DNA of 64,000 nt from an uncultured virus (IMG/VR IMGVR_UViG_3300030107_003727). Its lineage: Duplodnaviria > Heunggongvirae > Uroviricota > Caudoviricetes. Numbering within the stretch: position 1 is the stretch's first letter; every line of letters starts with the position of its first letter. The stretch lies in the IMG/VR virus record IMGVR_UViG_3300030107_003727; one strand, given 5' to 3'. The translations under genes were made by a program, and so were the position numbers. The notes beneath the pieces were generated by a model, which saw nothing but the letters and a program-made list of their open reading frames with translations, was not told the origin of the DNA and ran no database searches. Below, piece after piece: positions 1 through 64,000 of this stretch.

Positions 1-1
1 T

Positions 2-255
2 GGCAGAAGAGTATTTCGTGACCCACAAAATTTAGCGAGATTTGCTGGGGCCGCCGAAGACCGAAGGTATGACCGATCTTTACAGGAGATGAAAGATCAG
101 CAGCCCATTGACATGGATGACACCATTGTTGAATCGGGTGGTCAACAATACCGATACGACTCTGAGGTAGATAAATTTACCCCGGTCAATTTTAACCCAA
201 GAACAAACCGTTACGAATCTGCGCTGCCGGATGAAGAGGAAAAAAAGAAATCCGG
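2..255 (+). repeat. Near-identical direct repeat of 46440-46693
   Basis: 2-79 identical to 46440-46517; about 9 mismatches over the next ~175 nt by manual comparison. Confidence 0.95.
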
Positions 256-1549
256 TGGCGGCGGTGGCGGCGGTGGCGGCGGTAGTTCAGCAATGGGCGA
301 TGCTTTCAAAAAAGGGCAACAAGCCTTTGAAAAGCAGTTAACTGACCTCCGCAACATGGCTGACCAAGACCCTCAATTTGGCAAGATGTTTAGGGAGATG
401 CAGGGCGAGTACATGGCTATATTGCGCGATCCAAATTTGCGCGATGAAGAAAGACAGGCCGCTCTAATGGATTTGTTTGATCGTGGCATGCAGACTTTTG
501 AAAGCACTTCCGGGTTCCGTCGTGAACAGGAAAGAATGGAAGAAGAACAGGCACGGCAAACTGCGCAACAAGAACAGGTTGAGGATATGGAGTACCGCAA
601 TCGAAGGGGTGCGGAGCAACGCGAAGAAAACCGTCGTCAACTTTCAGAGGCGCGCAAAGAAAGATCAACCAGACAGAAATACAGTGAAACCACGCAGGCG
701 ATTGACAAAGCCTATGAGGGATACAAGAACGCGCATGGCAGTGAAGACCCCGCGTCGCCAAATTTTGGTCAAAAGCCGGTCAGTCTTGAAGAGTTTACTG
801 ATAATTATTACGCGAGAATTCACGAAGACGAGGAAGTTAACAACCGTATTCAAGAAATTGATATGGATATTTCCAACATTGAAACTGAAATTGGTCAACT
901 TGAAGATGAAGATGACATTCGGTATCGCAATCAATTGACTGAAATTTACGGCAAGGGCCGCCAAGACGAGGCAGACGCAGCGTATGAACGCCATCTAACA
1001 ATGAAGTCTGCTCAAATGATGAAGTTGCGACAGCGGCTTGCAGTCAAGAAAGAAGAGCGAACCGCACTACGGCTAACCCCAACTGCGCGAGAACAGGCGT
1101 ACCGAAACCCTGTCGATGATCGTGATGCAGAGGGTCAAGAAGTCATTGGGTCTGCTGCTGACAACCGTGAAAACGCATTGCGTCTTATGCAGCGCGACAG
1201 AGATGAGCAAGACAGCGGAGTGTTGTCTTCTCGCGGTGATGACCGAAACCTTATGCGGGTTGCCAGAGGGCAAGATAAAGGCGGAAGTATGCGCGCCAAA
1301 TTGGACAGCGCTGGCGCAGCCGGTGGGTTTGTTCAGGGCGTTGTATCCCGTGAAGCCCAAGGTAGAGAGTCTACGCCGACACAAAAACGAGAGGCGTTGG
1401 ATCAAATCAAGAAATACCTTCGCACCCAAGACCCTTCAAAATACCCCGATGAAAAGACTGCGGATTACTTTGCGCAGAAAATGTACAACGAAGCGCTTGA
1501 ATTTGAGCGTGGGCTTGGTCGGGAAGACATAGGAACTGGATCTGGATAA
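2..1549 (+). CDS. Coiled-coil putative internal virion/ejection protein (5'-partial)
   Basis: Frame open from position 2; homologue 46314-48110 has a longer N-terminus; E/Q/R-rich; directly upstream of giant gene. Confidence 0.6.
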   Translation, partial: GRRVFRDPQNLARFAGAAEDRRYDRSLQEMKDQQPIDMDDTIVESGGQQYRYDSEVDKFTPVNFNPRTNRYESALPDEEEKKKSGGGGGGGGGGSSAMGDAFKKGQQAFEKQLTDLRNMADQDPQFGKMFREMQGEYMAILRDPNLRDEERQAALMDLFDRGMQTFESTSGFRREQERMEEEQARQTAQQEQVEDMEYRNRRGAEQREENRRQLSEARKERSTRQKYSETTQAIDKAYEGYKNAHGSEDPASPNFGQKPVSLEEFTDNYYARIHEDEEVNNRIQEIDMDISNIETEIGQLEDEDDIRYRNQLTEIYGKGRQDEADAAYERHLTMKSAQMMKLRQRLAVKKEERTALRLTPTAREQAYRNPVDDRDAEGQEVIGSAADNRENALRLMQRDRDEQDSGVLSSRGDDRNLMRVARGQDKGGSMRAKLDSAGAAGGFVQGVVSREAQGRESTPTQKREALDQIKKYLRTQDPSKYPDEKTADYFAQKMYNEALEFERGLGREDIGTGSG

Positions 1550-4500
1550 TGGCAAAACAGGAAGACTTCCGCGAGGCTCCCGAAGAGGAGCCTGAATTTG
1601 CGCCGCAACCACCGGCTCAACCGGCTCAACCGGCTCAGCCACAGCCACACAATCCAGAAATGGTGGATGCTTACACGGCAGCCGACCAGCCTTACGACTT
1701 TTCGGGGACCGCTGACGCTTTACAGCAGCAGCAGCAAAAACGAATAGAACTACAAAACCAACAGGTCCGAGAGATGACGGAAGACCCTGTTGGTGAAGAC
1801 CTTAGAAACGAGATGTTTCAACGAGATTTGCGGCAGCAGTCTCAAAATACTATTGCATTGCAACAAGAGCGATTGCAACTAGAGAAAACACGAAACATCA
1901 AAAATCTGCTCGATCAACATTCTGCTATTAATTTTGATCTTGAAATTACGCCGGAAGAAGCAAAGCGGCGAAGAAAAGACATTGATACGCAACTTCGTTT
2001 GGAGCGCGCCCGAAAATACACGCGGGAGAGTTATGTCAAGCGGGGTGATGCTTATGACCCATCGCGGTTTGAACAAGTCCCCATGTATGACGGGGATGTT
2101 CTTGTTGGAACTGCGCGTGTAGATGTTGAAGCATACGGACACCGACCTGCTTCTATCCAAAAGGGTGAAGTTGAAGGCGCTGCTACTGAGCAAAAAGGTC
2201 AAATGATTGTTTTTGACCAAGACAGGCCGCCGGAAGGTTTGTTCAAAACCATCAATGAAAACGGTGATGGTGAGCGATTGGCTGCGAGCGCCTTGTATTA
2301 CGACGATATGCGGATGCTGCATACGCGCGATATGTCTCAGTGGCAAAAAGTTTTGGCATCTCTTGAATACAGTGCTGCTGCTGGCTTGAAGTTTTTTGTC
2401 GAAGGCAACCAGTCAATCGCCCAGTCGCTTGACCGCACCCTTTCATGGATGGCGGGCGCTTTTACTCCTGAAGGTGTAGAGGCTGGAAGCCTGTTTGATA
2501 TCCCCGAGTATTTTGCAGCAAACCTTGTAGAAAACCGGCAAATGACGGCTGATATTGACTCCCTTCGCCAGCGAGAGCAAGCGATTAAGGGTGGGTGGCA
2601 AATTAAGTCGGATTTTGTTAATAATGCGTACTACGACGATTTTGGAACCCAATTCGGCGTTGCAGTAGGCGAAGGTATTGCGCAAGCGATGCAAACAATC
2701 GCTCTCTCTACAATTCTGCCCGGAGGGGGGCAAGCGGCTGCTGGTGCTACAAGTCTTAGGCAAGCAATAGGCCGCCAACTACTCAACGGTCCTCGCGGCA
2801 TGTTTGCTGCTGGCACTGCATCTCTTGCCTACATGGGGAGGTTTAGAGCGCAGTATCAAAATCAAGGCATGTCTTTGCGTGATGCTGAACTCAACGCTGT
2901 TATGGACGGCGGCATGATGATGACGGCAACCATGCTGTCTCATGCGTTGATGGGTAAAGCAAACAACTGGATGATGCAGAGCAAGGCTGCGCAGCAAGCC
3001 ATGTTTAGTTTGGCGCGACACAAAGTTCCTAACTTAGTTGCGACTGGTTTTACCAGAGAAGCCATTCAGGAAACACTCGAAGAAGTCATGTTTGCTGGCA
3101 TGTCTGCTGCTGCCGACAGAATGGACTGGGTGGGGGAACGTGAGGACGGCGATTTTGCGCCATCAGCGCGCGAACTGCTATTGGCTTTGCTGGCTGGCGG
3201 AACAATCGGTGGCGCGACTGGCGGCACTCTTGATTTGTTCCAAGTTAATAAAGGCATTCAGGTTGGATTGGACGCTCGGCGCAAGCGGGGCATGGTTGGC
3301 TCGCGGGCTAAAGGTGTTGACGGGCAGCCACTCATTAAAAATGAGCATGGCGAAGCCGCTAAAGTCACAGAAGAAAACCAAGCCGAATACGAACGCCTGT
3401 TTGAACAAGACATCTACATGGCGATGGTCAAAGACTCTCTTAGCCCTGTAGGGCCGAAAGAAAAAGACGGCCTTGTTCGGATGATATGGGACCAACTTGT
3501 TGCCTCTTCGGAAAGGTTGAACGGCAAAAAGGGTCTTGATGTTGAGATTTTTGGCAACCCAAACCAAAAAGTTAAGCGCGGAAAAGGCAGAGGGCAGCGA
3601 AAGTTAGATTTTGCAAGTTTGGATGGTGCGCTCGCTCACGCAGTTGCTGGCGCAACCGGCAACCCGCTTGTTGATAGTGAACTTGAAGAGCGTGGAATTT
3701 CAGCACTTGAAGGCAACTCCCGCAAAGATTGGGAAAAAGCCGGGCTGGGATGGATGGTTAAGGGGCTGAGTAGGGGCGAGCGATCTCAACTAATCAGAGA
3801 AGCAAGAAATTCTCTTGGTCGGTTGGAGATGCGCAACGCTTACATTGATGCGCGGGCTATGGAAATCATGGAAGAACAGGGCATGCGTCCTGATCGAAGC
3901 CCCAAAGCAATGGCAAAAGCAGAGGCGCAAGCACGAGAAGAAGCAGACGCACTCAGCACAATCGAAAACCCAGCCTCGTTTATTGGCACTAAGGGCGATG
4001 TAGATATTGATGGATTGCTCCGTGCTGCCGAAAACCCTACCCTTTTGCGTAAAGCAGATGGTGCAAAACGCGGACCACTTAGCCCTAGCCAGCAAGTGCT
4101 GGTTGATTTTGTCCAGCAATTCGCAGCCAAAAATCCAGACTTTGAGGTTGTTGCCGCCCCCAACTCTGCTGCAGGTTCAATGCAGCAGGCTCTCGCTGCG
4201 CAGGGCGTAGCAGTTGTCTTTGTTGCAAACAGCGGTCAGGGACAAGGGTTTAGAGATCCTAAGACTGGCATTGTGTTCATTGATGTTATGAACATCGCTG
4301 AAGGTGAGGCGACTGCCGATGCTGTGGCTCAACAAATCAATGGTGTGATTGCGCACGAACTGATCCACACGTTGCAGTACGAGGCCGGGATTACATACAC
4401 AGAACTTGTGCAGCGGTTAATTGAGATTGACCCAGAAGCAATGCGGGAAGGTGCGGCTGAGTATTTGCGCCGCAAGAGTATGCCAAGGACGCAAAAAGCC

Positions 4501-7500
4501 TTGGGTGAAGCGCGAGAACGCGGGGAGTTGCAGGGAGAAGTTGCTGGGGCGCTGGTAAGTGAAAACATTCCCGGTCGTGGTGAGGGTCCATTTACAGACC
4601 AAGACTTGGTGGTGATGCTTTCGCAAGACCCAACACTTGCACGGGAAGTGGTCCCGTACGCAATCCAGTTGCTTGTATTGCGTGACAGTGATTCAGAAAG
4701 AAGTATGGAGCGGTTGGTTTCTGCAATGACCAACGGCGATCAAACTGTTGCGCGCAAAGTGTACGAGCGGATGCGCAAGTTGTACAACGCAATTAAAGAT
4801 GGTTCAGACCTCGGACGTGCGTGGAAAGATGCTCAAGCGTGGGATGCTCTGATTACTGCTATGGCGGACTTTGCCGCAGGCCGCAGGGGTGTTGAGCCAA
4901 CCAGTGTTCTTGAAGGTGATCGAACTGTTGCTGCGCCAGACCAAACCGAGGTTCGACAAATTGCGGCTGAACAGCGCACGCCAACTGAAGAAGAAGAAGA
5001 AGACGAATTTGACCCGGATGATGACCCGCTGTTGCGCGCACTGATTGAGGCTGCCGAGAAAGAAGATACGGCCTCGTCTCCTATGCTTGTACCTGTTGGC
5101 CTTATGCAGCAAGCGTTGCCTGATAAGAAAAGCGGGTTGCAAACTCTTTCAGACTTGATTAGTGCTGCAACTACGACTTTGCCGCCTGTGGTACTGAGTG
5201 CGCAACAAGGGCCAATCAACGCGCAGAACATGAAGGCTGCTGCTTTGGTTGGTCTTGAGTCAGCCAGACAGCGGGTGTCTGCATTGCGCGAGTATGCAAG
5301 AGAACTTGCGTTGGGTGAAGTTGGCTTTGCTGAATTTTCTGGCGCGATAGAAGCGCACATGGAAGCAGCCAGCATTGTTGCTGACATGGAATCTCTTCAG
5401 AGAGATGATGTGTCTGACCCGATGCGCCAAGCAATTGCTGATGCATTGACTATGGAAGGCGCTGTCGCGGGGCAACTTGTTGATGCATTGGTTGATCTGG
5501 GACTAGAAACTGGATCTATCTCACAGTCAGAAGCCGATGCTGCTATCCGTGAAGCCAAAGCCAAAGGCATGTTTGCCGCACCTACCCTCGTGGATAGGAT
5601 TACCGCGCAAGGTGTTATTCAGCAAGCCATGCGAGAAGTTGAGGCTGACAAGACATTCAAGGGACACGACTTTGATCCAATGGACTACTCACTGTCCGAC
5701 ATCATTAGTCCAAATGTATCTGGCGACTACAAAGCAAACATTGTCGGCACAAGCCCGGCTGCAAAATTGCAACGGGACAATTTGCGTAGGAAATTGGGCG
5801 GGCTGCCTGTAATCACGGAAGTAGCACTCAATGGTACTGATGCACTTGGGGTCTACAGCAATTTCGCAAAAAACTTGCCTCTTGGGACCAGCAAAGGGAA
5901 TTTAGCGCAAAGACAAAAAATTGCGAAAGAACTTGCTGCGTGGATGAGAAACCACACAGATGTGGTGGGAAATATGGCGGTCACGTTTCCAAAAAGCGAC
6001 CACCCTCTTTACTCCGGACTTGAGTTGGAAATTGACGATATAGGTACAAAAAATGCAAGCCCAAGTTTTCACCTGTCTTTTGACACGTCACGGAAACTCG
6101 GTAGTCGAGCCAAAAAAATCAAGGCACGATTAGAGAAACTGCACGATATTGACCCGTTGTTTGATACTGCTCGGTATATGAGCCTTGATGACTTGATTGC
6201 GCAAGAAACGCACCAGAGGCGCGTCGATCCAAAAGTCTCAGACAGCCGACAAGAACGAACCGTTGATGATCAAAAAAGCGCTGTCTGGGACAAGATGCGT
6301 AAAAGAATCGTCAACCCCGGCGGGAAAAATCCACAAACCGCGTTGGATCTACTTCGTCAGTATTTAATGGTGCAGTCTTTCGCCAACTACGGTGGCCTCA
6401 CTTCTTACGCCGATCACAGGTTCCCCGGTGTTGGTGGACACGCAATTGCTTACTCAGTCACTATGGCTATGTCAACAATGTTTTTCCTGAGCAGTCCCGG
6501 AGAAGCAGGGAAAGCGTGGCGCGGCGGCGGCATTGATTCAAAAAGAAACTTGTGGTACGGGGCTTGGTTTGTCAACTTGGCTGGCGCTGCAACTTTAAGC
6601 ACCGGAAAACACTATGTTGGTGGCGGTGGATCTGGTTCGGGTATGCAGTTGATCGAGAGCCGAAGAGATGTTGAAAGGGCTTGGGATAGACTTACTTTCG
6701 ATAATGGTGAATCAATTTTTGATCCAATGCACAAAACGCTGATCAACTACGCCGAAAATCAAAGCGATCCAGTTCTTCGAGCGTTGGCGAAGGAAGCAAG
6801 GCTTCTGCAATCTAACCCAGTGACCAACCCCTCTCACCCGCTGCACAACATTGCCATAAGAATTGGTGACGGTCCAAATGCCTTGCACGGCGCTCTCAAA
6901 CCAAACACACCAGAGTACCAAGCCGCTAGGCAAAAACAATCAGACTACTACGACAAGATTCGTGACAACTTCACCAAGTTGGCTAGAGAAATCAAACCAA
7001 TCACCAAAAAAGAGTTTGATGACGAAATTGAAAATATAACCCAAAGTTTGGCAAACACTCTTCCGCACCTTGAACAAAACATTCGACGTTCAATCGAAAT
7101 CAAAAAAGAACTTGCAGATAAAGGCTACGCCGAAATTGATACAAGAGGTGTAATCTACATTGTTGGCAGTAGAAAACCTCAAGGCCGACCGCCAACATCC
7201 GGGCCAACGGGTTCATTGGCCGAGGGCTTGGCAAACCTTAGTGGAAGAACTGGTGATGGTTTGCTGTACCTTCAACTGCTTCGGCTAGAAGGAGACATCA
7301 GCCAAACATCAAAAGTAGTGGCTAGTCAAATGGACAAACTTGCAAGTTTGTTCAACATGATGGCTGTGAGTCCTATGGGCAGGGACTCTAATTCAATCGC
7401 CGCGTTGAAACAAATGAAGTCTGTATTGACTCGCACTCTGCAACGTGGGATATATCAATCGCCAAGCGTGGCTCAAGAAAAGGCTGCCGTTGAAGCATTC

Positions 7501-10500
7501 CTCAGATCGGTGGATTTGGTGCTTGAACTAGAAGGTCTTGCGCAACAGCCTCGTAGTGACGCGCGTGACAAAAGAATTATCAGTTTGTTTGGTCGAATCG
7601 GCTATGTCGGCCTTTCTATCACCGATAAAACGGGTACAAGGAACTTTGGGCCAGAGAATTTCAAGCAATATGCGACGGAGTTCATTCGCCTGATCCAAAG
7701 AGGTGATAAGCCAAACTACACAAAAATCCTGTCTATGACCGGGTTCGGTATTGATGCTAAAAAAATAGGCGAAGAGGTTGGAAATGTTGATGAGAAATTG
7801 CTCAACATTTCCCCAAGGTCACAGCCAGACCCGGTTCGGTCAAGACAAGTTAGAACAATGCAGGGCGCAGACAGGCAGTTCCGCGCCAACTACCTTAATC
7901 CTGCTCGCATTGCGATTGCAGAAGACTCGACGCAGACTGGTGCTTCTACACCAACTGGTGGCAGAGGGCTTAGTATATTTGGAGATAGAGTCCTAAGCGG
8001 ACCAATGAGGCGGATGGATTCGCAAGAGTACGACCCGCGCATTGAAGATGTTAGTGACTTTGCTGCATACATTCTTGGCGAAGGCGCTTCTCTTTCTCAA
8101 CAAGATTTGATTGAGCAATTTGAGTTTCCAGTAGGGAAGCGCAAAGACGAACACAAAAGGTATGGTGGCTCAGAGGTCACATCGTTCCCTGTTCTTGTTC
8201 CACCTTTGCCATCTGGTCAGGCTGAAATGGTACACATGGGCCGTGACCCGTTGCCAGCAACCAAAGTCAAGAAAGGAAAACTTCGAGTCGAAGAACCGGA
8301 ACGTGATTTTGCGCTGTCTGACAAGATCCTAGATCAAATGGTTGTTGACCCTGATGGTCAGCACAAGAACCTTATTAGGTTCCTCGGAGATGACAACAAA
8401 GCCTTGGATGAAGACGGCAACATTCCTTTGCTGTTCCACGGAAGTCAGTACGCCGGATTCATGTCTTTTGACCCAGAAAGCACGATGACATACGGGATGC
8501 AAAACGTCAGTCAAGACGGCATGATCTTTATGACTGACGACCCGAATGTTGCGCGCAACTATGTTGGTTCTGGACAAGCGGGTGTTGTTCGACACGAAAG
8601 ACTCCAAACTTCTGATAACGCAAACAGCATTTTTGAGCAATACAGAAACGAACACCATGTTGTTGGGTTTGACACTGCTGGTAATCCAATCTTTGATATG
8701 CGTACAAAGCGCTACCGCGCCCGAATGCGACCACCAAACACCCAAAGCGTAAACGAGCGCAACCCAAGCGCTGAGAAAGGGATTGGCATGTACCCGTTCC
8801 GCACCTTCAAGGTGACGGAATCTTCAACTGTGCTGCCAGCAACCACTTTGCGTGAAGCCGCTGCAATCATTGAATCGTTGCGCCAAGGACAAAATTTGCC
8901 GGGTGTCGAGGATTCAGTATTCCAGCCAACCACTGCTGCGGTCGCTATGACTCGCGGTATGAGCAGGTCTGAAATTATGGCGCGCTATGGCGACCAGATT
9001 CAAACTGTTTATGGGTTTGCTGAAGGCAAGATGTCGCAAAGGGAAGGGTTTGATTCTACGGGTCTATCTGGCGATCTCGATAGCGTTGACGTTCTGGCTA
9101 CGTTTGACAATGAACAAGATTTCGTCAACTACTTCAACAAAAACAAAAAGGCTGTTGCACCTGTTGAGGGTGGCATCTACGGCCTTGTCGTTCGCATGAA
9201 GAACCCCTTTATCATCGACGGTGATGGCATGCCGTTCTCGCTCACCTCTTTTGACCTGCCGCAACGCAAAGATAAGAACCTGCGCAAACTTTACGATGAG
9301 TTTGATGGCGAAACAATTAGGGGCGTTCATAACGCGGAGATTGCGCAGGCGGCTAGGTCAGACGGCTATGACGGCGTGATTATTCGCAATTCTTTGGATG
9401 CGGCAAAAAGAGATGACAACCCTCTTGGCAATGTTGCAAGCGATATTTACATTGCATTCAACAACAAGCAGGTCAAGTCGCCAGCGTTGAACAGTGGTAT
9501 GTATGACGTTGAAAGCCCGCGCATTGATGAGGCTTTGCTTGAGCCACGTCAAGCCATCAAGATTTTGCAACGCGAGTTCCTGTCTAGGGGTGAGTTGCCG
9601 CGCGCTGTTTTTGAGAAGAAGTTTACCCGTGACGCTGAAATGAAGCGCGCTTCAGAACTGGCGCGAATGCGAAACGCTCAGTTGCGCAAAGCAATTAATG
9701 GGCAAGCCAAAGACAAGGCTGCCAGAGATGCCTTAGTTGGGATGGTTGACACAGCGATCAAGTCAAATGACTTCAGTGAACTAAAAGGTGAGGTGCGTTA
9801 TGCGGCAATGCAGATGCGCCACTCTATTGATGACTACACCAAGAAGTTGCTTGACACTGGTGCAATTACTGGTGGCCTTGAAGTCACGTTGCGTAGCAAC
9901 ATGGGCTTCTACGTCCACCGTTCATACCGCGTCTTTGATGACCCTGATTGGTCAAAGAAAGTGCCAAGGGACGTTCGCAACAGAATGAAGGCTGTTTTGC
10001 GCACCCAGTTCCCAAGAAGCGAAGGTGAGTCAGAAAGAGATTACGAGAATCGAATTGAAACTCACATTGAAAGATTGCTGTTTGTCGGTCAGGATTCTGG
10101 CAGCGCAATCGACGCGATGACCAAAGGCTTGGGTGTTGATCCCAGCATTTTCAAAAAGCGCAAAGACTTTGAGCCTGCGCTAATGGCGTTGTGGGGAGAA
10201 TACAAAGACCCATACATTAACTTCACCAAAACGATTGAAAAGATTGCGTCGTTTGCGGCTAACTACAAATTTATGACTGAAGTTCATGCTTTGGGTACGA
10301 CAATGCTTGGACGAGATGACGCGGCCCTTTTCTACCCAGTCGATCACCCTGATAGGCCGCCATCCTTCCAAGCGCAATTCCCGATGGACACGGTTCGATA
10401 CGACGGCCTTGCTGGGATGTACACCAGTCCTGAGTTTATGGATGCGCTCAAGATGATGGACGACAACGATACAGTTGACCAGTGGTGGTATCGGTCGTAC

Positions 10501-12276
10501 TTGCGCGCAAACTCTGCAATCAAGTGGGGCAAGACTGTCGGTTCCCCAATGACTCACGCACGAAACATGGTTGGCAACGTGTTCTTTGCTTTGGCAAACG
10601 GACAGTTGTTCAGCCCCACTCGTGGCGCAGAAAGTGTTGCGGAAACAGTCAAGGTTATGCCGGGCTTGGCTACATTCTTGGCTGCCCTGCAAGGTAAGAG
10701 CAAAGAAGAAATCGCACAGGCACGCGAAGAAGCGGAGCGTGAATACTTGCGACTGGTTGAACTTGGGGTTGTTCAGTCAGGCAATATCAATGAAGTTTTA
10801 GACCTGTTGCAAAAAGCACAAGCAGATGGGTTGACGGCAGACCAGTTGTTGGACGACTTGATTACTAAGGGTGGTGCAGCCGCAGTTGCTGGCAAGGTTG
10901 CAAAAACAGCCCTTGAAGGCGCAAAACACATGAACCGCTTGTATATGGCGGAAGATGATGTCTGGAAAGTTTTTGCGTATGCGTACGAAAAGTCGAGATA
11001 CGAAAAGGCGTACGCGGATGCTGGTCAGCCAATTCCAGCAGACTTGGATGAAATTATTGCGCGAATCGTTCGTGACACCTATCCGAACTACGACATGGTT
11101 CCCAGATTTATCCGGCGCTTGCGTCAGTTCCCGTTTGCAGGAACCTTTGTCTCGTTCCCATCAGAGGTAATTAGAACTGCGATCAACCGGGCAATTATTA
11201 CTCAGCGAGAACTTCGTGATCCTGCTTTGCGCAACATCGGGGTGTCGCGTCTTGCTGGTCAGTTCTCTGCGTATGTGCTGGTTCAAACCGTTGCCAACGC
11301 ACTCTCGGCACTCTGGGGCTTCGACGAAGAAGAAATGGAAGCGTTGCGGTCACTGGTTGCTCCTTGGTCACAAAACTCGCCACTCATTGCAATGCGTGAT
11401 TCTGATGGATCAATCAAATACATTGACCTTGGATACACTGATCCGCACTCAATGTTCTTGAAGCCTTTGATTGCGCTTGCTCGTGGCGGAGATGTGCAGA
11501 CGGCAATCTTTGGTAATGAGGCGCTTGGTCAACGAGGTGCGCTGCACGAAATCATGGAGCCGTTCTTCGGTGAAGAGATTTTGTTTGGATCTTTGATTGA
11601 GGCTTATCGCAACCGTACGGATACAGGGCGGCCCATTTACTCTGCTGGCGATCAGATGTTTACCAAGTGGGGCAAAGTTGCTGAACACCTTGGCGGTGAT
11701 CTTGCGCCGGGGTTCTACAAACAGTTGCTTGAGGTTCCGTACAAATCAATGCGCGGCATCACTGATGATTTTGGTCGGGTGTTTGATCTGCCCACCCACA
11801 TGATCTCGGTTGCAACCGGGTTTAAGCGAGAGCCGATTGATATTAAACAGGCGTTTTCTTTCAAGACTCGTACGTTTGCTCGCGCAGAAAACGAGTTGCG
11901 TGGCGAACTGTCCAAACTGGTTGGTCGGGCTGGAACTGTTAGCGAAGCAGAAATTTCAACGGACTACGCCCGAATCAACACTGCGCGCGAACAGTTGCAC
12001 TTTGCGTTTAATCACCGTGTTCAACTGATGCGTCGCCTCGGTGTGTCTGACCAAGAAATTTTCAACATCTTGTATGAAGGTGGGCTTGCGCGCAAACACA
12101 TCCCCGGCATGCTCAGTGGTGAATACCAACCATTGAATCTTGATACCAAATACCTTCGCCGATACATGACGCGAGCGGCAGCAGCAAACCCAGACGCTCC
12201 GATTCTGCGCCAAGGGGAAATGCGAGAACGCATCCGTGCGCTGCGTCAAGCCGAAGCCGAAGCCCGTAATAAATGA
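1549..12276 (+). CDS. Giant polyvalent/ejection protein (3575 aa) with zincin metallopeptidase-like and ADP-ribosyltransferase-like domains
   Basis: HELIH (HExxH) at 4354-4368; ART-PolyVal-like motifs LFHGS..F..F, IFMTD..VA.NY, MKNPF, GYDGVII, IAF..KQVKS, NSGMYD at ~8400-9530; helical C-terminal region conserved with copy B. Confidence 0.8.
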   Translation: MAKQEDFREAPEEEPEFAPQPPAQPAQPAQPQPHNPEMVDAYTAADQPYDFSGTADALQQQQQKRIELQNQQVREMTEDPVGEDLRNEMFQRDLRQQSQNTIALQQERLQLEKTRNIKNLLDQHSAINFDLEITPEEAKRRRKDIDTQLRLERARKYTRESYVKRGDAYDPSRFEQVPMYDGDVLVGTARVDVEAYGHRPASIQKGEVEGAATEQKGQMIVFDQDRPPEGLFKTINENGDGERLAASALYYDDMRMLHTRDMSQWQKVLASLEYSAAAGLKFFVEGNQSIAQSLDRTLSWMAGAFTPEGVEAGSLFDIPEYFAANLVENRQMTADIDSLRQREQAIKGGWQIKSDFVNNAYYDDFGTQFGVAVGEGIAQAMQTIALSTILPGGGQAAAGATSLRQAIGRQLLNGPRGMFAAGTASLAYMGRFRAQYQNQGMSLRDAELNAVMDGGMMMTATMLSHALMGKANNWMMQSKAAQQAMFSLARHKVPNLVATGFTREAIQETLEEVMFAGMSAAADRMDWVGEREDGDFAPSARELLLALLAGGTIGGATGGTLDLFQVNKGIQVGLDARRKRGMVGSRAKGVDGQPLIKNEHGEAAKVTEENQAEYERLFEQDIYMAMVKDSLSPVGPKEKDGLVRMIWDQLVASSERLNGKKGLDVEIFGNPNQKVKRGKGRGQRKLDFASLDGALAHAVAGATGNPLVDSELEERGISALEGNSRKDWEKAGLGWMVKGLSRGERSQLIREARNSLGRLEMRNAYIDARAMEIMEEQGMRPDRSPKAMAKAEAQAREEADALSTIENPASFIGTKGDVDIDGLLRAAENPTLLRKADGAKRGPLSPSQQVLVDFVQQFAAKNPDFEVVAAPNSAAGSMQQALAAQGVAVVFVANSGQGQGFRDPKTGIVFIDVMNIAEGEATADAVAQQINGVIAHELIHTLQYEAGITYTELVQRLIEIDPEAMREGAAEYLRRKSMPRTQKALGEARERGELQGEVAGALVSENIPGRGEGPFTDQDLVVMLSQDPTLAREVVPYAIQLLVLRDSDSERSMERLVSAMTNGDQTVARKVYERMRKLYNAIKDGSDLGRAWKDAQAWDALITAMADFAAGRRGVEPTSVLEGDRTVAAPDQTEVRQIAAEQRTPTEEEEEDEFDPDDDPLLRALIEAAEKEDTASSPMLVPVGLMQQALPDKKSGLQTLSDLISAATTTLPPVVLSAQQGPINAQNMKAAALVGLESARQRVSALREYARELALGEVGFAEFSGAIEAHMEAASIVADMESLQRDDVSDPMRQAIADALTMEGAVAGQLVDALVDLGLETGSISQSEADAAIREAKAKGMFAAPTLVDRITAQGVIQQAMREVEADKTFKGHDFDPMDYSLSDIISPNVSGDYKANIVGTSPAAKLQRDNLRRKLGGLPVITEVALNGTDALGVYSNFAKNLPLGTSKGNLAQRQKIAKELAAWMRNHTDVVGNMAVTFPKSDHPLYSGLELEIDDIGTKNASPSFHLSFDTSRKLGSRAKKIKARLEKLHDIDPLFDTARYMSLDDLIAQETHQRRVDPKVSDSRQERTVDDQKSAVWDKMRKRIVNPGGKNPQTALDLLRQYLMVQSFANYGGLTSYADHRFPGVGGHAIAYSVTMAMSTMFFLSSPGEAGKAWRGGGIDSKRNLWYGAWFVNLAGAATLSTGKHYVGGGGSGSGMQLIESRRDVERAWDRLTFDNGESIFDPMHKTLINYAENQSDPVLRALAKEARLLQSNPVTNPSHPLHNIAIRIGDGPNALHGALKPNTPEYQAARQKQSDYYDKIRDNFTKLAREIKPITKKEFDDEIENITQSLANTLPHLEQNIRRSIEIKKELADKGYAEIDTRGVIYIVGSRKPQGRPPTSGPTGSLAEGLANLSGRTGDGLLYLQLLRLEGDISQTSKVVASQMDKLASLFNMMAVSPMGRDSNSIAALKQMKSVLTRTLQRGIYQSPSVAQEKAAVEAFLRSVDLVLELEGLAQQPRSDARDKRIISLFGRIGYVGLSITDKTGTRNFGPENFKQYATEFIRLIQRGDKPNYTKILSMTGFGIDAKKIGEEVGNVDEKLLNISPRSQPDPVRSRQVRTMQGADRQFRANYLNPARIAIAEDSTQTGASTPTGGRGLSIFGDRVLSGPMRRMDSQEYDPRIEDVSDFAAYILGEGASLSQQDLIEQFEFPVGKRKDEHKRYGGSEVTSFPVLVPPLPSGQAEMVHMGRDPLPATKVKKGKLRVEEPERDFALSDKILDQMVVDPDGQHKNLIRFLGDDNKALDEDGNIPLLFHGSQYAGFMSFDPESTMTYGMQNVSQDGMIFMTDDPNVARNYVGSGQAGVVRHERLQTSDNANSIFEQYRNEHHVVGFDTAGNPIFDMRTKRYRARMRPPNTQSVNERNPSAEKGIGMYPFRTFKVTESSTVLPATTLREAAAIIESLRQGQNLPGVEDSVFQPTTAAVAMTRGMSRSEIMARYGDQIQTVYGFAEGKMSQREGFDSTGLSGDLDSVDVLATFDNEQDFVNYFNKNKKAVAPVEGGIYGLVVRMKNPFIIDGDGMPFSLTSFDLPQRKDKNLRKLYDEFDGETIRGVHNAEIAQAARSDGYDGVIIRNSLDAAKRDDNPLGNVASDIYIAFNNKQVKSPALNSGMYDVESPRIDEALLEPRQAIKILQREFLSRGELPRAVFEKKFTRDAEMKRASELARMRNAQLRKAINGQAKDKAARDALVGMVDTAIKSNDFSELKGEVRYAAMQMRHSIDDYTKKLLDTGAITGGLEVTLRSNMGFYVHRSYRVFDDPDWSKKVPRDVRNRMKAVLRTQFPRSEGESERDYENRIETHIERLLFVGQDSGSAIDAMTKGLGVDPSIFKKRKDFEPALMALWGEYKDPYINFTKTIEKIASFAANYKFMTEVHALGTTMLGRDDAALFYPVDHPDRPPSFQAQFPMDTVRYDGLAGMYTSPEFMDALKMMDDNDTVDQWWYRSYLRANSAIKWGKTVGSPMTHARNMVGNVFFALANGQLFSPTRGAESVAETVKVMPGLATFLAALQGKSKEEIAQAREEAEREYLRLVELGVVQSGNINEVLDLLQKAQADGLTADQLLDDLITKGGAAAVAGKVAKTALEGAKHMNRLYMAEDDVWKVFAYAYEKSRYEKAYADAGQPIPADLDEIIARIVRDTYPNYDMVPRFIRRLRQFPFAGTFVSFPSEVIRTAINRAIITQRELRDPALRNIGVSRLAGQFSAYVLVQTVANALSALWGFDEEEMEALRSLVAPWSQNSPLIAMRDSDGSIKYIDLGYTDPHSMFLKPLIALARGGDVQTAIFGNEALGQRGALHEIMEPFFGEEILFGSLIEAYRNRTDTGRPIYSAGDQMFTKWGKVAEHLGGDLAPGFYKQLLEVPYKSMRGITDDFGRVFDLPTHMISVATGFKREPIDIKQAFSFKTRTFARAENELRGELSKLVGRAGTVSEAEISTDYARINTAREQLHFAFNHRVQLMRRLGVSDQEIFNILYEGGLARKHIPGMLSGEYQPLNLDTKYLRRYMTRAAAANPDAPILRQGEMRERIRALRQAEAEARNK

Positions 12277-12279
12277 CAA

Positions 12280-12308
12280 CCGCCCCACCGTGCGAGATGG
12301 TGGGGCGG
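12280..12308. terminator. Intrinsic terminator-like hairpin between convergent units
   Basis: CCGCCCCACC/GGTGGGGCGG 10-bp stem just after the giant gene stop; U-rich tail (TTGTCATTTATT) on the minus strand. Confidence 0.7.
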
Positions 12309-12325
12309 AGGTCTAAGGGTGGACG

Positions 12326-12515
12326 GTGCGGGGAGGATTTGACCTATGACCTCCAAGGCTACTGTTTGCACTAGGGCTACTTCGCCTACTGTCACCACGG
12401 TCCTCAGCCAGTTGGCCCTACTCCCGTGGCTGACCTACCTTACGCCGTGCAGACGTTATTCAGTCACCGCTGGCAGGGTAATTACTCCTGCCGTTTAGTT
12501 GTCGCCCCTCCGCAC
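12326..12515 (-). ncRNA. Candidate structured ncRNA with pseudoknot (mostly copy A only)
   Basis: No credible ORF; pairings GTGCGGAGGGG/CCTCCCCGCAC, GGCAGG/CCTGCC, TGCAC/GTGCA, TCAGCCA/TGGCTGA and loop TAGGGC/GCCCTA; strand uncertain. Confidence 0.5.
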
Positions 12516-12577
12516 AAGCGGGCCTTATCGGGGCAAAAAGCCAAGGGTGAGGGTGGATTCACCCTTGGCCCGGAGGT
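12498..12577 (-). promoter_or_regulatory. Conserved double-hairpin element after the SSB-like gene (first hairpin terminator-like)
   Basis: Conserved at 56511-56590 with compensatory base changes; TTTTT follows the first hairpin on the minus strand. Confidence 0.65.
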
Positions 12578-12611
12578 TCACTCATGCCTAAGCAGAGTGG
12601 GGAGAAAAGCA

Positions 12612-12983
12612 TTAGAAGGGAACGTCACCATCGGTAGCAGCAGGGGGGGTTGCTGCGGCTGCTGGTTGCGCCCCTGAATCGGCTTGGGGTAGCCGACACC
12701 GAACGCAGGGCATGTTCCGTCCTTGGAACGAAGCAGTATCCTGATAAAGTTCGATTTGCTTTCCATGCCAAGCCTCAGTCTGAGCGCCGAGAGTAGCGCT
12801 CAACGTGTTGGCATTGGTTTTGTTGAGAACAAACATTTGTTGAGTTTCAGAGAAAGAAATTGCTGGCTTTTGAGTTCCATCCTGCATTTGTTCAATCGCC
12901 ACATTGGTGATTGTCAAACGCTGTGGCTGTGCCACGTCCGCCGCCTTAAAGAATTTGCCCGGAAAGGCTGAATTGATGTCCAT
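12612..12983 (-). CDS. Putative single-stranded DNA-binding protein
   Basis: 123 aa, flexible tail ending DGDVPF; follows exonuclease; homologue 56594-56971. Confidence 0.7.
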   Translation of the reverse strand: MDINSAFPGKFFKAADVAQPQRLTITNVAIEQMQDGTQKPAISFSETQQMFVLNKTNANTLSATLGAQTEAWHGKQIELYQDTASFQGRNMPCVRCRLPQADSGAQPAAAATPPAATDGDVPF

Positions 12984-12995
12984 TTTTAAGTCCCT

Positions 12996-13820
12996 TTACA
13001 CAGTTAGAGGTTCATGTTCGATAGCCCAATCGGGCAGAGATAGAGTCTCAGGTGCATCACTGTACCCCTGATACGTTCCAGATTGTACAGACTTGCTCCA
13101 ACTAATCAAGACTTTTTTGTAATTTTTTCTACCTTGTTCCAAAGCGGCCTTATCTAACAGGTAGACCCCAACTGCGTAGGGTGGCTGTTTTTCCACGGCG
13201 ATGATAGTGAATCCGCAGTTTCGGTTCTCTCCGTGCATCATGCCGTCTTGATAGAACGCGGCTTGGGTGTGGTAGCCAAATTTTGCAATGGACTTGGCGA
13301 AGTCTGGGCCTGCGTCCTGCGTGGTCTTGAGATCAACAATCATTGGCTTTTGTCGGCCCCGGCCCTCCAGAAGCAAGTCGATTCGACCTTTGCAGTTCAA
13401 GCCTGAATCCGGGTCTTCCCATGTCAGACTTTGTTCTACCTTGCCTTTGCGCCTGAGCAATGCGCTTGCGGCTGGATGGCTCCGAACCGCGTCTCGCATG
13501 AGCATTGCTGTCTCCCAATCTTCTTCTTTGCATATCACGCGATCCTCGTTGATTTGACAGAATTCTTCGTAGTCCGCTTTGCCTTTTTTGGTTCGACGGT
13601 CGAATTTAGGCATGATTGCGTACATGTCTTTGAAGTATTCCTCTTCAAGAACTACCGCATGAACCAACGATCCAAGGCTTAAAGCATCGCTGGTAAATTT
13701 GATTTCACCGTCAAGATATGCGCGCATGTGAGCCATGCTTTTCTGCCCATATTTGATAGCGCTTTGATTGATGTGAGGTAAAGACCTGTATTGATCTTCG
13801 TCAATATTTACTAATCCCAT
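12996..13820 (-). CDS. RecE/exonuclease VIII-like PD-(D/E)XK nuclease (DUF3799-like)
   Basis: GSLVHA, CKGRID, VDLKTT, YHTQAAFY, IAVEK motifs; start set at MGLVN by comparison with copy B (both 825 nt). Confidence 0.88.
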   Translation of the reverse strand: MGLVNIDEDQYRSLPHINQSAIKYGQKSMAHMRAYLDGEIKFTSDALSLGSLVHAVVLEEEYFKDMYAIMPKFDRRTKKGKADYEEFCQINEDRVICKEEDWETAMLMRDAVRSHPAASALLRRKGKVEQSLTWEDPDSGLNCKGRIDLLLEGRGRQKPMIVDLKTTQDAGPDFAKSIAKFGYHTQAAFYQDGMMHGENRNCGFTIIAVEKQPPYAVGVYLLDKAALEQGRKNYKKVLISWSKSVQSGTYQGYSDAPETLSLPDWAIEHEPLTV

Positions 13821-13853
13821 GATGTTTCTCCATTCCAAACTGGGGTTGAAGGG

Positions 13854-13883
13854 GTTGTACATAAAATCAGTGTGGCCTGTCAA
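13854..13883 (-). promoter_or_regulatory. Sigma70-like promoter for exonuclease-SSB operon
   Basis: TTGACA-N18-TACAAC; identical boxes and spacing at 57840-57869. Confidence 0.65.
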
Positions 13884-13903
13884 GAGAAAATCCACAAAAT
13901 TAT

Positions 13904-13932
13904 TGGACAAGTTAAAAAATAGATGATACGTT
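13904..13932 (+). promoter_or_regulatory. Sigma70-like promoter for replication operon, probably leaderless
   Basis: TGGACA-N17-TACGTT-N6-ATG; copy B has TTGACA-N17-TACACT-N6-ATG. Confidence 0.6.
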
Positions 13933-13938
13933 CCCGGC

Positions 13939-14223
13939 ATGGATGACCCAATGGACGTAGCCGGACGCATCCGTGAGATCAGAGCCACCAACGCAAGGGT
14001 GGGCTTTCTTGCGGTAAAACTAGATACTCCGATGCTTGATAAGCGTGCGCTGATGACGCATGTGGAAGCGATAGACCAAATGTTGAAGATGGCATCCCCA
14101 GATATCAAATGCGGGTTCTGTGGCGGCGTTGGCTGTCGCGCCTGCAAAGACACGGGGTATCTCTCACACGAACAAGCAAAGATGCAGCCTGATGCTACGC
14201 GACTACCAAATACAAGCAGTTGA
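13939..14223 (+). CDS. Small zinc-finger protein
   Basis: CGFCGGVGCRACKDTG motif; homologue 57928-58197. Confidence 0.7.
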   Translation: MDDPMDVAGRIREIRATNARVGFLAVKLDTPMLDKRALMTHVEAIDQMLKMASPDIKCGFCGGVGCRACKDTGYLSHEQAKMQPDATRLPNTSS

Positions 14224-15916
14224 ATCAGCGCGCCAGTCCCTTGCAACCAACAGGTCGTGTCTTCTTGTGGCGGCGACGGGGGTGGGCAAGACCACAATCT
14301 TTTGCGAGATCATTGCAAAAGCCCTTGAAAAAGGGGGGAGAATCGTTGTGATGGCTCACCGGGATGAACTGATCCAGCAGGCCAGACGGCGCATCGAACA
14401 CCAGACGGGAGTGCGAGCAGATATCGAAAAGGCTGAGTCTTGGGCTGATGAAAATGCGCAAGTGATTGTTACGTCTGTTCAAACCATGAACGCCAAGTGG
14501 TTCCAGAAACGCAGGTGCGAGCGATTTGACCCCAACGATTTCAGCCTGCTCATTATTGATGAGGCGCACCATGCTTGCGCAAAATCGTATTTAAACGTCA
14601 TAGACCACTTTCAAACCAACGAAAAGTTGCGCCTGATTGGCGTTACTGCTACCCCTGACCGTGGAGATGAGGTTGGTTTGGGCAATGTTTTTGATGATGC
14701 ACCCTTTGTTTATGAGATGGGGGACGCAATTAGGGACGGCTGGCTTGTGCCAGTGCGCCAAAAATACGTCACGGTTGGCTCATTGGATTATTCCGAAATC
14801 CGCACACGGTTGGGCGACCTTTGTGGTGGTGATCTTGCAGAGGTCTTGGAGCAGGAAAAGAACATTCACGGGATGGTTTATCCCACAATCGAGATATTGA
14901 GGGGCAAGAGCGCAATCGTGTTTTGCGCCACCGTCCGGCAAGCAGAGATGGCCGCAGAGATATTCAATCGGCATGAGCCGGGGAGCGCAGCATGTGTGCA
15001 TGGAAAGACGGACCCGGACCAGAGGAAAGCAACGCTTGCCCGGTTTGCAACGGGAGAAATACGCTTTGTGACGAATGTTGGCGTGCTAACCGAGGGCTTC
15101 GACGCTCCAAGATGCGATGCCATCGTGATGATGACTGCGACCAAGGTGAGGGCGAAGTACGTCCAGTGCGTAGGAAGGGCAACCCGCCCTCTAGCCCCAC
15201 CTTCGCTGACGATGACCCCGAAGGAACGTCAGGAAGTTATCGAATCGAGTGACAAGCCTCACTGTTTGGTGATTGATTTTAAGGGTAATTCGGGTCGCCA
15301 CAAACTTATTGGCATGGCAGACGTTCTTGCAGGCGACGCGCTTCCTGAAGTGGTTGAGCGTGCGAAAGAGATCATTTCAGAGCAAGAAGATATGGACCCA
15401 GAGGAAGCGCTCCGCATGGCTGAGGCTGCTGAGGAGGCGATCAAACTCGCAGAAGAGGCTAGAAAAAGAGAGCGTTTGCATAAGGCGAAGATCAAACTCC
15501 GGTCACAGTTTAGTGCAAGGGATGTCAACCCGTTCGATAGGTTTGATATGACCCCAACGCATCCAACTGAAGCAAAAGAACTTCCGACAGAAAAGCAGCA
15601 AATTTTGCTGATGAACAACGGAATTGACCCACAAGGATTGACGCGAAAGCAGGCGAGCAGATTGACTTGGGACATTATGATGCGCAGGAAGACTGGGCGG
15701 CCCAGTTTCAAGCAGGAAGCAATTCTTACCCGATATGGACTTAGCGCAACTACCTCGAAACAAGCCAAGGCTCTAATCGACGAAATTGCGGATTCTGGAT
15801 GGATGAACCCCGTTGCATTTGCTGGACGCAAATCTCAAACTGGTGTACTACCTAGCCAAACTCCAGAAAAGCCGGGGATTCTTCCGCCGATGGACGACGG
15901 ACGAACTGGTGAATGA
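14192..15916 (+). CDS. Superfamily 2 DEAH helicase
   Basis: LRDYQ, ATGVGKT, DEAHH, TATP, TEGFD, QCVGRATR; start by comparison with 58187. Confidence 0.92.
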   Translation: MLRDYQIQAVESARQSLATNRSCLLVAATGVGKTTIFCEIIAKALEKGGRIVVMAHRDELIQQARRRIEHQTGVRADIEKAESWADENAQVIVTSVQTMNAKWFQKRRCERFDPNDFSLLIIDEAHHACAKSYLNVIDHFQTNEKLRLIGVTATPDRGDEVGLGNVFDDAPFVYEMGDAIRDGWLVPVRQKYVTVGSLDYSEIRTRLGDLCGGDLAEVLEQEKNIHGMVYPTIEILRGKSAIVFCATVRQAEMAAEIFNRHEPGSAACVHGKTDPDQRKATLARFATGEIRFVTNVGVLTEGFDAPRCDAIVMMTATKVRAKYVQCVGRATRPLAPPSLTMTPKERQEVIESSDKPHCLVIDFKGNSGRHKLIGMADVLAGDALPEVVERAKEIISEQEDMDPEEALRMAEAAEEAIKLAEEARKRERLHKAKIKLRSQFSARDVNPFDRFDMTPTHPTEAKELPTEKQQILLMNNGIDPQGLTRKQASRLTWDIMMRRKTGRPSFKQEAILTRYGLSATTSKQAKALIDEIADSGWMNPVAFAGRKSQTGVLPSQTPEKPGILPPMDDGRTGE

Positions 15917-16127
15917 AATCTATTGCGTTGCAAAACCAGCAGTGGACAAGCGCTTCGACATATCGAAGGGCAGTTTATCTAGGTTCCTCACCATGATTAT
16001 TTTGCAAGACGTACAATACCGTTACAGACGCTCACATGGCGCAGTGCGCAGACGCATTGATGGCAAAAACGTGTGGGTCCAATTAGAAAAAGAAGGAAAC
16101 CCAGAGCAATGGCTAGACAATTCCTAA
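15813..16127 (+). CDS. Sigma-70 region 2-like small protein
   Basis: NLKLVYYLAK..DELVNE..AVDKRFDISKGSLSRF; conserved at 59808-60107; no region 4. Confidence 0.65.
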   Translation: MHLLDANLKLVYYLAKLQKSRGFFRRWTTDELVNEIYCVAKPAVDKRFDISKGSLSRFLTMIILQDVQYRYRRSHGAVRRRIDGKNVWVQLEKEGNPEQWLDNS

Positions 16128-16363
16128 CAACGGGTGAGATTGCAGAAGTTTGCGACATGTCACAACAAACCGTGATTCGTCAAATCGACAAAGGCTTTTT
16201 GCGCGGGTTTAAGATTCCCGGCAGCAGTCATCGTCGAGCAAGCGTGACCGCAGTTAGAGAGTGGATGCACAACGCAGGAATGGAGATGGGGAAATTAGAT
16301 GCAAAATACGGATTGGGTGAGAGTAAGCAGGACGAACAAGTGTCCGGTGTGCGGAAAGCCTGA
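16073..16363 (+). CDS. Excisionase-like (HTH_17) DNA-binding protein
   Basis: FLTTGEIAEVCDMSQQTVIRQIDKGFLRGFKIPGS; homologue 60068-60337. Confidence 0.85.
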   Translation: MGPIRKRRKPRAMARQFLTTGEIAEVCDMSQQTVIRQIDKGFLRGFKIPGSSHRRASVTAVREWMHNAGMEMGKLDAKYGLGESKQDEQVSGVRKA

Positions 16364-17120
16364 CTGGTGTTTGGTTGCAAGTGATGGGACCGCAGCAATA
16401 TGTCCGCGCACCCCATCAGAAAAACGGGTTGGCGACGCAGGGTGGCTGCACAAGTTTGAGGACTTGTGGAAACCCGTTACACCACCACCAACAGCAAAAC
16501 TAGAAATCCCCGACACTGCGCCAGCGGGCTGGTCGGAAGCGTGCAAAGTTTGTCACAAATCAATGAAGGAGTACCAGTGGGATTATTTAGCGAGCCAGAC
16601 TTTGTGTACAGTCGAATCCCTGCAAAGGTTGCGCGCAGGATGGTCGGTGAAGCGTGGTGCTTATACCTTTCCGATGCGGAACGGGAAGAAGCAAATTTGC
16701 GGCGTTCGGCTTCGGTATCCAAACGGAACCAAGTCATCTGCAAAAGGAAGCAGGAATGGATTATTTTTGGAAGTAGCGCAAGATTTCCGTGGCAGGGTAT
16801 TCATATCTGAAGGGCCAACGGACACTGCTTCCTTGATCCAGTGCGGTCTTTGCGCGGTTGGCAGGCCGTCATGCAACACGGGGTCAAAGATGCTTTTGGA
16901 TCTTCTGCCGTTTGGGACTCAAGTCATCATGGTTGCTGATCGTGATGAGGCAGGAATTAAAGGCGCAGAACAGGTTGCAACCAATCTCGTTAACCATGTT
17001 CGTGAGGTTAGAATCATTCAGCCCACTTGGGGCAACGATGCAAACGAATGGGTTGCAGATGGTGCATGCGCGCAACTCATCAACGCAGTAGCAGACAACG
17101 CGAGGGCATTCAGGAAATGA
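16299..17120 (+). CDS. DNA primase (Zn finger + TOPRIM)
   Basis: CPVCGKPDWC..CPR; EGPTD; ADRDEAG; DANEW. Confidence 0.85.
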   Translation: MQNTDWVRVSRTNKCPVCGKPDWCLVASDGTAAICPRTPSEKRVGDAGWLHKFEDLWKPVTPPPTAKLEIPDTAPAGWSEACKVCHKSMKEYQWDYLASQTLCTVESLQRLRAGWSVKRGAYTFPMRNGKKQICGVRLRYPNGTKSSAKGSRNGLFLEVAQDFRGRVFISEGPTDTASLIQCGLCAVGRPSCNTGSKMLLDLLPFGTQVIMVADRDEAGIKGAEQVATNLVNHVREVRIIQPTWGNDANEWVADGACAQLINAVADNARAFRK

Positions 17121-17308
17121 AATCACCAGCACAAAAACTACACGAAACATTGAAGAGGCATTGCGCCGCATACGCAGTTGAGTTTGACATGACTGTGTAC
17201 GAAGTGCTTGGCGTTATGACTATTGCAACCTTGGAACTTTGGTACGAGCATGACCAGCCTGAAGGTCTTGCAGATTTAGATTTAGAGGACGACGACGACG
17301 ATGAGTAG
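17117..17308 (+). CDS. Small acidic hypothetical protein
   Basis: ATGA overlap with primase stop; homologue 61097-61273. Confidence 0.7.
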   Translation: MKSPAQKLHETLKRHCAAYAVEFDMTVYEVLGVMTIATLELWYEHDQPEGLADLDLEDDDDDE

Positions 17309-17738
17309 GCCCATGTATGAATCCGCAATGGATCTTGCGCGAGAACACGACATCATGCAGAAAGTGTCCGCAGCATGGGGTGTGCAGTATTACAAATTGC
17401 CAATCAGTTATCGGCTGGATTTCATTCTGATGAGCGCAGAAAAACCCAAAGCGTTTGTCGAATGCAAACACCGAAACTTTGCGTGGGGGGATTACCCCGA
17501 CGTAATGATTAGCATGTCTAAAGTCATGGTTGCTGAACAGATGTTGCAAATCACTGGCTTGCGCACGATGTTTGTAATCCGTGCCAAAGACCAAATCTTG
17601 TACACCCAACTAAATCTCTGCGCCAGCAACGTAGACTGGCTAAGGTTCGGCGGAAGAACTGCGAACACTAGGGATGACGGGGATGTAGAGCCTGTGTACC
17701 ACATCCCTGCGCAACAATTCTCGATGCTAGGCAGTTGA
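17301..17738 (+). CDS. PD-(D/E)XK-like nuclease
   Basis: LDF..AFVECKHR motif; homologue 61266-61700. Confidence 0.65.
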   Translation: MSRPMYESAMDLAREHDIMQKVSAAWGVQYYKLPISYRLDFILMSAEKPKAFVECKHRNFAWGDYPDVMISMSKVMVAEQMLQITGLRTMFVIRAKDQILYTQLNLCASNVDWLRFGGRTANTRDDGDVEPVYHIPAQQFSMLGS

Positions 17739-17740
17739 TA

Positions 17741-18121
17741 GTGGGCAAGATGCAACGGGACAAAGGAAAAAGGGGTGAGCGCGAAGTCGTGCAGATTATG
17801 AAATCGCTCGGCTGGAAAGATGCGCGCAGGTCGCGCCAGTCTGATGGTGCAGTTGATCCCGACGTTGCTGGATGCGATCCACTTTGGATTGAGGTGAAGA
17901 GGCGCAAAGCCATCGCTGCGCTGCGCTTCATGGATCAAGCGATTGACGATGCAGAAACAAAAAAAACCCCCGTCACCTTCATGCGTGAAGATAACGGGGG
18001 TTGGTATGTAATGTTGCGCGCAGACGATCTGCTTAGGTTGGCCCATATTGTCGTTGGACAATCTTCCGAATGCTTGAAGCATCCCACTTCGTCCCACGAG
18101 GACGATAGCCTCCATCCGTAA
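17741..18121 (+). CDS. Holliday junction resolvase (Hjc-like)
   Basis: KGKRGERE..PDV..WIEVKRR; homologue 61713-62093. Confidence 0.8.
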   Translation: MGKMQRDKGKRGEREVVQIMKSLGWKDARRSRQSDGAVDPDVAGCDPLWIEVKRRKAIAALRFMDQAIDDAETKKTPVTFMREDNGGWYVMLRADDLLRLAHIVVGQSSECLKHPTSSHEDDSLHP

Positions 18122-18719
18122 GTTTCTGCGCAATCGTGCGCCAGCCGAAGCCGACTTTGCGTAGGTCGTGCATTGTCTTGAGAATTGTTTGCTCCTCAGA
18201 ATTTTCAACGAGTCGAGTGCTGTCCTCGGGCGATACGTCGTACCCGAACGGGGCATACCTGCTCATGCGTCGGCCCTCTTTCTGGTGACGTTTCATTGCC
18301 ACCGAAGTGCGAACCTGAATGAGCCTGCGCTCATACTCCGCCGCTGCTGCGAGAACCTGACGGATCAGCACACCCTCTGCGGAGTCATCAACTGGCCCAT
18401 CACGCACCGCTTGGATGGTGAATCCATGCTTGGCAGCATGACGGTGCAACGCCTCATTTAAATACAAGTCACGCGCAAGACGGTCCATTTTCCAGACCAG
18501 AAGAACGCCGCCCCTTGGCACGGCATCCATTGCAGCCCACAAGCCATCGCGCTCAGGATCGGAACCGCTTGCGTTCTTATCACTGAAAACATTACAAATG
18601 GCCCAACCGTTGCTTTTGCAAAATTCGATCATCTCGCCTTCTTGCATTTTGATTGACTCGCTTTCCCCACCCGGTCGTGGGGAGAAGCGAGAGTAAAGAA
18701 CGCATCGAGGAACCGTCAT
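18033..18719 (-). CDS. Serine recombinase (resolvase domain + short recombinase domain)
   Basis: YSRFS, SGS..R.GL, KMDRLAR, APFGY, IAQKL..KW. Confidence 0.9.
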   Translation of the reverse strand: MTVPRCVLYSRFSPRPGGESESIKMQEGEMIEFCKSNGWAICNVFSDKNASGSDPERDGLWAAMDAVPRGGVLLVWKMDRLARDLYLNEALHRHAAKHGFTIQAVRDGPVDDSAEGVLIRQVLAAAAEYERRLIQVRTSVAMKRHQKEGRRMSRYAPFGYDVSPEDSTRLVENSEEQTILKTMHDLRKVGFGWRTIAQKLTDGGYRPRGTKWDASSIRKIVQRQYGPT

Positions 18720-19423
18720 GCTACGACCTCTTGCGGCGCAAGAATGACCGGCAGAACATTTGCAGCAAGATCATGCAGAACAATATCGAACGACCCCATG
18801 TGTGCGACCGGGTTGGGGTTGACGAGAATTGTTTGCGTATCACTGGAAAGCAAACTTTGGTGAAGCAAGGATGCCGCTGGCATAACCTCACCACTTGCGC
18901 CAACGGAGATAACTACGTCGGCCTCCTCGATTGCTTCTGCCGATGCGGCAAACGTGTCGATGGGCAGTCCTTCGCCGTACCAAACCACGTCGGGTCTGGC
19001 AATGCCAAGTTCTTCGTCCATGCGGTCTTTGAGCATGCTGCCGTGTAAATGCAGCACGTTCGTGCCACCTGCGCGCTCTGCAAGATCATCCACGTTCTGC
19101 GTGACGTGAGTCACACGGTCGTTGGATGCGATTGCATAGTGGCCCTTGTTCGGTTCAAAACCTTGCAAGGCTTTGCGCCACTCTTTGTACTGGTTGATAA
19201 CTTTGGCTGGTTCTCGCTTGAAGCCCTCACGACTTGCAAATGTCTCTGCGTCGAATTGTTTCCAGAAACCATCTTGGTCATCACGGTATGTTGGGATGCC
19301 CGACTCTGCGCTAAGGCCAGAGCCGGAGAAAACTACAATTTTGTTTGCGTCTTGGCATATCTCCCGCGCAGTTTGCACGGGATCAATGCCACGAACGTCA
19401 GTGTGGACGTATGGAATTTCCAT
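18716..19423 (-). CDS. Sirtuin (Sir2/CobB-like NAD-dependent deacylase)
   Basis: GSGLSAESGIPTYR, TQNVD, HLHG, RPDVVWYGE, GASGEV.PAA, VNP. Confidence 0.92.
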   Translation of the reverse strand: MEIPYVHTDVRGIDPVQTAREICQDANKIVVFSGSGLSAESGIPTYRDDQDGFWKQFDAETFASREGFKREPAKVINQYKEWRKALQGFEPNKGHYAIASNDRVTHVTQNVDDLAERAGGTNVLHLHGSMLKDRMDEELGIARPDVVWYGEGLPIDTFAASAEAIEEADVVISVGASGEVMPAASLLHQSLLSSDTQTILVNPNPVAHMGSFDIVLHDLAANVLPVILAPQEVVA

Positions 19424-19827
19424 TAGTCAACCTCCTTTGAAACGAATGTGAATGTGAGTTCAGGTGACGGGCGCAAAGTCGGTGGAAGTTGATCCACAAA
19501 CTCGTCCCGCACATCGGTGTGGTATCCCTCCTCATCGACTGGGCCGAAGATCAGGATATTCCCGCAGAGCATTTGTTGATAGCCCATGAGAGGACAAAGA
19601 ACAATGCTCCAGATATTGATGGGGTTATTTTCTTTGAGCAAACCCTCATCATCTAAGTAGAGTTCGTGGTTATGCTCACCCATCTTGCTGTCGGGATCAG
19701 GGGGCAAAGACTGAAAGACGTTGCACCCCAAGAAGTCATAAATATCTTGGATGTTGTCCTTGCGCACGTCAACGATACGGCGTGTACCGTTGACGTGGCA
19801 GAGGACGGCTTTGTGGGTGTCACTCAT
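19423..19827 (-). CDS. DUF3846-like protein
   Basis: LYLDDEGLLK..N..LCGNIL pattern; homologue 63333-63746. Confidence 0.65.
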   Translation of the reverse strand: MSDTHKAVLCHVNGTRRIVDVRKDNIQDIYDFLGCNVFQSLPPDPDSKMGEHNHELYLDDEGLLKENNPINIWSIVLCPLMGYQQMLCGNILIFGPVDEEGYHTDVRDEFVDQLPPTLRPSPELTFTFVSKEVD

Positions 19828-20242
19828 TAGGAGTCACCCCCAACTGTTCGAGAACGCTGGCGAGCATATTCTCGATTTTCGTAAGGCGCTCATTGATACT
19901 TTCCACGGCCTCACGGGTTGCGTTTGAATTCCTAGCCCAAGTTGCAACGCCCTTCTTACGCCCTTCGGTAAGAACGTCGAGTTGCTTCTGCGTCTTGGAT
20001 GGAAAAACATCTTTCCATTCAGGAATAATCTTGTTCATCGCATTCTTGACGGTTGAATCGGAGAAACCTTCCTCCTTCAGAACTCTCACGTCAAGTGTGA
20101 TTTGCGCAAGGGCAAGGTCCACCGTGTCGAATTTTCTTACTTGATCCAAGATCGACTCACGGTGGACAGTTAGATATGCTTCGAGCATATCACGCTCAGG
20201 GTGTGTCGCGCGATTGCGCGTGATTGGTTCACTCATCACCAA
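19820..20242 (-). CDS. Hypothetical protein
   Basis: Tightly packed in operon with overlapping start/stop. Confidence 0.65.
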   Translation of the reverse strand: MVMSEPITRNRATHPERDMLEAYLTVHRESILDQVRKFDTVDLALAQITLDVRVLKEEGFSDSTVKNAMNKIIPEWKDVFPSKTQKQLDVLTEGRKKGVATWARNSNATREAVESINERLTKIENMLASVLEQLGVTPNE

Positions 20243-20792
20243 CCTCCTCGTTCCATTGTTGCTCTAAGTCCTTGGCGCATCGTGCGGCAAGGTCGGATAT
20301 TTCGCTGCGCTTTTCCGCTTGCGCAACCATCTGTTTGCGGTGTTCGTCCTTGTCTTGTTTGACAAGGGCCACCCCCGCTTTCTCAATCAAGTCGGCACGC
20401 TCATCAATGTTTGCCGACAATGTGGTGAATGTCCGCGCCTGCGCAATCAGCATGTTTGCGATTGGTTCAGGAGCGCCGGTGGCAATGTTCCGCAAGATCG
20501 AGCCGAACGCCTCGTTCAGTTGTGCCTCACGTCGGAACGCTTTCTCCTGCGATTGCAGGAACATGCCGAGCATTTGAGCAACCATCAGGGGTGCGTCTTC
20601 TTCAATCTTGCAGCCGAGCGTGGCAATGCACGCCTCTGTCACTGACCCATCGGTGTCGTTCTCTTCGAGTTCTTTGGGGTTGGGAAGTAGCCCGAAGAGT
20701 GCGGCTGCTCCCATGCAGTCGGTCCACGATCCGGCTGCTGCGTAGTCTTCCATGTCGCGGAATGCTTGTTCGAGTTTCGATTCTGTACTCAT
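20229..20792 (-). CDS. Hypothetical helical protein
   Basis: AGGAGGT RBS upstream; operon packing. Confidence 0.7.
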   Translation of the reverse strand: MSTESKLEQAFRDMEDYAAAGSWTDCMGAAALFGLLPNPKELEENDTDGSVTEACIATLGCKIEEDAPLMVAQMLGMFLQSQEKAFRREAQLNEAFGSILRNIATGAPEPIANMLIAQARTFTTLSANIDERADLIEKAGVALVKQDKDEHRKQMVAQAEKRSEISDLAARCAKDLEQQWNEEVGDE

Positions 20793-20825
20793 AATTTGCC
20801 CACCTCCTACGGGGCTATGTTCAAC

Positions 20826-20854
20826 ATCTTACCAAGTGTGGTTTAACCCTCCAA
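20826..20854 (-). promoter_or_regulatory. Sigma70-like promoter
   Basis: TTGGAG-N17-TAAGAT with TGn extended -10 and A-tract upstream. Confidence 0.45.
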
Positions 20855-20858
20855 GGGT

Positions 20859-21050
20859 TTATTTTGATTTTTTTAGATTTTTTTGCAAAACGTCCGCATG
20901 CTTTATGCATGCATCTCGCACCAATACCTTGGGCCAAGTGTCCACGGTATAAGTGCTGGTGTGATCCTCAATTTCTTGTGTGAGAATTTCAGCGCGGTCG
21001 CGCAACGCATGAATTGCGTATTGGATTGATTCTTTGAGTTCAGTCTGCAT
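20859..21050 (-). CDS. Small hypothetical protein (MQTELKES...)
   Basis: GAGGA RBS; overlaps upstream gene stop. Confidence 0.55.
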   Translation of the reverse strand: MQTELKESIQYAIHALRDRAEILTQEIEDHTSTYTVDTWPKVLVRDACIKHADVLQKNLKKSK

Positions 21051-21519
21051 CGGTTGTGTCCTCTTGTTGTTGATAGTGTTTGATGAGATCAGAGTTGTGC
21101 TTGCGGTCGTAGTCCATGATGTATGAGTTCCACGGACCAGTAGTGCCAGACTCGGTTGCTTCGCGCAACGCAGCGTCGTAGCAATACGCAGCGAGTAGCC
21201 GCACCTTGCCGCATTGGTAATACCAGTCGCGCGTGCAAGTGGTATCAGTGGTGGGGTCGTACACCATTTGCTGGCCTGTTGAGTACGACGTGTACTCAAT
21301 CCATGCGTGCGTATACTTGCGCCCCTCAACGATGCCGCCAGTGCCAGTGACTAGGCCGTGGCAGAGCAAGATTGATTTGTGATCCGCGTCTTCGGGGAAG
21401 TTGCGGTACAAGATAAGTTGCGCGCAATCATCGAAGCATGAACCCATCGTTGGCTTTGTTTCGTTGCAATCGTCAACGTCGTGACGAACACGTTCGTGTT
21501 CAGAGTCGTAGTATTCCAT
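21040..21519 (-). CDS. Transglutaminase/papain-like fold protein
   Basis: GSCF..LCHG..HAWIE..VYDP (Cys-His-Asp order); AGGAG RBS. Confidence 0.55.
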   Translation of the reverse strand: MEYYDSEHERVRHDVDDCNETKPTMGSCFDDCAQLILYRNFPEDADHKSILLCHGLVTGTGGIVEGRKYTHAWIEYTSYSTGQQMVYDPTTDTTCTRDWYYQCGKVRLLAAYCYDAALREATESGTTGPWNSYIMDYDRKHNSDLIKHYQQQEDTTDAD

Positions 21520-21559
21520 AGTGTGAATCTCCTATTGGGTTGGGGTTGCGCGGCCCAAG

Positions 21560-22540
21560 TCACGCTGACTTGAGCCGCTCTTTGATATTCTCAACGATCA
21601 TGTTGTGATCGTTGCGCGACGAGTCGCAGGACAGGTAGATATCGAAGCGGTTGCCGAAGCATTGCTTCGCATGGCTTGCGGTAGTTGCTGCGCAACCAAG
21701 GCCAGAGTGTGGCTTCATGGATGCGTTCTTGCTGGAAGTGCCATCACTCAGTTTGCGCCGTTCGTCATAGTCGGTCCACTCTTGGAACATCCAAGTGCGG
21801 AACAGCGCAACGTGCGACAGGGAGAGCAAAGACTCAACGTCAAGCGGCCTATCGGGAGTCTTGACAATGATCTCTTCCGATACATAGGCTGGGTGTTGGC
21901 CCTTGAATTTGCCACGGAACGGCGCGCCGGTGGTCATAAAAGTACCGGACATCTGCACCGCGTACCCTGCGTCAGTCAACACTTGCGCGTACGCAGTTGC
22001 TTGCCCCCACAGTTCAGCCCAGCGCTCAGTGTGAACGCCAGCGTTTGCGCCAATGTTGACACCGATGCGGATTACAGGGTGTACTGCTTTCTTCTGCTTG
22101 CGCCGCCAGTGAACGTCACTGCCCGCCGCAAACTTGGCAACGGCGAGCGAGCCACCGCCAGCCATAAGGTTTGCGCGACGCTTGCCGGTGAACGACTTGG
22201 CCTTGCGCCCCGAAAAGCCTTTGAGTTCGACCGTGACTTCTTCAAGTCTGCTCTCGAATACTTCACGCGCGTCCCCTGATGATAGTGAACCGTTGAGCAA
22301 GTCATCGGTTGCATCGCGCAGGGAAATGCCGCCGGTGTAGAAGCGATCAGCCCTGTTGACTACGGACCCGCCTTCTACAAGTTCGTGCTTGTGGAATGAT
22401 GAGGACCGATTGCGTTCTTCTCGATGTCGGATCACGGTGTTTGCGCGATCCATCGAGCCTTGAAGAAGAGACTCGATGCCATCGTATCGAGCGTGAAGTG
22501 TGGTGTGAGATCCGAATTTTTGTAGATCATGTCTGTGCAT
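21560..22540 (-). CDS. VWA-like/CobT-like partner of AAA ATPase
   Basis: Directly downstream of MoxR-type ATPase; degenerate MIDAS-like IGVNIGANAG; GGAGG RBS. Confidence 0.55.
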   Translation of the reverse strand: MHRHDLQKFGSHTTLHARYDGIESLLQGSMDRANTVIRHREERNRSSSFHKHELVEGGSVVNRADRFYTGGISLRDATDDLLNGSLSSGDAREVFESRLEEVTVELKGFSGRKAKSFTGKRRANLMAGGGSLAVAKFAAGSDVHWRRKQKKAVHPVIRIGVNIGANAGVHTERWAELWGQATAYAQVLTDAGYAVQMSGTFMTTGAPFRGKFKGQHPAYVSEEIIVKTPDRPLDVESLLSLSHVALFRTWMFQEWTDYDERRKLSDGTSSKNASMKPHSGLGCAATTASHAKQCFGNRFDIYLSCDSSRNDHNMIVENIKERLKSA

Positions 22541-22578
22541 GGTGAAAACCTCCGTGGTTTGAAAAGAAGAATCGAAAA

Positions 22579-22606
22579 CGCTGCGCCCCCGTTAAGGGGC
22601 GGAGCG
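22579..22606 (-). terminator. Intrinsic terminator-like hairpin between AAA and VWA genes
   Basis: CGCT-CGCCCC/GGGGCG-AGCG stem followed by TTTTCGATTCTTCTTTT. Confidence 0.6.
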
Positions 22607-22630
22607 CTAGGAGTTGTGGCGATGTGCGAA

Positions 22631-24061
22631 TCACCACTGACCAAGCATGGACACGGCCTTGTCAAGTTCGCGCGAAGGCAAGTGCTTCCACGCCTTGCGC
22701 ACCTCAGTGCTTGACCACAGGCGACAGATCCGGCCAACAGTCTCACCGACCGACAGCCCGTTGCTGCGCCATGTTGTCCAGCCTTGCATGGTGCGAGTTT
22801 GGATCGTGCGTGATCCGTCGATGCATTCATCACGCAAGTTCTTGCGCGCTTCTGCAAGGATCGGATGCTCGTGGGCATACTTGCCGAGAATGTTGGACTC
22901 TACTTCGGGGTCGTAGTCGAAGTGAACCATGACACCAAGTTGCTCCCACCGCGCAACAAAGTCGGCGGATTGTTTCTCGGTGGCGTACTCACCGTCTGCG
23001 CCACCCGGACCATCCATTGCCGAGTTGCCCGTGGCGATGAATACGAAGTCATCATGCTTGAGCAAGTCTTCGTTGCCAACCCGAATGCGCGGGTTAAAGT
23101 TGACGTGCTGGTTGCACGATGATGTCGCGGTGGTGTCGGCCTTGTCCATCTCGTCACCGCAGTAGACCGCAGCGCTTGCGTACGCTTTGGTCAATGGCCC
23201 GGGTTGGAATTTGCCATTGGCATCGGTGAACCCGTGGATGCGTTCGGGGAACATTGAGCCGTCGTAACCTTGCAGCACAAACTCGCGCCCCAAGATTTGC
23301 GCAATCTGCTCGGCTGCGTACGACTTGCCAGTGCCGGACGGGCCAGCCATGTACAGCCGACCGTGGGCAAGGACGCAAGCCAAGCATTCGACCAGTTGGC
23401 GGTGTGGGTTGCTGATCACGCCGCGCCGTACTGCGTCACGGATCATGCGCTCGGCGCGCTCGAACACGTTGAGATCACCGTCGGGGATCGGTGGTGGCGC
23501 GGGCAATTCTGCGCCATCATCCGACTCGGACTCGGACTCGGTGTCGGCTTCGTCTTCGGGCATCGGCGGTGGTTGGGGGAGATCGTCGGACTCGGACTCG
23601 GACTCGCCGTCACCCTCACCCTCACCGTCTGCGCCATCCGACTCGCCGTCGCTGGACTCGCCATCGGAAGCGCCATCGAATTCGGGGGCATCGCCCGCTT
23701 CGCCCGCATCCCGACAGTCAAACTCTGCGCCGCCGTTGGCCTCAACCTCACCAACCGTGAATTCGTCGGCAATGGCTTGCTGCGCGTCACGGGGCAGCGC
23801 CAAGAATGCGTCAACCGCCGCGCCGGTGCTGCGAATTGGCTTGGGCATATCGGGCGATCCATCGCGCCGCGAACGCGCAAACAGCGCCAACACGGCCTCG
23901 CCGCCGTGGGCATGAAGTACGGGCCAACCGCCCTTGGGGTCCAACAGCCATTCGGCTTCGCGCAGTCGCAGGTTGGGCCACAACGCGGTCTTGGAACCAT
24001 GATTTTGGCAGGCTTGCTTGACGCGCCGCCGTTGCGTCATTATCAGTGAATTTGCTGGCAT
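22631..24061 (-). CDS. MoxR/CobS-like AAA+ ATPase with acidic linker
   Basis: GPSGTGKS Walker A, GDEMD Walker B, ATGN sensor; AGGAG RBS before MPANS. Confidence 0.85.
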   Translation of the reverse strand: MPANSLIMTQRRRVKQACQNHGSKTALWPNLRLREAEWLLDPKGGWPVLHAHGGEAVLALFARSRRDGSPDMPKPIRSTGAAVDAFLALPRDAQQAIADEFTVGEVEANGGAEFDCRDAGEAGDAPEFDGASDGESSDGESDGADGEGEGDGESESESDDLPQPPPMPEDEADTESESESDDGAELPAPPPIPDGDLNVFERAERMIRDAVRRGVISNPHRQLVECLACVLAHGRLYMAGPSGTGKSYAAEQIAQILGREFVLQGYDGSMFPERIHGFTDANGKFQPGPLTKAYASAAVYCGDEMDKADTTATSSCNQHVNFNPRIRVGNEDLLKHDDFVFIATGNSAMDGPGGADGEYATEKQSADFVARWEQLGVMVHFDYDPEVESNILGKYAHEHPILAEARKNLRDECIDGSRTIQTRTMQGWTTWRSNGLSVGETVGRICRLWSSTEVRKAWKHLPSRELDKAVSMLGQW

Positions 24062-24075
24062 AGTAAAACTCCTAG

Positions 24076-24132
24076 TGGGAAGACTCATCAGCGCAGGCAT
24101 TCCCAAGCCTGCGGACACCGAAGTGTTTCGTC
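24076..24132 (-). ncRNA. Type II hammerhead ribozyme
   Basis: GAC-GAAA-CAC[UUCG]GUG-UC^CGCAGGC[UUGGGAAU]GCCUGCG-CUGAUGA-GUC-UUCCCA: full core, three stems and loop I/3'-tail pseudoknot. Confidence 0.93.
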
Positions 24133-24168
24133 ATTGTCCCGTTGTACCGCTTGACGCTGGGGACTCAT

Positions 24169-24483
24169 TCACCGCTTGCAATGTCGAGTACGGTGAGGAT
24201 GGTGGACGCTGGCATAAGTCTCAAACTGCGCCCACCGATAGTGGTCGAACACTTGAAGCAACGAAATAACGGAATCGCTGGGTAATCCGAAACGCTTGCA
24301 CGCGACGGCTTTTCCTGTCGTTCGACGCAATTTTGTGTAGCGCCGATATACCCTTAGACCCCGCAGTACATGCTTGAGAATGGCTGATGCCTTGGGTGAG
24401 TGGCTGATGCCGAAGCGCGTTTGCGCTGTACGCTCAAAATCCATACTTCTCGCTGCATGCCTCTCTTGACCGGCTGATGCCAT
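24169..24483 (-). CDS. Possible small basic early protein
   Basis: ORF on the operon strand upstream of the ribozyme; no motif recognised. Confidence 0.3.
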   Translation of the reverse strand: MASAGQERHAARSMDFERTAQTRFGISHSPKASAILKHVLRGLRVYRRYTKLRRTTGKAVACKRFGLPSDSVISLLQVFDHYRWAQFETYASVHHPHRTRHCKR

Positions 24484-25155
24484 TGTGTGCGTTGCACTGA
24501 ACATCAAGAGACTGCGTTGCGTTGTCATCCCATCGCTGGGACGGACAAAGCCTACCACAACTTTTGCACCCTTGACCTACACCGCTCGATTTTATTTGCG
24601 TGGCGTTGCGTGATTTGCACGAAAACCCCTATTTTTGTAGGCGTTTGGGCCACGCAAACTTTTTTTATTTTCTTGCGCGATCAGTCCATGTGCAAGGTTA
24701 TCGGGCATGGGATTGCCCCCACTTGCCCCACTTGCATTGTGCAATCGTCGTTTGCGTGGGGCATGCCGATGGGCCTTTACCTTGCCATGTTCCGACAGTG
24801 TAAATGTGCCCCGGATGGGTGGCGCAAGTCTTGGTCTTGGTCTTGGGGTTGCGCTGCGGTTGCGATTGAAACCCCGTTTGGGTTAGCACTTCCTTACACC
24901 AACTCCTGCGCGGGCGCGCGCGATCATCCAATGTGGGCCATGCGAACGCTTGCACCACGCTGGATGCATTCATGTATGGGCCATTGCGCTACGTTGCGTT
25001 GGGGTTTGGCTGGAGTTTGAATTGGAATTGCGCGGTTTGCGTCGATTGCGCGAAAACTGGAACCACGCCCCCACCCCATTTCACATATATATATCTCAAG
25101 CCAATACACGGGGTATTTTGGGGTGTTAATTTAGGCAAGTCCCGATGATGGGGTT

Positions 25156-25575
25156 ATGGATTGCCCTGTATGTAGGAAACGGATAGAGCAGGGCTTTGCT
25201 AGTTGTGAGCAGCAAAAAGAGCAATTACAGGCCAAGAATCAGCGTTTGGTTCTGGCTTTGGTGGTTTTGGCGACTTTGGCTGGCAGAGAGGCTGTCGATT
25301 ATGCGTTCGGGCTGTCAGAAGCAGTTGAGCAAGTCATCTCGCAAAAAGAAACTGAGCAAAGAAGCCCAGCAGGCTTTGCTTCGAGCGTACGGCCTTCAGC
25401 CCAAGGAAAAGAAATCCTGTTGGTCGGCGGGCGTGATGTACCCCTATTCCCTCATTTACCGCCACTTACGCCATCGTTGGTGCAACATGACCCAGTGGAT
25501 GAAATCGTTGTTCCTGACCCTGCTGCGATGATGCTATTTGGGTTGCTGCTTACCCCGTCCAGAAAAAGGAAGTAG
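25156..25575 (+). CDS. Membrane protein with PEP-CTERM-like C-terminus
   Basis: Ends VPDP-AAMMLFGLLL-TPSRKRK; N-terminal CxxC and hydrophobic segment. Confidence 0.6.
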   Translation: MDCPVCRKRIEQGFASCEQQKEQLQAKNQRLVLALVVLATLAGREAVDYAFGLSEAVEQVISQKETEQRSPAGFASSVRPSAQGKEILLVGGRDVPLFPHLPPLTPSLVQHDPVDEIVVPDPAAMMLFGLLLTPSRKRK

Positions 25576-25580
25576 TTCTA

Positions 25581-26627
25581 ATGCTGACTCAACTGTTGTT
25601 GTTGCTGGTTGCCCAAAGCGGCCCCCCTGCTGATCCTGATTCGGTAGCCATGTGGGTTGACGATTTGGGGCGCTTGACCCCGTTTGGTCGGACCTTTGAC
25701 GTTTACATCCAGACCGGGTTTGATCCTGATTTCTCCTACCCCAACGGAGATCCACGCAGGCCGTACATGATCGGATGCACCCGTGGTTACGAGTCGCCAG
25801 CCCGTGCGTTCAGTTGGTCAATCATTGGCGACATATTCAAGAACCGAAGACCTGACGCTTATTACCCTTGGTTGGAGAACTGTCAAGAATGTATTGACTA
25901 CTGGAACCAAGACACCGGGATTCTTTGCCCCGGAGCGGGCGAGTATTGGGAGTGCATCCAAAACAACCCGTACCAACGGTGGATGTATATGGGTATGAAT
26001 TTCACCCCGATCAACTGGGTGTTTGAAGGACCGGAAGGGTGCTGCCCACGAACTGGTGACATGGTTGACTTGGAGTACTCATGGTGCGACTCGTGGATTC
26101 TGCACGGGGAGTTGGGCAAGAAGTATGGCAACCAGAATCAATACCGCTATCCGCTGGTGCAGCAGCAGCACAAGGATCTGCTGACTCCACGCGAGTCATA
26201 CAACCAAGTCGTCAAGGCTTGGGAGCCATTTCCTGTAGGACAGATTCCGGGTCAACAGTGCTGCTCTTCTCCATCGCAGAACGACTACGGCGACCTGATC
26301 CGATGGGACGCTGACGTTGATTGGATGAGTGAGAAGTGGCCCGGTTCGTTTCATATCGCTCGGCTCACTGGTCCCGATTCGTTCATATCTTCTGGCGTTG
26401 TCCGCTTTGCTTGTGGCAACGACCACCCGTGCGAACCGTCGCCATATCAAGTGTGCTACTACGCGGACAACTCCTGCCCGTCAGATTTAGACGAAAATGG
26501 TAGGGTTGGATACGAAGATTTATTGAAGGTGATTAGTGATGTTGCTGGTTATAAATACCACCCCCAGACCAACAACGGCATTAGCGCGATTATCAAGGTT
26601 CTTTCTGATTGGGGTGATTGTGGTTAA
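25581..26627 (+). CDS. Secreted Cys/Trp-rich protein with dockerin-like C-terminus
   Basis: Signal-like MLTQLLLLLVAQS; CPSDLDENGRVGYEDLL..VLSDWGDC. Confidence 0.7.
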   Translation: MLTQLLLLLVAQSGPPADPDSVAMWVDDLGRLTPFGRTFDVYIQTGFDPDFSYPNGDPRRPYMIGCTRGYESPARAFSWSIIGDIFKNRRPDAYYPWLENCQECIDYWNQDTGILCPGAGEYWECIQNNPYQRWMYMGMNFTPINWVFEGPEGCCPRTGDMVDLEYSWCDSWILHGELGKKYGNQNQYRYPLVQQQHKDLLTPRESYNQVVKAWEPFPVGQIPGQQCCSSPSQNDYGDLIRWDADVDWMSEKWPGSFHIARLTGPDSFISSGVVRFACGNDHPCEPSPYQVCYYADNSCPSDLDENGRVGYEDLLKVISDVAGYKYHPQTNNGISAIIKVLSDWGDCG

Positions 26628-26639
26628 AAGGATACGAAA

Positions 26640-27005
26640 ATGGCATCATTGAAAGAAAGATTTAAAACAAGTCTTAAGGCTATGGGGGCTGGAGCCAAGG
26701 AAGCAGGAAAAATTCTGACTGGCGGCGCAGGAGCGGCAGCACGGGCAGAGAAAAAGAAGAAGTTGCGTGCAGGCATGATGAAAGCCACGGGCCAGAGCAA
26801 AGATCAGTCTGCAAAAATCAAGCAGCGTACTGACATTGCTGCTAAACGCACCTCTGCCAAACGCAAGGATCGAACGAAGGCATACGTTGATGCAGTCAAA
26901 ACAGGTTTTGCGGCTGGAAAAAGTAGTGGCTTGATGAAAAAAGAAAAGAAGCCGCTGATGGCTGCCGCATTAGCCGGTGGTTTGATCGGTAAAAAGAAGA
27001 AGTGA
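26640..27005 (+). CDS. Lys/Ala-rich basic protein
   Basis: AAGGA RBS; composition. Confidence 0.65.
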   Translation: MASLKERFKTSLKAMGAGAKEAGKILTGGAGAAARAEKKKKLRAGMMKATGQSKDQSAKIKQRTDIAAKRTSAKRKDRTKAYVDAVKTGFAAGKSSGLMKKEKKPLMAAALAGGLIGKKKK

Positions 27006-27220
27006 GAAACTACAAACGTGAGTACAAGAAGTTCCACAGCAGCGTCAGCGCGAGAAAAGCGCGATCTCTGCGGGTCTTGGCTCGTCGCAAGAAAAAACTG
27101 AAGGTTGGCGACCCTCGGGAAGTGGATCACAAAACTCCACTGGCCAAGGGTGGCGGTAACGGCGCAAAAAATTTGCGCGTTGTAACCCGTGATGCCAACC
27201 GTAAAAAGGGCAAAAAGTGA
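27002..27220 (+). CDS. Small HNH endonuclease
   Basis: VDHKTPLAKGGGN..NLRVV..NRKK; upstream of terminase genes. Confidence 0.85.
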   Translation: MRNYKREYKKFHSSVSARKARSLRVLARRKKKLKVGDPREVDHKTPLAKGGGNGAKNLRVVTRDANRKKGKK

Positions 27221-27759
27221 ACAAAGCAGACATCAAGGCCCAGTTGACAGAACTGGGAGTCTGGGACAAATACTTAACACGCAGGGACAAATTGAAAGAG
27301 GAGGGCTTAGAGCCTAAAGAAGCATCAGCCAAGGCGTATGAGGAAGCCCTCTCTTTACAACCCGATAAAAGACCCGAACTTCCTAAAAAGGCGGCTCCGT
27401 GTCCGTACGCCGAACTTTCCCTCTCTGCCCCGCCGGGTAGTTGCACAGAGAGAGAGGCTGCGAACTTTGTCTTCGAGTACGCCGCCGTCCCAGTGGGTTC
27501 GATACCTAGAAGTGCTGTGCCGAGCAAAGGTGCAGTTGGTCTTCTCAAGTGGGTCCAAACTTCACCTTCAAACTCTGCAACTTTTTATTCTTCGATCTGG
27601 TCGAAGTTAATGCCTACCCGGCAGCAACTCGATGCTGAAGCGCGCTTTTCCGATGATGGCAGAGAGGAATTAGAAATCCTCTCCCGTCTGGAGGCTTCGC
27701 TTGAGCCAGAAGAAACACCAGTGCAAGTGCCGAGTGTGCCTGAAGGTTCTGCCGAGTAG
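27217..27759 (+). CDS. Putative terminase small subunit
   Basis: Size and position between HNH and TerL only. Confidence 0.5.
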   Translation: MNKADIKAQLTELGVWDKYLTRRDKLKEEGLEPKEASAKAYEEALSLQPDKRPELPKKAAPCPYAELSLSAPPGSCTEREAANFVFEYAAVPVGSIPRSAVPSKGAVGLLKWVQTSPSNSATFYSSIWSKLMPTRQQLDAEARFSDDGREELEILSRLEASLEPEETPVQVPSVPEGSAE

Positions 27760-28126
27760 GGAGTTTTCTTGGTCTACCAAGAAGAACGGTAAGTCCTATC
27801 CGGATCTAATCTGCAAGGAGTGTCGAAGATGGGAAAAGATCAAGAAGAAGTACGGCATGACCAAGGAGATGTGGTGGGATCTGTGGGACCAGCAGGGGGG
27901 GAGAGACCCAGTGACCGGCCAAAAACTGGACCCAAAAACTTGCCATGTGGATCACTGTCACCGGACTGGTCAGATTCGTGGCTTGCTGAACGGCTCTACC
28001 AACAGAGGCTTGGGATATCTGGGAGACTGCGCAGAGAACCTGAAGAGGGCGATTGACTATCTCGAATCACCAGTACAACCATCTTGTTCCACAGACGCTA
28101 CGGGAGAATCTGAACTTCCGGCGTGA
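27701..28126 (+). CDS. Endonuclease VII-like protein
   Basis: KYGMT..QGG..HVDHCH.TGQIRGLL..N.GLG.LGD..AIDYL; GGAGG RBS. Confidence 0.85.
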   Translation: MSQKKHQCKCRVCLKVLPSREFSWSTKKNGKSYPDLICKECRRWEKIKKKYGMTKEMWWDLWDQQGGRDPVTGQKLDPKTCHVDHCHRTGQIRGLLNGSTNRGLGYLGDCAENLKRAIDYLESPVQPSCSTDATGESELPA

Positions 28127-29783
28127 GTTGTTGCAAGCGGCTGCCGGTAGCCCAGAGACACAGGCAGAACTGTGGAAAATGTGCAACCGCGACATCTTTT
28201 TCTACATCAACGCTTTCGGCTATACCCTCGACCCTCGGCTAGAACCAGCCGCTCGCCCTTTCATTTTATACCCGTTTCAGGAAGAGGCGATTGACGCAAT
28301 GGTTGAGTCAATCGAGACAGGCCATGACCTAGCCATGGTCAAGTCTCGGGACATGGGTGCGTCATGGCTTTCGACAACAGTGTTCGCTTGGTACTGGCAC
28401 TTCAAGCCGCTGAAGTCGCTTCTTCTTGTCAGCCGTAAAGAGGGTTTGGTAGATTCACCGGGGAACAGCGCAAGCCTGTTCTCCAAGATTGACTTTTTCT
28501 TGGAACACTTACCCGGATGGCTTGTGCCTAACTACACCAGAACCAAGTTGAGGTTGACCAATGACGACAACGGAAGTGCCATCACTGGCGAATCTACCAC
28601 GGGTGATGTGGCACGGGGTGACCGTAAGACCTGCATCGCGCTTGATGAGTTTGCGTCAGTGGAAAATGGTGGTCAGGTTCTCGCTGCGACCGCTGATGCA
28701 ACTAACAGCCGATGGTTCATTAGCACCCCGAAGGGTTCGGGCAACGTGTTCTATGACATTGTGCATTCAAAGAGGACAAAAACGCTCGAATTTCACTGGA
28801 CTCAAGATCCACGAAAGAATTCAGGTTTGGAATATGGCCCAGATGGGAAGCCTACTTCACCGTGGTACAGGAAAGAAGTGCAGCGGCGTACGCACCCAGT
28901 TGAAATAGCGCAAGAACTTGATCTTGACTTTGCGGGTTCTGAGTACCTGTTTTTCCCACAAGAAGTATTGGAAAAAGCAAATGCAAACATCAAACCGCCA
29001 CTCAGGTGTGTATCAGTGGAGCATGACCAATCGGGCCGTCTACTCAGCGTCTCAACGCATCCAAAAGCACCTCTCCAACTCTGGGTTGAATTGGATGAAA
29101 GAAACAATCCGCCACTGGATTGTGACTATGTGGTCGGAGCCGACATTGCAGCCGGAACGGGGAGCAGTAACTCTGTTGCTACGGTGGTCCGGCGCAAGGA
29201 CGGAGAAAAGGTTGCAGAATTCTGTTCTGCGAATATGCGTCCAGACCAGTTTGCTCGGGCTGTCGTGGCGATATGTAGGATGTTCCGGGGCAAAAGCGAG
29301 ACGGGGGCGTATTTAATCTGGGAGGCAAACGGGCCGGGGCGCATCTTTGGAGATGTTGTCATGGAAATCGGGTACGGGCATGTCTACTACCGCCGTAACG
29401 AAAAGTCAATTTCATCCAAAACCAGCGACATCCCCGGCTGGTACAGCACCAAAGAAGAGAAAATTGCGCTTTTAGGAAATTACCGAAGGCTGCTGTCCAA
29501 CGGAAAGTTCATTAACCGTAGCCGTGAAGCCTTGAAAGAGTGCCTTGAGTACGTTTTCACACAGGCTGGCGGCGTAGTCCATAGCCGCTCACGGAACGGT
29601 CTTGACCCGTCTGGTGCAAAAGACAACCACGGCGACCGGGTTATTGCGGACAGTTTGGCTGCAAAGTTGATTGAAACTGCTCCTGCTCCGATGATAAAAG
29701 AGGCGAAGCAGTCTGAGTATGGCAGTTTGGCGCACCGGCGCGAATCTAGGAAAAATAGCAGGAAGAAGGCTAAACAATGGTAA
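28053..29783 (+). CDS. terL: Terminase large subunit
   Basis: KSRDMGASW Walker A, ALDEFA Walker B, STPKG, GADIAAG and HGDRV nuclease motifs. Confidence 0.93.
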   Translation: MTISNHQYNHLVPQTLRENLNFRRELLQAAAGSPETQAELWKMCNRDIFFYINAFGYTLDPRLEPAARPFILYPFQEEAIDAMVESIETGHDLAMVKSRDMGASWLSTTVFAWYWHFKPLKSLLLVSRKEGLVDSPGNSASLFSKIDFFLEHLPGWLVPNYTRTKLRLTNDDNGSAITGESTTGDVARGDRKTCIALDEFASVENGGQVLAATADATNSRWFISTPKGSGNVFYDIVHSKRTKTLEFHWTQDPRKNSGLEYGPDGKPTSPWYRKEVQRRTHPVEIAQELDLDFAGSEYLFFPQEVLEKANANIKPPLRCVSVEHDQSGRLLSVSTHPKAPLQLWVELDERNNPPLDCDYVVGADIAAGTGSSNSVATVVRRKDGEKVAEFCSANMRPDQFARAVVAICRMFRGKSETGAYLIWEANGPGRIFGDVVMEIGYGHVYYRRNEKSISSKTSDIPGWYSTKEEKIALLGNYRRLLSNGKFINRSREALKECLEYVFTQAGGVVHSRSRNGLDPSGAKDNHGDRVIADSLAAKLIETAPAPMIKEAKQSEYGSLAHRRESRKNSRKKAKQW

Positions 29784-31549
29784 ACATCGGCAACATCAAG
29801 GCTGCACGATTAATTAGCGCGGTAAACCACAGCCGTCGTCGGTTGGAGCCATACCGTGTTCGCCGTTTAGCCGCAGTGCGAGAGTACGTCGGTCGCAACT
29901 ACTCAGATTCAGGCGCAGCAGACCGCGTGCCGGTCAACTTTATCGAGTTGGCAATCAACATTTACTCACGACAACTGGCTTCACGACGACCTGTCGTCAA
30001 CATTTCAACGAAGCAAAAAGACTTGCGCATTTTTGCCAAAGAATTTGAGTATGCCGTCAACCACCTGCTCAAAGAAATGAACTTTGAAACAACCCTGCGA
30101 ACAGCAACTATTGATGCTTTGTTTAGCATGGGTATTGTCAAAGTAGGTATTGCCGAGTCCGCAAAACCTATGCGCGGTTTCTTGCAGCGCGCTGGTCAGC
30201 CTTTTGCGGAGCCGGTCCCCCTTGACGATTGGGTACACGACATGAATTCGCAGAGGATGGACGAATGTTCATTCATGGGCAACCGTTTTCGCCTGCCTCT
30301 GCAAACCGTCAAAGAGTCAGACCTGTACACAGACACTGAAGATTTGCAGGCAGTAAGAAGATCAAGAAGCAATGAAACGGGCGACCCGAAAACATTTAGC
30401 CTCGGCAATGAAACGGCTTACGACAAAGACGAAGCGTACGAGTACGCGGAACTCTGGGAATTGTGGCTGCCGCAAGAAGGCAAAATAGTTACCTTTGCTG
30501 CTGACGACACGGGCGCGCCGCACAAGTTGATTCGAGAAGTTAACTACGACGGACCAGCCGAAGGGCCGTACCATTTTCTCACCTTCTCTGATGTTCCCGG
30601 CAACACCATGCCGCTGCCTCCAGTTGCAACTTTGATTGATTTGCACGAACTTGGCAACACCTTGTTCCGCAAACTGGGTCGTCAAGCCGAGCGGCAAAAA
30701 GACATTGTTGGATTCCGTGGCTCGGCAGAAGGTGATGCAAAAAATCTGCAAAACGCAGCAGACGGTGAACTCATCCGTATGGATGACCCGGACGCGCTTA
30801 AAACCTACAAGTTTGGTGGAATTGACCAGCAAACGCTTGGGTTTTTGCTGCAAACCAAAAATCTCTTTACATACTTTGGCGGCAACCTCGACACTCTTGG
30901 TGGCCTCGGAGCGCAGGCCGACACGCTTGGTCAGGACAAAATGATTTCACAATCTGCGTCGAACCGCGTGTCAGACATGCAGTCGCAGGTTGTTGACTTT
31001 GTCACGCAAGTTGCAACATCTTTGTCGCACTACCTGTTTCAAGACGATCTTGTGCAAATGGAGTTGGAAAAAACTATTGGCAAATCAGGCGAAATTAAAG
31101 TGCCGTTTGTCTTTAATAAATCCCGACGTGAGGGTGAATTCGTCAACTATGTCATTGACGTGCAGCCTCACACGTTACAGCAGTCCACCCCCGGCATGAA
31201 GTTGCAGGCGTTGACGCAAATCATGGGCCAGTTTATAAACCCACTCATGCCGATGATGCAGCAACAAGGTTTGGCTATCGACGTTCGTGCGCTCGTTGGA
31301 ATGCTTGGTGAGTACACGCAAATGCCTGACATCAGTCAGTTGGTTGTAGACTCTAAGCAGGGAACGCCGGTGCAAACTGAACGCGACCAAGCAGCAAACA
31401 AATCCGTGAACAAGCGCACTGAATCAGTCAGAGTCAACAAGCCCGGCGCAACACAGCAGGGCCAAGACCAAATGATGAGCCGCTTACTTTTGACAGGAAA
31501 AGGCGTGCAAGACAGTGAAGCCGCCTCAATCATGCGACCGAGTGACTAA
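29777..31549 (+). CDS. Portal protein
   Basis: 590 aa directly after TerL; GIVKVG motif; Q/M-rich C-terminus. Confidence 0.8.
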   Translation: MVNIGNIKAARLISAVNHSRRRLEPYRVRRLAAVREYVGRNYSDSGAADRVPVNFIELAINIYSRQLASRRPVVNISTKQKDLRIFAKEFEYAVNHLLKEMNFETTLRTATIDALFSMGIVKVGIAESAKPMRGFLQRAGQPFAEPVPLDDWVHDMNSQRMDECSFMGNRFRLPLQTVKESDLYTDTEDLQAVRRSRSNETGDPKTFSLGNETAYDKDEAYEYAELWELWLPQEGKIVTFAADDTGAPHKLIREVNYDGPAEGPYHFLTFSDVPGNTMPLPPVATLIDLHELGNTLFRKLGRQAERQKDIVGFRGSAEGDAKNLQNAADGELIRMDDPDALKTYKFGGIDQQTLGFLLQTKNLFTYFGGNLDTLGGLGAQADTLGQDKMISQSASNRVSDMQSQVVDFVTQVATSLSHYLFQDDLVQMELEKTIGKSGEIKVPFVFNKSRREGEFVNYVIDVQPHTLQQSTPGMKLQALTQIMGQFINPLMPMMQQQGLAIDVRALVGMLGEYTQMPDISQLVVDSKQGTPVQTERDQAANKSVNKRTESVRVNKPGATQQGQDQMMSRLLLTGKGVQDSEAASIMRPSD

Positions 31550-31908
31550 TGCCTACATACTGCTACGAAAAGCCTAACGGTGAAATCATTGAAAAAATTA
31601 TGACCATCTCTGAGATGGAGGCGTTTGACAAAAGCCCGGTTCTTGACGGTGAAACCCTCAAGCGTCGGGTCGATGTTGAAATGCGTGGTCACAGTGATGT
31701 CAACGATGTATGGCGGCAGCCGATCATGTCGGAGGGGGCGGGCTGCCACCCAACACAAATCAACGAAATGAAACAACATGCCGCCAAACATGGGGTCAAT
31801 ACTGACTACACCAAGGATGGGCGGGCAATCTTTACGAGCCGTGCGCAGCGTGCAGCGCACCTAAAGGCTTTTAACATGCACGACAGGAATGGCGGCTATG
31901 GCGACTGA
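31549..31908 (+). CDS. Small FmdB-like protein
   Basis: MPTYCY N-terminus; position between portal and scaffold. Confidence 0.5.
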   Translation: MPTYCYEKPNGEIIEKIMTISEMEAFDKSPVLDGETLKRRVDVEMRGHSDVNDVWRQPIMSEGAGCHPTQINEMKQHAAKHGVNTDYTKDGRAIFTSRAQRAAHLKAFNMHDRNGGYGD

Positions 31909-32815
31909 CGAAAACATCGAAGCATCAGAAGGCGAAGAAGTTGTCGAAGAGGCAATGACCCCAGAAGAGCAGTTGGAGGATCAATTAGACTTTGATGATC
32001 CAGAAGATGACATCCAACAAGAAGCCCTTCAAGACTACATCGAGGACAAAAACTCTGAAGAAGAGCAAGAGCCGGTTGAGGAAAATCCTGAAGTAGAGGA
32101 TTTGATGCAAGCCGCTTTAGACGTAGGTCTTGAGCCGGACGACATTGACCAACTTGGTTCAATTGAGGCAATTCAAAATTACATTGACATTGCACAACGA
32201 CAAATGAAGGAAGTTGAGGCTGACGAGGAAGAAGAACGCCCAGACTTTTCTTTGGATTACGAACTGCCGGAAAACACCCCCGACAACGTCAAAGAGGCGG
32301 TTGAGGGGCTGGTTTCTAAACTTGAAGAAAAACTTGCCGGTTTTGAGCGAGTATTCGGAGAGTTTGAAGATATTCAAGAATCTGCACAAATTGAGCAATC
32401 AGAGGCTCAGTTCGATCAGATGATTGAGGATGTGGGTTCTAATTTTTCAGGGCTGTTCGGCTCTGGACCCACTGAGGAATTGGCTGACGACAGCCCTTAC
32501 CTCGAAAACCGAGTCCTCTTGATCGAGGAAATGAACGCCCTTGCTGCTGGTTATGAGGCTCAAGGGCGAGATGTGCCAGATGAGGGTGTCCTCATGCAAA
32601 AGGCAATCGCCAGTGCGTTCACACAAGATCGAGATGCCTTGGCGGCACAGCAAATGCGCAGTGCCATTGACAGTCGCCGCGATGCGTTCACAGCGTCCCC
32701 GACTCAACGACGCGGAAGAGCCATGTCCCCAGAGGCGGCTGCGAAGCATTCGGTGAGATCGTACATGGAACAGGCTGGACTGCTGAACGGGATTGACGAC
32801 CCCCAAGACTTCTAA
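31898..32815 (+). CDS. Capsid scaffolding protein
   Basis: Highly acidic, helical, immediately before capsid gene. Confidence 0.7.
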   Translation: MATDENIEASEGEEVVEEAMTPEEQLEDQLDFDDPEDDIQQEALQDYIEDKNSEEEQEPVEENPEVEDLMQAALDVGLEPDDIDQLGSIEAIQNYIDIAQRQMKEVEADEEEERPDFSLDYELPENTPDNVKEAVEGLVSKLEEKLAGFERVFGEFEDIQESAQIEQSEAQFDQMIEDVGSNFSGLFGSGPTEELADDSPYLENRVLLIEEMNALAAGYEAQGRDVPDEGVLMQKAIASAFTQDRDALAAQQMRSAIDSRRDAFTASPTQRRGRAMSPEAAAKHSVRSYMEQAGLLNGIDDPQDF

Positions 32816-32834
32816 CCTTTAGAGAGGTAATCAC

Positions 32835-33878
32835 ATGGCTCTACAAGCCGCACAAATTGCTGATTTGATTACCGTGACTCTGCGGGATCTTGGCCGTCTG
32901 AAGTTTACTGAGATTGCGTCTACCCTTACGGATTACGTCGCTCTCCCAAACATTCTTCAGAAGCACAAGGTTCAGTACCAATCCGGTCACGGGATTCAAT
33001 GGAATGTCATGTTTGCTCAGTCCGATGCCGCTAAGAACGTCGGTCTGTACGAATCTGACAATGTAAACATCGCAGACATTATGACCACGGCAAACATTCC
33101 GTGGCGACACTGCACCACCAACTACGCTTTCGAGCGTCGTGAGATTCAGATGAACAGCAATCCTGCACGGATTGTTGAACTCGTCAAGACTCGCCGTGCA
33201 GACGCGATGTTGTCTCTTGCTGAACTGATGGAAACCAACCTTTGGTCCGCACCATCTGCTTCTAGCGACAGCCTCAAACCATTCGGTATTCCACACTGGA
33301 TTCAGGCTCCTACCAACGGCCAAGAAGGCTTCCTTGGTAAGAACCCATCTGGATTTAGTGATGGTGCTGGCGGTATCGACGCTGATCTTGAGAAGTTCTC
33401 TGGCTGGCGAAACTACGTCGCTGACTACACGAACATCAACAAGACTGACTTGGTCCGTAAGTGGCGTAAGGCTGCTGTCTTCACCAACTTTAAGTCTCCT
33501 GTCCCACACGCTTCCTACAACACCGGCAACAACTACGGCTACTACACCAACTACGCCGTGATTGGTCGATTGGAAGAGGTGCTTGAGGCCCAGAACGACA
33601 ACCTCGGAAACGACATTGCTTCCAAGGATGGACTTCTCCACTTCCGTCAAAACCCTGTTGTCTATGTTCCTAAACTGGACGCAGAAACTACTAACCCGAT
33701 CTACGGCATCAACTGGGGTGTTCTCAAGCCTGTCTTCCTGTCCGGTGAATGGATGAAGGAAGAAGGACCGAACAGCGTTCCCGGTCAACACACCACGTTC
33801 CAAGTCTTCGTTGACTGCACTTTGAACTACATGTGTACTGATCGTCGTCGTCTCTTCCGTTTGGAAACGATTTCTTAA
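32835..33878 (+). CDS. Major capsid protein
   Basis: 347 aa after scaffold; GAGGT RBS; strong codon bias. Confidence 0.8.
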   Translation: MALQAAQIADLITVTLRDLGRLKFTEIASTLTDYVALPNILQKHKVQYQSGHGIQWNVMFAQSDAAKNVGLYESDNVNIADIMTTANIPWRHCTTNYAFERREIQMNSNPARIVELVKTRRADAMLSLAELMETNLWSAPSASSDSLKPFGIPHWIQAPTNGQEGFLGKNPSGFSDGAGGIDADLEKFSGWRNYVADYTNINKTDLVRKWRKAAVFTNFKSPVPHASYNTGNNYGYYTNYAVIGRLEEVLEAQNDNLGNDIASKDGLLHFRQNPVVYVPKLDAETTNPIYGINWGVLKPVFLSGEWMKEEGPNSVPGQHTTFQVFVDCTLNYMCTDRRRLFRLETIS

Positions 33879-33892
33879 GGAAGGAATGAATA

Positions 33893-34654
33893 ATGACTGT
33901 TCGATATGATTCTGGAATGGCTGGGGGCTTCGCGTTCCCAATTACTACTCCGCAACGACAATTCCAAATCTTTGAGGATTTTGTCGGTGCGCAGAACTTC
34001 GACACTGATGAGACTGTGACCGTAACTGCGGCAACGTCAGGAACCATCGCTAAGGACATTAGTGTCCACGGCGGCGCGGTCCTGCTTGACGCTGGTGCAG
34101 CCACAACAAGTCAGGGTGTGAACGTGCAATTCAACGACGGGATTGTTCTCGACGAAGCGGGCGACCTCTTCTTCGAGTGCCGTGTGCGATTTGCTACTAC
34201 CGCTGGAACTTCGACCCTTACCGATGAAATGTTCATTGGTTTGGCTGAAGTTGACACTGCTGTGATTGCAAGTGACGCAATGGTTGACAAGTCTTTCCTT
34301 GGCTTCTCAACCTGCTCTACTGGCGACCCCACCACCACCGATGGCTACATCCAGTTGGCAGGAAACATTTCCTCCAGCGGGACCGGCACAGGTGCAGGTG
34401 CAACCCACATCAAAATTGACACTGCTGCTAACAGCGGCGTTGGTGTTGACGATTTTGTGCGGTTGGGCATTGTGGTCCGCAACGGTGAGGCGCAAGCATT
34501 TGTGAACGGTGAAAAGGTTGGAGCAAAAATCTCTAACCTTCCAACCAGCAACGTGCTTCTTCCAACACTCGTTTGCCAAGCGGACGGCGTTCGCGGAAAA
34601 TACATCGTGGATTACTTCATGGTGTCTTCCGGTCGTTCTTCTACCGCCCTCTAA
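33893..34654 (+). CDS. Putative capsid decoration protein
   Basis: Beta-rich, G/T/A-rich, follows capsid gene. Confidence 0.5.
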   Translation: MTVRYDSGMAGGFAFPITTPQRQFQIFEDFVGAQNFDTDETVTVTAATSGTIAKDISVHGGAVLLDAGAATTSQGVNVQFNDGIVLDEAGDLFFECRVRFATTAGTSTLTDEMFIGLAEVDTAVIASDAMVDKSFLGFSTCSTGDPTTTDGYIQLAGNISSSGTGTGAGATHIKIDTAANSGVGVDDFVRLGIVVRNGEAQAFVNGEKVGAKISNLPTSNVLLPTLVCQADGVRGKYIVDYFMVSSGRSSTAL

Positions 34655-34668
34655 TCTAGGAGTCTGAC

Positions 34669-34821
34669 ATGCCGAAATACAAAGGCAAACAGTATTCCTA
34701 CGATGCCAAGGGAAAATCAGCAATGAAGCGTGACATGATGGCTGACGCAAAAGGAGGCAAGTCCTCCAAGAAGTCAGCAATGATGGACCGTTTGAAAATG
34801 CTGAAGAAGAAGAAGATGTAA
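34669..34821 (+). CDS. 50-aa Lys/Met-rich protein (not in ORF track)
   Basis: AGGAG RBS; MPKYKGKQYSYDAKG..LKKKKM; stop overlaps next start. Confidence 0.7.
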   Translation: MPKYKGKQYSYDAKGKSAMKRDMMADAKGGKSSKKSAMMDRLKMLKKKKM

Positions 34822-35042
34822 TGGAATGGCAGATCCCGCTTGCGATTGGCAACATAGTTGTCGTAGTAGGTGGGGTGGTCTGGGCATTTGCTAGGCTTTC
34901 TGCAAGTATGGCAACTTTGACAAGGAGCATTGAGCGTCTTGACAACACAGTTGAAAATCTTGCAAAGCACAGCGTGGATCTTCGTATCCGTGTGTCTGCT
35001 CTTGAGTCTCGCGTCATGCAAGACCAACCCGCTGATTCCTGA
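34821..35042 (+). CDS. Small membrane protein (holin/spanin-like)
   Basis: N-terminal TM plus coiled coil. Confidence 0.55.
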   Translation: MEWQIPLAIGNIVVVVGGVVWAFARLSASMATLTRSIERLDNTVENLAKHSVDLRIRVSALESRVMQDQPADS

Positions 35043-35415
35043 TCTTCCGATCTCGGAGGTGGCAACATCTCCCCCTTTACAAACTCCCCTCGACCCACTC
35101 GTTTGGGTCGGGGGGATTTCAATACTGGGCGGATTGGTGCTGATGACCGTAACTCGGTTCATTGGCCTGCCGCTCAGGGGCGCACTTCCGATGATTACAG
35201 GGGTGGGCCTAATTCTGCTGGCGTTCATCGTGGAGCGCTACGCGGACTACATCCTGCTCCCCACGGCGATAGCCAGCGGCGTGGTGGCAACAGCAACGGT
35301 TCTTGGTTCTGGCTGGAAATTATGGAAACACAAATGGATTCTATTTCCTCGTGGATCGACTCGTTCTTCGCCAGCACCGGAGCATTCTTCTTCTTCTACG
35401 TCGTCGGAGCCGTAA
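34930..35415 (+). CDS. Putative lipoprotein with membrane segments (start uncertain)
   Basis: LLSLASC lipobox-like motif; three hydrophobic segments. Confidence 0.55.
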   Translation: MSVLTTQLKILQSTAWIFVSVCLLLSLASCKTNPLIPDLPISEVATSPPLQTPLDPLVWVGGISILGGLVLMTVTRFIGLPLRGALPMITGVGLILLAFIVERYADYILLPTAIASGVVATATVLGSGWKLWKHKWILFPRGSTRSSPAPEHSSSSTSSEP

Positions 35416-35462
35416 CTGGCCGTCCGTTGTTTGATTGGGTAATGAGCAAGGTCCGCAGGTAA
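35334..35462 (+). CDS. Small single-TM protein
   Basis: MDSISSWIDSFFASTGAFFFFYVVGAV..; stop abuts next start. Confidence 0.5.
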   Translation: MDSISSWIDSFFASTGAFFFFYVVGAVTGRPLFDWVMSKVRR

Positions 35463-36238
35463 TGGTCGCAGTTTCCTGTCTTCCATGTAGTTACGCAAAG
35501 GCATGGTCGCCCAGCGATCTGGTTGCCCCGCTTACGGCTTGGCAAAAAGCCGGTAGCACCGTTGGTGTAAGAAACTGGACGGACTCTTCAGGAAACAACA
35601 ACACTTTGTCCCAGTCTTCCAGTGGGGATCAGCCGTCAACAACAACCCTGAATGGTCTAACCATTTTGGATTTTGATGACACCGAAAATGACCACATGGA
35701 TTACGGCGATCTTGACGCTATGGATGTTGGGACCGGCGATTTCTACACGTTTATTGTCATCAATCCCGGCAAAATCAGTGCAAATATGGCTTTGCTGTCA
35801 AAGCATAGTGGTGCAGATGACTTTTTGCTTCGCCTTGCAAGCACCAACAAAATTCAGCAATACATTGGAAGCACTTCTTCGGGAGTTGTTACGGGATCAA
35901 CTTCTGTTTCAACCTCAACCACTTATATCGTTGCGGGATACAGAGCATCCTCTACTTCCTACATTCGTCTTGACGGTTCGCAGGATGGATCAAACAGCAA
36001 CTCTGAAGAGTTGAGCAACGCCCGTACGTTCCACGTTGCAGGCCAAGCGTCTGCGGGAACTGCCGCTAACTACGGCGGAAAAATTGCGGAGATTTTGCTG
36101 GGCGGTGGGACAATTAGCGAAGGCGAAATTCTTGCAATCGAGGGGTATCTAGCAGACAGATTTGGCACGGTCGCCAGTCTTCCATCGACACACAAATACA
36201 AAAAGGGAAAGCCTTGGGGCTTAGGTAAAGTAACATGA
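35462..36238 (+). CDS. LamG/concanavalin A-like virion protein
   Basis: WTDSSGNNN, IRLDG, GKIAEIL, IEGYLA..G pattern. Confidence 0.65.
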   Translation: MVAVSCLPCSYAKAWSPSDLVAPLTAWQKAGSTVGVRNWTDSSGNNNTLSQSSSGDQPSTTTLNGLTILDFDDTENDHMDYGDLDAMDVGTGDFYTFIVINPGKISANMALLSKHSGADDFLLRLASTNKIQQYIGSTSSGVVTGSTSVSTSTTYIVAGYRASSTSYIRLDGSQDGSNSNSEELSNARTFHVAGQASAGTAANYGGKIAEILLGGGTISEGEILAIEGYLADRFGTVASLPSTHKYKKGKPWGLGKVT

Positions 36239-36555
36239 GTTCAGAAGTTTACGCAGCAAAACTTACCGTAGCCGCCAATGGCACTACCGCTACAACTAGC
36301 GATGAGCATTTTGGTGCAGTCATTGCGGTGGTGGTTGACAACAACAGCGGCACTGGTCGTGCCATTTCTTCTTTGGTTGATTCCAATGGAATGGATCTTC
36401 TTGGAAACGCCGACCACTCAGGCACGGGAACAGAGCAGCAATTCAACCAAACCGATATCGGAGGCACTGCCGTTGTGGGAACAATGACTGTGACTTTTGC
36501 AAGTGCCATCGGTGGCAGCGGAACCGCTGACGTTTACGTTTATATCGCACCATGA
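36235..36555 (+). CDS. Small virion structural protein
   Basis: Beta-rich; ATGA coupling. Confidence 0.55.
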   Translation: MSSEVYAAKLTVAANGTTATTSDEHFGAVIAVVVDNNSGTGRAISSLVDSNGMDLLGNADHSGTGTEQQFNQTDIGGTAVVGTMTVTFASAIGGSGTADVYVYIAP

Positions 36556-37589
36556 CCTTAGCACTGACATACGCCAACCTGAAGACTGAAGTAGCGCACA
36601 CGCTGGGCATTGCCACAGATGATGCGTTTTTGCCCCGTGCAATTCAGCGAGGTTTGCGCCAGTTCTATGTTCCTGAGCCATTGCCCGGCGAGCGGGTGTC
36701 TCACCAATGGACTTTTCTCAAGACTGAGGAAACGCTAACCACTCACGCTGCTACCGTTACCGGCACATGCAGTGTTTCAAACACTGCTGTCAGCAGCATC
36801 AGTGTTGCCCAGTTGACAAATGATCCGTTGAGCGTGTCTCACATCTCAATTACTGGGTCAAATGGGACAGTCAACAAGTTTACGGTAAGCGCAATTAGCA
36901 ACATTACTGCTGGTGGCGGCGCTCTCACTATTGACCAAGACTATGAAGACTCTGGGGGTACTGGATCAAGCAGCCTAGCAATCACAGTTCATTACAACGG
37001 AACGTACGCTCTACCTACAAAGTTCGCTGGCATCGAGGGAGTGATCGTTTACGACAGTTTCTTCGGGACAGATCCGCAGCGGAGCGACATGTCAATCGAA
37101 GTCACGGACATTACAAAACTTCGTGACAAGTTCCAATACCTTGATGACCGTGATGACAAGCCTCTGTCTGCTGCGGTGTTTGCAACTAACGCTGGGGCCG
37201 CCTCTTCGGCTACCGGAACCCAGCACCGCATCCAAATTTATCCAATCCCTGACGCTGCGTATCGTTTGCGCTACGTCATGGTCAACGAGCCGGACCAACT
37301 TGATAATGATTCTGAAATCCCGTTGGGAGGCGTTTTGCACGCAGAAACTATTCTTGCGTCTTGCCTCAGCATCGCGGAACAGGTCATTGTTCCTTCATCC
37401 CCACACCGCTACCGCGAACACTACTTGGCTCGTTTGCGTGCAAGTGTGGAACTAGATCGTCAAGCCTACACCACCGAGAATCTTGGGTACAACGGCGACC
37501 CCTCGGATCATAAGTTTACTGACGCTAACTTCAAACGCATCCTTCGTAGGCCGGATGTGAGCGTCACAGTTAACGGGACACAATACTAA
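36552..37589 (+). CDS. Head-tail adaptor/tail tubular protein-like
   Basis: TYANLK.EVA N-terminus, W.FL and IYPIPDAAY motifs. Confidence 0.6.
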   Translation: MTLALTYANLKTEVAHTLGIATDDAFLPRAIQRGLRQFYVPEPLPGERVSHQWTFLKTEETLTTHAATVTGTCSVSNTAVSSISVAQLTNDPLSVSHISITGSNGTVNKFTVSAISNITAGGGALTIDQDYEDSGGTGSSSLAITVHYNGTYALPTKFAGIEGVIVYDSFFGTDPQRSDMSIEVTDITKLRDKFQYLDDRDDKPLSAAVFATNAGAASSATGTQHRIQIYPIPDAAYRLRYVMVNEPDQLDNDSEIPLGGVLHAETILASCLSIAEQVIVPSSPHRYREHYLARLRASVELDRQAYTTENLGYNGDPSDHKFTDANFKRILRRPDVSVTVNGTQY

Positions 37590-37804
37590 TGTCTGGACAT
37601 AACATTGCAGAACAACTTCGCCAGTCGGAGCATGGCTACACCGAAGGCATTTTGACTTCGCTAATTTCGGCTGGGTCTGGCGCACCTGATGGTGACACTG
37701 CCGGGTACATCTACATCCGAACAGACGGTACTGACGAAGACACACGGCTCTATCTGCGCGGCGATACTTCCGCAAACGATTGGACCGCTGTCGCAGCACC
37801 GTAA
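37589..37804 (+). CDS. Small virion-associated protein
   Basis: GSGAP..G.IYIRTDG motif; operon coupling. Confidence 0.55.
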   Translation: MSGHNIAEQLRQSEHGYTEGILTSLISAGSGAPDGDTAGYIYIRTDGTDEDTRLYLRGDTSANDWTAVAAP

Positions 37805-37817
37805 TAAGGAGTAACCA

Positions 37818-38252
37818 ATGCCAACTCAAGTAGTAAGGCCAACAACAGCACTTGGCACAGGCATCTTTGCAGCCAATGGTTTGTCCGAAAAGTTTGCAAT
37901 GAAGGTGTTTGAATACAGTGGTCAGCACACTATCCCGTTGCAAGAAGTCACTGGTACTGGCGACTCTCGTACTGCCGGACCCGTGTACGAACACGGGGAC
38001 ATTGCCTACTCGCAGTTTCGTCTCACAGGCTGCATGGTGGCTGCCGTGGCGCTTGGCCTTGAAAACTTGAACAACCAAATTGCAAGTGGGACATCGCAAT
38101 TATCTCTACAACTTAGTTTTGGAGAACCAAATAACCAAGGCAACAAATCAGTTGTGGTAGAGTCCATTCAAGTTCAAGCGTCCATGAGACAATCCGCAAT
38201 CGTAGGAGTGGTAATCAGTGGCCGATACGTTGAAGACGCTCTCGCTGGATGA
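37818..38252 (+). CDS. Hypothetical structural protein
   Basis: AAGGAG RBS; late operon. Confidence 0.6.
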   Translation: MPTQVVRPTTALGTGIFAANGLSEKFAMKVFEYSGQHTIPLQEVTGTGDSRTAGPVYEHGDIAYSQFRLTGCMVAAVALGLENLNNQIASGTSQLSLQLSFGEPNNQGNKSVVVESIQVQASMRQSAIVGVVISGRYVEDALAG

Positions 38253-38745
38253 ACAGTTTGAGCAAATGAAAGATGTCACCTTTGAGGATGCTTTTGCATC
38301 TGTCTTTGGTGGCGTGCAAACACCGCAGCAAACTCCAGAGCAAACTCCGGTGCAAAACCCCGAGCAAGCCCCGGAGCAAGCCCCGGAGCAAGCCCCTATG
38401 CAGCAGTCTGAAACACTGATGCCTAGTGACATTCCAGAGTTTTCCGGCAGTTCCGGCGATGGGGGCAACTCCTTCAACACAACTGTTGACAACATCAATA
38501 TGAGTGATAAGGACCGTGAGACTCTTAAAGACTTCATGGCAGACCCCCCTCGCGTTTCAACAAGACAGGGGGCCAATCCGCTTGATGTGCCGCAGTTTGC
38601 TCCGGGTCTGATTACGCCACAGCAGCCGACAGAATTCAACAGGGCTGCGCAACAGGCTGCTAACTCTGGCGCAGACATGGAGGATATGCTCAAGGCTTTG
38701 CAGGAACTTCCTGACAAGATTGTGAGAGCCTTGCGTGACGGATAG
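38218..38745 (+). CDS. Hypothetical protein with QxPE repeats
   Basis: 12-nt tandem repeats ~38317-38406 (QTPQ/QTPE/QAPE). Confidence 0.55.
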   Translation: MADTLKTLSLDEQFEQMKDVTFEDAFASVFGGVQTPQQTPEQTPVQNPEQAPEQAPEQAPMQQSETLMPSDIPEFSGSSGDGGNSFNTTVDNINMSDKDRETLKDFMADPPRVSTRQGANPLDVPQFAPGLITPQQPTEFNRAAQQAANSGADMEDMLKALQELPDKIVRALRDG

Positions 38746-39646
38746 AAGACTTATCCCAAGGCCGTTCAACGGTCTTTCTGCTCGCTGGACTTCTAACTAT
38801 GGGTCCGGCAACCAGTTTTCTACGAAGGCGTACTATCGGTACAGATTCAGCGACAATCTTTCTGAGGCTGCTCTTTTGCTTGACGCGCAAAAGGCGTTTG
38901 TTGCCTATTTGGCTGGTCAGGGGCAGCCGGGTATTGGCGACGGAGACGACACTGATCCTTCAAGCCAAGACACTGTTGTAGGAAACTACATTCGCTCAAA
39001 GACTCACTTGACTGGGTACTACGGCCAAGTGCTGCTGCAAAACATTACGGCGCGGGTAGTTACGCCCGGCTTGATTGAGATGACGGCAGTTTTTGTAGGG
39101 GAAGAGTCGTTCGACAGTAGTGTTTCTGCCGACACAATTATGATTTACACGGCTGGCGGTGTCACAAACAATTATGGCATTCCAGACTCCAGACTGATTA
39201 ATCAGTTCCCAGACGAAAATCCGCAAAACATTGACCTAAACGCCCACATTGGCGGGGATGCCTTGACCCGCCAGCCATTTACCCGGTCAATCATTCAATA
39301 CACCCCGTTGGTAATTGACCAAAATGGTCCGTACGCAAGTGGTTGGGCGGCAAATGTTGGCAAAATTAATAGCAATAGGTTTCTTGTTCCGTTTGGGCCT
39401 GATGCAGAAACACGGTGGTGGGATCCGGGTTATGTTCGACTTGACGGTTTTCAAACCGCCCCCCGCCCTTTGCTTGAAGCAGACGGCGGAGTGGCGTGGG
39501 CAACTCGGTATCAATTCTCGATTTGCAGCACCGCTTGGGTGAATCAAGCGATTGAGACTTTTACAGATGCGGACGACAACGTGCGTGGTAAAATAATTTA
39601 CGAATTTCAATACCAATTTGGGTATTTTTCATACCTTTACTCCTGA
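38735..39646 (+). CDS. Hypothetical tail-region protein
   Basis: 303-aa ORF coupled to neighbours. Confidence 0.6.
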   Translation: MTDRRLIPRPFNGLSARWTSNYGSGNQFSTKAYYRYRFSDNLSEAALLLDAQKAFVAYLAGQGQPGIGDGDDTDPSSQDTVVGNYIRSKTHLTGYYGQVLLQNITARVVTPGLIEMTAVFVGEESFDSSVSADTIMIYTAGGVTNNYGIPDSRLINQFPDENPQNIDLNAHIGGDALTRQPFTRSIIQYTPLVIDQNGPYASGWAANVGKINSNRFLVPFGPDAETRWWDPGYVRLDGFQTAPRPLLEADGGVAWATRYQFSICSTAWVNQAIETFTDADDNVRGKIIYEFQYQFGYFSYLYS

Positions 39647-40353
39647 TGTCAGCAAAAAATCCATTTAGCGAAGAGTTTCAGCGAAAGTTCGAGGAATTGA
39701 GCCGGTCTGTTGAATTGCTTGAATCTCGAATTGGAGAGTCGCAACGATCATTTGGTCAGTTGTTTGATCGTGTCGGCGGCGGTGACGCAACCAATCAGTT
39801 CATCTTGTTTTGCTACATCGCTTCAGGTGGCCTAAACGACCCAGATGCACCTGACGATAAAGATGCTGGATTCTATGTTTTGGTCCCCGCGTTTGATTTC
39901 TACGACTCTTTGTTTTTGCCCGGCGAAAAAGAATTAGCATCATTTGACGACATGATGAAAAGAATCGGCGTTCCCAAATTTGTTTTGGAACAATTTGACA
40001 ACGGGCAAACTACCGCTAGAAACATCTGTGATACGAACTACAAGGCTCCTACCACCGGCAAGCCTGACATCGTAAAAAACTTGCACGGCGTTTCTGCGCC
40101 AAACAACCCAGATGACACCAGTATCCCCGGAACTGTTTCAGTATTGCCTTTGGCTGTGCGGAACCCTGATTCTGGGGTTGGTGGAGTGCCGGTTATTTTT
40201 ACTCGTGGAGAGTTTGGTCGCGTTCATGTGGGGTTGTACGGAAAAAACGATTTGCAAGTTGCTTGCGCTCAAACCTCTGACCCAGAGGGTTTTGCTCGCA
40301 GAATGAAAAACGCAAACAAGCGGTGGAAGGATTTGGGAAGGCGCATTAGATGA
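39646..40353 (+). CDS. Hypothetical tail-region protein
   Basis: 235-aa ORF coupled to neighbours. Confidence 0.6.
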   Translation: MSAKNPFSEEFQRKFEELSRSVELLESRIGESQRSFGQLFDRVGGGDATNQFILFCYIASGGLNDPDAPDDKDAGFYVLVPAFDFYDSLFLPGEKELASFDDMMKRIGVPKFVLEQFDNGQTTARNICDTNYKAPTTGKPDIVKNLHGVSAPNNPDDTSIPGTVSVLPLAVRNPDSGVGGVPVIFTRGEFGRVHVGLYGKNDLQVACAQTSDPEGFARRMKNANKRWKDLGRRIR

Positions 40354-43300
40354 GCCTTTTGCAAAAGGTCGGCTGTTGTAGTTGTTCTGTTCCTGAACTT
40401 CCATGCAACAACTGCAACACAGATCGTTGCACTTGTGGACCGTCTGAAGCACAGCCCCAAACTGTGCCAGTCACTTCAGTACACATTGAAATATCTGAAA
40501 TGTCTACAAGCCGTTTTTCGGCAGATATTGAAGATTCAAGTGCTTGGCACTACCGCGCAAACAAATCTTGGCGCAACACCGAAATGGGGGTCAAATTTAA
40601 CCGGCTGATGAGCAAAATCGGCAGTCTGGTGTTGCGCGCTAATTTTTACGCTGAAGGCTACCGCATTGGCGACCACATGCCCGTTTCGCAAATCACTAGT
40701 CGGCTCTACCCGTTGACTATTCCTGCGGGACGGTGGGGCAATTATCCCAGACAAGGGGAAAACACCCTAAAGACTGTTTGCGGGCCATGTGGTGACAAAT
40801 CCGGTGGGTTTACCCCTTGTGGAGACGATGCGGTTGTTTGTTGCCGGTGCAACGAACAGGGTTCTGCACATGATTGTTTTGCTGTCTCCACCTACGACTG
40901 CCTTGCGTCACAAGGCACTGTGCTGGGGCCGTACGATGGCGGGCCATTAAGCCCGTCCTGTAGCACTTGCACTGATTCGTGTAATGGCTGGAATTCCGGG
41001 CTTGTGGGTGTTGTGCAACGCTCATACAACCTTGTTAAAGACGCTTTTTTTCGTGGCGGTGGAAACCTGTTTAGAGCCGCGTTTAGTAAAAAAATCAGCG
41101 TTCAAAAAGACAAAAATGTTTCGGCACAACTGCACAAGCGTCGGCTTTTGGTGCAAACATCAACTGAGACTTCAGACGACCCGCAAATTTTTACTGAAGA
41201 GCAAACGCTCATTGTTGCAAAAGGTGAAGGACAACTCGAACGCACCGAGAGTAGAGTCCGTATTCCAATTACTACAACGGTCGAACACGAGGGAGAAATT
41301 CTTGAACTTTCGGGCGGTATGGGAACAGGTATTGGCGGCGGCGGCCCCGGCGGTGGGGGAGGTGGTGGTGACGAGTTTGATTGCGAAAATGTCCCTTGTA
41401 TTACAGGTACTGCTTGTGGGCCGGGTTGCAGGTGCGTTGCGGGTAGGTGCTTGCCCATTCCACAACCCGTTACTTGTCAGCAACACTGCGGCGGAATAAA
41501 TGATTGCACTCAACGTGGAGAGTGGTGGGAAAAATACGGCAAGGATATTGACCAAAGTAAAGATGGGGTTTGGAACTACATTTCATCGAGCATGGATTGT
41601 TGCAATGCCTCTTACGCCGGAACCAGCATCACGGTTGAAATGGATTGGCCGTGCGAAGAAACCGCTAACGCATACATCAAAGCAAGGCAGAAGTACGATT
41701 TTGGTCAGGCTGCTTTCAAAGAAGCCCAAAGATATTGCGCTGAAAATCCGGGCGATGCAGAATGTGGGCAAGCCGGTAACACTGTAAAACCTGAATGTTG
41801 CAACACGTTGGCGCAAGAGTTGATTGGGGCTATGCCTCCAACCACTATCCCGTGCATTAAGCATTGCCCTTTGCAGCCAACTTGTGATGACGATTATGTT
41901 CGATGGCCGCAAGGTGATAAACAACCATTTGGTGACAACGTAGAGCAAAGTATTTCGTGCATGGGTGGGGTGAAAGTCGAGGGAACTTTTGATCCAGAAG
42001 AAGACTACACGCCATCTATTGAAGGCCCGGATGACGTTTCTCCCGCAATTCTCACTCCAACTGGCAGTAGCCCCTGCCAGTTTTTGACAAACCCTGTTAA
42101 TAGAAACTGGGCCGCTTATTGCAACGGTGGACATCAGTGTGGAGAAGGCTCTTATTGCGGCCCACAATTCTGTTGCCATGAAGCCGATTGCTATAACTCT
42201 AATTGTTGCGAGCAAATCCTTGATTACAACCCAAACACCGGAGAGCCTGTAACCGACGAGGAAAGGTTGTATTTAGGGCCAGATAAGGAACTTTGCCCGT
42301 ATGGTCTTGCAGATGACGGAAATGGAAATATCGGCGGGTGGTCCGCAATTCCAGATGCAGACGGCGTTTACCACAGGTGCAAACGACCACTGGCAGACTG
42401 TGAGTTCGCTGTTGGGGATCAAACTGTTACGGAAAAAGGCTGCGAATACCAACCTGCCCCCGAAAGAGATTGCGCCTCCAACTGTCCACAAGGGCAAAAC
42501 GTACCGCCCTGTTGTTCTGGCGGAGATTTTTGCTCCCCAAGCGGCGATGTGATTTCTTGGATGATTCCGCGCAAACGTCCCGGCGGCGGGCCTCAAGGTA
42601 TTTACAGCCGACATTGCCCTGACACTATTGAGCCATTTACACCAAACGGGCCAAGTAAATACATCAACCCAAATTGCAGAAGAGAAATTGCGCCTATTCC
42701 GGGCGACCCCGGTTATTGCCAGTGGGACCGTACTAACCCAGTGGGAACTCTTTGCGTTGGTGGGCTTTGCAGATATCTGAATTCACCTCGCGGCGAAAAC
42801 GGTGAAGGAAATTGGGGCGATCCATTCCACATGTGGTTGAATCAACCTCTACCAGATGGGTTGACGGGTATATGCGGTGATGACTTTTGGAAACCGTGTG
42901 TTAAAAAGCCCACCGGGTATTCTGATATTTGCACGCCTAATCAGTGGGAAACAGACGATGATAGGAACCATGACCCGTCAGCGTGCGGCGAATCCCCGTG
43001 TGACGATATAGTTACACCCGGAGGCAAAACTTGTGTGCGTTGTCAATGCAAAGGACAAGGACGGAGCGTAATTAACGGAATGAATCAGCCGTGTAATGTT
43101 CGGCCCTGTGGTGGTGTTGGGTGTAGAGAAGCCACGATGGGCAAATGGATAGACGGGTATTATTCAGAAGAAATGGGTTTGCAGTTGGTTTCGGTCCATT
43201 GTTCGCCCCTGCCAACCAAATCCTTTGAAAGAACTACCACTTACATAGCGGGCGAGTGTGATAATTTTGAAGAACGTCAGCAACTTGGATTTGAAAAGGC

Positions 43301-43649
43301 TTTCCAAATAAGTTTGGAATACAAGGGTGGTGGGACTTCCTACGATTACGGTTCTGGGACTGTTGGAAGACAGGGCCAAGGAACCTTCACTCTTATTAAA
43401 GATTACAATGCACCTGATGACTGTATTTTTGGGTCGTACAACGATTTGCTTGACGGTGCATGGAGTACAGGTGGCGGAGCCGGTCCCGCCCCGTATTGGG
43501 ATAGAAACAACCCCGGTAACGGGTTCTACTACAAAAATGGATTAAATTACAACTCAGAGAACGAGCCAGAATGTGACAAAGACATTTGGAAGCGGGCAGG
43601 CGCGTCTCCAAGTTGCAAATGGTCAAACCCAAGAGCGGTGATTCTATGA
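40350..43649 (+). CDS. Large cysteine-rich protein (possible receptor-binding protein)
   Basis: 1099 aa, ~77 Cys by manual count, Gly linker, tail-region position. Confidence 0.65.
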   Translation: MSLLQKVGCCSCSVPELPCNNCNTDRCTCGPSEAQPQTVPVTSVHIEISEMSTSRFSADIEDSSAWHYRANKSWRNTEMGVKFNRLMSKIGSLVLRANFYAEGYRIGDHMPVSQITSRLYPLTIPAGRWGNYPRQGENTLKTVCGPCGDKSGGFTPCGDDAVVCCRCNEQGSAHDCFAVSTYDCLASQGTVLGPYDGGPLSPSCSTCTDSCNGWNSGLVGVVQRSYNLVKDAFFRGGGNLFRAAFSKKISVQKDKNVSAQLHKRRLLVQTSTETSDDPQIFTEEQTLIVAKGEGQLERTESRVRIPITTTVEHEGEILELSGGMGTGIGGGGPGGGGGGGDEFDCENVPCITGTACGPGCRCVAGRCLPIPQPVTCQQHCGGINDCTQRGEWWEKYGKDIDQSKDGVWNYISSSMDCCNASYAGTSITVEMDWPCEETANAYIKARQKYDFGQAAFKEAQRYCAENPGDAECGQAGNTVKPECCNTLAQELIGAMPPTTIPCIKHCPLQPTCDDDYVRWPQGDKQPFGDNVEQSISCMGGVKVEGTFDPEEDYTPSIEGPDDVSPAILTPTGSSPCQFLTNPVNRNWAAYCNGGHQCGEGSYCGPQFCCHEADCYNSNCCEQILDYNPNTGEPVTDEERLYLGPDKELCPYGLADDGNGNIGGWSAIPDADGVYHRCKRPLADCEFAVGDQTVTEKGCEYQPAPERDCASNCPQGQNVPPCCSGGDFCSPSGDVISWMIPRKRPGGGPQGIYSRHCPDTIEPFTPNGPSKYINPNCRREIAPIPGDPGYCQWDRTNPVGTLCVGGLCRYLNSPRGENGEGNWGDPFHMWLNQPLPDGLTGICGDDFWKPCVKKPTGYSDICTPNQWETDDDRNHDPSACGESPCDDIVTPGGKTCVRCQCKGQGRSVINGMNQPCNVRPCGGVGCREATMGKWIDGYYSEEMGLQLVSVHCSPLPTKSFERTTTYIAGECDNFEERQQLGFEKAFQISLEYKGGGTSYDYGSGTVGRQGQGTFTLIKDYNAPDDCIFGSYNDLLDGAWSTGGGAGPAPYWDRNNPGNGFYYKNGLNYNSENEPECDKDIWKRAGASPSCKWSNPRAVIL

Positions 43650-44251
43650 AAGACAACACTATTGATTATTTGGTCCCTCCTTCAAACATCCAGTGTTCGC
43701 AGTGGGAAAACATTGACTCCAGATATCACGGAGTTTGTAAAGCGGGTATGTTTGGCGGTGCGCCGAGCAAAGGAACCTGCATGCTGAAATGTGACAATTT
43801 CCTGAGCGAAAACCCCAATTTTGACCGCCAGCAATATGCGGCTGATTTGACCCTCTACGGGTATCGGGTTTTTGAGTATCCAACCACAGGGCTAGGCGAT
43901 TATGTGCATTGGATCATCAAGATTCTGACATTGGGGCTAGTTCCTATGTGTTCTGCGTGCAGCCGCCGTCGAGCGGTTTTGAACCGATGGTGGTTCAATT
44001 TGTTCCGCAAACTGACAGGATCTGGCTATGTCGGCCTTGACCCAGAAGACAAATTGTACAGGTGGAAAGCGGACGCAGCCCCCCCTCCAAACGCTGTTGA
44101 TAGTGAAGACAAGGGGATGAGCCAGATGAATTCGTTCCAAGGCGTTGATGACCCGGTTCGGGAACCCAAGAAATGCAGCCCATGTGAGGCCCGGCGCAAG
44201 GCTGAGGAAGCCCGGCGCAAAAAGGAGCAGGAGCAAAACGATGACACTTGA
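43646..44251 (+). CDS. Cys-containing hypothetical protein
   Basis: GLGD.V..C..C.RR..LN motif; ATGA coupling. Confidence 0.6.
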   Translation: MKDNTIDYLVPPSNIQCSQWENIDSRYHGVCKAGMFGGAPSKGTCMLKCDNFLSENPNFDRQQYAADLTLYGYRVFEYPTTGLGDYVHWIIKILTLGLVPMCSACSRRRAVLNRWWFNLFRKLTGSGYVGLDPEDKLYRWKADAAPPPNAVDSEDKGMSQMNSFQGVDDPVREPKKCSPCEARRKAEEARRKKEQEQNDDT

Positions 44252-44612
44252 ATACAGAGGCTCTACAAACGACCGATACTCCCTAATTAACCTTACCGCT
44301 GAAGGTGAATCTTCCGATGCTTTCTATGCAGGAGCGTTTAGTTTCGGCAGTTTTATCCTTATGGCTGACCCTGATGGTGGGGTTGGCAGCCTCGGCAGCA
44401 CAACGGTAGTTATGGAAGTTTCGGTAGATGGCGAAAACTGGGCAAATCCAGAGTACCCATTCGGGCCTAACCACTACCTTTCAAGCGGTCGCCCCGCATT
44501 GGTCAACGTTGACCTTCGGGGCATATACGCGGTTCGATTCACGGTCAGCAAAGCAGACGGCGCAGCCGACCCGAAAGCGCAAATCAGAGTATTCATGCAA
44601 CACATGGGGTGA
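44241..44612 (+). CDS. Small beta-rich structural protein
   Basis: EVSVDGENW..VRF pattern; GGAG RBS. Confidence 0.55.
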   Translation: MTLEYRGSTNDRYSLINLTAEGESSDAFYAGAFSFGSFILMADPDGGVGSLGSTTVVMEVSVDGENWANPEYPFGPNHYLSSGRPALVNVDLRGIYAVRFTVSKADGAADPKAQIRVFMQHMG

Positions 44613-44615
44613 CTT

Positions 44616-45926
44616 TTGGCAATTTTAAGATGGGCAGGCGGCGCAACCGCTACGGCACAAGTAAGTACGTTGACACCGGGCGGAACCATTGAAGCGGGTG
44701 ACGTTTTCAATGTCATCCTTACTGGTGAAGATGGTGTGGCGCAAACTGAGGCTGTGACAGCAACCGGAACCTCTGTTGCACAGGTTTGTGACGACATTGT
44801 TTTGCAGTGCAACGCATCATCTCAATCCTTGTTTAAAAACGTCACTTTTACGGACCAAACATCACGAGTAGATGTAACTGCAAACTCTGCGGGTGTTCCG
44901 TTCTACCTGACCGAGACAACCACTGAAAGTGGTGGTGGATCGCAAGATAACCAGACTTTCGCGGTGGGATCAACCACGGCAAGTTCTGGCCCAAACGATT
45001 ACAACGTGCTTGCAAACTGGGTTGAGTCAGATGGCACTGCGCCGTCTGCTGTGCCTGCTTCCAATGACGAGGTGTTCTTTTCTACCGGAAGCCATGACGT
45101 TCTGTATGGGCTAGATCAGTCAAGCGTCAACCTTAAGCAGTTCCGTGTTACAAGCGGGTACTCCGGCGGGATCGGGCAAGCGGATATTCCACTCAAAATT
45201 GATGTCTCTAATGTTACTGATTCGGTTATGCCCTACTTGGCTTTAGGTAGTTCGGGTCGCAGGGTCAACATTGAAGGCACATTTGACCAAGTTGTTGTTA
45301 CCAAAAACAGTGGAACTATTGATATCAAGGTCACAGACGTTGACATATTTACCATTGTTGGCCCCGCGTCTAAGGGTCTTATACGAATCAAGAATGGTTC
45401 ATCCTTCCTTGCGAGTGGAAGCGGCGGAACGGGATTGTTTAGGCAAACTGGGGTCGATGGATTAACAACCGTCATTGAGTCTGGTGTTACAGCAATTCTC
45501 GAAATGCGTGTAGAAGGCGGCTACATTGAAACCTCTTCTAGCGTTGGTGCTGCAAACGCAAACGAACTCAATGTCCACCGTGGGACTGTTTGCTTCAAAG
45601 GAAGCGCAGCGTGCAAAACCGTCAACGTGTTTGGCGGAACCTTGAAATGGCAAAGCGACCAGCACATTGGGTCGTCTACGAACACCCCAGTAACCATATT
45701 TGGTGGTCGCGTGGATGTGACCAAGAACACAAGAGTTGGTGCGCTTAACGTCTACACGCCAACAGTATTCAACGGAACTTTGGACATCTCGGCGGAAACC
45801 GGCAATGTTGCAATGTCCTCACCTGACTCGCAACAAGGAACGGTCTACTTCGGAGAGGTCATCTATCCAAGAGTTGCTGGTCAGACCAGTGGCACTGCGA
45901 AGAACAACACTCGGAACCTGATCTAA
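44616..45926 (+). CDS. Putative tail protein (beta-helix-like C-terminus)
   Basis: T/G/S/V-rich with repeated xxGG turns. Confidence 0.55.
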   Translation: MAILRWAGGATATAQVSTLTPGGTIEAGDVFNVILTGEDGVAQTEAVTATGTSVAQVCDDIVLQCNASSQSLFKNVTFTDQTSRVDVTANSAGVPFYLTETTTESGGGSQDNQTFAVGSTTASSGPNDYNVLANWVESDGTAPSAVPASNDEVFFSTGSHDVLYGLDQSSVNLKQFRVTSGYSGGIGQADIPLKIDVSNVTDSVMPYLALGSSGRRVNIEGTFDQVVVTKNSGTIDIKVTDVDIFTIVGPASKGLIRIKNGSSFLASGSGGTGLFRQTGVDGLTTVIESGVTAILEMRVEGGYIETSSSVGAANANELNVHRGTVCFKGSAACKTVNVFGGTLKWQSDQHIGSSTNTPVTIFGGRVDVTKNTRVGALNVYTPTVFNGTLDISAETGNVAMSSPDSQQGTVYFGEVIYPRVAGQTSGTAKNNTRNLI

Positions 45927-45927
45927 T

Positions 45928-46257
45928 ATGGCACGCCCTGACCGACGACGCAAAGGGAAATCAAACACGCCGGACCAAAGGTATCGCATTAACCCTATGA
46001 CGGGTAAGCGGGAACTTCGTCCTGAGTTTCAACCCGGATACCAGTCTCCGTTTCCAAACCCGCTAGACCAAAAGCAGTTTCCTGACCCTGCACCCGGAAA
46101 CAACCAGCGTCGTCAACCCGGACTGCCACCATTTGAGTTGCCGTCTGACTATCCGGTGCAAATGTCTGGCGGTCGCAGAAGGCCGGGTGCTGGTCTGCCA
46201 CACAACCCTGCAACATGGCCGGGGGAAACTGAGACTAGGCCAGACCCTCTAAATAAT
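45928..46257 (+). CDS. Pro-rich hypothetical protein, interrupted by gap
   Basis: ORF runs into the N gap. Confidence 0.45.
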
Positions 46258-46267
46258 NNNNNNNNNN
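46258..46267. other. Scaffold gap (10 N)
   Basis: Run of N. Confidence 1.
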
Positions 46268-46313
46268 ACACAAACCAAGTCTTTTTGACCCCGGCATTGA
46301 TATAGATGAAACT

Positions 46314-48110
46314 ATGCGCCGTAATCTTCATGGGATGAGGCAGGACATGACCTTGCGCTCTGCGTTGGAGAGCAAGAAATTGGAGAAAAGAAAACAACAG
46401 GGCATGGAAGAAGCAATGCAACGGCGCAGTCGCCGTTCAGGCAGAAGAGTATTTCGTGACCCACAAAATTTAGCGAGATTTGCTGGGGCCGCCGAAGACC
46501 GAAGGTATGACCGATCTGTACAGGAGATGAGAGATCAGCAGCCCATTGACATGGATGACACCATTGTTGAGTCGGGCGGTCAACAATACCGATACGACTC
46601 TGAGGTAGATAAATTTACCCCGGTCAATTTTAACCCAAGAACAAACAGTTACGAATCTGCTTTGCCGGATGAAAAGGACAAAAAGAAATCCGGCGGCGGC
46701 GGCGGCGGAGGCGGTGGTGGTAGTGGGTCACAGACAGACGCTTTTAAGGTTGCAAAGTCAAACTTTGACAAGCAGATGACTGAGTTGCGCAAACTGTCAG
46801 AAACAGACGAGCAGTTTGGTGACACCTATAGGGAGTTTCAGCAGGAATACAACGAGATTCTTCGTTCACCTGATTTGCGTCCTGAAGAAAGGGATGCCGC
46901 ACTTACTGACTTGTTTGACAGGGGCGCAGAAACATTTGAACAAACCAGTGGCTACCGGCGGCAGGCTGCTGAAGCGGAGCAAAAACAAAGATCAGAAACT
47001 GCAAAAGCAAAACGCGACGAAGAAATGCAGTACAAAAACCGTCGCGCGCTGGAAGCAAAAGATCAAATTCGTCGGCAACAAGAAAATGCTCGTTACGAAG
47101 ATCGCAAGGTCCGGCAGAAACACAGCGAGACAACGCAAAATTTGGACAAGGCATACGCTGGGTACAAAGAACAGTTTGAGGCTCAACAGGCAGGCTCGTT
47201 CGCAATGCCCGGCGAAGAAGAAAAGCCACTGTCCCTTGAGGAGTTTACTGCAAAGCACTACCGCACAATGCACGAGGACGAAGCAATCTCTGACGAGATT
47301 CGTTCAGTGGATGGCAACCTCTCTATCTTGGAAACAGAGTTGGGCCAACTGCAAGATGAAGACCCTCTTGCCTACCGCGATCAGTTGACAGAAATTTACG
47401 GGCAAGGCAGACAAGAAGAAGCCGATGCTGCGTTCCAAGATTATCAAAACACTAGAGCGGCAAAAATTGCTGGCGTTACACGGCGTATTGGAGAAATGAA
47501 AGCACAGCGCAAAGAACTCATGGATTCTAAGTCGAATGTGTACGATGAAAAATACCGCAGTGCAACTGCGGTTGAAGAGCGTCGCAACCGGAACCTTACG
47601 GCAATCAGTGAAACGCAAAAGGTGCAAGAAGAAGAGCGACCGGGAACACTCGGATATACTTTCCTCAACCGTGGCGCACGACAGATGGAAGAAATCCAAG
47701 AGGGGACAAGGAAGGTTGCAGCAGGCACAGAAAAACTGGCTACACGAGAAGCCATGTTGCAGCGTGACTCAAACCCAATGAGTCCAACCTTTGGTCAGTC
47801 CACAAGAACCGACTCGCCTGAGTACATCGCTGACTTGTCTGGCGACAGGACACTGCTTGGCAGTTTGCGTCGTCTTGCAGAGTCAGAGAATGACCCTGCG
47901 AAGCGCAAGAAGTACGGCGGCGAGGACGTTTACAAGCAGCAAAGATTGCGTGCAATTCAAGCAATCGAAAAGGTCATCCAAAAAGAATCGCCTGCTGGTA
48001 GCGACGAGGCTGCTGGAATTGACATTCGGACCAAGGCTGTTGAGCGTTTGAACCAGATTATGCGGTTTGAGCAAAGCCTTGATAAAGAACAGATGGGTGG
48101 ACGAGGGTAA
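46314..48110 (+). CDS. Coiled-coil putative internal virion/ejection protein (copy B)
   Basis: Homologue of 2-1549. Confidence 0.65.
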   Translation: MRRNLHGMRQDMTLRSALESKKLEKRKQQGMEEAMQRRSRRSGRRVFRDPQNLARFAGAAEDRRYDRSVQEMRDQQPIDMDDTIVESGGQQYRYDSEVDKFTPVNFNPRTNSYESALPDEKDKKKSGGGGGGGGGGSGSQTDAFKVAKSNFDKQMTELRKLSETDEQFGDTYREFQQEYNEILRSPDLRPEERDAALTDLFDRGAETFEQTSGYRRQAAEAEQKQRSETAKAKRDEEMQYKNRRALEAKDQIRRQQENARYEDRKVRQKHSETTQNLDKAYAGYKEQFEAQQAGSFAMPGEEEKPLSLEEFTAKHYRTMHEDEAISDEIRSVDGNLSILETELGQLQDEDPLAYRDQLTEIYGQGRQEEADAAFQDYQNTRAAKIAGVTRRIGEMKAQRKELMDSKSNVYDEKYRSATAVEERRNRNLTAISETQKVQEEERPGTLGYTFLNRGARQMEEIQEGTRKVAAGTEKLATREAMLQRDSNPMSPTFGQSTRTDSPEYIADLSGDRTLLGSLRRLAESENDPAKRKKYGGEDVYKQQRLRAIQAIEKVIQKESPAGSDEAAGIDIRTKAVERLNQIMRFEQSLDKEQMGGRG

Positions 48111-48112
48111 TA

Positions 48113-51100
48113 ATGAGCCAAGTGCAACCTAACCCTGACCCAAAGCCAGAACCTGAACCAACGCCAGAAGAGCAGTTTGAAAGCAAGGTTGGTGCATTTG
48201 CGGAGCAAAGAAAAGCACGCAAATTTTACAGCAACCAAGACTACACCTTTGGCGATGACGATGTTCTTGAATCTGAAATTAGCGGTATTGGGGCGCGTTT
48301 TCAAGCGGGAATGGACGCTATTGAAAAAGCGAAAGAGTTCGATGCAAAAGGGCCAAGGTTTGAAGCCCCTGAGAATGCTGCTGATATCGAGCAGCAGTTG
48401 TTCCAAAGAGACATTCAACTTCAAGCAAGAAACGAAGAAGAAAGAATTAACCACCGTCTCAACCTTGCGAAAGAAGAGCGGCTAGACCAGATACGTCAAG
48501 ATACAAAGAGGATGTATCGCCAAGAAGACATGACTCCTTCGGAGCAGTCACGGCAAGCGTCAATCTTGCGTAAGTTCAGAAAGAAGGAACTTGAGCGCAA
48601 ATATACTTTGGACGACGTAGTAGAACAGGGTCGGGTTTTTAACCCAAACCAGTTTGCCAGCGTTCCAATTATGGACGACGAGGGTAACTATGTTGGTCGT
48701 GCAAGACTAAACCGTAAGTATTACGACGAGTCAGGTCAAATCCTTCCCAACTCAGTCACGCGAAAAGAGTTGGATGAAATGGGATACGACGAGCCTGCGG
48801 GCGAGTTGGTTATGTTTGACCAGAACGCTACGCCTGACTCTGTGTTTAAGTTCCTCAACCGGAACGGTGATGGGACAAAACTGGCGCAGTATGCAAAGCA
48901 CCTTGACGAACTGGACATTCTGTACAAACGAAACATGGACCCGCTTGAGCGCATTTCTGCTGGTGTGCAACATGTGGTTGTTGAAGGGTTTCTTAAGTCT
49001 ACGCAAAACCAACTTTTAAGTTTTGGGTCTGTCATCAACGATATTATTCTTCGCGCCAGCAACGGTAAGGCTGGCACTTCTGAGTTTGATTTTCAGGCCG
49101 CCCGCGCAAAAATGCGTCCTGTTTACGTCGATGATCTTCCTACGGAAATTGCAAGCGGAGTGGCACAAGCAATTCCCGCCCTTGTTGCTGTTGCTGTTAC
49201 GGCTTACGCAACTAAGAACCCTGCGGCGGCTGCTCGTGTAGGCGCAGGTGGTTTGCGTCAACTGGCTGGTCGAGCAATTCTCAACGGTAGCCAAGGGCTG
49301 TTTGCAAACAGCATGGCTTACCTTGCATACAAGGGAGACTTTGAAGCCGAGTATTTGCAGCAAGGCATGAGCAAAGAGGATGCAACTTTTAACGCATACC
49401 TTGATGCTGGAGCAGGTGTTTTGGCGACTTTGTTCTCAACCAAACTGCTTGCTGGCACAGGGTCTTTCTTGATGAAAAACAAGAAGTTCCAAGAGGCTTT
49501 TGTTGCCGCAGCAAGGTACAAAATGCCTCACATTATGGCTACTGGATTTACCCGAGAAGCCATTCAAGAAGGGTTAGACGAAGCCTTCCATACCTCGTTG
49601 ACCGCTGTTGTTGACCGCGCTGACTTGTTTGGTGTGCGGGAGGATGGCGACTGGATGATTGGTGCGCGGGAGTTGCTAATGTCTGCCCTTGTTGGCGGCA
49701 CGATTGGTGGATCGTTTGGTGCAGGTCTTGACATGGTGTCTGTCACCAACGCTATTGATGCAGAGTTCAAGAAGGGCAGGGGTCCAAAGGTTGGCGAAGA
49801 GGCTCGCGGGCCAGATGGTCAACCGTTGGATTATGTTGCTGGCGATAACACTTACGATGCAAACACTGGCGAGAAAATTAGCGACCCAGATGCTGTTGAC
49901 CCAACCTCTCCAGACGGCAAGACATATTCCCAAAACCGTGTTTTGCGAAAAGGAAAAGTTCCTAAAGTTACAGAAGAGAACCAAGCAAAGTATGAGCGGG
50001 AGTGGAAAAAGCGGTTCTACCAAAATTTTGTAAAGTCACAAATTGAGGAAACAACTACTGGCGAACGCCACAGTTTTCTCAAAGAAGCCGTCAACCGCTT
50101 GCGCGACTTTTCTTTGACCAAGGGTATGGACCCAGAAATGTTTGGCGACCCTCGAACCGAGGTTTACCGTGGCGGGGGTCAAGCAAGTGGGCAAAGAAAA
50201 ATTGACCTTGTCAGTACGGATGCAGAACTTGCGTATGCTCTTGCTGGTGAAACACCACCCAACGATGCGCGTCTTGGAGAAAATACCAGCACGCGAGATG
50301 GGCGTGGGTTTGGAAAACTAGAGGGAGATTCGCGCAAAGACTACGAGCGCGCTGGTCTTGGGTGGATGGTCAAAGGGATGAACCAGCAGCAGCGTGCTGC
50401 TTTGCGTCTCAAGGCGCAAGAAAGTGTTGCTCGACACAAGAACGAAGTCAGCCGACAGGATGCTCGTGCGCAAGAAATGCTTGACAAAGCAAGCAAGGCG
50501 TACGGCGGTTATGTCCCGCCAGAGGTTGAACTAAAGATTCGTGCAAAAGCAGAAGCCGACGTACGACAAGAAATAGAAGAAGAAACCAGCGCACAGGCGT
50601 GGCTAGACAGAGAAGACTCCGGCCCATCACCACGGGACAAGGTTGGCCCAAGAACCCCAGTCGAAGGTGTTCCTCCCGCTGAACAAGTTGTTGCTGCTGC
50701 CCAAGAGGCTGCCCTGCCTTTGCCAACAGATCCCGAAGAGGGGACAGATGCTCGTCAGGAGCGGCGAAGCGCCCCAAGGCGGTTTGTTGAACGACTTGTT
50801 AAGCGGTACAAAAACGCAGGCAAGGTAAAGGGTGATGTTGTTGAAGCGCCCTCGCAAGAAGCAAAAGATTTGCAAGACGCAATGATGCAAATTGGCGTGC
50901 CCGTGGTATTTGTTGAAGGAATGACTGGGGGTGAGGCTGCTGTGCGTGACCGCGACACAGGGGTTATCTTGGTCAACGCAGCAAACTTCTCTGATATTGC
51001 AAGTCCTGAAATCAGGAACACTGCAATCTCCGCAGTCGTTGCTCACGAGTTTGTACACACGCTCCAATCAGAACACCCGCAGGCATACGCCGCGTTGACC

Positions 51101-54100
51101 AAAGCACTTGGTGATGTAAGTCCTGAGTTGTTTATGGAGTCTGCTCGCGCCTTCCTTGTTGACAAAGCGGCAACACGAGCAAGAGAGAAAGGCATCGAGT
51201 TGCCCGATCAAGACTTCACTGATTCGGAGTTGATTGATCTCATCAAGAACAACCCAGAGGTTGCTCTTGAGATTGTTCCATACGCGGTGCAAAACCTTGT
51301 TGAGAACATTACTGTTGACGCTGAAGGCAAGGTCGGAACAGGCACAAAGAAATACCAGCGCGAAGCACTTGTCAACGCAATGAAAGGTATGCCGCGCAAA
51401 GGCTTAAATCGGTTCCTGTTTAGAATGCGAAACATGTTTACTGCCATGAAGTCAAGCGGAAGTTTGACTCAAGCATGGAAGAGCATGAAGAATTGGGACG
51501 CTTTGATTGATGCGTTCGAGATCGCGGCGGCTGACTTTGGTCAGGTTGGACCGTTGGACACAGAGGGGCCAGTCGGTCCAGACGGCGCTTTGCCGGAAGG
51601 TCGCGCGCCACCGCAACTGCCCGAAGGTCGTGACCCTGCTTTGCCAGAGGGTCGTAGCCCCGCTTTGCCACAAGGGCGCAATCCCGCTTTGCCAGAGGCA
51701 GAGACGCTCGAAGAGGCAATCGGTGCTGCACTTGAAATTGCTGACTCCACCGAAAGTCTTGATGACATTCGTGAAGAGCGAGTTCGCGGGGCGGAAGGTA
51801 GACAGATGCAGTTTGAGTTCCCAGAAGGAACTTCATCACATGTGTTTGAGCAACCCGTTGTTGACCCGCCAGTGCAAACTGACCCGCTTGACCGTTCGTC
51901 TACACGCGCAAAGCGAAGCCGTGCAAAAGAGTTGGCTGATCGCAGAAAACAGGTGGGTAAGGCGGCAGCAAACCACGCAAGGCGTTTGGCTAAACAGCGG
52001 CGCAAGATTGTGGCAGACAGAATCCTTTCTGAGCGGGCAGATACAGGGTCTAGCAATCCTCAACATGCCGCAAAAGGCATTGCAAGAAACATTGTTACTG
52101 AGTCTATGGATGCGGCGGAACAAGGTTTGCGCCTGACGCAAGGGCCGCCCACTAAAGCACAGGTTGTTCAGCAAACCATTCGAGACATGCTTGAAGAAGA
52201 CCCAGAAGGGTATGAGGGCATTCTCCCCGCGCTTATTAATTACGCAGTTACTGATGGCGGCATGTCTCAGGCCGACGCTGAAGCCTTTGTATTTACTGCT
52301 ACACAGAAGGGGCATATCAAAGAGGGACAGGCTGTTTTTGAACAGGGTATGTTCTCTGACTCGGTTGAAGTTGCAGTGAGTATGCGCGGCGACTTTGACC
52401 AAGACAATGTTGCCGATGAGGAAGTTGATTACGACGCATCCAGAATTCCGCGTAACTGGGAGTCCAGAACCCTACCGACAAGAGACAAAAGTTTTGGGCG
52501 TTTGCACAAGAAGTTTGGTCGCCCCAAAATTACAGTCACAGGAAGAACCGAAGTCCAGTCCGATAACGCTTACGACCTTATGAGGCAGGCTGCATACGAA
52601 GAATTTAACTTGTCCGACAGTGATTTCCAAGATTTGTTTGATGAAATACAGAACGGGACTGCGGACCCCCAAGCACAACAGTTGTTTATAGACATCCAAG
52701 ATGAGTTAGACGTTCACGAAAACTACTACAAATCAAGAGTCACAACAGGAACACCCATTGATATTGGCGACTTGGCAAAGGAAGAACTTCCCGATCTTTC
52801 GGTGGGTGGTTATCTTGCTGTTGAGGTAGAGATTCCTCCACCCGCCGGACATATCCCGCAAAGGGCTATGGATTTGGATTCAAACCAACGCCGAAGAAGG
52901 GGATCGCAAGATGAAACTATGCTTGGCCCTCATACGCCAAGAGCGCGCGAGTGGTTGGAAAGACAGCCTAACTACATATTGAGAATCGTCATGGACGGTG
53001 AAACGGGAGACGGCAGTGTTGGACTTTCGTTTATGGTCGCTGCTCCGGGCAGTAGAGATATGGATTATGGGCAGCAAATCAATCAGCCCAAAGAGGTCTC
53101 GCAATACATTTTCGGCGTTGTAGATCGTGTGGTCCGTTCTGCTGGTGCAAAAGGATTGTTTGACCGTGGTGGAGCAGCGTTTAGTGGATCAGACAACAAC
53201 CCTAAGCGGCAAGATTTGTACCGCAGATATGTGTACCAAGTTGCCGCCGCTTTGCGAAACCGTGGGGTTCGGTCGGCTGTTGTCGAATCCTACAACTTGG
53301 CTGGCGGTGGCAGTACATCGGCATTTGTTCTTCAAGATGAAGATGGCAAGATCAACTCTGGAACCGAACAAGGTACTGCCATTGTCAACAACTTGGAGAG
53401 GACGAGACGGACAAACGAAAATGTAATAGATGGAATCGAAAACGCAATAAGTTCATTTAGCCAGCCAGACATTCTTCCTGACAACGTGGTTCGTGCTGCT
53501 GAAAATGTTGTTCTTGCTTTGACTGACGTTAGCCTAATGGCTAATGACCAAACACAACAGGTTTCCAACAACAAGTTCAAGGACCGCACCCCTGAAGAAA
53601 GCCGTCAAGACTTTGAAAACCAGATAAATAAGCACAATGATGTTATTGACAAGATTGATGTTTTAGTCGAAGTTGCGGGTGAAGCAAGGCTGCGAGCATC
53701 AGCCAATGGTGACTCTGCGCTTGTGGCGGCACTGGATCAATTTGTGGAAGTGAAAGAGAGGGTTCACCTAACTAGGGTTACTTTGGATGTCCCGCCAAGC
53801 GCAAAAGTAGACGTTGATGTTAAGTATGACGCATCCATGATGAACGGGCGGTCGTTGGCTGGACTGTTTAGAAGCCGTGGCGACTTGCCGCCCGGTGTGT
53901 TTGACGCAAAGTTCCGCAAAGACTCACGCATCCGTGCGGCACAGGATCAGGTCAACTTCCGCGCCTCACAACTTTCGGCTGCTGTATCTGCTGAAGCAAA
54001 AGAAGCGGGCATGAGCAAAGAGCAGTTGACGCAACTGGTTGACTTGGCATTGAAAGATACGCGGATGATGGAAAAGTTGCCATCCAGAACCCGCACCGCT

Positions 54101-56485
54101 GCGGAAGGGATGCGGAATGACATTGACAAGATGACCGACCTGCTGATTGACATTGGTGCAATCTCTGGTGAATTGGCTGTATCTGTTCGAGCAAACAAAG
54201 GCTTTTATGTCCACCGATCCTATCGCGTGTTTGACGACCCTAACTGGGCAAAGAAGGTTCCAAAAGACGTACGAAACAAAATGAAAAGATACCTCATCCG
54301 CACTGCTGCGGAAGATGGCAAAAGGATGACTGATGAAGAGGCAGAAATTATTGTCAAACAACTTTTGCTCAAAGGTGCTGAGTCTGATTCACCAATGGCT
54401 ATTCTTGCATCGGGTAAAGGTGGCGTTGTTGCTGATGTATTGAAGCGGCGCAAAAAAATCGCTCCAGAACTTGCCGCCCTATGGGGTGAGTACGACGACC
54501 CGAATGTCAACTACGGCAAGTCCATGCAAAAGATGGCGCAACTTGCTGCAACGTGGCGGTTCACAAATGAAACTGCAAGAGAAGGTTCTGGGTCGTTTAT
54601 CTTTGACGAAGCACAGGGTGACGCGGTTGTGCAGTTCCCAACCGACAGGGGCCGGTATGGTGGTCTTGCAGGCAAGTACACCACTCCCGAGTTTATGAAC
54701 GCTTGGGAGAATGCGCACACTACTGAGACTAACACTAGCGCAGTGGCTGGCGTGTATTACCGGGGTGTTGCTGCGGTCAAGTGGGGCAAAACCATTGGTT
54801 CGCCAATGACCCATGTTAGGAACATGGTTGGCAACATTGGCTTTGCTATCGCCAACGGTCATGTTGGGTTGAATAGTGCTGGTGCGGTAGCAGACCTTTG
54901 GAACACGATGCCATTCGTCAAGTCATGGAAGAGCGGAGAGAAAGAGAGGGCGCAGCAGGAGTACAACAGACTTGTTGAACTTGGGGTTGTGCAGGGCGGC
55001 AATGTTCAAGACATTATTGACTTGATTGATGCTGCAAACGAAACGGGCTTGACTGTTCCTGACTTCCTTAAACAGTTGCAGGACAACACTGTTGCTCGTG
55101 TTGCTGGCAAATCTGCTGAGGCTTTGATTGATGCTGCAAACCGGCTGTACTCGTTTGAAGACGACGCATGGAAAATTTATGCGTTCTCGTTTGAGAAGCA
55201 GCGTTATGAAGAGGCTTACACCAAGGCGGGACAGCCTGTACCAACAGACCTTGATGAGCGTGTTGCAAAAATAATTAGGGACACTTACCCGAACTACAAC
55301 ATGCCGGGTCGTTTGCTTCGTGGTTTGCGTCGCACCCCGTTTGTAGGCACGTTTGTGTCATTCCCGTTTGAGGTGCTGCGTACGGGTGTGGAGCGTTTGC
55401 GTATTACCCACGGGGAATTGAGCGACCCCGTACTTCGCGGTATCGGCATGAAGCGTGCGATGGGACAACTTGTTGCATACAACATGGGCTGGTCATTTGC
55501 AAAAACAGTGACTGCACTGTTTGGTATCGACGAGGACGAAGTTGATGCACTGCGAGAAATGGTTCCACCGTGGGCGCAAAACTCTCCGCTGATCGTGTAC
55601 AAAAATGAGAAGGGCCAATACGAGTACATTGACATTGGCTACACCGATCCGTTTGCGTACTTTGCAAGACCTGTTTATGCGTTGATGCGTGGAGAGAGTT
55701 TCAACGAAGCCATGTTCGGATCTTCGGACGGCCTGCGTCGTGGTGCTATGGATGAGATTCTTGCACCATTCATTGAAGAAGACATGGTGTTTGGTTCACT
55801 TCTTGAGGCTTACAACGGAAAGACCAAGAGTGGTCGCCCGCTGTACGCTCGTGCAGATAGCCGAATGATAAAAATTCAGAAACTTGCCGAACATATTGCT
55901 GGCGACTTTGCACCGGGCGCATACAACCAGTTGTTCAAAATTCCGATGCGTATTTTGCAGGACAAGACTGATGACTACGGCAATTCCTACAACTGGAGAA
56001 GTCACGCTCTGTCAATCGCAACAGGGTTTAAGCAACAGCCAATTAATCCTGAGCAGGCTTTCTCGTTCCACTGCCGAACCTTTGCCAAAATGGAGATCGA
56101 ACTTCGTGGTCAGTTGACGCGAGTGGCCGGTCGTGCAGGCACAGTTGACGACAGCGAGTTAGAGTTTGCGTACAACACCGTGAACGCGGCGCGCGAGCAA
56201 AACCTCAGGGGCTTCCAGCGTATCCTGAGGGCGGCTGATCGTTTGAATATCCCAGAACGCCGCCGCGCAGAGTTGATGTATTCAGCAGGGGTAGCGCGCA
56301 AAAATATCCCAGCGTTGATTCGGAACGTACACATTCCGGTACAGATCGACTCAGATTTCCTTGAGCGGAATGTGCGAAGATCCAAACTCAACAACCCTGA
56401 TGCCCCGTTGTCGCAGCGAGATGAAACCAGACGGCGCTTGCTCAAACTGCGCGCGCTGCAAAAGGAAGCAACCTCAAGTCGTTAG
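48113..56485 (+). CDS. Giant polyvalent/ejection protein (2790 aa, copy B)
   Basis: HEFVH at 51044-51058; N- and C-terminal regions homologous to copy A; no ART motifs. Confidence 0.8.
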   Translation: MSQVQPNPDPKPEPEPTPEEQFESKVGAFAEQRKARKFYSNQDYTFGDDDVLESEISGIGARFQAGMDAIEKAKEFDAKGPRFEAPENAADIEQQLFQRDIQLQARNEEERINHRLNLAKEERLDQIRQDTKRMYRQEDMTPSEQSRQASILRKFRKKELERKYTLDDVVEQGRVFNPNQFASVPIMDDEGNYVGRARLNRKYYDESGQILPNSVTRKELDEMGYDEPAGELVMFDQNATPDSVFKFLNRNGDGTKLAQYAKHLDELDILYKRNMDPLERISAGVQHVVVEGFLKSTQNQLLSFGSVINDIILRASNGKAGTSEFDFQAARAKMRPVYVDDLPTEIASGVAQAIPALVAVAVTAYATKNPAAAARVGAGGLRQLAGRAILNGSQGLFANSMAYLAYKGDFEAEYLQQGMSKEDATFNAYLDAGAGVLATLFSTKLLAGTGSFLMKNKKFQEAFVAAARYKMPHIMATGFTREAIQEGLDEAFHTSLTAVVDRADLFGVREDGDWMIGARELLMSALVGGTIGGSFGAGLDMVSVTNAIDAEFKKGRGPKVGEEARGPDGQPLDYVAGDNTYDANTGEKISDPDAVDPTSPDGKTYSQNRVLRKGKVPKVTEENQAKYEREWKKRFYQNFVKSQIEETTTGERHSFLKEAVNRLRDFSLTKGMDPEMFGDPRTEVYRGGGQASGQRKIDLVSTDAELAYALAGETPPNDARLGENTSTRDGRGFGKLEGDSRKDYERAGLGWMVKGMNQQQRAALRLKAQESVARHKNEVSRQDARAQEMLDKASKAYGGYVPPEVELKIRAKAEADVRQEIEEETSAQAWLDREDSGPSPRDKVGPRTPVEGVPPAEQVVAAAQEAALPLPTDPEEGTDARQERRSAPRRFVERLVKRYKNAGKVKGDVVEAPSQEAKDLQDAMMQIGVPVVFVEGMTGGEAAVRDRDTGVILVNAANFSDIASPEIRNTAISAVVAHEFVHTLQSEHPQAYAALTKALGDVSPELFMESARAFLVDKAATRAREKGIELPDQDFTDSELIDLIKNNPEVALEIVPYAVQNLVENITVDAEGKVGTGTKKYQREALVNAMKGMPRKGLNRFLFRMRNMFTAMKSSGSLTQAWKSMKNWDALIDAFEIAAADFGQVGPLDTEGPVGPDGALPEGRAPPQLPEGRDPALPEGRSPALPQGRNPALPEAETLEEAIGAALEIADSTESLDDIREERVRGAEGRQMQFEFPEGTSSHVFEQPVVDPPVQTDPLDRSSTRAKRSRAKELADRRKQVGKAAANHARRLAKQRRKIVADRILSERADTGSSNPQHAAKGIARNIVTESMDAAEQGLRLTQGPPTKAQVVQQTIRDMLEEDPEGYEGILPALINYAVTDGGMSQADAEAFVFTATQKGHIKEGQAVFEQGMFSDSVEVAVSMRGDFDQDNVADEEVDYDASRIPRNWESRTLPTRDKSFGRLHKKFGRPKITVTGRTEVQSDNAYDLMRQAAYEEFNLSDSDFQDLFDEIQNGTADPQAQQLFIDIQDELDVHENYYKSRVTTGTPIDIGDLAKEELPDLSVGGYLAVEVEIPPPAGHIPQRAMDLDSNQRRRRGSQDETMLGPHTPRAREWLERQPNYILRIVMDGETGDGSVGLSFMVAAPGSRDMDYGQQINQPKEVSQYIFGVVDRVVRSAGAKGLFDRGGAAFSGSDNNPKRQDLYRRYVYQVAAALRNRGVRSAVVESYNLAGGGSTSAFVLQDEDGKINSGTEQGTAIVNNLERTRRTNENVIDGIENAISSFSQPDILPDNVVRAAENVVLALTDVSLMANDQTQQVSNNKFKDRTPEESRQDFENQINKHNDVIDKIDVLVEVAGEARLRASANGDSALVAALDQFVEVKERVHLTRVTLDVPPSAKVDVDVKYDASMMNGRSLAGLFRSRGDLPPGVFDAKFRKDSRIRAAQDQVNFRASQLSAAVSAEAKEAGMSKEQLTQLVDLALKDTRMMEKLPSRTRTAAEGMRNDIDKMTDLLIDIGAISGELAVSVRANKGFYVHRSYRVFDDPNWAKKVPKDVRNKMKRYLIRTAAEDGKRMTDEEAEIIVKQLLLKGAESDSPMAILASGKGGVVADVLKRRKKIAPELAALWGEYDDPNVNYGKSMQKMAQLAATWRFTNETAREGSGSFIFDEAQGDAVVQFPTDRGRYGGLAGKYTTPEFMNAWENAHTTETNTSAVAGVYYRGVAAVKWGKTIGSPMTHVRNMVGNIGFAIANGHVGLNSAGAVADLWNTMPFVKSWKSGEKERAQQEYNRLVELGVVQGGNVQDIIDLIDAANETGLTVPDFLKQLQDNTVARVAGKSAEALIDAANRLYSFEDDAWKIYAFSFEKQRYEEAYTKAGQPVPTDLDERVAKIIRDTYPNYNMPGRLLRGLRRTPFVGTFVSFPFEVLRTGVERLRITHGELSDPVLRGIGMKRAMGQLVAYNMGWSFAKTVTALFGIDEDEVDALREMVPPWAQNSPLIVYKNEKGQYEYIDIGYTDPFAYFARPVYALMRGESFNEAMFGSSDGLRRGAMDEILAPFIEEDMVFGSLLEAYNGKTKSGRPLYARADSRMIKIQKLAEHIAGDFAPGAYNQLFKIPMRILQDKTDDYGNSYNWRSHALSIATGFKQQPINPEQAFSFHCRTFAKMEIELRGQLTRVAGRAGTVDDSELEFAYNTVNAAREQNLRGFQRILRAADRLNIPERRRAELMYSAGVARKNIPALIRNVHIPVQIDSDFLERNVRRSKLNNPDAPLSQRDETRRRLLKLRALQKEATSSR
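51587..51700 (+). repeat. 24-nt coding tandem repeat (ALPEGRxP)
   Basis: ALPEGRAPPQLPEGRDPALPEGRSPALPQGRNPALPEA. Confidence 0.85.
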
Positions 56486-56500
56486 ACCTGAGGTTGCTTC
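56465..56500. terminator. Terminator-like hairpin overlapping giant gene stop
   Basis: GAAGCAACCTCA/TGAGGTTGCTTC 12-bp stem; CTTTT follows on the minus strand. Confidence 0.6.
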
Positions 56501-56510
56501 AGCCGGGGGG

Positions 56511-56590
56511 GTTGTCGCCTCGCCGCACACGCGGACCTTATTCGAGGCAAACACCAAGGGGGAGGGTGGATTCCCCCTTGGCGCGGAGGT
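56511..56590 (-). promoter_or_regulatory. Conserved double-hairpin element (copy B)
   Basis: Covaries with 12498-12577. Confidence 0.65.
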
Positions 56591-56593
56591 GTG

Positions 56594-56971
56594 TCAGAAG
56601 GGAACTTCGTCTTGGTTTACAGGTTGTTGCGGAGCAACAGGCTGCTGAGGGGGAGATGTTTGCGCAGCCCCCTGTGGAAGACGACAACGGACACATGGCA
56701 TCACCCGTCCTTGGAATGATGCTTGGTCTTGATACAGTTCAATCTGACGACCTGCCCACTGCTCAGTTTGAGGACCGAGGGCACTGGACAGGGTGTTTGC
56801 GTTTGTCTTGTTCAAGACAAACTTTTGTTGAGATTCATTGAAAGAGATTGCGGGTTTTTGAGTTCCATCCTGCATCTGTTCGATTGACACGTCAGCAATC
56901 GTCAGAGTCCGTGGCTGCGCCACATCCGCCGCCTTGAAATATGTTCCGGGGAAAGCATCGTTGATATTCAT
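56594..56971 (-). CDS. Putative SSB (copy B)
   Basis: Homologue of 12612-12983; ends QDEVPF. Confidence 0.7.
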   Translation of the reverse strand: MNINDAFPGTYFKAADVAQPRTLTIADVSIEQMQDGTQKPAISFNESQQKFVLNKTNANTLSSALGPQTEQWAGRQIELYQDQASFQGRVMPCVRCRLPQGAAQTSPPQQPVAPQQPVNQDEVPF

Positions 56972-56983
56972 GTTGAAGTTCCT

Positions 56984-57808
56984 TCAAATAGTTAGAGGTT
57001 CGTGTTCAATAGCCCAGTCAGGAAGAGATAGGGTTTCCGGCGAGAGACTGTATGCCGGATAGTTCCCAGATGCTACACACTCTGTCCATTGTGTCAACAC
57101 CCTTTTGTAATTTTTTCTCCCCTGTTCTACGGCTTTCCCATCCAGCAGGTACACACCCACTGCAAACGGGGCTGTTTTCTCAACTGCGATTATACAAAAT
57201 CCGCAGTTTTTTTTCTCGCCGTGTTCCATACCGTCCTTGTAGAACGCGGCTTGTGTGTGATATCCAAACTTTGCAATGCTGTTTGCAAACTTTGGCCCCG
57301 CATCTTGCGTGGTCTTGAGGTCAACAATCATGGGCTTTTGCCTGCCTTTGCCTGCAAGCAAAAGGTCGATACGGCCTTTGCAGTCAACACCCGTGTCAGG
57401 GTCACGCCAAGTAATCGTTTGCTCCACTTGCCCTTTACGCTTGAACAGGGGGGCAGCGGCAGGGTGACTTCGGACAGAATCGCGCATTTTCATAGCGATA
57501 TCCCAGTCTTCCTGTTTGCAAATCACACGGTCAGAGTTGACTTGTATGAAATCCTCATACTCAAGTTTGCCAGCCTTGGTGCGCCGGTCAATTTTGGGCA
57601 TGATTGCGTACATATCCCTGACATATTCTTCTTCAAGAACCACCGCATGCACAAGTGAACCGAGAGAAAGCGCATCACTTTCGTATGAAATCTCACCGTC
57701 AAGGTAAGCCTTCATGTGTGCCATACTTCTCAGCCCATGCTTAATTGCACTTTGATTCATCAAAGGCAAAGCCCTGTATTGCTCTTCATCAATGTTAGAT
57801 AAGCCCAT
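56984..57808 (-). CDS. RecE/exonuclease VIII-like nuclease (copy B)
   Basis: Same motifs as copy A; GGAGG RBS. Confidence 0.88.
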   Translation of the reverse strand: MGLSNIDEEQYRALPLMNQSAIKHGLRSMAHMKAYLDGEISYESDALSLGSLVHAVVLEEEYVRDMYAIMPKIDRRTKAGKLEYEDFIQVNSDRVICKQEDWDIAMKMRDSVRSHPAAAPLFKRKGQVEQTITWRDPDTGVDCKGRIDLLLAGKGRQKPMIVDLKTTQDAGPKFANSIAKFGYHTQAAFYKDGMEHGEKKNCGFCIIAVEKTAPFAVGVYLLDGKAVEQGRKNYKRVLTQWTECVASGNYPAYSLSPETLSLPDWAIEHEPLTI

Positions 57809-57839
57809 ATTTATGTCCTCCAAACTGGGGTTGAAAGGG

Positions 57840-57921
57840 GTTGTACCAAAACTGGCGAGGCCGTGTCAAGCAAAAAAATCAGATTCTTTTGGTTGACATG
57901 GTAAGATAGATATTGTACACT
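57840..57921. promoter_or_regulatory. Divergent sigma70-like promoters (copy B)
   Basis: Minus TTGACA-N18-TACAAC; plus TTGACA-N17-TACACT. Confidence 0.7.
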
Positions 57922-57927
57922 GTCTGC

Positions 57928-58197
57928 ATGGATGCAACTGACATGCAAAACAAGATCCGAGAGATCCGGGCACTGCTTGCAAACACTGCTCTCCTCTCGA
58001 CCAAACTGGACACACCAGTTCTGGACAAGAAGGCGGTGATGGTACACATTCAAGCGGTGGACAATCATCTCAAACTTGCATCTCCAGATGTCATGTGCGG
58101 GTACTGCTCAGGGCAGGGTTGCCGCGCATGCAAAGAGACTGGTTGGATGAGCAAAGAATTCGCTGCAATGCAGCCCAAGGAGTTCCATGCTTCGTGA
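57928..58197 (+). CDS. Small zinc-finger protein (copy B)
   Basis: CGYCSGQGCRACKETG. Confidence 0.7.
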   Translation: MDATDMQNKIREIRALLANTALLSTKLDTPVLDKKAVMVHIQAVDNHLKLASPDVMCGYCSGQGCRACKETGWMSKEFAAMQPKEFHAS

Positions 58198-59944
58198 TTA
58201 CCAGCACCAAGCAATCGCTGCTGCATCCGATTCTTTGTCAAAGAATCGGTCGTGCTTGCTGGTTGCTGCAACTGGCGTGGGCAAGACCACCATCTTCTGC
58301 GAAATCATTCGCAGAGCCTTGAGTAAAGGCAAGCGTGTTTGTGTGATGGCGCACCGTGACGAGTTGATTCGCCAAGCCGCCAGCCGTATTGAGCAAATTG
58401 CTGGTGTTCAACCAGAAATTGAGAAGGCTGGCCAGTGGGCCAAAGGTGATGTCCCAGTCTTTGTTACTTCGGTGCAAACCATGAATGCAAAATGGATTTT
58501 AGACCGAAGATTTCAGCGTTTTCAGCCTGATGACTGGGATTTGCTCATCATTGACGAGGCGCATCACGCGCTTGCTCAGTCGTATCGAAACGTCATAGAC
58601 CACTTTCAAAAAAACCCCAAACACAAAGTGATTGGGGTAACTGCTACCCCTGACCGTGGGGACCAACTTGGACTTGGGGAAATTTTTGACGACTGCCCGT
58701 TTCAGTACGAAATTGGTGACGCTGTTTGTGATGGGTGGCTTGTGCCGATCCGCCAGCAGTACGTCACCGTGGGCAGCCTTGACTACTCTGAGATCAAGAC
58801 AAGGCTAGGCGACCTTTGCGGCGGAGACTTGGCCGAGGTGCTGGAGCAAGAAAAAAACATACATGGCATGGTTTCGCCAACCCTTGAATTACTCAAGGGC
58901 AAAAGTGCAATCGTGTTTTGTGCAACTGTTCGGCAGGCAGAAATGGCCGCCGAAGTATTCAATCGACATAAGGAGGGCATTGCAGCATGTGTCCATGGAA
59001 AGACCAGCCCGGAGGATCGGGCGGACATTCTTGCGCGATTTGCGGATGGATCACTTCAATTTGTGACGAATGTTGGAGTGCTTACCGAGGGCTTCGACGC
59101 GCCCCGGTGCGACGCAGTCGTGATGATGACAGCGACCAAGGTTCGGGCGAAGTACGTCCAATGCGTGGGTCGTGCGACGAGGCCGATCACCCCACCTTTG
59201 CAGACGATGACGAAGGAGCAGCGGGTGGAGGCCATCGGGTCGAGTGAGAAACCCTTTTGCACAGTCATCGACTTCAAGGGTAACTCTGGTCGCCACAAAC
59301 TGATAGGCATGGTGGACGTACTTGCCGGCAACAGGCCAGAAGGTGTTGTTGACCGTGCAAAACGAATCATCGCCGACGAGGGTGTGGCCGACCCAGAGGA
59401 TGCGCTCCGCATGGCGGAGATTCGGGAGGAAGAGGAGAAGCAAAGGGAAGAGGCCCGTCAGCGCGAGATTTTGCGGAAAGCAAAAGTCAAACTCAAAGCC
59501 GATTACCACGCCAGAGAGGTAGACCCTTTTGCACGATTTGACATGACCCCCGTACATCCGTCTGATCCCAAGGAGCAGCCATCTGAAAAGCAGCAGGCCA
59601 TGTTGATGAACAACGGGGTAGATCCCACAGGATTGACGCGCAAACAGGCCGGAAGATTGGTTGGAGATATTATGATGCGGAGAAAACTTGGCCGTCCAAG
59701 TCTAAAGCAAGAAGCAATCCTTGACCGATATAACCTTACAGCACGATCCTCATTCGAGGCTAAAGCACTGATCGACGAGATCGCTGCTGCTGGATGGAAA
59801 CTACCTAATGCACCTTCTGGACGAGAACCTGAAACTTCTGTTCTTTCTGGCTCGGATGCAAAAGAGCAAAGGCCACTTCCGCAGGTGGACGGTGGACGAA
59901 CTGGTGAGCGAGACATACCTGATCGCCCGCCCGGCGGTGGATAA
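58187..59944 (+). CDS. SF2 DEAH helicase (copy B)
   Basis: All helicase motifs as in copy A. Confidence 0.92.
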   Translation: MLRDYQHQAIAAASDSLSKNRSCLLVAATGVGKTTIFCEIIRRALSKGKRVCVMAHRDELIRQAASRIEQIAGVQPEIEKAGQWAKGDVPVFVTSVQTMNAKWILDRRFQRFQPDDWDLLIIDEAHHALAQSYRNVIDHFQKNPKHKVIGVTATPDRGDQLGLGEIFDDCPFQYEIGDAVCDGWLVPIRQQYVTVGSLDYSEIKTRLGDLCGGDLAEVLEQEKNIHGMVSPTLELLKGKSAIVFCATVRQAEMAAEVFNRHKEGIAACVHGKTSPEDRADILARFADGSLQFVTNVGVLTEGFDAPRCDAVVMMTATKVRAKYVQCVGRATRPITPPLQTMTKEQRVEAIGSSEKPFCTVIDFKGNSGRHKLIGMVDVLAGNRPEGVVDRAKRIIADEGVADPEDALRMAEIREEEEKQREEARQREILRKAKVKLKADYHAREVDPFARFDMTPVHPSDPKEQPSEKQQAMLMNNGVDPTGLTRKQAGRLVGDIMMRRKLGRPSLKQEAILDRYNLTARSSFEAKALIDEIAAAGWKLPNAPSGREPETSVLSGSDAKEQRPLPQVDGGRTGERDIPDRPPGGG

Positions 59945-60107
59945 AAGATTTGACCCCAACAAGGGGTCGCTGTCGCGGTTCCTGACGCGAATTATTATTC
60001 AGGATGTCAACTACAAGTACCGCCGTTTGCATGGTGCAGTAAGGCGGAGAATTGATGGAAAGAACGTATGGGTTCAACTGGAAAGACCGAACGAAATAGA
60101 TTTCTGA
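59808..60107 (+). CDS. Sigma-70 region 2-like small protein (copy B)
   Basis: NLKLLFFLAR..DELVSE..AVDKRFDPNKGSLSRF. Confidence 0.65.
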   Translation: MHLLDENLKLLFFLARMQKSKGHFRRWTVDELVSETYLIARPAVDKRFDPNKGSLSRFLTRIIIQDVNYKYRRLHGAVRRRIDGKNVWVQLERPNEIDF

Positions 60108-60337
60108 CCACAGGCGAGATCGCAAACCTTTGCGGGATGTCGCAGCAAACCATCATCCGACAGATTGACAAGGGATACCTTGAGGGTTTCCGCATTCCCG
60201 GATCAACACACCGGCGTGTAAGCCTGACCAACCTGCGCAACTGGATGGAGCAAACTGGAATAGATCAAGGAGATTTGGATGACTTCATCGGGGTGGAACC
60301 GGGTCAACAGAACCAACAAGTGTCCGATTTGCGGTAA
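60068..60337 (+). CDS. Excisionase-like HTH protein (copy B)
   Basis: FLTTGEIANLCGMSQQTIIRQIDKGYLEGFRIPGS. Confidence 0.85.
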   Translation: MGSTGKTERNRFLTTGEIANLCGMSQQTIIRQIDKGYLEGFRIPGSTHRRVSLTNLRNWMEQTGIDQGDLDDFIGVEPGQQNQQVSDLR

Positions 60338-61100
60338 GCCTGATTGGTGTTTGATATCTGAGGATGGGTTGGCGGTAATTTGCCCGCGCACACCATCTGA
60401 CAAACGTGTGGGTGATGCAGGGTGGCTACACAAGCCTTCTGAGTTATTGCATACCCCTGCCGTGAGTGTTGCGCCACTCGAAGTGCCAGATTTTGCACCA
60501 CCAGAGTGGGCAGAAAGGGTTGAGATGTGTCACAAAGAAATGCAGGCGTACCAATGGGATTTTCTGAAAGCCAACACGGGTTGCAGTGTTGAGTCATTGC
60601 ATCGCATAAGAGCAGGATGGTCGCAGGCTAAGGGCGCGTACACGTTCCCCATGCGTAACGGCAAAGGGCAAGTGTGTGGCGTGCGATTGCGCTACCCCAA
60701 CGGAAAAAAATCTTCTGTCAAAGGTTCTCGCAACGGGTTGTTTTTTGACCCGGACACTGAGATGCCAAGGGCGGGCAGGGTGTATGTGTGCGAAGGCCCA
60801 ACCGACACAGCAGCCATGCTGTCCATAGGTCTTATGGCTGTTGGCCGTCCGTCATGCAACACCGGCAGCAAATTTCTTTGTGATCTGATCCCGTTTGCCA
60901 ACGAGTGCGTGGTTGTGGCTGACAAGGACAGGCCCGGTAGAGATGGTGCAAAACTTGTTGCAACACAACTAGCAAAAGCCAAACGATCCGCTAAGGTTAT
61001 TGAGCCGAAAGACGGCGGTGATGCAAATGAATGGGTCCAGCGCGGAGCCACCAAAGCAGTCGTCGAAGTTATTGCAGAGCAAGCAAAGGAGATCCGATGA
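60279..61100 (+). CDS. DNA primase (copy B)
   Basis: Zn finger + TOPRIM motifs. Confidence 0.85.
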   Translation: MTSSGWNRVNRTNKCPICGKPDWCLISEDGLAVICPRTPSDKRVGDAGWLHKPSELLHTPAVSVAPLEVPDFAPPEWAERVEMCHKEMQAYQWDFLKANTGCSVESLHRIRAGWSQAKGAYTFPMRNGKGQVCGVRLRYPNGKKSSVKGSRNGLFFDPDTEMPRAGRVYVCEGPTDTAAMLSIGLMAVGRPSCNTGSKFLCDLIPFANECVVVADKDRPGRDGAKLVATQLAKAKRSAKVIEPKDGGDANEWVQRGATKAVVEVIAEQAKEIR

Positions 61101-61273
61101 AGTCCGCAGCCGAAAAGTTGCACCAAACCCTCAAGCAAACAACCACAAATTTTGCGGTTGAATTTGACATGACTGTCTACGAGGTGCTTGGTGTTATCAA
61201 ATTGCTTTTGCTTGAGTTGTGGTACGAGCATGACCAAGAGGGTGCTGGAGAGGAATTTGACGACGATGAGTAG
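61097..61273 (+). CDS. Small acidic hypothetical protein (copy B)
   Basis: Homologue of 17117-17308. Confidence 0.7.
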   Translation: MKSAAEKLHQTLKQTTTNFAVEFDMTVYEVLGVIKLLLLELWYEHDQEGAGEEFDDDE

Positions 61274-61700
61274 GCCCATGTACGAGCAAGCCATGGACTT
61301 GGCGCGCGAACACGAGATGATGTCACATGTAAGTGCAAAGTGGGGCGTGCAGTATTACAAACTGCCAATCTCATATCGCATGGATTTCATTCTGATGAGT
61401 GCTGAAAAGCCAAAGGCTTTTGCTGAGTGCAAGCACCGCAACTTCAAGTGGGGCCAATACCCCGATGTGATGATTAGTCTGAGCAAAGTGCAGGCTGCGG
61501 ATTCGTTGCTGACTACCACCGGCCTAAAGACAATGTTGATAGTGCGCGCCATTGACACCATCTATTACGTCTGCTTGAACGAGTGCGTGGAAAATTACAG
61601 TTGGTTGCAGTTCGGCGGGCGTACCGTGAACACTCGTGACGACGGTGATGTTGAACCTGTTTACCACATACCGATTGAAAGATTCGGCTGCATCGCATAG
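61266..61700 (+). CDS. PD-(D/E)XK-like nuclease (copy B)
   Basis: Homologue of 17301-17738. Confidence 0.65.
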   Translation: MSRPMYEQAMDLAREHEMMSHVSAKWGVQYYKLPISYRMDFILMSAEKPKAFAECKHRNFKWGQYPDVMISLSKVQAADSLLTTTGLKTMLIVRAIDTIYYVCLNECVENYSWLQFGGRTVNTRDDGDVEPVYHIPIERFGCIA

Positions 61701-61712
61701 CATCGTATAGGT

Positions 61713-62093
61713 ATGGGTAAGTCTCAGCGCGACAAAGGCAAGCGGGGAGAACGAGAGGTCGTTGGGATTTTGCGTGGGCTAGGTTTTCCGTCCGCAAGGC
61801 GCGCGCGGCAAAGCGACGGCGCAATAGATCCCGACGTAGCAGGATGCCCAGAGTTATGGGTAGAAGTGAAGCGGCGCAAAAGTATTGCGGCCATGCGCTT
61901 CATGGATCAAGCGGTGCAAGATGCAAAAGACGGAACAATCCCCGTAGTCTTCATGCGAGAAGACCACGGGGATTGGGTCGTAGCGTTCAGGGTTGAAGAT
62001 TTTCCCCGCGCCGTTCGGGAGTTCTGGTACAGATCCTCCGAACCGACGACGGATCCCACGCCTTCCCACGCGGAGCAAAACCATTCCGGTTGA
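61713..62093 (+). CDS. Holliday junction resolvase (copy B)
   Basis: KGKRGERE..PDV..WVEVKRR. Confidence 0.8.
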   Translation: MGKSQRDKGKRGEREVVGILRGLGFPSARRARQSDGAIDPDVAGCPELWVEVKRRKSIAAMRFMDQAVQDAKDGTIPVVFMREDHGDWVVAFRVEDFPRAVREFWYRSSEPTTDPTPSHAEQNHSG

Positions 62094-62682
62094 GCAAGTC
62101 GCAGATGGATCGCCAGCCGTATCCGGCCTCGCGCCATTCAAGCATCTTGTCGATTGCCTGCTGCTCTGATTGATTGAGTTGAAGACGAGAAGGGTCTGCA
62201 TCGCATAGCATCCAACCGTAAGGTGGATGCCGCGACATGCGCCTGCCTTCGGACTGGTAGCGTCGCATAGCAACGCTTGTCCGCACCTGCACAAGCCTGC
62301 GCTCGTACTCGGCTGCTGCGGATAACACTTGGCGAATGAGCCTGCCTTCTGCCGTATCATCTTGCACACCTTCTCTTGCCGCTTGGATCTTGAACCCATG
62401 CTTCTCAGCATGACGGTGCAAAGCCTCGGCCAGATACAGGTCACGCGCAAGACGGTCCATTTTCCAGACCAGCATCACGCCACCCTTTGGCGTTTGCTCC
62501 ATAGCATCCCACAAGCCGGGCCGTTCAGGATCAGCACCACTCTTGTGTTCGTCACCATGCTTGCCAAGTACGCGCCAGCCGTTTGCTTTTGCAAACTGCT
62601 CACACTCTTGGTACTGGGTTTCGATTGACCCGCTCTCCCCCGGTCTGGGGGAGTAGCGGGCGTAAATGACACACTCAATCAT
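61987..62682 (-). CDS. Serine recombinase (copy B)
   Basis: YARYS, KMDRLAR, PPYGW; start at MIECVIY. Confidence 0.9.
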   Translation of the reverse strand: MIECVIYARYSPRPGESGSIETQYQECEQFAKANGWRVLGKHGDEHKSGADPERPGLWDAMEQTPKGGVMLVWKMDRLARDLYLAEALHRHAEKHGFKIQAAREGVQDDTAEGRLIRQVLSAAAEYERRLVQVRTSVAMRRYQSEGRRMSRHPPYGWMLCDADPSRLQLNQSEQQAIDKMLEWREAGYGWRSICDLLNRNGFAPRGKAWDPSSVRRICTRTPERRGENLQP

Positions 62683-63331
62683 CGGGGAACAACAGCGGCA
62701 TGACTTCCTCAGCCGTCCCTTGTATGTGCAAACCTTTTGCCTTCTCAACCTTGACTGGGTTGATGAAGATGGCCGAGTCGTCCTTGGCAATGTCTTGCCA
62801 TAGTTCAGCAGCGGGCTGCACCTCAAGCGATGTGCCGATTGCAACAAGCAAGTCGGCATTCTTCATAAGATCGTGTGCCTCCATCAGTTCCGTGATTGGC
62901 AAACACTCGCCGAACAACACTACGTCTGGCCGCATGATGTGGAGTTCAGGATCGTACCTGTCCTTCATCACCTCGCCGTGCAAATGGATGGCTGGCTTGC
63001 CAGCACGTTCTGACAGGTCGTCAACATTTTGCGTAATGTGGTGTTTGATTCTGTCACACTTTGCAATAGCAAAGTGTGCGGCGTTGGGTTCCTTGCGCTG
63101 TAGTTGCTCACGCCATGTGGCGTACATTTTGACGAAGTCATCGGTGTGGTTGACCAGACCGTGGCGGCTGCCATAAATCTTGGGGTCATGGGTTTGCCAA
63201 AGCGGGTCGTTTGCATCGCGGTATGTAGGCACACCGCTCGCCTTGCTCAGTCCCGAGCCGGAGAACACAACAATGTTCTCTGCCTCGATAATCATTTCGT
63301 TAGCCGCAGACATATCTAGCAATGATGTCAT
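62675..63331 (-). CDS. Sirtuin (copy B)
   Basis: GSGLSKASGVPTYR, TQNVD, HLHG, RPDVVLFGE, GTSLEVQPAA. Confidence 0.92.
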   Translation of the reverse strand: MTSLLDMSAANEMIIEAENIVVFSGSGLSKASGVPTYRDANDPLWQTHDPKIYGSRHGLVNHTDDFVKMYATWREQLQRKEPNAAHFAIAKCDRIKHHITQNVDDLSERAGKPAIHLHGEVMKDRYDPELHIMRPDVVLFGECLPITELMEAHDLMKNADLLVAIGTSLEVQPAAELWQDIAKDDSAIFINPVKVEKAKGLHIQGTAEEVMPLLFPDD

Positions 63332-63332
63332 G

Positions 63333-63746
63333 TCAGTTTTCCTTTTGATAGAAAAAGAATTCGATTTCAGGGTCAGGACGTAGCGTCGGTGGGATTTGCT
63401 CCAACACTTCGTCTGGAATGTCAGTGTCGTACCCGTCGATGTCGGTCGGGCCAGTGAGCAAAATGTTGCCGATCAGTGGTGCGTTGTAGCCAATGTGGCC
63501 AGACAACCAGATGCTCCAGATGTTGACAACAGAGTTGTCCTTGAGCAAACCCTCGTCGTCAACGTATACGCTCAGGCCAGACTTACCAGCCGGTGCATTT
63601 TGGTTGACCGGAACGACAGTGAACACGTCACACCCAAGCAAATCGTAGATGTCTTGGATGTTGTTCTTGCGAATTGACACGACTTGTCGTGTCCCATTGG
63701 TGTGCAAAAGCACAGCCTTGGTGGTGTCATCATTCTGTTTCGTCAT
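63333..63746 (-). CDS. DUF3846-like protein (copy B)
   Basis: Homologue of 19423-19827. Confidence 0.65.
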   Translation of the reverse strand: MTKQNDDTTKAVLLHTNGTRQVVSIRKNNIQDIYDLLGCDVFTVVPVNQNAPAGKSGLSVYVDDEGLLKDNSVVNIWSIWLSGHIGYNAPLIGNILLTGPTDIDGYDTDIPDEVLEQIPPTLRPDPEIEFFFYQKEN

Positions 63747-64000
63747 CGTATAGATCCCCATAGTTGACGTTCCATGCTTTGCAAAGTCGGCGCACCATGC
63801 GCTCGATTCGCTCAAGCGATTCTGTCTTTTCTTGTTTCTTCTCTTGCATAGCAAGAGTCGTCCGGCAAGCAGGTCTGGCACGGTATTCAATGCCTCGTCG
63901 TTTGCATGCCCTCCGGGTGGTGCTTGGACTTACGTCCAAGTTCAACGCATCGCCACATTGTTTCGCAAGAGTCACATGGTGTGGGCGCTCCTCAAGGATT
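63730..64000 (-). CDS. Hypothetical protein (5'-partial)
   Basis: Frame open to window edge; positional counterpart of 19820-20242. Confidence 0.5.
   Translation of the reverse strand, partial: ILEERPHHVTLAKQCGDALNLDVSPSTTRRACKRRGIEYRARPACRTTLAMQEKKQEKTESLERIERMVRRLCKAWNVNYGDLYDDETE

Follow-up and report, generated by a model that had tools for sequence, protein, structure and literature searches.

The stretch of DNA analysed here, 64,000 nt from an uncultured virus of the Caudoviricetes (IMG/VR record IMGVR_UViG_3300030107_003727; hereafter the window), very probably carries a true type II hammerhead ribozyme, stabilised by a pseudoknot, within the leader of a leftward phage operon, where it would cut itself and thereby insulate or process the message of an AAA ATPase gene. 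We base this assessment on the motif itself, its statistical significance, its class membership as judged by structure, the covariation found across that class, and the placement of the class next to ribosome-binding sites (RBS).

A complete type II hammerhead on the minus strand

A base-for-base check of the minus strand between 24132 and 24076 found a complete type II hammerhead to be encoded there (Table 1). All of the required core is present, namely C3 U4 G5 A6 N7 G8 A9, G12 A13 A14, the A15.1-U16.1 pair and a nucleotide other than G at position 17, and over the core columns checked the letters agree with 133 to 145 of 145 aligned phage hammerheads. Position 17 is a C, as it is in 143 of the 145 aligned rows. 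Loops close off stems I and III while stem II (GAC/GUC, 3 bp) is open-ended, which makes this the type II permutation. Loop I and the 3′ tail form a pseudoknot of six Watson-Crick pairs with an offset of 0, the tail starting directly after stem II, and the duplex energy is -8.2 kcal/mol. Stem III is short (4 bp), which counts against the assignment. Downstream of the ribozyme the order is CU, the Shine-Dalgarno sequence (SD) AGGAG, UUUUACU, and then the ATG at 24061. Cutting is predicted at the bond that joins 24114 to 24113 and would leave a 5′ UTR of 52 nt.

These results bear out most of what the original prediction had claimed from the letters of the sequence. Each hammerhead element was found at its proposed position when the minus strand was re-read; the type II topology with a complete core is present by sequence, by alignment to the Rfam model and by the score of our own model (both described below); and the UGGGAA/UUCCCA pairing of loop I with the tail is as described. 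The cleavage site, with C17 at the junction of stems III and I, was likewise correctly placed, the leader of about 50 nt proposed for the processed message agrees with the 52 nt counted, and the ribozyme does adjoin the RBS of the ATPase gene, with a gap of 2 nt between the pseudoknot strand and AGGAG.

Table 1. Coordinates of the ribozyme, its surroundings and related features at other loci (window positions unless a locus is named)
Feature	Location	Strand	Basis or remark
AAA_5 / phrog_249 ATPase, 476 aa, first gene of leftward operon	22631..24061	-	Pfam/PHROG matches
ATPase start codon ATG	24061-24059	-	
Shine-Dalgarno AGGAG	24069..24073	-	2 nt past pseudoknot strand, 7 nt ahead of ATG
3′ tail UUCCCA, pseudoknot strand	24076..24081	-	pairs with loop I UGGGAA 24105-24100
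Stem II 5′ strand GUC	24082..24084	-	sequence, descriptor
Core CUGAUGA (C3 to A9)	24085..24091	-	sequence, RF02276 and R1 alignments
Stem I hairpin CGCAGGC / GCCUGCG, 7 bp, 8-nt loop	24092..24113	-	sequence, descriptor
Stem I strands	CGCAGGC 24113-24107; GCCUGCG 24098-24092	-	
Loop I UUGGGAAU, 8 nt	24106-24099	-	
C17, predicted self-cleavage 3′ of C17	24114	-	GUC triplet, stem III/stem I junction
Stem III hairpin ACAC-UUCG-GUGU, 4 bp, UUCG loop	24115..24126	-	sequence, descriptor, R1 alignment
A15.1-U16.1 pair	A24126-U24115	-	sequence
Core G12 A13 A14 and A15.1 (GAAA)	24126..24129	-	columns invariant in 145/145 aligned phage hammerheads
Stem II 3′ strand GAC, ribozyme 5′ end	24130..24132	-	pairs with GUC 24084-24082
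About 1 kb lacking any coding-like frame; presumably leader plus divergent control region	24133..25155	.	codon usage
Hairpin leader ahead of ATPase SD	L001 2440-2560; L131 697-817; L132 241-361		
phrog_249 AAA ATPase after hammerhead	L015 1-1194	-	5e-53
phrog_249 AAA ATPase after hammerhead	L066 1-687	-	
Other AAA ATPase family, phrog_1297, after hammerhead	L002		
phrog_3777 (DUF3846-like) protein after hammerhead	L102 1-270	-	

Significance of the motif and its detection by covariance models

A descriptor that asked for CUGAUGA, GAA, three helices and any base but G at position 17, with no demand for the pseudoknot, matched exactly once when the two strands of the window were searched. Run on 40 Mb of simulated sequence (a first-order Markov model of the window, amounting to 312 window equivalents), it gave nine loose matches, none of which had stems as long as those of the window.

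The Rfam type II check that had been suggested gave a divided answer. The RF02276 (Hammerhead_II) model aligned over its full length (1-66 of 66) with 25.8 bits and an E-value of 8.6e-4 in the 91-nt stretch searched, but this score falls under the curated gathering cut-off of 37 bits, which is an operational threshold and not a structural feature. A scan of the whole window at the gathering cut-off listed no ribozymes and so missed the hammerhead at 24132-24076, and an E-value scan of the 401 nt around the ribozyme listed nothing, from which it follows that the Rfam filters lose this hammerhead.

For a model independent of the window, we used a sample of hammerheads obtained with a core/stem II pattern from public viral contigs (at least 129 stretches). 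In A1, a MAFFT alignment covering 29 hammerheads of the pseudoknot class, stem I came out structurally inconsistent; A1 was therefore dropped in favour of A2, nine sequences with near-uniform stem I geometry. The covariance model R1 was built from these nine hammerheads of other phage contigs, with the window sequence left out. When R1 was run on the whole window with filters off, the hammerhead scored 46.4 bits (E 9e-9) and the next match 14.1 bits (E 0.31), with no second hammerhead above the latter score. The window thus holds one hammerhead, and a highly significant one. In 20 phage loci, 13 of the 39 hammerheads found by R1 were listed by Rfam at the RF02276 gathering score with filters on, so that, across this 20-locus sample, cut-off and filters together overlook the majority of phage type II hammerheads. 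The sub-threshold score of the window ribozyme is typical of the pseudoknotted class with a short stem II.

Membership in a class of phage hammerheads

Searching the window and 99 loci with R1 gave 145 matches (108 distinct) among the matches listed, and the window copy ranks 26th. When the 108 distinct sequences were aligned, 98.2% of the cells were paired and 14 of the 16 pairs had changed on both sides, again among the matches listed; both the pairing and the two-sided changes are far above slid and shuffled controls. In alignment A3, the three pairs of stem II are standard pairs in 99.7% of cells, and all seven pairs of stem I covary. The pairing alignment leans towards the structure because it was fitted to R1. 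The pseudoknot, which is scored by neither R1 nor the descriptor, is for that reason a fair test. A pseudoknot of at least 5 bp starting no more than 2 nt from stem II is present in 37 of the 108 sequences versus 5.0% of controls with mismatched loops and tails, and among those with a loop I of at least 7 nt, 35 of 46 show a loop/tail pairing of at least 5 bp versus 16% of mismatched controls. The helices involved are diverse (GGCA/UGCC, GACA/UGUC, GGUA/UACC and CACC/GGUG, with GGGAA/UUCCC in the window). The window ribozyme is a plain member of this short-stem-II, pseudoknotted subclass, and we consider it highly likely to be a functional one, with cleavage predicted at C17. Close copies of it, searched for with patterns of loop I, core and tail, numbered zero in viral contigs and zero in metagenome contigs, and hence its own lineage offers no covariation.

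The sample also contains a second subclass (L012, L017, L019, L029 and others) that has a 4-bp GGAC/GTCC stem II, the tail ATCAG, a loop I of 4 nt by the parse used, and no loop/tail pseudoknot. The 3′ tail of this subclass, AUCAG in the RNA, is complementary to CUGAU of the core. Separately, same-strand arrays of type II hammerheads were seen in L070 (7 matches), L011 and L052 (5 each), L064 (4) and L056 (3), and many ribozymes of such arrays in other viral contigs sit just before an RBS.

In 2011 Perreault et al. (PMC3088659) described pseudoknotted type II hammerheads of phages, showed that the pseudoknot is needed for fast cleavage at 0.5 mM Mg2+, and proposed that such hammerheads split long phage transcripts into shorter messages. 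In Desulfovibrio vulgaris, three type II hammerheads near phage-derived genes are reported to cleave in vivo (PMC8782182). A review (PMC6765202) restates a role in processing, stability or translation as unproven, and calls the role of bacterial and phage hammerheads largely unknown. Ribozymes of this kind, with the same sort of pseudoknot and in phages, have thus been known since 2011, and the window adds an ordinary new example.

Genomic setting of the ribozyme

As proposed originally, the gene after the ribozyme encodes an AAA ATPase (AAA_5 / phrog_249). Its relatives align from residue 11 onward, so the ATG at 24061 is taken as the start and the ribozyme lies outside the coding sequence. 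The leftward block comprises this ATPase, a DUF7192 / phrog_1909 gene, several ORFs without a family, a DUF3846 gene, Sir2 and a small serine recombinase, and the phage nature of the window is marked by a large terminase at 28053, an SU10-like portal at 29777 and giant ORFs. The VWA partner that had been assigned to the ATPase was not recovered: the second gene matches DUF7192 (27.1 bits, the cut-off being 27) and phrog_1909, and a search by sequence gave it no solved VWA structure and no solved relative with an E-value under 0.17. Within 17492-18719 on the minus strand, the ORF for the serine recombinase (18033-18719) codes for only 228 aa with a partial Recombinase domain, and a 254-aa ORF whose codon usage looks non-coding overlaps it; the enzyme may be of a short, invertase-like type, or else a large serine recombinase that has been truncated or frameshifted.

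For the ORFs and six-frame windows scored upstream of the ribozyme, between 24133 and 25155, codon-usage log-odds range from -0.16 to -0.27, versus +0.11 to +0.25 for the majority of confident genes, and the ORFs at 24169-24558 and 24487-25020 have no Pfam or PHROG match. The former was considered as a real gene and rejected, having a codon-usage score of -0.21 and no Pfam/PHROG family. With about 1 kb of apparently non-coding DNA upstream, the ribozyme seems to close a long leader, or else a divergent control region, and not to lie between cistrons. A scan of 23900-25300 found no promoter ahead of the ribozyme (the single promoter-like site, no better than chance, lies over the ATG), and sites resembling terminators were absent; since no upstream promoter was identified, transcription across the ribozyme is assumed from gene orientation. 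No DNA similar to 22600-25200 was matched in deposited phage records.

The region 24133-25155 lies between divergent leftward and rightward modules and contains short repeats: GGCTGATGCC occurs three times at 24378-24481, three copies resemble TTGCGTKGCGTTG, and TTTGCGTGGC / GCCACGCAAA form an inverted repeat. It may be a control region or an origin.

Placement relative to the ribosome-binding site

When the 145 matches were clustered by ribozyme together with the 60 nt that follow it, 105 clusters resulted, and 101 of them had at least 200 nt of downstream sequence. Among the matches listed, 76 of these 101 non-redundant phage type II hammerheads are followed, 10-39 nt after stem II, by an SD-preceded start codon with an ORF; of 5050 positions drawn at random from these loci, 13% satisfy the same SD and start criterion. 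From stem II to the start codon the median is 24 nt in the 76 cases and the distance is 20 nt in the window, and from stem II to the SD it is 2-26 nt and 8 nt, respectively. The 101 were ascertained through one core/stem II pattern and neighbours of the hits and are no census, and the 75% RBS adjacency is therefore valid for that sample, although such ascertainment should not bias what lies downstream. The RBS adjacency of the window ribozyme is thus the normal placement in the sample. The rarity implied when the element was first noted does not hold, its kind having been in print since 2011 and its adjacency to an RBS being usual. A rule for this spacing was not found in print by a full-text search, and in the main text of Perreault 2011 (PMC3088659) the terms 'Shine-Dalgarno' and 'ribosome binding' do not occur.

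Predicted processing of the ATPase message

Transcription across the leader, cleavage and an effect on stability or translation are the predicted parts of our reading. A minus-strand transcript crossing the leader would fold into the hairpins of stems I and III and the 3-bp stem II, with the 6-bp loop I/tail pseudoknot holding stems I and II parallel, and the RNA would then cut itself after C24114. The upstream piece, an apparently non-coding leader of about 1 kb that includes stem III, would be released with a 2′,3′-cyclic phosphate. The ATPase message would begin, 52 nt before its ATG, with a 5′-OH buried in the stem I hairpin and the pseudoknot, and the SD would be left 2 nt past the pseudoknot. 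In effect the ribozyme would likely be a natural insulator or processing site, which would give the message a fixed, structured 5′ end independent of the upstream transcript and probably change its stability or translation efficiency.

The closeness of the tail to the SD also raises the alternative of a switch, in which UUCCCA would pair by turns with loop I, forming the pseudoknot (ribozyme active, SD free), and with GGAG of the SD (ribozyme slow, SD masked), thus coupling cleavage to translation initiation. The tail is complementary to two purine runs, UGGGAA in loop I and AGGAG in the SD, the minimum free energy folds of precursor and 3′ product both pair UUCC with GGAG, and in the 3′ product GGAG is mostly paired (predicted unpaired probability 0.03-0.12). 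However, the SD/tail helix has 4 bp including a G-U and is worth -3.5 kcal/mol, compared with -8.2 kcal/mol for the pseudoknot, and the leader folds no better than shuffled sequences (z 0.16, with 108 of 200 as good, and z -0.59, with 49 of 200). When the tail is held unpaired, the SD is still predicted to pair, now with the coding sequence, which argues for generic weak structure. Moreover, most of the other pseudoknot tails compared (UGCCA, UGUCA, AGGCC, AGCCC and similar ones), judged by eye, have no SD complementarity, and SD/tail pairing is therefore not a feature of the class. We consider such a switch unlikely, and the coupling of ribozyme folding to translation that had been suggested for this operon is not borne out by these energies and folds. 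Our preferred reading remains a ribozyme that processes the leader of the ATPase message.

Homologous ATPase loci and genes following other hammerheads

The nearest relatives of the ATPase (57-58% identity) are encoded on a viral contig (L001) and three metagenome contigs (L131, L132 and L133). No hammerhead was found at these four loci with R1 and filters off (best score 10.5 bits), L133 being uninformative because it has no DNA upstream of the ATPase gene. The ribozyme is therefore not conserved at this gene. The other three loci have in common a conserved leader, about 115 nt long, that contains hairpins of 16-17 bp, 13 bp and 5 bp. The first of these (16-17 bp) shows one compensatory change, G-C to A-U, among three near-identical sequences, and a scan of the L001 leader against Rfam gave no family above noise.

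More distant ATPases do follow hammerheads. The phrog_249 ATPase of L015 has 25% identity to that of the window (E 9e-17), and a second phrog_249 member follows the hammerhead in L066, so that the expectation of the same element before homologous ATPases is realised in distant relatives and fails in the nearest ones. Another AAA ATPase family (phrog_1297) and phrog_3777, the family to which the window's own DUF3846 gene belongs, are also found after hammerheads, and together with the two phrog_249 cases they indicate that the link between hammerheads and accessory genes of this operon type recurs, albeit patchily. Genes downstream of other hammerheads are mostly small and of no assigned function, and 51 of 75 have no PHROG match at E 1e-5 (among the matches listed).

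Such patchiness would also be expected if the ribozyme were a passenger, that is, a functional RNA serving itself or a mobile cassette, gained by recombination and harmless where it lands. The absence of a hammerhead from the loci of the closest ATPases and the large share of downstream genes without a family fit this picture, as do the two or more hammerheads present in 31 of the 95 loci with a match (among the matches listed) and the statement of Perreault et al. (PMC3088659) that the genes flanking phage hammerheads are not constant. But if downstream expression were not under selection, the strict SD and start spacing seen in 76 of 101 cases would be hard to account for, and the core and pseudoknot of the window copy are intact. 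We therefore regard a mere passenger as very unlikely. A chance look-alike without activity, to which the score under the Rfam gathering cut-off, the lack of conservation in ATPase relatives and the short stem III might point, is so improbable as to be negligible, considering that 40 Mb of simulated sequence held no equally strong match, that the independent model R1 gave E 9e-9, and that a 6-bp pseudoknot scored by neither model nor descriptor sits at the exact position seen in the class.

Within the preferred reading of a self-cutting processing element, a further possibility is that phage type II hammerheads in general are natural RBS-adjacent insulators placed by selection and that in the ATPase lineage they are interchangeable with the conserved hairpin leader, which would achieve the same in a different way; this is a tentative extension, with the balance tilting slightly against it. 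If it were true, the processed message would open with a cap made of stem I and the pseudoknot, followed by an SD about 8-12 nt past stem II.

Comparison with known hammerheads and insulators

The window ribozyme resembles RF02276 and the type II hammerheads of bacteria, prophages and phages in Perreault 2011 (PMC3088659) in its core, its open stem II permutation and its 3-bp stem II, and also in having a pseudoknot of at least 4 bp right after stem II, a phage setting and an intergenic position before a gene. It differs in being a single copy and not a cluster, in scoring below the Rfam cut-off (25.8 versus 37 bits), in having a loop I (UUGGGAAU) one base longer than UUGGCAU, the commonest in the sample, and in following an apparently non-coding leader of about 1 kb instead of coming directly after a stop codon.

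Engineered insulators provide a second comparison. RiboJ is a type III hammerhead from a satellite RNA with an added hairpin, and its original description reportedly dates from 2012. The processing predicted in the window is like that of RiboJ and related engineered insulators (PMC6206723), in that a hammerhead directly before an RBS removes the variable upstream RNA and leaves a defined 5′-OH leader. It differs from RiboJ in being a natural, pseudoknotted type II ribozyme whose effect on expression is predicted. The hairpin leaders of L001, L131 and L132 occupy the same slot, from the upstream DNA to the SD of a phrog_249 ATPase, but are plain hairpins without a ribozyme core, which may act as a processing site or a protective structure.

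Taken alone, the window ribozyme is one more phage hammerhead among thousands. Worth retaining are the spacing to the RBS, now given in numbers, the hairpin leader that relatives carry in the same slot, and the low recall of the Rfam cut-off on phage hammerheads. With a single ribozyme, a long untranslated leader running up to the first RBS of the operon, and a hairpin leader in its place in relatives, the ATPase operon offers a clean test case.
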